Virus record (IMG/VR): IMGVR_UViG_3300020151_000525
Strand: one strand, 5' to 3'
Source of the DNA: a virus
DNA length: 29,343 nt
Made by a program: the position numbers and the translations under genes. This document shows, piece after piece, positions 1 through 29,343 of this stretch (its first letter is position 1; the number at the start of each line of letters is the position of its first letter). The notes under the pieces were generated by a model. That model saw nothing but the letters and a program-made list of their open reading frames with translations. It did not search any database and was not told the origin of the DNA.

Positions 1-99
1 GGTTTGGTTGTGCCACCATCGCGTATAAACGCATAACACGCAGTGCCATCCCATGTGTAACCATAGTTCTCGCAACAGATTTCCGTTGCTGCGGCAGGA
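1..99. repeat. Terminal direct repeat, copy 1 (identical to 29245-29343)
   Basis: Base-by-base comparison: ggtttggttgtgccaccatcgcg...ttccgttgctgcggcagga occurs at both ends. Confidence 0.97.
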
Positions 100-2345
100 T
101 CATTGTTAGCATTGTAAAATTGCACTTGTCCATTTGTATCAATTGCAACGGGAGTAAGCAAACAATCGGGTGTAACGCTAACCAATTTCATTAGTTTGAC
201 CTTAACGCTTTCCTGCATTCCCACAACGTAATCTTTAATCTCTAAAATTCTCCAATATGAATCCTTAATAAAGATTTCATCGTTGTATTTGAAGTCGTAA
301 ATGTCGGCAAATTCAAGCGCAAAAAACGCTTCCATTATTCGTGCATCAGGAGCGTAAATGTTAGCGATGTAATCGTTCCAATATCTCGCGTAAAGTGTCT
401 TGTGTGGTATAGAATCAACGGGGTGTAATGGTGTTTCTTGTCCAAAATTCCAATCGTTGACATTCAACCCCCCGTTGTACTCGTAATAGTGATGGAACAT
501 CGGCAACTCAAAATCAGTGTCAATGGTTAGAGTGTCATCGTCTAAAAAATGAATGGGTAAAAGTTGATTGTTGCAGCGATATAAAATGCGCGGTGTTGGG
601 TTAACGTACTCAACACTCGAATTAATGAATTTTGGAATGGGATAATCAGTTCCTTGAATTAATGCAAGTGGTGTGCTTCCAAATTCAATTTCAATTTTCA
701 TTTCTTCCGTTGCAAAATCGTTTTGTGGATCTAACAACTGCAACCTACCATACACGCGGTTTCCTTGATTGTTGTAAAGGTTGTTTAAATAGTCATCTGA
801 CTTCTTGTATGTCCATGTGTTAACGCTCGCTTGGTAATCTGTTGTCGGAGTTAATACGATGTCTTTGCTTATGTCTATCTTATTGCTCCAATCCTTTTGA
901 TTGCCTTGCGCGAGATATTCTTGCAGTGGCAAAATAGATAGTTTATTTGCGTTGAATTGGTTTGGAATGGCTACTAAATTGAACGCTTTAAAAATCGCAT
1001 TTACGAAATCAGTGCATTTCATAACTGGCGCATTTGCTACCCAGTCGATTTCATTTCCAAATAATGGTTTTGACAATTGCTCGCATTTGAAAGTAGCTTG
1101 TTGAATTGTCAACGTGCGCGTTGAACCATACGAGTTGACATTGCTCGCAGTATCAAATATGAATGGCTCAATTGTTTCGCCTGCCTCTAAAAACACTTGT
1201 TGCGTTACTGTCGTTCCAATGAATGCTGTTGAACCTGCATCTAAATAAAATTGCACTTGGTCAGAATAACCAACGTACCAATTGAATGGAGAAAACGAAC
1301 CTATGAATGTTTTGTTTGCAGCTAAATCAGTTTTAACAAGTCGCGCTGTCATGTCGCTATCATACAATTCATCGTCAACGTCTAATCCTACACTAAATGA
1401 AATCAAATAATTTCCATTGAATGGAGCTGTGAATACGTTGCCACTTGTATTACCACCTTGATCGCTTATTACTGATAACGATGGCGAATACAGATATTGA
1501 GAAACACCGCCAATTGTTTGAGTTGCGAATGCAGTAAAATCAAAAGTTCCCGTTGTTGTTTGTAGTTTGAACTTCGCTGTTTCAGCATTACCGCCTAATG
1601 TTTGACAATTGTTGTTTTCGCTCGTAAATGGAACGTGCGAATAACCTAACTCATTTGTCCAATCACTACCTCCATAGTCAATTTCAAAACCGCTTAACTC
1701 CATGATTTTTACCCATATATAAACAGCGTTTACGAATGGGGTTAATTCACCTGCCTTAATGACATTGCTTACTGAATTTGAATAGATAGAACGCGTACCC
1801 GGTGTGTTGACATTACCAACCCAATTATTGCCTCTGTCAGTTAATCCGAACTTGATAAAATTACTCGCGAAGCTGTCTGTGTTGTAATCAAATACATTCG
1901 CGTAATTGATGACAATTGGATAATCATTTTGCAACTCAACAGCGATGTAGTTTTTAAAATCCGCATCGCCAATGTTTTTAAAAAAGTCGATTACATTACC
2001 AAAGAATACAACCTCATATTCGCTTACAACTCCTTGTTGTGTATAACTCGCTTTCCATTGTATGTTTCCTTCCATTATTGGCAAGGTGTCAACCGTTATT
2101 ATCGCTTGTAACTTGCGCTTTGGATTAAACGAACTGAATTGAAAGGTGTTGTTTTCAATGAATCCAAATATCTTGGAATTGTTATCGGTTGCAGGAATGC
2201 GAAATGAACGCGAATAACTTGCATTTGCTTTCAGTTCTTTAATATCGCTAAACGAATACTGCAATGAAATTGTTTCGTTCAAATACAAATCCATGACATA
2301 CGGAACTTCCGCTCCTTGCGTGTATACTATTAATGCTGTTTCCAT
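1..2345 (-). CDS. Large tail/virion structural protein, N-terminal part (first 781 codons of a 1009-aa ORF that continues across the contig junction into 29244..28560)
   Basis: ATG at 2345-2343. Hand translation of every minus-strand codon from 2345 to 1 gives no stop (METALIVYTQGAEVPYVMDLYLNETISLQYSFSD...YWRILEIKDYVVGMQ...ICCENYGYTWDGTACYAF). Absent from the ORF track only because it runs off the window edge. Confidence 0.85.
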   Translation of the reverse strand, partial: METALIVYTQGAEVPYVMDLYLNETISLQYSFSDIKELKANASYSRSFRIPATDNNSKIFGFIENNTFQFSSFNPKRKLQAIITVDTLPIMEGNIQWKASYTQQGVVSEYEVVFFGNVIDFFKNIGDADFKNYIAVELQNDYPIVINYANVFDYNTDSFASNFIKFGLTDRGNNWVGNVNTPGTRSIYSNSVSNVIKAGELTPFVNAVYIWVKIMELSGFEIDYGGSDWTNELGYSHVPFTSENNNCQTLGGNAETAKFKLQTTTGTFDFTAFATQTIGGVSQYLYSPSLSVISDQGGNTSGNVFTAPFNGNYLISFSVGLDVDDELYDSDMTARLVKTDLAANKTFIGSFSPFNWYVGYSDQVQFYLDAGSTAFIGTTVTQQVFLEAGETIEPFIFDTASNVNSYGSTRTLTIQQATFKCEQLSKPLFGNEIDWVANAPVMKCTDFVNAIFKAFNLVAIPNQFNANKLSILPLQEYLAQGNQKDWSNKIDISKDIVLTPTTDYQASVNTWTYKKSDDYLNNLYNNQGNRVYGRLQLLDPQNDFATEEMKIEIEFGSTPLALIQGTDYPIPKFINSSVEYVNPTPRILYRCNNQLLPIHFLDDDTLTIDTDFELPMFHHYYEYNGGLNVNDWNFGQETPLHPVDSIPHKTLYARYWNDYIANIYAPDARIMEAFFALEFADIYDFKYNDEIFIKDSYWRILEIKDYVVGMQESVKVKLMKLVSVTPDCLLTPVAIDTNGQVQFYNANNDPAAATEICCENYGYTWDGTACYAFIRDGGTTK

Positions 2346-2354
2346 GCTTATTTA

Positions 2355-4193
2355 TTATGGGCAATTACCAAATCCAACCGTTACATAAATGTTTCCGCTA
2401 TACGTTGTGCCTCCACCCCAAACGGGTAGCTTCAAATAAAAGAAATTAGCTCCATCACTTGTCCCCCATACACCCGTTGCGATTATTGGCGTTCCAGGTG
2501 TCATCATGTCGAATGATGTTTGGCTACCGCCACCCGTTAACACATTACCGAGCTGAATTACACCTAATCGAGATGGTGATGTTGGTGGTGAATCTGTATA
2601 ATCAATGCTCACATAGTATGTTTGTCCACCTATTGGCGTGATTCCAGCCGTTCCTTGTACGCGAACTGATATCTTACTGCCTCTCGTTACATTCGTTAGA
2701 ACGATGTTACAAGCATCGCCAAAATTTGCGCCAAGTGATAACCCTGTATTTGAACCGATATTTGTGAATGTAGTAAAAAACTCGCATGGATCAGGGCCAG
2801 GTATTGGATACTCGGAAGCGGTTATGTTAATTGTTTCATTGTTCGAAGCTATTTGTAAACGTAAGTTTTGATTGTACTTTTTAGAGTTACGTTCACGCTT
2901 CATTAAGAACCCGTTGTCTTCTACTACAACTGGCACAATCGAGTAACCATCTACGTTGTCATCGACCATCCATACACTTTTACTCATGAATAAATCCCTC
3001 ATGTATTTGTATTCGGATTCCGTTAACCAATCGCTTGTTAAATTGATGAATGTGTTAATTATTGGTTCGCGCTCTGTTAATTCACGAGTATAGTTTTTTG
3101 TTTCGTATGGCGCGGTGGATGTTGCTGTATTGAAGTCACCTTGAAAGGTCTTATATCTTTTGCGCTCGACCTCAATACTGCGCTCATTTCGTTTAATGAA
3201 CGAGTAACTATCCCACCCACCCATTTGATTAAGCCAATAAACGTGAACTGGGTTGTACTTGCAATCCTCAGAAATGTAGTAACCATATTTGGTAGTTATC
3301 TGGTCATCGCTTGCGTCATAACCTGCATAAACATAAAATGCAGTATTGTCCGCAGTGGTGTCATCTATGTAACCGCCATTAACAAGATTCTTTAATCCAG
3401 TTGGAAGGAACAACAACGAACCTTCCGCAAAGGTCATCGGAATATCAAACGAAAACAAAAGTGCATGATTGTAATCGTACAAATCAAAAGTAAAATGGTC
3501 AATTGAATTGTACGGATAATTGGAGTTGATGTAACTGTTGTCATCTGCAACCCAAGCATGGATGTCGTATGCGCTGTCGCTTTCTTCCATGACATCGGTT
3601 CGCGATATGTATTTCCAATTGATAACTTCCGATTGCAACAACGATGGCAATTGTAAACGATGGGCTAACGTTTCTTTGTTGAATCCAATCTCATCGTCAT
3701 AGTTCTGCGACAATGCCAATGGGCGCGTGTCATTCGTACCCATCATAATAAAGTTTTGCTTACCGCTTCCGTAAATACACATGAGAAAATAACCAACCGC
3801 AACCGAGTTGTCTTCCGTAAAAACGCCACCTACATCATAACCCTCAAACAATTCAATTGTGAATGTGTTTACGTTATTTGTATCGGTTAGTGTTGGCGCG
3901 CTTGTTTGCAATACCACATCGTCACTGCCATCAAATACAATCGAATTTTTAACGAGCTGGTTGAAGATTGTTTTAGCGTTGAACACTCCGCTGTTAACTG
4001 AATTTTGAGCTACATAAAACTTATATTGCTCGGTAGTGGTGTTGTCAGTTATTAAAACGATGTATTTGAAATTGGGCTCTGCGTATTCCGTTGATGTCAT
4101 CGTGAATGAAACATCGTTATTGGAATAACATAACCCGGTAAATGCGTCAACGCCTTGCGCTGTTAATCCTGTTACTGCTGTCGTGTATGCCAT
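2355..4193 (-). CDS. Virion structural protein, putative tail/baseplate component (612 aa)
   Basis: Long ORF in the late array. Its start shares one nt with the upstream stop (TAATG). Composition is rich in N/T/S/G/Y, as in beta-rich proteins, and the C-terminal module is G/T-rich. No enzymatic motif recognised. Confidence 0.6.
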   Translation of the reverse strand: MAYTTAVTGLTAQGVDAFTGLCYSNNDVSFTMTSTEYAEPNFKYIVLITDNTTTEQYKFYVAQNSVNSGVFNAKTIFNQLVKNSIVFDGSDDVVLQTSAPTLTDTNNVNTFTIELFEGYDVGGVFTEDNSVAVGYFLMCIYGSGKQNFIMMGTNDTRPLALSQNYDDEIGFNKETLAHRLQLPSLLQSEVINWKYISRTDVMEESDSAYDIHAWVADDNSYINSNYPYNSIDHFTFDLYDYNHALLFSFDIPMTFAEGSLLFLPTGLKNLVNGGYIDDTTADNTAFYVYAGYDASDDQITTKYGYYISEDCKYNPVHVYWLNQMGGWDSYSFIKRNERSIEVERKRYKTFQGDFNTATSTAPYETKNYTRELTEREPIINTFINLTSDWLTESEYKYMRDLFMSKSVWMVDDNVDGYSIVPVVVEDNGFLMKRERNSKKYNQNLRLQIASNNETINITASEYPIPGPDPCEFFTTFTNIGSNTGLSLGANFGDACNIVLTNVTRGSKISVRVQGTAGITPIGGQTYYVSIDYTDSPPTSPSRLGVIQLGNVLTGGGSQTSFDMMTPGTPIIATGVWGTSDGANFFYLKLPVWGGGTTYSGNIYVTVGFGNCP

Positions 4194-4798
4194 TATATTT
4201 TTATTTTCTTTTGTAAATTGTCCTCAATGACTAATGTTATTTCTCTATTCAATGCGTCCTCAAATTCGGGTTGGAAATCAACGATGGTGTCGGTTACTGC
4301 ATCGCGCCAATAAAAGAGTGGTGCAATTCCATTAATGCGAATCTTACGCGTCAAATGTCCTGCCAACCCACGATATGCGCGCTCCTTTGCTTCGGGTGTT
4401 TTGAAGGTCATAAACGATCCATTCGCGTTACGTGGACGAATGCCTTTTATCTTCATCCAATCGTAAATAGCTTTTTGCATTACTCCCATTTCACCCTTTG
4501 CAGGTTTGCTTCCTGCGCCTCTGCGGAATGAATACGGGCTGTTTTGATTGCGTGCCAATCCATTGACACCTTGCTCAACAAAATCAGCGTACACGCTCGC
4601 TTGACCGCGTGCGAAAAATTGAATCTTACTACTCCTTCCATCGTAATAAAATGAAAGCGACCTTCGGAGCGTATCGCTTGCAACAGCTCTGCGTCTTTTA
4701 CCTCTAACGGTGCGATATACACCAAGATTAAGCATTGCACGCTCAACGACTTCCTGCCCAAATCGCTTCATTATCAATGTTAGTGGAGATTCAGCCAT
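4193..4798 (-). CDS. HK97 gp10-like neck/tail-completion protein (putative)
   Basis: 201 aa. Contains ...DTLRRSLSF...YADFVEQGV..., resembling the TG-L-S ... YA-x-VE-G signature of HK97 gp10-family proteins. Sits in the late array. Confidence 0.5.
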   Translation of the reverse strand: MAESPLTLIMKRFGQEVVERAMLNLGVYRTVRGKRRRAVASDTLRRSLSFYYDGRSSKIQFFARGQASVYADFVEQGVNGLARNQNSPYSFRRGAGSKPAKGEMGVMQKAIYDWMKIKGIRPRNANGSFMTFKTPEAKERAYRGLAGHLTRKIRINGIAPLFYWRDAVTDTIVDFQPEFEDALNREITLVIEDNLQKKIKI

Positions 4799-4994
4799 TT
4801 ACGAATTGTGTATAAGCGGTATTGGGATTAGCGACTAACAACTCAACAAATAGTTCAATACCTTTTGAGTTCATTGCGTTGACAAATTCTTGGTTGGAAT
4901 CCTCCCACGCAAAACAAATCGTTCCCCATTGTCCATCCGTTGGTATCACTAATTCAGTGATGCCATTTTCTTTTTGAGTAATTGTATAATTCAT
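4791..4994 (-). CDS. Hypothetical small late protein (67 aa)
   Basis: Coupled by overlap to both neighbours (ATGA upstream, 8-nt overlap downstream). Confidence 0.55.
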   Translation of the reverse strand: MNYTITQKENGITELVIPTDGQWGTICFAWEDSNQEFVNAMNSKGIELFVELLVANPNTAYTQFVNG

Positions 4995-6451
4995 ATTGTG
5001 ACCATTACTGAAATTCCTACTACTGTTGCCGAAGCTGTTGAAGCGCTGTTAACCATTTTCACGCTGCATCTATCGCCACTCGTAAAAGATACCGAGTTCA
5101 CTAAATTGGAGTAAAAGTTAGCCACTCCACCTGCTGCGATTGTAATTACTAACGATGTATCTGCATTGTTTTTTCTTAACGTCACAACCAATGTACCCGT
5201 TGCAGGTTGAGTTGTTCCAGTGTGAAAATATAATCTACTCAATGTGCAATCTTGTGGCGTTACTAATACCCTTATCGCTTCCGTATTCGATAATGTTCCA
5301 CCTTGCAAACTTGAGTATTGAGTTCCCGAAATCGGAACTTGTAAATTTCCGTTTCCAAAATTACCCGTTAAAAATGAAGTGCCAGTTCCACTATTTGCTT
5401 TGGCGTTTAATTGCGTTTGAATGTCACTCGTTACACCAACCAATCTACCTAATTCAGTTGTCGTTACTGCGCTCACATCGACCTTCCCACCGCCATTGCT
5501 TACCAACGCTCTCGATGCAGTTAAATTAGCTGTTGTTATTGTTGTCGCTGCGCCCGTTATCGTGTCTTGCTTAGTGCTTAGTGCATTGCTTTTTTCCCAC
5601 AAAGAAGTAGTTGTGTTATATACCAAAATATCGTTATTGGCAGGACTTTGCGCACTGACATTATGCAGCTCTTGCATCTCATAACCATTCTGCACTCTGA
5701 CATACATTCTGCCTGCACTGCCAGGTGAGGCAGTAGTCACAAATCCTAAATATACCAGGTGATTAGGTGCAAATGGTTTGACATTCGTAATACTTCCTGC
5801 GGTTGCTCCAAGATACACCGCGTCTCCATCCGCCCAAGTTGGCGTTGGGAAAATGTTTAACCCATCGAGTTGACCATTGACAATGATTAAACCTTTTTGA
5901 TTGTTTGCTATTGATGTGCTTAATACAATTCCAACGGTCTGCGCGCTTGTCGCATCTGTTGAATTATTGGCAAGTTTAACCGTTAATCTATCGCCAGTTC
6001 CACCGAATGCGTAAACGGGTTGACCTTTCGTAATAGTTGACCCATTGACATTTGTAACGTAGGCAAGTAATGTGTTGGGTGCTGTTCCAATAACTTGAAA
6101 CCCATTCATCGTTGAGTTGTAAATGCAGAACATTTCAGCACCATCGATAATGTCACCACCAATCAACAATCCGTTGTTATTTCGATACAAATCTTTTGCG
6201 CCTAACGAATTGATGTTAAGAGTGCATTGAGTTGTGTTACCCGTTGCAAATCGAATCAAATAGGCATCGCCATCGTTATACGCTGTTACTCCCGTTATGG
6301 TTGTGGTGTAAGTGTCCGTTCCGCTTGTTGTTCCTTTTGGAATCCCACTACCACCACCACCACCGCTCATGGTTTTCCATGTATTATCCGCTGCCAAATA
6401 ATCAGTTGTCGCGCTCGGTTGGTTGGTTGTGAATTGTACTTTTTTTGCCAT
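4991..6451 (-). CDS. Tail fibre protein (486 aa)
   Basis: The N-terminus (DGDAYLIRFATGNTTQCTLNINSLGAKDLY...GGDIIDGAEMFCIYNSTMNGFQV) matches the conserved N-terminal domain seen in many phage tail fibres. The later LHNVSAQSPANNDILVYNTTTSLWEKS is a typical fibre repeat motif. Also has a GGGGGSG linker. Confidence 0.7.
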   Translation of the reverse strand: MAKKVQFTTNQPSATTDYLAADNTWKTMSGGGGGSGIPKGTTSGTDTYTTTITGVTAYNDGDAYLIRFATGNTTQCTLNINSLGAKDLYRNNNGLLIGGDIIDGAEMFCIYNSTMNGFQVIGTAPNTLLAYVTNVNGSTITKGQPVYAFGGTGDRLTVKLANNSTDATSAQTVGIVLSTSIANNQKGLIIVNGQLDGLNIFPTPTWADGDAVYLGATAGSITNVKPFAPNHLVYLGFVTTASPGSAGRMYVRVQNGYEMQELHNVSAQSPANNDILVYNTTTSLWEKSNALSTKQDTITGAATTITTANLTASRALVSNGGGKVDVSAVTTTELGRLVGVTSDIQTQLNAKANSGTGTSFLTGNFGNGNLQVPISGTQYSSLQGGTLSNTEAIRVLVTPQDCTLSRLYFHTGTTQPATGTLVVTLRKNNADTSLVITIAAGGVANFYSNLVNSVSFTSGDRCSVKMVNSASTASATVVGISVMVTI

Positions 6452-6452
6452 C

Positions 6453-7241
6453 TTAATCGCGAATAATATCTAATGTCAATTCACCCGTTGGGCATAATTC
6501 ATTTGCAACTGCAATAGGCATTTCGCACCTTATTCGTCCATCGCCATTGTCATAGTAAGTGCCATAGTTAGACCAACAAAAACATACTTCAGGATTTTCG
6601 CAAGATGGATCAGTACCTGGATTAGAATTGAATAAAGCTACCAATTGGGGTATGTTATCGAATCCCCCTGCGCTGTAACATACAGCCACTTGTTCACCAT
6701 CGCATAAATAACGAATTGAATTGTAAACGGGATAAAGTTCGAAATCTATCACCTGCGAAAAAACACTAACCGTTTCAGCTATGTAAGGAATGTCGCACGC
6801 GTTCCACTCGTAATCAACTGTGATGTCAATTGAACCCTGCACACCGCTCAACACATTGCTAAACTCCTCGATGAATGGAGTAAAGGTAATTGGCTTTGTT
6901 ATGATAACCGATTCATCGAATATCTGACCGTTCTCGATTTCATTAACAAGGTCAGCAAATAACAAAACGCAATCACTAATTGAATGCCTTTGATATTCTG
7001 TTTTGAGTTCCTTATCGCGTGGCAAATCAGCGAACACAACCTCTAATGAATAAGTCAATTGACCAGCATCAATGCTGAATTGATTAGGTACAACGTGCAT
7101 GAATGGAAATTCATCTTCCTTCTCCAAATCCGCTTGGCTTATTTGTCCATGCGTGAATTTTCGAATTAGTGCATGATTATCTGCGAACTCCCTGAGCTTC
7201 GCGATGATAATGTTGTAAGTGTATAGTGATGAATCGCTCAT
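6453..7241 (-). CDS. Virion structural protein with a Cys-rich C-terminal module (262 aa)
   Basis: ORF in the late array between the chaperone-like gene and the fibre gene. The C-terminus reads CDGEQVAVCYS...CENPEVCFCWSNYGTYYDNGDGRIRCEMP...ELCP. Confidence 0.55.
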   Translation of the reverse strand: MSDSSLYTYNIIIAKLREFADNHALIRKFTHGQISQADLEKEDEFPFMHVVPNQFSIDAGQLTYSLEVVFADLPRDKELKTEYQRHSISDCVLLFADLVNEIENGQIFDESVIITKPITFTPFIEEFSNVLSGVQGSIDITVDYEWNACDIPYIAETVSVFSQVIDFELYPVYNSIRYLCDGEQVAVCYSAGGFDNIPQLVALFNSNPGTDPSCENPEVCFCWSNYGTYYDNGDGRIRCEMPIAVANELCPTGELTLDIIRD

Positions 7242-7261
7242 ATTAATATGTAGCTGAATGG

Positions 7262-8019
7262 CTACTTTTTAGTAAGTAATTGTTTCTGAAATTGTGCATA
7301 ATCGATTTTGTAACTCAAATGCGCAAAGATGGTTGACGCTTGTGTCTTGACAATGTTGTCAAATTTAGTGACGTCACGATCTGCGATTTCTTCGATGACA
7401 TGAAACCAACCGTAGTTATTACTTAACTCGCTTGTTGCTGTAACGCTTGCTCCATCATCTGAATCGCCTTCTTCAGTTCCGTCATCATCTGATTGTCTGA
7501 ATACTCTTGGAAACGAATCAACAATTCTTTTTCGATATTCGAAAAAAAAACCATTGCACCGTTCGCAATCATGAGCGGCATATCGTTGAAATACTCCGCG
7601 TTCTTCAGATGGATATTCGAATCGTAATCATCAACCTCGTATCGAGTAATAAATTCATTTTTACAAGGTCTGAATAAGATAGCGAGTAACTTAGTTAGAT
7701 GTTTTGGAAACTCATTACAATTAGCGTCAAGGTCTAACCATTCGCCAAATGTCATGGCGTTAATATCCGGAACGAATCGATAACGATGTTTTTCAGTAAG
7801 AAACCATTTGTTCACAAACTTCGATGGCACGTTGTTCAATGCTTCTTCGAATGATGTTTTAATCTCATTCATTTGCGTTGGTGTAAGCATCAACACTTTG
7901 CTTCGTGGTAGCTTTGTTATGGCTTGCACTTGGTTAACCAAATCGCCTTCGTTGCTTGAGAATCCAACGTACTGGGCAACCGTTATCAATTCGGGGGATA
8001 GGTCTAATTTAATCTTCAT
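7262..8019 (-). CDS. Predicted -1 frameshift fusion product (252 aa: 159 zero-frame codons plus 93 codons in the -1 frame)
   Basis: After GTT TTT TTT the -1 frame (TTC at 7543-7541) stays open for 93 codons to TAG at 7264-7262. It has no ATG/GTG/TTG until codon 76. It fills the 181-nt gap 7242-7422. Confidence 0.65.
7423..8019 (-). CDS. Zero-frame product (198 aa) of a frameshifting gene; tail-assembly-chaperone-like (gpG-type) architecture
   Basis: First ORF after the terminator at 8024-8080. Contains a T9 slippery run 39 codons before its stop. See the fusion product 7262..8019. Confidence 0.75.
   Translation of the reverse strand: MKIKLDLSPELITVAQYVGFSSNEGDLVNQVQAITKLPRSKVLMLTPTQMNEIKTSFEEALNNVPSKFVNKWFLTEKHRYRFVPDINAMTFGEWLDLDANCNEFPKHLTKLLAILFRPCKNEFITRYEVDDYDSNIHLKNAEYFNDMPLMIANGAMVFFSNIEKELLIRFQEYSDNQMMTELKKAIQMMEQALQQQAS
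7542..7550 (-). promoter_or_regulatory. Slippery homopolymer (U9 in the mRNA, containing the heptamer U UUU UUU) for -1 ribosomal frameshifting
   Basis: A9 on the plus strand. The minus-strand context is ATG GTT TTT TTT TCG. A small palindrome TCGAATATCGA follows, and a CGAAT...ATTCG pairing lies downstream. Confidence 0.6.
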
Positions 8020-8023
8020 ATTT

Positions 8024-8080
8024 TAAAAATAAAAAAACACACCCCCTATGCGCCCTGTTCTGATGGGAAGGGGGGGGTGT
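8024..8080 (-). terminator. Rho-independent terminator ending the minus-strand early/middle unit
   Basis: Minus strand: ACACCCCC(8080-8073)...GGGGGTGT(8046-8039), an 8-bp GC-rich stem with inner CCC/GGG pairing, followed by GTTTTTTTATTTTT. It starts 4 nt after the stop of ORF 8084..8251. Confidence 0.7.
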
Positions 8081-8083
8081 CTG

Positions 8084-8251
8084 TTAATCTTCATACTTCT
8101 TTGAAAGTTCGGTAATCCATTCGGAGTAAAGTTCGGTAATCTTTGCTTTTGCTAATCGCTTCCTTTGTTCCTTTTGTTGTAACCACATTCCGAATAAAAC
8201 CGCGATGGTAAAAGCGGAATGCGCTTGTTGGTTTACTTCTGTATTTTCCAT
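8084..8251 (-). CDS. Hypothetical small protein (55 aa), below the ORF-track cutoff
   Basis: Its ATG shares one nt (8251) with the upstream TGA stop (minus-strand TGATG). Reads MENTEVNQQAHSAFTIAVLFGMWLQQKEQRKRLAKAKITELYSEWITELSKKYED. The stop is directly followed by the terminator. Confidence 0.5.
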   Translation of the reverse strand: MENTEVNQQAHSAFTIAVLFGMWLQQKEQRKRLAKAKITELYSEWITELSKKYED

Positions 8252-8487
8252 CAGTTAAATAATTCAAATGATAATGAATGTTCGTTTAAATGGTCGCGTA
8301 ACATCTGACGCATATCTTCAAACGCTTGTTTGTAATCTTCGCTTTTGGTCTCATCGTACTTTATCACGCGCCTCATGTCCTCGTCCATCCTCCAAATTAG
8401 AAATGTGATAGCGTCCAGGTGAGTGAATAACTTGTGCTTTGCGATATCTTCCGCATCGTTCAAATCAAAGGTGATTGTGGCTTTCAT
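8251..8487 (-). CDS. Hypothetical early protein (78 aa)
   Basis: ORF coupled by a 4-nt overlap to the upstream gene. Confidence 0.6.
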   Translation of the reverse strand: MKATITFDLNDAEDIAKHKLFTHLDAITFLIWRMDEDMRRVIKYDETKSEDYKQAFEDMRQMLRDHLNEHSLSFELFN

Positions 8488-8774
8488 ATTTTGTCGCTTA
8501 TTATTATTTGTACGGGTGAATCTCCTTCACCAACAATGGTTTGTCTCGCTTGTTTTGGTTTAAAGTATTCGAGCGTTTTCAAATACAATTCACTCGCTAT
8601 CATTTTGTCTTCATCATTGCGACTGCTCCACAACTTATCGAGGAACGCGTTGAACTGCTCCGCTTGTTGTCCTGTAATCGATTCGCCAAGTTGCTCCCAT
8701 TGTTCAGTTCGTTTATTCTTTGAGCCAACTGGTCTTCCACTTGCGTTATTCGTTTGTCCTTTTGGTAATCCCAT
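8484..8774 (-). CDS. Hypothetical protein with an N-terminal basic GxPxGxxNxxxGRPxGSKNK motif (possible DNA-binding or small-terminase-like protein)
   Basis: MGLPKGQTNNASGRPVGSKNKRTEQW... resembles the N-termini of some small terminase / DUF5681-type phage proteins. The assignment is weak. Confidence 0.35.
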   Translation of the reverse strand: MGLPKGQTNNASGRPVGSKNKRTEQWEQLGESITGQQAEQFNAFLDKLWSSRNDEDKMIASELYLKTLEYFKPKQARQTIVGEGDSPVQIIISDKI

Positions 8775-8776
8775 AA

Positions 8777-8989
8777 TTATAACATAAAAAGGTCGTGAAT
8801 ATCTTTATCCATAGTACTCAACCAATATTTTCCATCTAAATTGAATCTTGTTAATTCATTTTCAACCACAGCGACTACTGGATGATTGTTTCTATATGTT
8901 TCAAACAAATGAATTTCCGAAACTCTCAATCCATTTCTTGTTACAACAGGTTCACCTGCTAAAGCTTTTTTTAAATTAAACGGTTTCAT
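8777..8989 (-). CDS. Hypothetical early protein (70 aa)
   Basis: ORF in the same-strand array. No motif recognised. Confidence 0.55.
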   Translation of the reverse strand: MKPFNLKKALAGEPVVTRNGLRVSEIHLFETYRNNHPVVAVVENELTRFNLDGKYWLSTMDKDIHDLFML

Positions 8990-9041
8990 AATTATTCAAA
9001 TTCATCTAATTAATTTTTGATGTTTACAAAAACCATATAAA

Positions 9042-9143
9042 TTTAATTAACCTGACTATTGCCCAAAGCCATATAAAAGCCATCAATCCATTAAACAATA
9101 GATAGCATAATCCTGCTCCAATGTCATCCCAAAAGTCCTTCAT
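9042..9143 (-). CDS. Possible 33-aa hydrophobic peptide
   Basis: ATG overlaps the upstream stop (ATGA at 9143-9140). Reads MKDFWDDIGAGLCYLLFNGLMAFIWLWANSQVN. The short length makes this tentative. Confidence 0.3.
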
Positions 9144-9496
9144 AATTCTAATTTAGATTTAAAGTGATTTATTAACTGTTCCATCTTATGGTCATAGTAC
9201 TTTGCAAATGTCAAGAATCCTTCCCTATCTTGTTCAAAGAGTTTATACAACACATTGCGCAGTCGTTGACCATTCGATTTCCTTTCAATTTCAAAGTCGG
9301 CTTTTAATTCGTCTAATATCTCTCTCTCATTTGTAGCGAACTCTTCCTCTTTTAGAGCGCAATAGACGAAGCTATTTTGCAAAGTGAACAATTGCCCTGC
9401 CACCTGTGGCGTCATTTCATTTGTGCCTATCACAATGGCTGTGGTTTTGTCCTTGCGTGATTTTATTGATTCGATTTGTGCAGGTAGGATTATCAT
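9140..9496 (-). CDS. Hypothetical early protein (118 aa)
   Basis: ORF coupled by ATGA overlaps on both sides. Confidence 0.6.
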   Translation of the reverse strand: MIILPAQIESIKSRKDKTTAIVIGTNEMTPQVAGQLFTLQNSFVYCALKEEEFATNEREILDELKADFEIERKSNGQRLRNVLYKLFEQDREGFLTFAKYYDHKMEQLINHFKSKLEL

Positions 9497-9678
9497 TGTT
9501 CTGGTATTCTTACGATTCGATATTTAGGTTGTCGCATTACAAATAATGGTTCGGTATCTTCACATTTACCATAAAAAACAACCATTTCATTATCATAAAA
9601 TATTCTTCTTACGTTGTGAACATAAATAGTCGATTCATTATCACGTTCACCCCAAAAATATGTTACTTCATAATTCAT
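9493..9678 (-). CDS. Hypothetical early protein (61 aa)
   Basis: 4-nt overlaps with both neighbours. Confidence 0.55.
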   Translation of the reverse strand: MNYEVTYFWGERDNESTIYVHNVRRIFYDNEMVVFYGKCEDTEPLFVMRQPKYRIVRIPEQ

Positions 9679-9860
9679 ATTGGAAATGCTCTAAATCGTT
9701 CTTCAATTTCGCTAATGCTTAATCTAAACTCAATTTTATCGCCATCAACAAAATTGGTAGTGTTTATTGATTTATCAATCATTTGTGATTTTTCCCCCCA
9801 ATGTACCCACCATTCATTAAACTGGATTTGATATTTCAGAGTTCCTTTAATTGTATTCAT
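9675..9860 (-). CDS. Hypothetical early protein (61 aa)
   Basis: ORF in the array. A TATCTTTG -7-like box (minus strand, 9872-9865) lies only 4 nt upstream of its ATG. Confidence 0.55.
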   Translation of the reverse strand: MNTIKGTLKYQIQFNEWWVHWGEKSQMIDKSINTTNFVDGDKIEFRLSISEIEERFRAFPI

Positions 9861-9873
9861 ATTTCAAAGATAA

Positions 9874-10110
9874 TTAATTTTTGAGAAAGTCAAGCAATCC
9901 AATTGCATCGTTTAAATCATTTAATGAGCCACGTTCATTTATGTTTATGATGTGATATTTTAGACCAGTTGTAAAAATGTCAACGGTGTGATTGGATAAC
10001 ATCACTCTAAAATGTGGTTTAGCTAATCGCGTCCAAACAATCATGTTATTTGATGCGTATTCATTTAGCATCTTTTCGAATAATTGACCTCTTAATTCTT
10101 TTTGTTTCAT
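9874..10110 (-). CDS. Hypothetical early protein (78 aa), first gene after the long non-coding region
   Basis: ORF with ATG at 10110. Confidence 0.55.
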   Translation of the reverse strand: MKQKELRGQLFEKMLNEYASNNMIVWTRLAKPHFRVMLSNHTVDIFTTGLKYHIININERGSLNDLNDAIGLLDFLKN

Positions 10111-10470
10111 TTCATTTCAGTTATGGACATAGTTAGGTTTTTAGGTGAATAAAGATGAACACACGTTTCTTCAATATTCAATATCCTTTTTAGTTATCTC
10201 TTTAACTTTAATTGATAACTACTCACCGCCCAAAAGTTCCAGTTAGGTACTGGCATTAATAAGGTTCTTTACTTCCTCTCACCACCAAGTCGCACCTCTG
10301 CGGAGCTTGGATTTATTATTATTAATGTTGTTCATCATTCAAACAATCTCACAGTTAAAATCACATAACCGCTACCAATTCAAATGATGGTTCTTTTCGC
10401 AGTCGCTTTTATTCGCCACTTAATTAAAGTTACATGGCAAGGGATTAAAACGGGAAAAAACCTTATTCAG

Positions 10471-10531
10471 TTATTAAAAGAAAATCCCCCAATGAATTAG
10501 ATAATGTTCAGTCATCAAATTCAAAGGGGGA
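10471..10531 (-). terminator. Long-stem rho-independent terminator (minus strand) after the sigma-factor operon
   Basis: Three stems: 10485-10490/10526-10531 (TCCCCC/GGGGGA), 10493-10498/10518-10523 (TGAATT/AATTCA) and 10500-10502/10514-10516. The loop is 11 nt. On the minus strand the hairpin is followed by TTTTCTTTT. Confidence 0.6.
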
Positions 10532-10582
10532 ATGCTATTGACAAACTGAACACAACAAATATAAAATGAATTGCGTTTAGTT

Positions 10583-10771
10583 TTATTTTGTTTTTTCAAC
10601 AATCATTGAATATATTAATATCGGTAGCCAAAAAACAGCCGTAACAAATGCACCTACCACATTGTTACGAGAAAAACGTAACATTCGATTGAGGAACATC
10701 ATACTCATCAACCCAATAAGTAATAATCCTATCCCCGTATAACAGATAAAAAAGAAATGAAGCGGATTCAT
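10583..10771 (-). CDS. Small membrane protein with two predicted TM helices (62 aa from ATG 10771; the track uses TTG at 10777)
   Basis: MNPLHFFFICYTGIGLLLIGLMSMMFLNRMLRFSRNNVVGAFVTAVFWLPILIYSMIV... The ATG lies 2 nt after the upstream TGA. Confidence 0.6.
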   Translation of the reverse strand: MNPLHFFFICYTGIGLLLIGLMSMMFLNRMLRFSRNNVVGAFVTAVFWLPILIYSMIVEKTK

Positions 10772-10773
10772 AA

Positions 10774-11265
10774 TCAAGATTGTTTTCTTCTTCGTCCACG
10801 TTTTTTCTTTTCAGTTGGTTGTACTTCTTCTATTTGTAGCACTTCCTCCCTTTTTAGTTGCTTATTGAGTTCCGCAATGGTTTGGTTGACACAAGTCACA
10901 CAACTCGTTACCTTTTCATTGCGGCCAGTCATGAGCGATTTTAAACGCGCTAATGTCGTGCGCTCGTCATTGTTCAATGCACCGTTTTTTCTTGCGTTAA
11001 AAAGAAGCGTTTGAGCATCTTGAATGAGTGAACCATCGACAACTTTCTCCCAACGATTTGCAGGGCAATCGGATAGCGTCATTTTTGTTTTAATGTCCAA
11101 AAAACAACCGCATGGTTTAAATGTAACTCCATCGATTGTCATCGTTTCAGCGAGTGGATTCAGTTTGTTGAGTGGTGTTCCACAGGTTCGCGTTGTCGCG
11201 TTATACGCTGGGCATTCAATACACGTTGCCATTCGTTTGGCTGCCATTTGTAAAATTGTATTCAT
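10774..11265 (-). CDS. Cys-rich protein (CxxC...C...CGC...CPxxxW) with a coiled-coil and a basic tail (163 aa)
   Basis: CIECPAYNATTRTCG...FKPCGCFLDIKTKMTLSDCPANRW. From memory this resembles the DUF6171-type Cys pattern (unverified). The C-terminus is KKKRGRRRKQS. Its ATG overlaps the sigma-gene stop (ATGA). Confidence 0.55.
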   Translation of the reverse strand: MNTILQMAAKRMATCIECPAYNATTRTCGTPLNKLNPLAETMTIDGVTFKPCGCFLDIKTKMTLSDCPANRWEKVVDGSLIQDAQTLLFNARKNGALNNDERTTLARLKSLMTGRNEKVTSCVTCVNQTIAELNKQLKREEVLQIEEVQPTEKKKRGRRRKQS

Positions 11266-11750
11266 AACCTTATTATTGATTTTCTTAATTCATCTTTTGC
11301 GGCTTTCACCGTCTGATATAAATAGCTTTTTGGTATTCCTGTTTCTCTGCTCAAATGATCGTAACTGAAATCATTGAGGGCGTATAAGTAAAACACTTCT
11401 CTCTCAAAGAATGGCAAGCGGCTAATATAAATGTCGAGTTGTTCGTTCGTCAAACGGTCTGCCATCCAAACGGATTCAACCGCCATATTTTGCAAATGCT
11501 CATCGCTAATGTCCGCGTAAAGTTCTGAATGTTTACGGTAAAGGTTGTGATAGCTGCTCCGATTACTGTAATAAGCAATTCGAATGGCATGAGCTACATA
11601 CGCTTCGATGTCTTTAACGTGCGTAATATCGTTTTCGAGAATGCGGCTAATTGTGTCGTGCAGTAAGTCATCCGCTTCAAACGAATTTGCGGTAAGTGAT
11701 AGCGCAATTTTGCGCCAATGGTTATATCTGACCTTTGAGATAGTCATCAA
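11262..11750 (-). CDS. Sigma-70-family (ECF-like) RNA polymerase sigma factor
   Basis: 162 aa. Region-2-like N-terminus (ADDLLHDTISRILEN...AIRIAYY). Region-4 HTH (LPFFEREVFYLYALNDFSYDHLSRETGIPKSYLYQTVKAAKDELRK). Confidence 0.65.
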   Translation of the reverse strand: MMTISKVRYNHWRKIALSLTANSFEADDLLHDTISRILENDITHVKDIEAYVAHAIRIAYYSNRSSYHNLYRKHSELYADISDEHLQNMAVESVWMADRLTNEQLDIYISRLPFFEREVFYLYALNDFSYDHLSRETGIPKSYLYQTVKAAKDELRKSIIRL

Positions 11751-12117
11751 TTACTTTAATCGTTGCTTCATATCCTTTACTATATGTAGCAAAGTAACCC
11801 CTATCGTTTAGCTTCTTAATCCACTCTTTTTGTTCTTTGCTTACTACACCTTTCAAATCTTTGATTTCAATGAGCAACCCATGATAATTACCTACCGGTT
11901 CGAATATTTGCAGGTCGGGAACTCCTTTTACATAACCAGTGGCCTTCATTTTAATCGCTTGTTTCATCGATGTACGCACTCCACCTGCGGATGCGCAGTA
12001 TAATGCACCTGGATAAGTGTATTTGATATAGTCAATAACCGCTTTTTGAACGCCTGCCTCGCCTGAATAAGGTCGTTTGACCTTGCTTTTTAGCGCATTG
12101 ATCATTGTTCTTTTCAT
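11722..12117 (-). CDS. VRR-NUC domain nuclease (131 aa from ATG 12117)
   Basis: GVPDLQIFEPVGNYHGLLIEIKDLKGVVSKEQKEWIKKLNDRGYFA matches the PD-(D/E)xK VRR-NUC signature. The track start TTG 12162 lies upstream of the likely -7 box, so ATG 12117 is preferred. Confidence 0.7.
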   Translation of the reverse strand: MKRTMINALKSKVKRPYSGEAGVQKAVIDYIKYTYPGALYCASAGGVRTSMKQAIKMKATGYVKGVPDLQIFEPVGNYHGLLIEIKDLKGVVSKEQKEWIKKLNDRGYFATYSKGYEATIKVIDDYLKGQI

Positions 12118-12264
12118 TTTCGAATCAAATTTAATCAAATTTTTTATATTGAAAATCAACAAATTACACGAAAATCAAAAAATTTTAACAATTTTCTTTA
12201 TTTTTTTCTTGTTTTATCAAATTTCTTTTACATATATTTGCACATAACAAAAAACAAAGGACAA
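12118..12264. promoter_or_regulatory. Divergent early control region with Bacteroidota-type -7 boxes and an ATCAAATTT repeat array
   Basis: Plus-strand TATATTTG at 12233-12240, 24 nt before ATG 12265. Minus-strand TAAATTTG (revcomp of 12126-12133), 8 nt before ATG 12117. AATCAAATTT occurs in perfect tandem at 12123-12132 and 12133-12142, with a 9/10 copy at 12215-12224 and two GAAAATCAA-N-AAATT copies at 12151 and 12170. Confidence 0.55.
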
Positions 12265-12447
12265 ATGAACAACGAACAAAAACTTATGGCAGAATTTGCA
12301 GCATTCTTTCAAGAAGCAAATAAAGAAGCGGCAGCAAAAGTAGAAAAAGCATTAAATCTTAATGCAGTTGAAAAATTAGTTGAGGTTACTAAAAAAGTAA
12401 AAGAGTACACTATTGAAGATGTAACTCCTCAAGGATATGGATTATAA
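12265..12447 (+). CDS. Hypothetical small helical early protein (60 aa from ATG 12265)
   Basis: MNNEQKLMAEFAAFFQEANKEAAAKVEKAL... The track start TTG 12238 overlaps the -7 box, so the ATG is preferred. Confidence 0.55.
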   Translation: MNNEQKLMAEFAAFFQEANKEAAAKVEKALNLNAVEKLVEVTKKVKEYTIEDVTPQGYGL

Positions 12448-12478
12448 TCAAACACAAACAAAGAAAAACAAAAACAAA

Positions 12479-12685
12479 ATGGAAACAATGTACCAAGTTC
12501 ACATCAAAGAAGGAATCAACGCGGAAGTTCGCAATTATGATTCTTTAGACCGCGCCAATCGTTATGTATTGGAGAAGGCAAGCGAAATGGGTTTACAGTA
12601 TGGCATTGACCAAGACGGTTGGGCATTTGCTCACGATGACAACGAAAGACCTGCAACTGAAATCTTCATCTTTCAAATCGTTTAA
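12479..12685 (+). CDS. Hypothetical early protein (68 aa from ATG 12479; alternative ATG 12437)
   Basis: The residues encoded upstream of 12479 (MDYNQTQTKKNKNK) are low-complexity and A-rich, like a leader. Confidence 0.5.
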   Translation: METMYQVHIKEGINAEVRNYDSLDRANRYVLEKASEMGLQYGIDQDGWAFAHDDNERPATEIFIFQIV

Positions 12686-12688
12686 GTC

Positions 12689-12928
12689 ATGATAGCAAAG
12701 AAAATTATTGAGTTGTATGGCAGAGAAAACGACATCACTCAAATTCAAAACAATGGTGGAATTGACATCACAGTAAAATTTTTGACCATACATGAAGCTT
12801 CATTTCTCAGAACAGTTTTGCGTGGCATGATTGACGAAAACACTCATGGGCATTTAATGAGACAAGAGGAAAAAATTGAATTACTTAACAAACTAAAAAC
12901 ATCAGTGCTTTATGAATCAATCTCTTAA
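12689..12928 (+). CDS. Hypothetical early protein (79 aa)
   Basis: ORF in the same-strand array. Confidence 0.55.
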   Translation: MIAKKIIELYGRENDITQIQNNGGIDITVKFLTIHEASFLRTVLRGMIDENTHGHLMRQEEKIELLNKLKTSVLYESIS

Positions 12929-13088
12929 CCTAACCTATCCAAAGAAGTACATTTGCGTTCAATCCGCGAGTTATCCAACTGAACAACTTGATTTCAATCA
13001 GATAGCGCAGCACATTGCAAATGGAACGAACCGCACACCGCTCGAAAGAATGGAAGAACTTTTAACAGAAAAAACATATGTACGATAG
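12912..13088 (+). CDS. Hypothetical protein (58 aa), below the track cutoff
   Basis: MNQSLNLTYPKKYICVQSASYPTEQLDFNQIAQHIANGTNRTPLERMEELLTEKTYVR. It overlaps both neighbours and fills an otherwise empty 150 nt. Confidence 0.45.
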   Translation: MNQSLNLTYPKKYICVQSASYPTEQLDFNQIAQHIANGTNRTPLERMEELLTEKTYVR

Positions 13089-13314
13089 AATAAACCCACC
13101 CGACTACCCAGTTGATGCAAACGAACTCAACAACTGCGACAGATGCAATGCAATCGTTCACGAATCAGATGCGCGTATCGTTTGGATTTCAGCTTACGAG
13201 GAAAAACAATGGTGTCCTTACTGCTACGAAAACCACACCGGTACACATCCAATCCTCAAAGAACAATGGGCAATTGGAGCAATAGATCAAGAAAACAATT
13301 TAATAATTAAATAA
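13078..13314 (+). CDS. Small zinc-ribbon-like protein (78 aa)
   Basis: CDRCNAIVH...CPYCYENH, two CxxC pairs. Confidence 0.5.
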   Translation: MYDRINPPDYPVDANELNNCDRCNAIVHESDARIVWISAYEEKQWCPYCYENHTGTHPILKEQWAIGAIDQENNLIIK

Positions 13315-13323
13315 ATAATCAAA

Positions 13324-13782
13324 ATGAAAAAAGCGAAAATCACGCACATTCAAGGGAATGGAACTTGGAACGATCTTTACAAGTTCGATGTAACTATGGA
13401 CAACAACGACACTGGAACGGTATTCAGTAAGTCACAAACACCAACCTTCGCAATTGGCGATGAAAAAACCTATGAAATTACGCCAAGTGGTAGAGGTCAC
13501 AAGATTAAATGGATTCAGGAACAACGCGCATACACACCAAGCGGTAACGGTGGGGGTGGTGGTTATCAGAAATCTCCACAGGACAAAGTGGAAATTGCTC
13601 GCGCGGTTGCTTTGAAAGCTGCGGTTGATGCCATTGGTGCAGGTGAACACCCATCGAAGTACGTTAACGTTGCGCTTTACTTTGAGCATTATTTGACAAC
13701 TGGACAGCAAGCTAACCAGGATGCAGTTGACAACGCGTTGAGCAATGCCAAGATGGATGCTAACGATGACATTCCATTTTGA
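13324..13782 (+). CDS. Putative ssDNA-binding protein with a bacterial-SSB-like C-terminal tip (..NDDIPF)
   Basis: 152 aa. N-terminal beta-rich segment, GNGGGGGYQ linker, helical segment and an acidic tail ending DANDDIPF, matching the conserved SSB C-terminal DDDIPF peptide. Confidence 0.5.
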   Translation: MKKAKITHIQGNGTWNDLYKFDVTMDNNDTGTVFSKSQTPTFAIGDEKTYEITPSGRGHKIKWIQEQRAYTPSGNGGGGGYQKSPQDKVEIARAVALKAAVDAIGAGEHPSKYVNVALYFEHYLTTGQQANQDAVDNALSNAKMDANDDIPF

Positions 13783-13830
13783 ATCCCAACCGAATGGATT
13801 AATAAATTACAATTGAAAAAAGAATAAACG

Positions 13831-13872
13831 AACAAGTACCGACCAAGTACCCAACAAGTACCCAACAAGATG
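13831..13872 (+). repeat. Phased tandem repeats (iteron/operator-like): CAAGTACC x3 plus a partial fourth copy, 11-bp period
   Basis: CAAGTACC at 13833, 13844 and 13855, and CAAGA at 13866 running into ATG 13870: aaCAAGTACCgacCAAGTACCcaaCAAGTACCcaaCAAGatg. Confidence 0.8.
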
Positions 13873-14103
13873 AAAACAGACTTCCAACAACTAATCAAAA
13901 GCAACTTCAAAAACACGATCAATTTTGGTCGTGTTATTGGGGTGAGCTACCCAACCGCGTGGCGGTATGTCAATTACCCGGTGTATATGCGTTTAATGGA
14001 CATTCAAAAGCTATCTAACGAACTTAACATCGATGTTAAGATAATCGTTCAAATGGCAATTAATAGCAGCATAGTAACAATTAAAAACGAAGGTGATGAA
14101 TAA
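13870..14103 (+). CDS. Small helix-turn-helix DNA-binding protein (77 aa)
   Basis: TINFGRVIGVSYPTAWRYVNYP... resembles Cro/excisionase-type HTH proteins. Its start is embedded in the phased repeats. Confidence 0.5.
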   Translation: MKTDFQQLIKSNFKNTINFGRVIGVSYPTAWRYVNYPVYMRLMDIQKLSNELNIDVKIIVQMAINSSIVTIKNEGDE

Positions 14104-14701
14104 GCAACTCATGAACGCATACGATAAGCTAAAAATGAATCTGATACAATCGCCCATCGCATTCGATTTGTTGCACGACATCGTGACCAATCCCAACGCG
14201 TCAACGCTAACTGAAGTAATCAAATACGACAAAGAAAAAATGGTTAGACCAGATGGTGACGAACTAACCAACACAATCCTCGAAGCGGTTTGCAATGTAT
14301 GTAAGATTGCACCCAACGAATTGTTTTGCCGCGCTCGTTATCGCGAGTTCAATGACGCTCGTAAAATTTACACCATGTTTTTGCGCATGGGTACTGATTG
14401 GAGTTTTGCCAAATTGGGAAGACACCTTAACCGCGATCATGCGACAATGATTCATAACATGAAGGTATTTAATGCACTGGTTCAAACGGATAAACAATTT
14501 CTCAAAAAAATAAATGAGATAATCAATATCTTGAATAGTAAAAAAATTTATACATTTGACGACATACTAACTACAAATAAATGGAAACATGAACGAACTA
14601 ACAGAAATATTGCAAGAGGTGCGAAAATTGCAGTTAAAACTCGATTACTTAATCGAGAAGAAGCAAAGCGACAAAAGCAGATTCACACCACCCACGCTTG
14701 A
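14096..14701 (+). CDS. DnaA C-terminal (domain IV)-like DNA-binding protein
   Basis: ARKIYTMFLRMGTDWSFAKLGRHLNRDHATMIHNMKVFNALVQTDKQFLKKINEI resembles the DnaA box-binding HTH (...R-x-IAMYL...S-x-x-IG...DH-T-V-x-H...). There is no AAA+ domain. ATG 14096 is preferred to GTG 14093. Confidence 0.55.
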   Translation: MNKQLMNAYDKLKMNLIQSPIAFDLLHDIVTNPNASTLTEVIKYDKEKMVRPDGDELTNTILEAVCNVCKIAPNELFCRARYREFNDARKIYTMFLRMGTDWSFAKLGRHLNRDHATMIHNMKVFNALVQTDKQFLKKINEIINILNSKKIYTFDDILTTNKWKHERTNRNIARGAKIAVKTRLLNREEAKRQKQIHTTHA

Positions 14702-14954
14702 GGAAGTTGCTGATTACTTCATTGAGCGAATGCCAAATGCCGACACAGAGGATGCGCTGAACTTTGCGGATGTCTTCATTAGCCATTACACCAATACCAA
14801 TTGGTATTATGGCAAAACAAAAATGAAGGATTGGAAAGCTGCGATGCGTTCAGCTTGGAAATTACACGAATTTACAACTAATAAAAAACAAAACAATGAA
14901 TCAATTGGTAGAGTACAAAGGACTCAATTACAAAACTGGATTGACAGCGAATGA
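14589..14954 (+). CDS. Hypothetical replication-module protein (121 aa)
   Basis: FTPPTLEEVADYF...NWYYGKTKMKDWKAAMRSAW is a motif common in phage replication-region proteins of unknown function. It overlaps the upstream ORF by 113 nt. Confidence 0.5.
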   Translation: MNELTEILQEVRKLQLKLDYLIEKKQSDKSRFTPPTLEEVADYFIERMPNADTEDALNFADVFISHYTNTNWYYGKTKMKDWKAAMRSAWKLHEFTTNKKQNNESIGRVQRTQLQNWIDSE

Positions 14955-15663
14955 GCGCGCATATTTAGAAGCAAAAGAGCAGGCGCGTATTTGCGATATC
15001 ACAATGCAAATGTTCAAGTCACTCATTGCGCGAACAATCGTTATCAGTGGAATCAAACAACTGCCATCGAGCGAGGAAGTCGCGATGCTATTTACTAACG
15101 CTATACATTACCATCCGTACATGACGATTGGCGAATATGCGTTAGCTTTTGAAATGAATGCCGCAGGTGTTGAATTTGCACGAATCGAAAACTATGGCAT
15201 GATAACAATAGCGTTCCAAAGTGATGTACTAAAAAACTATACGAATGTCCGTAATCAAATGAACATCGCTCTCGAAAAAAAGAAAACAAAGATGGAAACG
15301 CCAGTACAACAATATCATGAACCAATTGATTGGAAGCAAATGTTCACTACTGATATTGCACGTTGGAAGAACAACGAGCGAAATGCGGTAATGTTGCTCG
15401 CGCCTAACTTCATTGCTAAGTTTTACGAACTCGAATTGATTAACGATGACTGTTGGACTGACGATCAATGGAAGCAATGGAAGTTCGCTGCACGATTCCA
15501 AGTTATCGAAGAAAAAAAGTTAACTAAAACACGCATCGAGAGAATGAATAAAGAGGAAAGGCAATCGTTTAATTTGTCAGTGCAAAGCGAATTGATGCGC
15601 AGGTTATACGCGGATATCATGGACAGTACAATTTTACAGGAACGAATCATGCAGAAGTTATGA
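14896..15663 (+). CDS. Hypothetical protein (255 aa), replication or packaging accessory candidate
   Basis: Long ORF between the replication-type genes and the terminase. No motif recognised. Confidence 0.55.
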   Translation: MNQLVEYKGLNYKTGLTANERAYLEAKEQARICDITMQMFKSLIARTIVISGIKQLPSSEEVAMLFTNAIHYHPYMTIGEYALAFEMNAAGVEFARIENYGMITIAFQSDVLKNYTNVRNQMNIALEKKKTKMETPVQQYHEPIDWKQMFTTDIARWKNNERNAVMLLAPNFIAKFYELELINDDCWTDDQWKQWKFAARFQVIEEKKLTKTRIERMNKEERQSFNLSVQSELMRRLYADIMDSTILQERIMQKL

Positions 15664-15830
15664 TTGCATGCGGTTGTGAAGTAAAGAAAAAAGATTCTTT
15701 TCAGTGTACTGGATGCAATCAAAGATTTTGTGGTAAACATATCTATTACTACATCGATGAAGCAAACATTGCCATCACTCGCAATTCACGACCTTATTGT
15801 GAAACGTGCTATATAATTAAATACAAATGA
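15660..15830 (+). CDS. Small Cys-rich (zinc-ribbon-like) protein (56 aa), below the track cutoff
   Basis: ATGA overlap with the upstream stop. Reads MIACGCEVKKKDSFQCTGCNQRFCGKHIYYYIDEANIAITRNSRPYCETCYIIKYK. Confidence 0.5.
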   Translation: MIACGCEVKKKDSFQCTGCNQRFCGKHIYYYIDEANIAITRNSRPYCETCYIIKYK

Positions 15831-15976
15831 AAAACTACAATGTCCGATTTGAATTGTACGGTAAAAAGTATCACATAAAAAAGCAATGCGATAACGAAAA
15901 CCTACTAAAGCAATTGATTAGAATGGATATAATCTTTAATCATATAAATGAAATACCATCAGAAACAAATTGATGC
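15827..15976 (+). CDS. Possible small protein (49 aa)
   Basis: ATGA overlap upstream. Reads MKNYNVRFELYGKKYHIKKQCDNENLLKQLIRMDIIFNHINEIPSETN. Overlaps the terminase start by 29 nt. Confidence 0.35.
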
Positions 15977-17237
15977 ACTCAACTTACTCGCCATCGACAA
16001 CGATTGTAGGCAATTGTTGTACGGTGGTGGAGTTGGTGGTGGAAAATCCTTTCTTGGTTGTGATTGGCAAATAAAACGCAGGTTAAAATATCCAGGTACT
16101 CGCGGTTTAATTGGTCGTTCTGAATTAAAGAAGTTGCGTTTAAGTACAATGGCAACTTTCTTTGAATTGTGCGCTACTCATGGACTTCAACCCGATAAAC
16201 ATTGGACGTATAACGGGCAAGACCATGTCGTTAAGTTCTTCAACGGAAGTCAAATTATCTTGATGGATTTAGCCGACCTTCCTTCCGATCCCGAGTTCCA
16301 AAGATTTGGTAGTATTGAATTGACAGACGCGTTTGTTGATGAAGCAGGGGAAGTGTCGCAAAAATGTATCGATATCCTTTCCTCGCGATTGCGTTACAAG
16401 CTAATCAATGACAAACCAAAACTTTTAATGACTTGTAATCCACACAAAGGATGGTTGTACACTGAATTTTTTGATGCGAAAAGAAACGGAAATATACGAA
16501 TTGACCGCGATTTTATACAGGCATTACCAACGGACAATCCACACGTTTCACCGGTATATCTTGAATCGCTCCAAATGCTGCCCGAAGTTGACCGTAAACG
16601 ATTGCTCGAAGGAGATTGGGATTACGATGAAACCAAAGATAGGTTGTATAATTACGATGACTTATTGCGATGCTTCCGCACTCCACAACCAACCGCCAAC
16701 AATGATGCGTTTATCACTGCGGACATCGCGCGAATGGGTGACGATAGGACGGTGATTGTGTTGTGGAATGGGTTACACGCTTCGAAGTTTGTTGTGTTGA
16801 AGCAAAAGCCAATTAACGAAGTGGTGGACACAATCAACCAACTGGCGCAATCGAATGGTGTGAGACTGTCTAACGTATTATGTGACGAAGATGGAATCGG
16901 TGGGGGTGCGGTTGACTTCCTTAAATGCAAAGGATTTTTGAACGGTTCAAAAGCGGTGCGCGATAATTACATGAACTTAAAAGCGGATTGTTATTTTAAG
17001 TTAGGCGAACTAATCACTACCAACTCCATCACGTTTGAATCAACTCACAAGGACACCATCATTAAGGAACTTGAAATGATTAGACGAGAGAAGATTGATA
17101 GCGATGGAAAGCTGCGCGTAACGAACAAAGAAACGCTACAAAAGAAATACGGAATCTCTCCCGACTTTGCAGATGCAATAATGATGCGATGCTTCTATGA
17201 GCTTAAAAAGAATTATGGCAAATATGCTTTTGGTTAA
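15948..17237 (+). CDS. terL: Terminase large subunit
   Basis: 429 aa. Walker A GGGVGGGKS, Walker B-like AFVDEAGE, and a C-terminal nuclease-type region (ITADIARMGDDRTV...DEDGIGGG...). Confidence 0.85.
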   Translation: MKYHQKQIDALNLLAIDNDCRQLLYGGGVGGGKSFLGCDWQIKRRLKYPGTRGLIGRSELKKLRLSTMATFFELCATHGLQPDKHWTYNGQDHVVKFFNGSQIILMDLADLPSDPEFQRFGSIELTDAFVDEAGEVSQKCIDILSSRLRYKLINDKPKLLMTCNPHKGWLYTEFFDAKRNGNIRIDRDFIQALPTDNPHVSPVYLESLQMLPEVDRKRLLEGDWDYDETKDRLYNYDDLLRCFRTPQPTANNDAFITADIARMGDDRTVIVLWNGLHASKFVVLKQKPINEVVDTINQLAQSNGVRLSNVLCDEDGIGGGAVDFLKCKGFLNGSKAVRDNYMNLKADCYFKLGELITTNSITFESTHKDTIIKELEMIRREKIDSDGKLRVTNKETLQKKYGISPDFADAIMMRCFYELKKNYGKYAFG

Positions 17238-17247
17238 ATTAATTTAA

Positions 17248-17255
17248 TATATTTG
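17248..17255 (+). promoter_or_regulatory. Bacteroidota-type -7 promoter box TATATTTG
   Basis: Same octamer as at 12233-12240. Lies 19 nt upstream of ATG 17275, with TTTG at 17229-17232 upstream. Confidence 0.4.
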
Positions 17256-17274
17256 AAATCTAAAACAAAACAAA

Positions 17275-17424
17275 ATGAAACTAAACGAACAAATTAAAAT
17301 GCAAGCCGAATACTACGCGGCATTCGGTGGAGATGGCATGAGTGGTGAATCTTATTTCGCATTTGTAGCAGGTGCAAAGTACGCACTCAAATTAATCGCT
17401 AACGAAATCAATGATGAGCTATAA
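17275..17424 (+). CDS. Hypothetical small protein (49 aa), below the track cutoff
   Basis: MKLNEQIKMQAEYYAAFGGDGMSGESYFAFVAGAKYALKLIANEINDEL. Confidence 0.45.
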   Translation: MKLNEQIKMQAEYYAAFGGDGMSGESYFAFVAGAKYALKLIANEINDEL

Positions 17425-17483
17425 TTACCTTGTGTTTCATAGTTCTAAAACAAGGTCTAAGCTGACAATAACGATATAAAAAA

Positions 17484-17702
17484 ATGGAAAACAAAAAACA
17501 AAGTAGTATAGATTGGTTGGTTGAGCAGATTAGTTATCAAATGGATATTAGAATTGAAAATACTACCATTGGATGTGATTTATTTGAACAAGCCAAAGCA
17601 ATGCACAAGGAGGAGATAATTGAAGCATACAATGAATCATTTAGATTAAGGGATAAGCCTTATTCAACAGCAATAAAATACTACAACGAAACATTTGGAT
17701 GA
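17484..17702 (+). CDS. Hypothetical protein (72 aa)
   Basis: ORF in the same-strand array. Confidence 0.55.
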   Translation: MENKKQSSIDWLVEQISYQMDIRIENTTIGCDLFEQAKAMHKEEIIEAYNESFRLRDKPYSTAIKYYNETFG

Positions 17703-17706
17703 CAAG

Positions 17707-17946
17707 ATGAACGAGATAGAAGTATTCCGCAATAGAATGAAGAAGATAGGCATTGAACTAGAACTTTTTGGCAATGTTCCTTGGATATACATCGACAAAG
17801 TTAATGGTAATAAAGTACAACGAGAGGATTACAATGCTAATCATGGATATAACTTTGCTTGGTATGGTGTAAAAAATGGTGATAAGCCACATCTTGATTG
17901 GTCAGCCATTAAAACAACATTTGAAATAATCAGAAAATACAAATAA
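17707..17946 (+). CDS. Hypothetical protein (79 aa from ATG 17707; the track uses TTG 17695)
   Basis: MNEIEVFRNRMKKIGIELELFGNVPWIYIDKVNGNKV... Confidence 0.55.
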   Translation: MNEIEVFRNRMKKIGIELELFGNVPWIYIDKVNGNKVQREDYNANHGYNFAWYGVKNGDKPHLDWSAIKTTFEIIRKYK

Positions 17947-17948
17947 AA

Positions 17949-18296
17949 ATGAAAACTGAAATAACAAAAGATGAACTTGAAAAAGTTAAGGTGTTGAACC
18001 TACTCATGTGGTTACAAGCGTCCATCTATGCAGGTGACGAATGCGAATCAATAAAATGGTTTTACAACCACCAAACGAAGATGCTATTGAAACGATTAAA
18101 CGAGAGCATTCAGCGCGAACATGGCAAGACAATCACTGCTCTTTGGAATGCGGATGGAGCATTGCTGCCCGATATAACTCGCCAAATTGATGACTTTACT
18201 TTTGAAATGGCGAACTATGGTTATTGGATGCTTCCTGAATTAACCGATTACATTCGCAAACAAAAAGAATTACAACCTAAAATTGAAATCAAATGA
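17949..18296 (+). CDS. Hypothetical protein (115 aa)
   Basis: ORF in the array, with a 4-nt overlap on the next gene. Confidence 0.55.
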   Translation: MKTEITKDELEKVKVLNLLMWLQASIYAGDECESIKWFYNHQTKMLLKRLNESIQREHGKTITALWNADGALLPDITRQIDDFTFEMANYGYWMLPELTDYIRKQKELQPKIEIK

Positions 18297-18505
18297 ATAT
18301 AACGCACGACTTTGACAACCTGCAAAGCGACACCTACAAAGAAGTCATCACCGATTTAATCGCACGCGAAAAGATGGGGCGTATGAAGTACGGAGTGACT
18401 GTGGACAAAGCTAATTTAAGCGAAGCTGAATGGATGCACCACGCATACGAAGAAGCGTTGGACTTTGCTATCTACCTAAAACGATTAATGAAGTTAAAAA
18501 AATGA
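18293..18505 (+). CDS. Hypothetical small all-alpha protein (70 aa), with weak MazG/dNTP-pyrophosphohydrolase-like features
   Basis: GRMKYGVTVDKANLSEAEWMHHAYEEALDFAIYL. The resemblance is from memory only. Confidence 0.3.
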   Translation: MNITHDFDNLQSDTYKEVITDLIAREKMGRMKYGVTVDKANLSEAEWMHHAYEEALDFAIYLKRLMKLKK

Positions 18506-18845
18506 CGTTGATACCAACCGAATAAAGAGTGGCTTTGCGCCACTTTTTTTTTCTCTTTAATTCCGCATTTAACCCCTCGTTTAATTCCTTATTCAACCCC
18601 TCGATTTGCATGATATAAGCGGCATTACGCTCGTTAATCTCGTTTAATGAATGATTTATCATGCTCAAATTTTGGTTGTCTAGAATCAAATAATCGAGTT
18701 GAGTAACTGCCAACACAACCAACCTTTTCTCTTTACTTATCGAATCCAGTGCGCTCGTAATCGCGTAGCTTTTCAATTGCCTTTGTGTATGCGCTATCGA
18801 TGGCAACAGAATCATAAAGGTAAATAGTATCAATTTGCTTTTCAT
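18468..18845 (-). CDS. Membrane-associated coiled-coil protein with an N-terminal signal-like segment and a C-terminal TM segment (125 aa); spanin-like candidate
   Basis: MKSKLILFTFMILLPSIAHTQ... with no lipobox Cys. An in-frame 24-bp tandem repeat encodes EGLNKELN/EGLNAELK. The C-terminus is ATLYSVGINVIFLTSLIVLG. The 3' end overlaps the convergent gene and the terminator. Confidence 0.45.
   Translation of the reverse strand: MKSKLILFTFMILLPSIAHTQRQLKSYAITSALDSISKEKRLVVLAVTQLDYLILDNQNLSMINHSLNEINERNAAYIMQIEGLNKELNEGLNAELKRKKKWRKATLYSVGINVIFLTSLIVLGR
18528..18552 (+). terminator. Rho-independent terminator of the plus-strand unit (possibly bidirectional)
   Basis: AGTGGC(18528-18533) tttgc GCCACT(18539-18544) followed by a T9 run ending at 18552, 22 nt after the stop at 18505. 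It lies inside the minus-strand ORF 18468..18845. Confidence 0.7.
18557..18604 (-). repeat. Tandem 24-bp direct repeat (20/24 identical), in frame within ORF 18468..18845
   Basis: ttaattccgcatttaacccctcgt / ttaattccttattcaacccctcga. Confidence 0.85.
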
Positions 18846-19026
18846 ATATCGATTTTATTTTGATGCGTTCTTTTTCGATTGTGTCAATTCGTGCCTTCAA
18901 TACGATAACAGTATCTGAGGTGGTTACAAATTGTAACCGATTGGAATTGCATGAATTTTTACCAATAATGAATGCAACAATCAACCCAATTGCAAACGCT
19001 ATCCACTTAATAGATTGCTCCTTCAT
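18733..19026 (-). CDS. N-terminally anchored coiled-coil membrane protein (97 aa); i-spanin-like candidate
   Basis: MKEQSIKWIAFAIGLIVAFIIGKNSC (TM segment) followed by a helical, charged region. The downstream ORF starts 113 nt before its stop, in another frame. Confidence 0.5.
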   Translation of the reverse strand: MKEQSIKWIAFAIGLIVAFIIGKNSCNSNRLQFVTTSDTVIVLKARIDTIEKERIKIKSIYEKQIDTIYLYDSVAIDSAYTKAIEKLRDYERTGFDK

Positions 19027-19996
19027 GTATGCGATAGTTTTTTACATGGAACGCTTTGTTCAATCCTCTCGTAATTATTGCGAATCCATGATTGTATTTC
19101 GAATATGGATTGTAATCAGGTGAAAGTTCACTCAAACAACCAACCCCCCAACACGTTATGACCTTTCCATTTACATCGCGCTCCGTATGCTCCGCAGTTT
19201 GGTGATGATGTCCACACATGGCATTTGCTTTTGTCTTTAAAAACAACCCACGCGCCACGTTTACAGATGGCAAAAATTGCTTTCCAAATTCGTGACCATG
19301 AAATATCGATAAGCCGCCAATGTTTAACTTACTCTTACCATCCAACCATTTGATGTTGTGTTTATCGCAATGCGTTAGCGTTGGAAAATCAAACGCATCA
19401 ATATCAAATAGCTCTGGAGCTTTCACTCGCATATAACGCCAATATCTCTCTTCATGATTACCTTCCTTATACACGATTTCAGCGTTGGGAAATTGTCCTC
19501 TTAACTCGTGTAAAAATGTGCGCATCGCATACAACTCATCTTTAAACTTGCGCTTCTTTGGATCTTTGACAAAATCACTAATCATGTGGCAGTCGAGTGC
19601 ATCGCCATTCAATACAACTGTATCAACTCCCTCATCGATTCCCGTTTGAATTGCTACGCTTAACGCATCGATATCATGATATGGAATGTGAATGTCGGAT
19701 AAGATTAAAACCTTTTGTCCTTTGATATCAAAATGCTTTCGACCTTTCGCATATGACTTTGGTAGATTGAATGGGTTACGTGGACGATCGTTATTTTTAA
19801 CCAATGTATTATCTTTTGGAGCTCTGCCCTGTTTACCTTCAATTCTACGCAATGCACTGCGCGCATCTTCAATTCCTAAAAATGTTTCGAAATGTTCTTT
19901 GCTTAATTTCTTTGCGAGTGTGAGAGTAGGTGTATCGGGAAATCTCTCTCGTAATTCTCTCGCTAGTTTGGTTTTGCTGTCTTCTTTTCTTGACAT
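19007..19996 (-). CDS. Calcineurin-like metallophosphoesterase with an N-terminal roughly 90-aa extension
   Basis: Motifs LILSDIHIPYHD, LNGDALD, EGNHEERY, FHGHEFG and MCGHHHQTAEH. Confidence 0.7.
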   Translation of the reverse strand: MSRKEDSKTKLARELRERFPDTPTLTLAKKLSKEHFETFLGIEDARSALRRIEGKQGRAPKDNTLVKNNDRPRNPFNLPKSYAKGRKHFDIKGQKVLILSDIHIPYHDIDALSVAIQTGIDEGVDTVVLNGDALDCHMISDFVKDPKKRKFKDELYAMRTFLHELRGQFPNAEIVYKEGNHEERYWRYMRVKAPELFDIDAFDFPTLTHCDKHNIKWLDGKSKLNIGGLSIFHGHEFGKQFLPSVNVARGLFLKTKANAMCGHHHQTAEHTERDVNGKVITCWGVGCLSELSPDYNPYSKYNHGFAIITRGLNKAFHVKNYRIHEGAIY

Positions 19997-19998
19997 AG

Positions 19999-20460
19999 TT
20001 AATAAGGTTTGTAAATAGTTTTTCCGTTGCTCTTAATCGCTCGTAAAATTTGTTTTCTATTTACTCCCTTGTTGTAACTAACGTGTACCCAGTCAGGTGC
20101 ATTCTCCGTTCCAAACTCCCAAATGAGTTGGTCAAATGTACAATTGTTTTTAATGTATTCGAATATGTCTTTATTGCTCACACCGCCCAATAAATCTCCA
20201 TCGATGTCGATGGCTTTTCCTTCCATGTGCTGCGAGTTCTTTGAACCACCAATGCGGTTGTTTAATTCAATACTTCTGAATCCGCTTGTAATTCCAATTG
20301 GCTTTCCAAAGTGTTCACGAACTTTATCAAAAACTTCTATGCAAAGCAATTTTAAATTACGAATTTGCTCATCGTTTGGAATGTTTTGAATTTGCAATAC
20401 ACTTGCAGTATTACTTTTTATGACTTCTTGTAAAGTCGTGTATTTACTTAGTTGGCTCAT
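19999..20460 (-). CDS. Endolysin, peptidase M15 (D-Ala-D-Ala carboxypeptidase / L-Ala-D-Glu peptidase-like) family
   Basis: SGFRSIELNNRIGGSKNSQHMEGKAIDID...DWVHVS matches the Zn-binding H-x-D...H pattern of Peptidase_M15_3. Adjacent to the holin gene. Confidence 0.7.
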   Translation of the reverse strand: MSQLSKYTTLQEVIKSNTASVLQIQNIPNDEQIRNLKLLCIEVFDKVREHFGKPIGITSGFRSIELNNRIGGSKNSQHMEGKAIDIDGDLLGGVSNKDIFEYIKNNCTFDQLIWEFGTENAPDWVHVSYNKGVNRKQILRAIKSNGKTIYKPY

Positions 20461-20872
20461 CGTTCATGATGTCTTTGATATCCTCGTTTTTTCTTCCTAC
20501 CAATGTCTTAATCTTACCCCACAAATCTTTACCCGTTACCGCTTCAATTGATTCCACAATTGATTTGAACTCAATCACTGCCACAACCGTTGCAATCAAT
20601 TTGGTGATGGGTATCAACTGCTCGATTATGTAGGTCTCAATTAAAAAACCGCTCACGATAGCCAGTTGATACAACAGCATTTTGGTAACGCTGTCGCTCA
20701 TTCTGCGTGAACGAATCTTAATGCCTAACTTCAATGCCTTCCAAATTCCAACAACCATATCCGCACCAACCAAGAATCCAATGGTAATCATTAATTCTTT
20801 GATTGGCAAAAAGATTGTAACCAATGCGAGCAGCCAATATTTTGTCTTTAAAAACAACAACTCATTAATCAT
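20444..20872 (-). CDS. Holin (phage_holin_4-like, multi-TM)
   Basis: 142 aa with several hydrophobic helices. GADMVVGIWKALKLGIKIRSRRMSDSVTKMLLY resembles the D-x-x-TG...S-x-x...K motif of toxin-secretion/phage-lysis holins. Has a charged C-terminal tail. Confidence 0.6.
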   Translation of the reverse strand: MINELLFLKTKYWLLALVTIFLPIKELMITIGFLVGADMVVGIWKALKLGIKIRSRRMSDSVTKMLLYQLAIVSGFLIETYIIEQLIPITKLIATVVAVIEFKSIVESIEAVTGKDLWGKIKTLVGRKNEDIKDIMNDEPTK

Positions 20873-20936
20873 TTCTTTGTGTCGTATTGTTTTTTTAGAT
20901 ATTGCTTTAACAACTTTTCGTATTGCTTTTTTCGGT

Positions 20937-21512
20937 TTAATACGATGGGGGCAGGAAATCTTTTATTGTCCATCTTAATCGGTTATGTTTATATGAATCA
21001 CTAATCAAAAAACTACTCTTTCCGTATGGGTTTCTGTCGGGTGAAATGTCGTTGTTCGTGTTCGATGTGTACTCAGGAAACAACGTGCTATTGTAACACA
21101 AGTATTGCACCAATCTATTTGTATAATAACGAGCGTTATCGCGTGCAGCTTCCTTTAAAGATTCCATTTCGCCCTTCGTTACTGGCGTTGTGTCTTCACT
21201 TTGGCGGCTTACCAAATTACCGTTGTCGTGCTTATACAAAAGCGATGGGTATAACTCGACCATCGTCCACCACAAAAGCGATTTTAAAACGTAATCATTA
21301 AGCAATGTTTCATAATCACCTGCTAATGTGCCATCGCTAACATCAGCTTTGATTCTATTCATTAAATCAGTACCAAGATAGTTAGTTATTTGCTTATCCT
21401 GCGCCAAATAAATGGCAGGTCGAATGATGTTTGGATCAACCGCGTCTGTAATCGCGGTGTACTTCTTTAAATAATCTTCTGTGATTAAAAGTATTTCGGG
21501 TTGTATTGCCAT
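20937..21512 (-). CDS. Head-tail connector/adaptor protein (gp6-like), putative
   Basis: 191 aa immediately after the portal gene. The N-terminus (ITEDYLKKYTAITDAVDPNIIRPAIYLAQDKQITNYLG) resembles head-tail connector N-terminal helices. Confidence 0.4.
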   Translation of the reverse strand: MAIQPEILLITEDYLKKYTAITDAVDPNIIRPAIYLAQDKQITNYLGTDLMNRIKADVSDGTLAGDYETLLNDYVLKSLLWWTMVELYPSLLYKHDNGNLVSRQSEDTTPVTKGEMESLKEAARDNARYYTNRLVQYLCYNSTLFPEYTSNTNNDISPDRNPYGKSSFLISDSYKHNRLRWTIKDFLPPSY

Positions 21513-21523
21513 TTTCTTATGTT

Positions 21524-23542
21524 TTATTTAATTCCAAAACGGGGATTGTCGGGTAAAAATCCGTTGTAAGGCATATCAATTGGACGCGTCTCAACTAAAT
21601 AATTGTTGCGTACTTTGTAACCTGCTTTCTCAGCTAAACTCCACGCTTTTTTTCGTGCATTTGGGTTGTTTAAATCGAGACCAAAACCCTTCGCGCTGAT
21701 GTATAATTCCTTTGTCCAAACATGATGGCAATTACCACCGCCTTTGTACAACCAAACGGAATAAGTATCGATACCATTTGGGCCCCAACCTGGATTAACT
21801 GCCTTGTTGTTTAGTGCCATTATATCTTCCTTACGGTATAGCTTATCCGCGCTTAACATCTTACGACAAAATGGACGAGTTGACGATGTTACACGACCAT
21901 TATAGCGGTAACGCGTGTAATACGTTTTACCATCGATAACTTTATCTTGATTACTCGTTGCGTTTGGTTTCGCTGTTCCTGTGCTTACCGCTTGTTCGAT
22001 TGGTGTAATATCAAAAATATGTGCGAGTGCTTCGTTCTCGATATCGTCATTCTCGTAATCGACATCGTAACTGTCAATTAAAATCCAATCTTCATTAACA
22101 TCTTCACCCAGTGCGATTAGTTCCTCTGCGATGTCATCTAAATTTACTTCATCGACTTGAGAAACGCTCTCGTGTTCGCACTTAACTTTTTTTTTTTGGA
22201 CTACTTGAGTTGGGTCAATAACTACATTTGAAAGGTTATCGAAGATGCTATTTATTTGAGCATCGCTCATTGTTGGAAATGCTGCCTTTGTTATTGCTTT
22301 TGCCGATGGAATGGTTAATACATTCGCAGTTGTTTGTACAATAATCTCTAACAATGAAGCTATCTGCGCTCCATTTAATGCCTGACTTGCAACGTCTAAC
22401 GATGGTGCATTATTAACGCTTGTTTGTGCGTCTTGGAATAAATCGTTTTGAGCGATTTCCACTTGCGCATCAATTCCAATCGTTGAAAATAAATACTCGA
22501 TGCTGTCGGTAATCATGCGCTGAAATGGCTCAACAACTTGCTTCATGAAGATACGCATTGCTTGCTTCATTTCATCGGTATTACTACCCAATCCACCACC
22601 ATCACGAATACCAAAAAGCAAAGGACTTGTCACACGATGTCCGACCAATATAGATTCAACCGCTTGTCCTACTAACGTCTCAAATTGTTTGTCCATATCG
22701 GACACTGGAAACGGAGTGAACTCAACGCCACGATCTCTGTCCTCATTGAAAAAAGTTAAAACTTTCCCTGCATTCTCCGCTCCTTGAATCGCTTGTTGCA
22801 ATTGATTCTTAATCATTCGCTGTTCTTCCAAACTTGGAATGCCATTGTTAAACGAAGTAATCAAAGAAGGGAAGAAACCATTTAGAATCAAATTAACTTG
22901 ATACTCGCTTATTTGTCTTGTTAATTCGATGTTGTTTACCGCGCTTATGTAGTCGGGTTTGGGATAGTATTCGCTTCCAGGTACAATTGAATGTACGAAC
23001 ATCACCTGCTTTGGAAATTCGTCCTTGTAATCAGGGTTGAACATGGGAATATACGAAGGTATATTTTTCTTTTTACGGGTATCGTTCCAATCTCGAGAGT
23101 AATAAATACCACTCACATCATCGTTATCATCACTTACGCATAAACGACAATTCTCAAATGGTAAATGATTAATTTGCGCAATGGTACTTCTATCCATCGA
23201 CCAAATTACTTCCCAATAAAAGCCACCATGTAGCTTCAAATCGAGCGCAGTTGAATGTCTTATCTTATCTAATCCTAAACGTGCAATTTCGGTTGATGCC
23301 TGCGCGTTTGTACTAACGAAATCTTGTCCTGCAATCATGAACGCAATTGAATTTACAATGCTTCCATGCACTGGCGATTCGTTGTATAGTTCAATGATAT
23401 AATTTGGAAAGGTATTGCCTTCCCCATAACTCACAAATCCCTTCCTATCTTCAACCTCTATCGGTTGAATCTTTATGTATTTGGACAATTCAACTTGCGT
23501 TGCTCCAATCCTTTGTTTTATTTCGTCAACTATATTAGGCAT
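21524..23542 (-). CDS. Portal protein fused to a C-terminal MuF/SPP1-gp7-like minor head (morphogenesis) domain
   Basis: 672 aa. A roughly 450-aa portal-like body is joined through an acidic linker to ...STRPFCRKMLSADKLYRKEDI...GPNGIDTYSVWLYKGGGNCHHVW, the TRxxC...NC(R/H)(C/H) signature of Mu F-like head morphogenesis proteins. An A11 run sits at the boundary. Confidence 0.7.
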   Translation of the reverse strand: MPNIVDEIKQRIGATQVELSKYIKIQPIEVEDRKGFVSYGEGNTFPNYIIELYNESPVHGSIVNSIAFMIAGQDFVSTNAQASTEIARLGLDKIRHSTALDLKLHGGFYWEVIWSMDRSTIAQINHLPFENCRLCVSDDNDDVSGIYYSRDWNDTRKKKNIPSYIPMFNPDYKDEFPKQVMFVHSIVPGSEYYPKPDYISAVNNIELTRQISEYQVNLILNGFFPSLITSFNNGIPSLEEQRMIKNQLQQAIQGAENAGKVLTFFNEDRDRGVEFTPFPVSDMDKQFETLVGQAVESILVGHRVTSPLLFGIRDGGGLGSNTDEMKQAMRIFMKQVVEPFQRMITDSIEYLFSTIGIDAQVEIAQNDLFQDAQTSVNNAPSLDVASQALNGAQIASLLEIIVQTTANVLTIPSAKAITKAAFPTMSDAQINSIFDNLSNVVIDPTQVVQKKKVKCEHESVSQVDEVNLDDIAEELIALGEDVNEDWILIDSYDVDYENDDIENEALAHIFDITPIEQAVSTGTAKPNATSNQDKVIDGKTYYTRYRYNGRVTSSTRPFCRKMLSADKLYRKEDIMALNNKAVNPGWGPNGIDTYSVWLYKGGGNCHHVWTKELYISAKGFGLDLNNPNARKKAWSLAEKAGYKVRNNYLVETRPIDMPYNGFLPDNPRFGIK

Positions 23543-23942
23543 TGTATTCGATATCAGATGGAATTGTTAGCGTTGGTTGGTCGTAGTAATTAATGAGCGA
23601 ACTGAATTGGACAAAACCTCTTTCAATTTCACCGACCACCACAGCATCAGTAGGGTCAAGGTTGCTATTTGAATTTTGACCGAAAACAATAAAATTCCAA
23701 CGACCACCATGAGTGACGAGAATCGATGCGTTAGTTGGATCATCAAAGTTCGTACTAATTCCCAAAGTTGTAATCCTATCGTTTTCATCTATGATTGTTG
23801 GAATCACATATAACAATTCCGAAGTTAGTTCATTCTGTAACACCAATAAATAATCGGTGTATGTTGTTGAAAAAAGTAAACTCCCCTGCTTCAATGAGAG
23901 CAGGAGAGTTTGAGATGCGGTATTAGATTGCAGGTAATTCAC
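23535..23942 (-). CDS. Hypothetical virion-module protein (135 aa)
   Basis: ORF between the tail-tube-like and portal genes, with an 8-nt overlap on the portal start. Confidence 0.55.
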   Translation of the reverse strand: MNYLQSNTASQTLLLSLKQGSLLFSTTYTDYLLVLQNELTSELLYVIPTIIDENDRITTLGISTNFDDPTNASILVTHGGRWNFIVFGQNSNSNLDPTDAVVVGEIERGFVQFSSLINYYDQPTLTIPSDIEYNA

Positions 23943-23954
23943 TCTGCAAATTTA

Positions 23955-24491
23955 TTAAACGGGTGCAGCTGCATCAATATTGAAATCGGAAGCAAATACC
24001 CCGTCTTCAATTCGATACGCTTTGTTTTTTGAATCGGCTGTGAACGTGATGGTGTAACCATTCATGTCACCTTTGGCAGTTCCTGTCATGGTAGATGCTG
24101 CGGTTACTTCCGCTCCATCCTCATAACCAACAACCCAATAGTTGTCGTTGTTATCTAATACAACAACGAACAAACGGTTTTGAGCAATTAACTCTAATTG
24201 CTTTCTGCGTTGATAGCTTAATTTGTGGAATGATGCGGTAACAGTTTGCGTGTAGAAAATTGTTCCATTTTCAACACTCGATGCCACTTCCTCTGTGAAG
24301 CTACCCGTTGACTTTGGCAATACAAATTCAAACAAATTTGCAGCGGATGAAGAAGCTGTAATCAATTCGGTTGGTGCGTCAATTGTCAAATCACCTGCGA
24401 ATAAACTTTGAGCATTCAAATAGATTTTTTTGATGCCGCCAATTCCATCTTTGCATTGCAATCCGAATCCTGCGCTTATTGTACAACTCAT
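23955..24491 (-). CDS. Putative major tail (tube) protein
   Basis: 178 aa. CKDGIGGIKKIYL near the N-terminus and ...LFVVVLDNNDNYWVVGYEDGAEVT...TGTAKGDMNGYTITFTA resemble siphovirus tail-tube families (from memory). The gene follows the capsid gene and its terminator. Confidence 0.4.
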   Translation of the reverse strand: MSCTISAGFGLQCKDGIGGIKKIYLNAQSLFAGDLTIDAPTELITASSSAANLFEFVLPKSTGSFTEEVASSVENGTIFYTQTVTASFHKLSYQRRKQLELIAQNRLFVVVLDNNDNYWVVGYEDGAEVTAASTMTGTAKGDMNGYTITFTADSKNKAYRIEDGVFASDFNIDAAAPV

Positions 24492-24499
24492 GTTTTTAT

Positions 24500-24541
24500 A
24501 TTTTTATTTTAATAAAATGGGGAGCAGTCGTAACCACTCCC
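24500..24541 (-). terminator. Probable (leaky) intrinsic terminator after the major capsid gene
   Basis: Minus strand: GGGGAG(24541-24536), a 12-nt loop, CTCCCC(24523-24518), then ATTTTATTAAAATAAAA. Confidence 0.5.
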
Positions 24542-24560
24542 CTTTTATATGTGGTTAATA

Positions 24561-25481
24561 TTAGTTATGTCCGATTACGCAGTCAGTCAATACACCAATT
24601 TGTACACCAACGCGGTATCTCATTGCCATACGAACATTGTCAGAAGCATCAGTTAAGGTCATATCAACAACTTTAACTTCTGCAAAATCAGAGTTAGCAT
24701 CAACACCAACGAACAAGTTTGAAGGTTGCGCAGCAATTACAGTTCCTGTGCTGATACCTGGACATACATAAATCTCATATCCGTTGAATTCCAAGTTGAA
24801 CTCATCATACGCTTGGAACAAATTAGCATAACCCAAAGCAGATACCGCTTGACGATAGAACTGAGCAGTAGCACGGTTAACATACAACTTAGTGTCAGGT
24901 GAACCAATCAAAGCGGCAGGAAGTGCATTAATAACTGCATTCATATTAGCAATAACAGTTGATGCAGTAAGAGCACCAACCCAAGTAATATCAGCACCAC
25001 CAGTCAAAACAAGCAACTTCTTTTCAAATCCATCAAACGATTGATAAGAACCACTTGCAGTGTTACCTTGCCAAATCGTGTATTCAATAGTTTCACCAAC
25101 TTTAGCGGCAGCGTAACCAATCAAGAAATCAGAGAAGTTAGCAGGAATAACATCGTTAATAAATCCGCGACCAGTTGCAGCAGCTTCCCAATCACGAGCA
25201 AAATCTTTTTTGCAAACTTCAAGATTAGTCATCAAATCTGAAACTTCCAAAACTGACTCGTCCAAATTCAATGTTCCCTGTTCGTTGAAATTACAACCTG
25301 CAGCTTGTACCAAAGATGCAGCGTTTGACAATTTCTTTAAAACTGCCTTGTATTTTACACCCTCTTTAAGAGTAACGTATCCTTTTGCTAAAGTGTCTCC
25401 CGACAAAATAGCAGCGTTGATGTACGGTAACGCTAATTCACCTGCATAAGATGAACTGTTGATTGTTAAGCTATCAGCCAT
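24561..25481 (-). CDS. Major capsid protein (HK97-fold type)
   Basis: 306 aa directly after the scaffold gene, followed by a hairpin. Size and composition are typical of a capsid protein (MADSLTINSSSYAGELALPYINAAIL...). Confidence 0.7.
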   Translation of the reverse strand: MADSLTINSSSYAGELALPYINAAILSGDTLAKGYVTLKEGVKYKAVLKKLSNAASLVQAAGCNFNEQGTLNLDESVLEVSDLMTNLEVCKKDFARDWEAAATGRGFINDVIPANFSDFLIGYAAAKVGETIEYTIWQGNTASGSYQSFDGFEKKLLVLTGGADITWVGALTASTVIANMNAVINALPAALIGSPDTKLYVNRATAQFYRQAVSALGYANLFQAYDEFNLEFNGYEIYVCPGISTGTVIAAQPSNLFVGVDANSDFAEVKVVDMTLTDASDNVRMAMRYRVGVQIGVLTDCVIGHN

Positions 25482-25499
25482 TTTCTTTTTTTATTTTTA

Positions 25500-26078
25500 T
25501 TATTTATATTTATTTATGATTGCGAAGATTCTGTTTTTAGAATCCATCTTAGCCAAGTTGATTGGAGCGGATGCAGTTGGCGCGTTTACTTTCTTTACGC
25601 TTTCGGTTGCAGGTTGTTTGCTCATCTTTTCAACTTGTGCGGATAGTTGAGCTTTCTCTGTATTCAACGCATTTATGCGGCTTTCAAACTGCTCAATCAA
25701 CGCATTGATAGTTGATTCAAATTCCTCTTTAGTCACACCTTCAAAAGCGGCTTGTTCTTCTTTGGTTACTTCTTCTTCCATTTCTGGCTCAAGAATTTCA
25801 GTTACAACACCACCAACGGTAACGATAAATTTACCTTCCGCAGTTTCATGTCTTCCATCAGGCGCAGGAACATCATTACCTTCTGCATCCTTAATGAAAA
25901 GAGGACTGCCAATAGCAATCATTTCATCGGGTGAACTTACTTCCGTTCCATCTTTAAGAATCGCAACGGACATCTTTACAGGAGCAGCCGCTTCAATTTC
26001 GCCTTCCGCACTTAGCTTAATGCCAAATGACTTCAAACGATCTGCGTACTTGCTCACGATTTCATTTACTTTATTCAT
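25500..26078 (-). CDS. Scaffolding protein (192 aa from ATG 26078; alternative ATG 26138)
   Basis: Acidic and helical (EPEMEEEVTKEEQAAFEGVTKEEFESTINALIEQFESRINALNTEKAQLSAQVEKM). Positioned between the protease and capsid genes. Confidence 0.6.
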   Translation of the reverse strand: MNKVNEIVSKYADRLKSFGIKLSAEGEIEAAAPVKMSVAILKDGTEVSSPDEMIAIGSPLFIKDAEGNDVPAPDGRHETAEGKFIVTVGGVVTEILEPEMEEEVTKEEQAAFEGVTKEEFESTINALIEQFESRINALNTEKAQLSAQVEKMSKQPATESVKKVNAPTASAPINLAKMDSKNRIFAIINKYK

Positions 26079-26175
26079 TGTTAAAATTATTTTCTCGTAT
26101 ATATGTAGCATACAACCTACTTTTGTTTTGTAGTTCATAGTTAGTTTGTGTTTTGTTTAAGTTTTCCTTTGTACG

Positions 26176-26205
26176 AAAAACCCCCTAAACGTAGGGGGCT
26201 TTTTG
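26176..26205. terminator. Symmetric (bidirectional-type) intrinsic terminator hairpin after the protease gene
   Basis: aaaaaCCCCCTAaacgTAGGGGGcttttt: a 7-bp stem (26181-26187/26192-26198) with A and T tracts on either side. Confidence 0.6.
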
Positions 26206-26226
26206 TTTGTCGGGTAATTTACCAAC

Positions 26227-26814
26227 TCACGAATTTAACTCGGTGGTTAGTTCTCTCATTATCTTTTCAATCTCTTGTTCTGCTAAGTATTCATCGCTCA
26301 ACTCGGTAAAGAATCCTTCTAAAGAAAATCCTTTAACATCGCCTTGCTTAATTGATTTCCATACTTCTTCATTATCTACTTTCATACCAATACACCAAGT
26401 ACCATCAGGAAAATTAAATCCAAAATTTTGGCTCTTATCATGCTCTCCTTCTTTAATCCAACTCTCGACAACTGTACAACCCGTAATGGGTATCTCATGT
26501 TGAAGATTGCTGTTGTGGTGCATGTTTCTTTTTAGATATTCTTGCGCGATTTTATTAATCGTTTCTGCGCTGTATTTAGCGTAGTATTCACCGCCTAAAG
26601 AATCAACGCGGTATATCAATTGTTCTGGTAGCATAACCGCGCCATAAAGCATTCTTCGCTCTCCTTCATCAACTGCCGCATGGTTCATTTTCTTTGCGGA
26701 TTTCAACGCGACAAAATCAATTTCAATTGCAGGTTTGTCCACCAATGAAATACAATTCACACCAAGATAACCGCTGTCATCGATGGTGTATTCAATTACT
26801 TTAAATTCGCTCAT
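26227..26814 (-). CDS. XkdF-like putative prohead serine protease
   Basis: ISLVDKPAIEIDF, RMLYGAVMLPE, SAETINKIAQEYLK, VVESWI and GTWCIGMKVDNEEVWKSIKQGDVKGFSLEG parallel the conserved blocks of the PBSX XkdF family (Peptidase_S78_2), recalled from memory. Confidence 0.65.
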   Translation of the reverse strand: MSEFKVIEYTIDDSGYLGVNCISLVDKPAIEIDFVALKSAKKMNHAAVDEGERRMLYGAVMLPEQLIYRVDSLGGEYYAKYSAETINKIAQEYLKRNMHHNSNLQHEIPITGCTVVESWIKEGEHDKSQNFGFNFPDGTWCIGMKVDNEEVWKSIKQGDVKGFSLEGFFTELSDEYLAEQEIEKIMRELTTELNS

Positions 26815-28394
26815 TTTATTATTCTTGATTGGTCTTTAATTTTTTGTTCAGCTTCTTGCGCATTGCTCACGTTAGTTGCGAGTACATACGTTTGTAGCGG
26901 TTGCGCCTTATTTGTTTGCTGATTAATAAATGAAAGGTCTAACGCTGGCACATTTGTACTTCCACCCATACCGCCGCTTGGTGGTGGTGGTGAAGGTGGT
27001 GGTGGACTTCCATCTTTATTAAATCTCATCGAAGCAATCTTTGCGATGTTTGCCGCTCCTGCTGCGGCTGCTATACCTGCAATCACAAACGGATAACCTG
27101 GAAACGCTGTTGCAATGGGTGAAGCTGATGCCGTTGTAAATGCGTTTTGCGTTCCCGTTATTGCGCTCACTGTTGCTTGTGCTAATTGTAACGCTTTACC
27201 AACTTTGAACGATTGCTCCGCGTTTAGTATTCCTGCGCTTGTAAGCAAGTCATTAAGCGACATCATGCCATCAATAGTGGCTGCGGCTAATTCATATTTG
27301 GATGCTTCAAGTGCGCGTTGTCCTTCTATTACCCTTTCGTTCTTATCGTACTCGGCAAGTTCCTCATCTGTCATCAATTGCAAATTGACTTGACTCCTTT
27401 CAAAGTTAGCAGCTAACCTTATTTCAGCTTGTTTTTTACTATCTTCTTCTACTTGTTTGCGTATTGCCTCGAATGATTTTTGATTAGCTTTTATTTGTTC
27501 GGCTAATGCCGCATCTTGTTCCTTCTTCTTTTTCTCTGCTGCTAATCTCGCTTTCTCCGCTTCTTGCGCATTGTACTTATCATTTATTTCCGCTTGTTTT
27601 TTTCTTGCGAGTTCTGTTATTTCCAATTGCAAATCTGCATTACCACGAGCCAACCACAATTGATCGTCATACCACTTTTGGATATCCGCTAATTCTCTTT
27701 GGCGTTCAGTCATGCGACCTCTTGCCAAGTCATCGCGCATCTTTTGCACCGCGTCATTTGCTTTCTGCAAATCCGCTAACATTTCTTCGTTCCGCTTCTT
27801 TGCTTCCTCTGCCCGTTCGCTCGCTTCGGTGTCAATTAACCCCGTCCAATTGAGGAAGTCAGTAATTCCATCAATAACGAAATCAATTTGCTCTTTAATG
27901 AATCCGAAAATTTTACCAACCAATCCACCTGCGTTGACTAATTTATCAAAGTTCAAAATGATAGCCGCGAGTACAGAAACGAGTAAAAAGATTGGATTCA
28001 TCAACAATGTTTTTCCCAAATCGAACATTGTCCCACCAAAACTTTTCGCTCCCTTTGCTAAATCTCCAAACTTAAAATCCTTCATCGCGCTGGTCATACC
28101 CCTAACGCCAGTGAGCGCGTTTTCAAAGTCGAGTGATAGGATGGAAGAACCTATCATTGACATCGAATTATTCAAGCGTTCCAATGGCGCACCGCTAACC
28201 GTATTAACCGACTTACCCAAGTCATCCATACGGTCTTTTAAATCTCCGAGTTGCCTTTGTACTCGGTCAAATTCGGCAGTGCCTTCGGGTAATGTCGCTA
28301 ACTCCTCGCGCAGTTTTCGCATCTGCGTGCGCATGGATTCGACCTTTGCAGTGCCTTGTATATCGACCTCAATAACTACTTCTTGTTTTGCCAT
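26811..28394 (-). CDS. Tape-measure-like / internal virion protein (527 aa)
   Basis: Extended coiled-coil (E/K/A/Q-rich), internal hydrophobic segments (LLMNPIFLLVSVLAAIILNF; FVIAGIAAAAGAANIAKI) and a PPPPSPPPPSGG tract. Confidence 0.45.
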   Translation of the reverse strand: MAKQEVVIEVDIQGTAKVESMRTQMRKLREELATLPEGTAEFDRVQRQLGDLKDRMDDLGKSVNTVSGAPLERLNNSMSMIGSSILSLDFENALTGVRGMTSAMKDFKFGDLAKGAKSFGGTMFDLGKTLLMNPIFLLVSVLAAIILNFDKLVNAGGLVGKIFGFIKEQIDFVIDGITDFLNWTGLIDTEASERAEEAKKRNEEMLADLQKANDAVQKMRDDLARGRMTERQRELADIQKWYDDQLWLARGNADLQLEITELARKKQAEINDKYNAQEAEKARLAAEKKKKEQDAALAEQIKANQKSFEAIRKQVEEDSKKQAEIRLAANFERSQVNLQLMTDEELAEYDKNERVIEGQRALEASKYELAAATIDGMMSLNDLLTSAGILNAEQSFKVGKALQLAQATVSAITGTQNAFTTASASPIATAFPGYPFVIAGIAAAAGAANIAKIASMRFNKDGSPPPPSPPPPSGGMGGSTNVPALDLSFINQQTNKAQPLQTYVLATNVSNAQEAEQKIKDQSRIIK

Positions 28395-28552
28395 TATATC
28401 AGATTAAAAATGTAAATAGTTCCCAATATCAATGTAGCAATAACGGTCAAATTGATAAGCGTTGTAAGCCAATTGGGCATATTGTTTTTGTTATTTGGTA
28501 AATGTGCACCATGTCCTAACTCAATTAATTGTTGGACATTCTTAAAAGTCAT
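28394..28552 (-). CDS. Small tail-anchored membrane peptide (52 aa), below the track cutoff
   Basis: MTFKNVQQLIELGHGAHLPNNKNNMPNWLTTLINLTVIATLILGTIYIFNLI. Its TAA shares one nt with the next ATG (TAATG). Confidence 0.45.
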   Translation of the reverse strand: MTFKNVQQLIELGHGAHLPNNKNNMPNWLTTLINLTVIATLILGTIYIFNLI

Positions 28553-28559
28553 TTGTGGA

Positions 28560-29343
28560 TTATTCATAATGATATTGTGTGAATGTGGTTAATGCTGTTA
28601 ATTTGATATTATTTTCGGGGTACGTTGCGCTGCCTACTAACTTGACGCGTGGGTAAAATGTCTCTCCGCTTATTACGACATCCCAAACAAGATACCCCGT
28701 AAAATTGTTGAATGTTTCATCGATGGTAGTTGCATTGATAAATAACACCGTTGTTGAGCGGTTTACGATGTGCAAGTTGTATTCACCCGTTATCGTTCCA
28801 TCAGCGCCAGTGTTCTGCATTCCACTTAACAAAATTTTGAGAATCCAAATAGTATTTGTTGGGATATTGTAGCTTTCAAGATTTTCGATTTTCAAATCGA
28901 TGTAAGTTGTGTTATCAGTGAAATCGCCAGTGCCGAAAAGGTGAACGATTCCGCTTTGAACTTGACCGGTATAACTACCTGCACCGCCAATCGTCATGCC
29001 TTTGTTTATCACATTTGCTGCGCTTCCCAACGCGACTACATTACCACCTAAATTATTGGCAACGATTAAATTTCTACCGACTACCAAACTAACATCATTG
29101 TTATCGCCCAAATAGTTTTTTATTCCGCTTATCAATGACGTGTCGTTGCCAGGTCTAACGGTGTTGGTGTCTCCATTTACGAAGTTCGCTAATGGGTCTT
29201 TATCTACGTTACCCGTTGGTTTACCCGTTCCCGTTGTGTCTTGTGGTTTGGTTGTGCCACCATCGCGTATAAACGCATAACACGCAGTGCCATCCCATGT
29301 GTAACCATAGTTCTCGCAACAGATTTCCGTTGCTGCGGCAGGA
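28560..29343 (-). CDS. C-terminal part of the 1009-aa junction-spanning tail protein (29245-29343 duplicates 1-99)
   Basis: No in-frame stop and no start codon in 29136-29343. The frame (first codon base congruent to 2 mod 3) matches ORF 2345..1, because 29,244 is divisible by 3. The track ORF 28560..29135 merely begins at an internal TTG. Confidence 0.8.
   Translation of the reverse strand, partial: PAAATEICCENYGYTWDGTACYAFIRDGGTTKPQDTTGTGKPTGNVDKDPLANFVNGDTNTVRPGNDTSLISGIKNYLGDNNDVSLVVGRNLIVANNLGGNVVALGSAANVINKGMTIGGAGSYTGQVQSGIVHLFGTGDFTDNTTYIDLKIENLESYNIPTNTIWILKILLSGMQNTGADGTITGEYNLHIVNRSTTVLFINATTIDETFNNFTGYLVWDVVISGETFYPRVKLVGSATYPENNIKLTALTTFTQYHYE
29245..29343. repeat. Terminal direct repeat, copy 2 (identical to 1-99)
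   Basis: Same 99-mer as 1-99. It lies inside an open reading frame, so it is not a dedicated cos or att element. Confidence 0.97.

What the first reader, a model, noticed from the sequence alone, without database searches (positions are those of the whole stretch)
7262..7550. Programmed -1 ribosomal frameshift at a U9 run extends a 198-aa late protein into the apparent intergenic gap
Gene 8019->7423 contains ATG GTT TTT TTT TCG (A9 on the plus strand, 7542-7550), which holds a textbook X XXY YYZ slippery heptamer (U UUU UUU).

In the -1 frame, from TTC at 7543-7541, I read 93 sense codons: FEYRKRIVDSFPRVFRQSDDDGTEEGDSDDGASVTATSELSNNYGWFHVIEEIADRDVTKFDNIVKTQASTIFAHLSYKIDYAQFQKQLLTKK. They end at TAG 7264-7262, 20 nt before the next gene start (7241).

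That frame has no ATG/GTG/TTG until codon 76, so it is unlikely to be an independent gene. It accounts for the only sizeable non-coding gap in the late operon (7242-7422). The predicted products are 198 aa and 252 aa, sharing 159 residues, the same two-product layout as gpG/gpGT tail assembly chaperones.

Unusually, this gene is the first in the late unit and lies six genes away from the only tape-measure-like gene (26811..28394).
Basis: partly seen in the sequence, partly recalled or inferred. Interest (0 to 1): 0.72.

Follow-up and report, generated by a model that had tools for sequence, protein, structure and literature searches.

The report
Conserved frameshift in an unknown phage gene
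A run of nine T's in a phage late gene is a real, deeply conserved recoding site that yields a 198-aa and a 252-aa protein from one gene, in a large uncharacterised family where this has never been annotated.

Summary
Gene 8019..7423 (-) contains GTT TTT TTT TCG. The -1 frame is open for 93 codons to TAG 7264-7262.

It is not chance or an assembly error:
- The run is exactly T9 in 105 of 106 related loci, down to about 23-25% identity.
- The -1 ORF is always open (82-93 codons) and has no conserved start codon.
- Substitutions switch from 0-frame to -1-frame third positions at the run.
- The -1 peptide is the best-conserved part of the protein.
- The next gene's start abuts or overlaps the -1 stop, not the 0-frame stop.

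Rare lineages have T7, T10 or TTTTTTC. All keep the in-phase U_UUU_UUY heptamer and the -1 ORF. So ribosomal -1 slippage is the common denominator. RNA polymerase slippage probably adds to it at T9.

The gene is not a recognisable tail assembly chaperone. It has no Pfam or PDB match, and its only PHROG (32199) has unknown function. It is not between tail-tube and tape-measure genes. It sits beside an equally unknown conserved neighbour, usually just after TerL.

Verdict: real recoding, G/GT-like layout, new family, function inferred only.

The parts
7423..8019 (-). 0-frame ORF encoding the 198-aa short product. Residues 1-159 are shared with the long product. Residues 160-198 are a short-form-specific tail.
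   Evidence: PHROG 32199 (unknown function) matches residues 1-177. 51 close homologs and 1,643 clusters at 50% identity.
7542..7550 (-). T9 run (U9 in the mRNA) holding the in-phase slippery heptamer U_UUU_UUU (7549-7543). Phe158 and Phe159 are the P-site and A-site codons.
   Evidence: Exactly T9 in 105 of 106 related loci. The three synonymous sites in the run never vary. Exceptions with T7, T6C and T10 keep the in-phase heptamer.
7262..7543 (-). -1 frame extension: 93 sense codons (FEYRKRIV...QKQLLTKK) plus the TAG stop. It is reached only by recoding at the run. The long product is 252 aa.
   Evidence: 40 of 52 variable sites fall at -1-frame third positions. No conserved start codon. 81-93% identity to a relative that is 47% identical overall.
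7496..7543 (-). Basic helix of the long form (FEYRKRIVDSFPRVFR), which continues the helix that spans the junction. It overlaps the 0-frame tail.
   Evidence: Model helix H149-169 at high confidence. 1 of 14 amino-acid columns vary in the -1 frame, against 7 of 13 in the 0 frame.
7439..7489 (-). Acidic, Gly-rich linker of the long form, predicted disordered (residues 178-194).
   Evidence: pLDDT below 50 for residues 178-194. Low-complexity acidic segment in all long forms.
7268..7429 (-). Conserved helical C-terminal domain of the long form (YGWFHVIEEIADRDVTKFD...HLSYKIDY...). It is the most conserved part of the protein.
   Evidence: pLDDT 83-95. In P12024S it is called as the separate ORF gp39. 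A few database ORFs match only this part.
6453..7241 (-). Invariably adjacent downstream gene (262 aa). Its N-terminal ~155 aa belong to the P12024S gp41 / PHROG 30964 family of unknown function. It is a candidate partner.
   Evidence: Homologs sit directly downstream in all lineages inspected. Its ATG overlaps or abuts the -1 ORF stop in 65 unique loci. No Pfam or PDB match.
7250..7265 (-). Small hairpin GUAGC-loop-GCUAC that includes the UAG stop of the -1 ORF, about 10 nt before the next gene's start. Seen in the near clade only.
   Evidence: The stem sequence differs between close relatives in an apparently compensatory way. It is absent in distant lineages, so it is not part of the recoding signal.
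8031..8080 (-). Terminator-like G+C-rich hairpin followed by U7, directly upstream of the gene's ATG. It marks the start of the late unit.
   Evidence: sequence; minimum free energy -19.3 kcal/mol, z = -1.9. The simple scanner did not call it because the loop is long.

Best explanation
Gene 8019..7423 is decoded in two ways.

Standard reading gives a 198-aa protein. A fraction of expression events moves into the -1 frame at the U9 run (GUU UUU UUU UCG). This gives a 252-aa protein made of the shared residues 1-159, a basic helix, a disordered acidic linker and a small conserved helical C-domain.

The most likely route is tandem -1 slippage of the two tRNA-Phe on the in-phase heptamer U_UUU_UUU. 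That heptamer is the one feature kept in every lineage. Because the run is nine U's long, RNA polymerase slippage that adds one U probably contributes as well. It gives the same protein.

Shown by comparative analysis:
- the site is real;
- the -1 ORF is protein-coding and has no start of its own;
- both the heptamer and the ORF are conserved across a very large family.

Inferred:
- the ratio of the two products;
- the split between ribosomal and transcriptional routes;
- the function.

My functional proposal is that the protein is a morphogenesis (assembly) factor with gpG/gpGT-like logic. The common N-domain would do one job. The rarer long form would use its tethered C-domain to recruit a second partner. 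The best candidate partner is the product of the invariably adjacent downstream gene. This protein is not a member of any known chaperone family.
For: **The site**
- The sequence is as described.
- T9 and a 93-codon -1 ORF are present in all 19 close relatives covering the site, from independent metagenome assemblies.
- Upstream of the run, 41 of 54 variable sites lie at 0-frame third positions. Downstream of the 0-frame stop, 40 of 52 lie at -1-frame third positions. Variability is reduced in the overlap.
- No start codon is conserved in the -1 ORF, and two relatives have none at all.
- Conservation of the -1 peptide begins at the run. Against a relative that is 47% identical overall, the first 14 codons are 93% identical and the C-terminal part 81%.

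**Deep conservation**
- P12024S gp38 (25% identity) has CTT TTT TTT TAT, with the -1 frame open into the annotated 'gp39'.
- L029 (23% identity) has GAT TTT TTT TTG.
- 105 of 106 loci have T9.
- The T7, T6C and T10 lineages all keep the in-phase T_TTT_TTY heptamer and a -1 ORF with the C-domain.
- H_HH.U_UU.Y heptamers are among the most efficient -1 shifters in E. coli (PMC4066793).

**The long form is a real protein**
- Single-frame long forms exist. One example is P0125: 269 aa, 26 members, no run at the junction.
- The long form folds confidently: pLDDT 87, pTM 0.82.
- The downstream gene's ATG overlaps the -1 stop by 4 nt in 27 unique loci and by 1 nt in 14. In the rest it overlaps by more (5 loci) or lies 14-20 nt after the stop (18 loci), with one outlier at 91 nt. 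The 0-frame stop is 60-200 nt upstream.

**A transcriptional contribution**
- T9 is strongly preferred.
- The residues flanking FF co-vary so that the total stays at nine T's: 64:5 against 1:12, Fisher p = 9e-10.
- Runs Tn with n > 8 are known sites of programmed transcriptional realignment (PMC3711429).
Against: - There is no protein or RNA evidence. Everything is comparative.
- No conserved stimulatory RNA structure was found on either side of the run. Mean z was -0.34 upstream and +0.36 downstream over 82 unique sequences. Rfam found nothing. Ribosomal efficiency may therefore be low.
- The strong preference for exactly nine T's is not needed by the heptamer model. It points to a run-length-dependent process.
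- The covariation statistic ignores shared ancestry.
- Function is unsupported by homology: no Pfam match and no PDB match by sequence or fold. The only link to a 'tail assembly chaperone' label is a weak match to a predicted viral structure (E = 0.024, TM about 0.3).
- The gene's position is not the canonical one for a chaperone.
Confidence: 0.75

Rival explanations
1. The long product is made mainly or only by transcriptional slippage. RNA polymerase realigns on the nine-base run and inserts one extra U. Ribosomes then read the extension in the normal way, with no ribosomal frameshift.
For: - The run is T9 in 105 of 106 loci, in two different codon phases.
- The residues flanking FF co-vary so as to keep the total at nine T's.
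- No RNA stimulator for ribosomal frameshifting was found.
- Tn with n > 8 (Shigella mxiE) and An with n > 7 (Thermus dnaX A9) are established slippage sites (PMC3711429; PMC5009743).
- The same genome has a conserved A11 run in its portal gene.
Against: - Lineages with TTTTTTC (six T's) or T7 keep the -1 ORF and its C-domain. Polymerase slippage should be very inefficient at those lengths.
- The one invariant feature is the in-phase X_XXY_YYZ heptamer, with FF as the P-site and A-site codons. A purely transcriptional mechanism does not need this.
Confidence: 0.3
2. This is an assembly or sequencing error, or a recent frameshift mutation. The true gene would be a single 252-aa ORF (T10 or T7), so nothing is programmed.
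For: - One related contig (L023, a Logan assembly) has T7 and an in-frame 247-aa ORF.
- A few singleton database proteins are in-frame long forms with junctions such as LFFFDYRR.
Against: - T9 occurs in 105 of 106 loci from many independent samples and assemblers.
- The T10 lineages are reproducible across independent contigs and still need a -1 shift.
- The in-frame variants are singletons.
- The arrangement persists down to 23-25% identity. A lesion could not persist that long.
Confidence: 0.02
3. The 3' part of the -1 ORF is an independent small gene that starts at its own, possibly non-canonical, start codon, as annotated for gp39 of P12024S.
For: - P12024S gp39 is annotated as a separate 55-aa CDS with an ATG.
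- A few gene callers produce ORFs that cover only the extension.
Against: - No start codon is conserved. Two close relatives have no ATG, GTG or TTG anywhere in the 93 codons, and the window has none before codon 76.
- The most conserved -1 residues (FEYRKRIVDSFPRVF) lie right after the run, upstream of any candidate start.
- True single-frame long forms show the two parts belong to one polypeptide.
Confidence: 0.03
4. On function: the gene is simply this phage's gpG/gpGT tail assembly chaperone, displaced from its usual place and diverged beyond recognition.
For: - It has the same two-product layout by -1 recoding.
- It is the only conserved recoded gene in the genome's late operon.
- A tape-measure-like gene exists (527 aa, PHROG 1538, E = 1e-9).
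- The nearest cultured relatives (genus Inhavirus) were described as siphoviruses. That is my recollection of Kang et al. 2012, which is not held in the library.
- There is a weak fold match to a protein labelled tail assembly chaperone (E = 0.024).
Against: - The gene is not between a tail-tube gene and the tape-measure gene. It is first in the unit and several genes away from the tape-measure-like gene.
- In distant relatives it directly follows TerL.
- No Pfam or PHROG chaperone family matches any of 40 diverse members.
- The confident model has no PDB fold match (best E = 3.2).
- The long form, not the short one, is under the stronger constraint. Some lineages make only the long form. Lambda, by contrast, needs excess short gpG.
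Confidence: 0.35

Closest known systems
Lambda gpG/gpGT and the conserved tail assembly chaperone frameshift of long-tailed phages (Levin 1993; Xu 2004; reviewed in PMC5009743)
   Same: [quoted passage not shown]
- The extension has no start of its own and fills an apparent intergenic gap.
- The arrangement is conserved across very divergent sequences.
   Different: - There is no sequence or fold similarity to any known chaperone family.
- The gene is not between tail-tube and tape-measure genes. It heads the late unit and usually follows TerL.
- The slip site is a U9 homopolymer rather than G_GGA_AAG.
- It lies 39 codons before the 0-frame stop, further upstream than I recall for lambda (from memory, not checked).
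- The long form is the more conserved product, and it is the only product in some lineages.
T7/T3 gene 10A/10B capsid frameshift, and similar -1 or +1 C-terminal extension frameshifts in phage structural proteins (own knowledge; see PMC5009743)
   Same: A minor, C-terminally extended isoform of a late protein is made by a -1 shift near the end of the ORF, without an elaborate stimulator.
   Different: In those cases the proteins are virion components of known function. Here the family is uncharacterised and the extension carries a separate, highly conserved folded domain on a disordered tether.
Programmed transcriptional realignment at homopolymer runs: Shigella mxiE (T9) and Thermus thermophilus dnaX (A9) (PMC3711429; PMC5009743)
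   Same: - There is a nine-base A/T run inside a coding region.
- Adding one base to the RNA gives an extended product.
- The run length is conserved.
   Different: In this family, lineages with only six or seven T's keep the two-frame arrangement and the in-phase heptamer. Polymerase slippage therefore cannot be the sole or ancestral mechanism.
IS1/IS3-family transposase frameshifts that use U_UUU_UUC or A_AAA_AAG (PMC4066793)
   Same: - They use the same class of heptamer. U_UU.U_UU.Y is rated highly efficient in E. coli.
- They make a fusion of two overlapping frames.
- Some clusters are thought to use both ribosomal and transcriptional routes.
   Different: - IS elements usually have a downstream hairpin or pseudoknot, or an upstream Shine-Dalgarno-like stimulator. 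None was detected here.
- The biological context is different.

Membership tests
Tail assembly chaperone (gpG/gpGT type) | Two products share an N-terminus. [quoted passage not shown] | tested here: met
   The evidence is comparative only; no protein data.
Tail assembly chaperone (gpG/gpGT type) | The gene lies between the major tail (tube) protein gene and the tape measure gene. | tested here: not met
   It is the first gene after a terminator-like hairpin. The gene after it is a PHROG 30964-like gene. The only tape-measure-like gene (26811..28394) is several genes downstream on the circular map. In 78 distant loci the gene follows TerL directly.
Tail assembly chaperone (gpG/gpGT type) | Sequence membership in a known chaperone family (Pfam Phage_TAC families, or PHROGs annotated as tail assembly chaperone). 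| tested here: not met
   No Pfam match for the window protein or for any of 40 diverse members. The only PHROG is 32199, of unknown function.
Tail assembly chaperone (gpG/gpGT type) | Fold similarity to a solved or annotated chaperone. | tested here: inconclusive
PDB Foldseek with the confident model gave a best E of 3.2. The PDB profile search found nothing.
Tail assembly chaperone (gpG/gpGT type) | Binds the tape measure protein (shared domain) and the tail tube protein (extension), and is absent from virions. | not testable with these tools
   Needs biochemistry or virion proteomics.
Programmed -1 ribosomal frameshift site | An in-phase X_XXY_YYZ slippery heptamer. | tested here: met
   U_UUU_UUU at 7549-7543 in phase. 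An in-phase T_TTT_TTY is present in every lineage examined, including the T7 and TTTTTTC lineages.
Programmed -1 ribosomal frameshift site | The -1 ORF is under purifying selection as protein, has no start of its own, and the slip site is conserved at synonymous positions. | tested here: met
   The three synonymous sites in GTT TTT TTT are invariant, while about 80% of nearby third positions vary in the close clade.
Programmed -1 ribosomal frameshift site | A stimulatory element: a downstream hairpin or pseudoknot, or an upstream rRNA-pairing site. | tested here: not met
   No folding signal over 82 unique sequences, with mean z +0.36 downstream and -0.34 upstream. No Rfam match. This feature is common but not obligatory.
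Programmed -1 ribosomal frameshift site | The trans-frame protein is detected, and the shift is shown to occur on the ribosome. | not testable with these tools
   Needs mass spectrometry, reporter assays and cDNA sequencing.
Programmed transcriptional realignment (polymerase slippage) | A homopolymeric A/T run long enough for realignment (An with n > 7, Tn with n > 8). | tested here: met
   T9 in the window. Threshold taken from PMC3711429.
Programmed transcriptional realignment (polymerase slippage) | Run length, rather than codon phase or heptamer, is the conserved property across relatives. | tested here: inconclusive
   For: T9 in 105 of 106 loci in two phases, and covariation that keeps nine T's. 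Against: the T6C and T7 lineages keep the system, and T10 lineages exist.
Programmed transcriptional realignment (polymerase slippage) | Transcripts differ in run length while the DNA is uniform. | not testable with these tools
   Needs RNA and DNA amplicon sequencing from infected cells.

The most novel reading that the evidence does not exclude
PHROG 32199 is a very large, previously unrecognised recoded gene family of abundant aquatic phages with genomes of about 30-35 kb. It encodes a protein of novel fold that is unrelated to known tail chaperones. A U-run tuned to nine bases works as a dual slippage site for both the ribosome and RNA polymerase, and sets the ratio of the short and long isoforms. 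Translation of the invariably adjacent downstream gene is coupled to the frameshifted ribosomes. The same phages use a second conserved homopolymer (A11) in the portal gene to make a truncated portal. If so, run-mediated isoform production is a general strategy in this lineage.
Probability: 0.3. Interest if true: 0.7.

Novelty: new variant of a known kind. Interest (0 to 1): 0.58.

Why it matters
- Programmed frameshifts in phage late genes are used as landmarks for annotation and as models for how fixed protein ratios are encoded. This site adds a new, very large family: at least 1,643 clusters at 50% identity. Its only cultured members are two Nonlabens phages.
- In public records the recoding is missed. 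The extension is left as a gap or called as a stray small ORF.
- The family offers natural 'mutants' (T6C, T7, T9, T10 and true single-frame forms). These could separate ribosomal slippage from polymerase slippage on the same protein background.
- It flags a conserved gene pair (PHROG 32199 and PHROG 30964) at the head of the tail module as a target for working out assembly in a widespread, almost wholly unannotated group of aquatic phages.
- In practice, gene callers and frameshift predictors trained on known chaperones would miss it.

Tried and rejected
**Searches that found nothing**
- Megablast of the region against GenBank phages: no match.
- Pfam on both products and on 40 family members: nothing.
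- PDB profile search: nothing.
- PDB Foldseek, first with a poor model and then with a good one: nothing.
- Rfam on the whole window: nothing.
- tblastn of the single-frame member P0125 against GenBank phages: no match.
- Literature searches for this recoding in Flavobacterium or Bacteroidota phages: nothing.
- The original P12024S paper is not held in the library.

**RNA structure**
- A downstream or upstream RNA stimulator was sought with single-sequence folds and z-scores over 82 sequences. None was found.
- A small palindrome at the 3' end of the run (UUUCGA-AUA-UCGAAA) can be explained by dual coding. It is absent in P12024S.
- An apparent hairpin just upstream of the run is not in a consistent register between relatives.

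**Function by association**
- The conserved downstream neighbour has no Pfam, PDB or named homolog.
- The 1009-aa, 612-aa, 486-aa and 201-aa neighbours are also uninformative.

**Ideas revised or dropped**
- After I leaned towards pure transcriptional slippage. I then looked at the motif exceptions and found T7 and TTTTTTC lineages that keep the system. That moved the balance back to the ribosome.
- An alignment-based locus search failed because the alignment had no stretch conserved enough to search with.
- Two single-protein locus scans found nothing.
- I considered a small-terminase role because of the adjacency to TerL. I rejected it because a small ORF already sits upstream of TerL in relatives, and because linkage is tighter to the downstream gene than to TerL.
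Full report
**1. The observation**

The minus strand at 7551-7540 reads GTT TTT TTT TCG inside the ORF 8019..7423, which encodes 198 aa. From TTC at 7543-7541 the -1 frame is open for 93 codons, ending at TAG 7264-7262. That is 20 nt before the next gene's ATG at 7241. The first ATG/GTG/TTG in that frame is at codon 76. Only 0.66% of -1-frame positions in this genome's late genes have 93 or more open codons.

**2. Genome context**

The window ends overlap by 99 nt, so this is a complete circular phage genome of 29,244 bp with 38.8% G+C.

One long minus-strand late operon begins at this gene, just after a terminator-like hairpin followed by U7. Its order is:
- the frameshift gene;
- a 262-aa gene;
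- a 486-aa fibre-like gene;
- a 67-aa ORF;
- 201-aa and 612-aa genes;
- a 1009-aa ORF that spans the window ends;
- a 527-aa gene with a modest tape-measure match (PHROG 1538, E = 1e-9);
- prohead protease, scaffold-like gene, capsid and two small genes;
- portal, a DUF6712 gene, holin and endolysin.

TerL is on the other strand. The nearest cultured relatives are Nonlabens phages P12024S and P12024L, genus Inhavirus. Their portal is about 32% identical to this one.

**3. Is the recoding real?**

A scan of IMG/VR returned 21 related loci at 78-91% amino-acid identity.
- All 19 that cover the site have exactly T9.
- All 19 have a -1 ORF of exactly 93 codons ending about 20 nt before the next gene.

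Among 15 unique sequences:
- Upstream of the run, variable sites fall at third positions of the 0 frame (41 of 54).
- Downstream of the 0-frame stop, they fall at third positions of the -1 frame (40 of 52).
- The overlap is less variable (24 of 115 sites).
- No start codon is conserved in the -1 ORF, and two relatives have none in 93 codons.

The -1 peptide is conserved from its first residue. I compared the window with L026, which is 47% identical overall.
- The first 14 -1 codons are 93% identical, against 62% for the 0 frame over the same DNA.
- The C-terminal 52 residues of the -1 ORF are 81% identical.

So the extension is translated, translation enters it at the run, and the long product is under stronger constraint than the short product's own tail.

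**4. Depth of conservation**

P12024S gp38 (25% identity) carries CTT TTT TTT TAT. Its -1 frame runs open into the separately annotated gp39, which aligns with our C-domain.

I searched 1.84 billion representative proteins with a profile of the fused product. It found 1,643 clusters at E <= 1e-3 and 612 at E <= 1e-10. The hits fall into three groups:
- Most are 185-220 aa and match only the N-domain.
- A minority are 239-269 aa and match the whole fused profile in one frame.
- A few short ORFs match only the extension.

Long forms with a Phe-run junction are singletons. P0125 is different: 269 aa, junction TAT TTC TTC GGT, with 26 members all of 269 aa. It is a true single-frame long form. The long architecture is therefore a single polypeptide and probably ancestral.

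The architecture is N-domain, basic helix, acidic linker, then a C-domain with WGW[YF]...D[IV]TKFD.

At the DNA level, 105 of 106 loci with a recognisable junction have T9. Of these, 101 read NTT TTT TTT TNN and 4 read NNT TTT TTT TTN. The sampled loci are related to each other, so these counts are not independent events.

**5. Mechanism**

Two observations pull in different directions.

The first favours a process that depends on run length. Nine T's are strongly preferred. The residues flanking FF co-vary so that the total stays at nine:
- When the residue before FF is V, L, I or F, the residue after is S, W, Y or C in 64 of 69 cases.
- When the residue before FF is A, G, N or D, the residue after is L or F in 12 of 13 cases.
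- Fisher p = 9e-10, uncorrected for phylogeny.

Runs Tn with n > 8 are known sites of programmed transcriptional realignment (PMC3711429). No RNA stimulator for ribosomal shifting was found.

The second favours the ribosome. I examined the DNA behind the motif exceptions:
- L158 and L159 have only T7: GAT TTT TTT ACA and TCT TTT TTT ACG.
- L160 has AAT TTT TTC TCA.
- Two further lineages have T10, each seen in independent contigs.

All of them keep the short 0-frame ORF and an open -1 ORF with the C-domain.

The only invariant is the in-phase heptamer U_UUU_UUY, with the two Phe codons in the P and A sites, together with the -1 direction. That heptamer class is among the most efficient in E. 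coli (PMC4066793).

I conclude that ribosomal -1 slippage is the mechanism common to the family. It is the most likely main route here. Polymerase slippage probably adds to it at T9 and T10. Both routes give ...GAMVFFFEYRK..., so protein data alone cannot separate them.

**6. Gene packing**

In 65 unique loci:
- The downstream gene's ATG overlaps the -1 ORF stop by 4 nt (ATGA) in 27.
- It overlaps by 1 nt in 14.
- In the rest it overlaps by more (5 loci) or lies 14-20 nt after the stop (18 loci), with one outlier at 91 nt.
- The 0-frame stop lies 60-200 nt upstream.

The genome is organised as if the -1 ORF were an ordinary coding region. The downstream gene may be translationally coupled to ribosomes that have shifted frame. 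That last point is an inference.

**7. What is the protein?**

- Pfam finds nothing for the window protein or for 40 diverse members.
- The only PHROG is 32199, of unknown function.
- With a 27-sequence alignment, AlphaFold2 gives a confident model with pLDDT 87 and pTM 0.82. It shows an alpha/beta N-domain and a helix across the junction. Residues 178-194 form a disordered linker. A helical C-domain follows.
- This model has no PDB match (best E = 3.2).
- An earlier, poorer model matched 39 uncharacterised predicted viral structures at E < 1e-3, including P12024S gp38. The first named match was a 'tail assembly chaperone' at rank 44, with E = 0.024 and TM about 0.3.
- Among 50,697 GenBank phage records, only the two Nonlabens phages carry the family. 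There it is annotated as separate hypothetical ORFs.

**8. Synteny**

TerL lies directly upstream on the same strand in 78 of the 82 newly fetched distant loci (L032-L113), and also in L029-L031 and P12024S. It is not upstream in our clade or in L158, L159 and L161.

The downstream neighbour is the ~150-aa P12024S gp41 / PHROG 30964 family, which is extended to 262 aa here. It is adjacent in every lineage inspected. It is also unannotated and very abundant, with at least 6,829 clusters.

**9. Interpretation**

The expression logic is that of gpG/gpGT. Membership in a known chaperone family fails on position and homology, and is inconclusive on fold.

The long form is the more constrained product, and some lineages make only the long form. 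This differs from lambda, where excess short gpG is needed.

My best guess is an assembly factor. Its tethered C-domain would recruit a partner, most plausibly the product of the adjacent gene. I give a true tail-chaperone role about 35-40% probability.

**10. Rivals rejected**

- Assembly error: T9 is reproducible across samples, and in-frame variants are singletons.
- An independent start for the downstream ORF: there is no conserved start, and conservation begins at the run.

**11. Verdict**

- It extends far beyond this window, to a large unannotated recoded family.
- Both the kind of recoding and the kind of heptamer are known.
- The protein family, its genomic place, the U9 preference and the natural series of run lengths are new.
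- Interest is moderate to high for recoding and phage-assembly specialists.

Noticed in passing
window 22187-22197 (plus-strand T11; A11 in the portal gene 23542..21524, minus strand): The portal gene has an A11 run (CAA AAA AAA AAA GTT, about codon 448) beyond the recognisable portal domain. Both alternative frames stop within 4-17 codons. Slippage would therefore give a portal of about 450-465 aa that lacks its C-terminal ~220 aa. A11 is conserved in 23 of 26 related portal loci, even though the sequence just after it switches between several C-terminal modules. One contig has A12 with a broken frame. This may be a second programmed slippage site.
   Followed up: partly
window 18544-18552 (plus-strand T9; A9 in ORF 18845..18468, minus strand): A third long homopolymer, A9, encodes ...RKKKW... 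just before a C-terminal hydrophobic segment of a 125-aa ORF. Conservation was not checked.
   Followed up: no
window 1-99 and 29245-29343: The two ends of the window are identical over 99 nt. The window is therefore a complete circular, or circularly permuted, genome of 29,244 bp. A 1009-aa ORF with no PHROG match spans the junction.
   Followed up: yes
window 7250-7265 (minus strand): A hairpin GUAGC-loop-GCUAC includes the UAG stop of the -1 ORF and ends about 10 nt before the next gene's ATG. Close relatives have different stem sequences that still pair (GCGG..CGC, GCCA..GGC). It is absent in distant lineages, where stop and start overlap instead. It could modulate initiation of the downstream gene.
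   Followed up: partly
L023, L024 and L025 (relatives of window 7262-8019): Three single-contig variants fuse the frames at the DNA level. L023 has T7, which is 2 nt shorter. L024 keeps T9 but has a deletion of about 31 nt just after it. L025 keeps T9 but has a later deletion that joins the 0-frame tail to the C-domain. They are either rare natural long-only genotypes or assembly artefacts.
   Followed up: partly
window 4791-4994 (minus strand): A 67-aa ORF (MNYTITQKENG...) fills the apparent 192-nt gap between the 486-aa and 201-aa genes. Its stop overlaps the next gene's start.
   Followed up: no
window 6453-7241 (minus strand), and L001, L026, L029, L049-L058: The downstream neighbour family (P12024S gp41-like, PHROG 30964) is about 150 aa in most phages but 262 aa here. 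The extra part is a Cys-rich C-terminal extension. The family has at least 6,829 clusters at 90% identity, all unnamed, on contigs of about 30-36 kb that include TARA ocean samples.
   Followed up: partly
window 11262-11750 (minus strand) and 8031-8080: The phage encodes a sigma-factor-like protein (PHROG 1740, E = 1e-11). No sigma-70-type promoter is found upstream of the late operon, against 4.9 expected by chance. The late unit starts right after a terminator-like hairpin. This suggests phage-directed late transcription.
   Followed up: no
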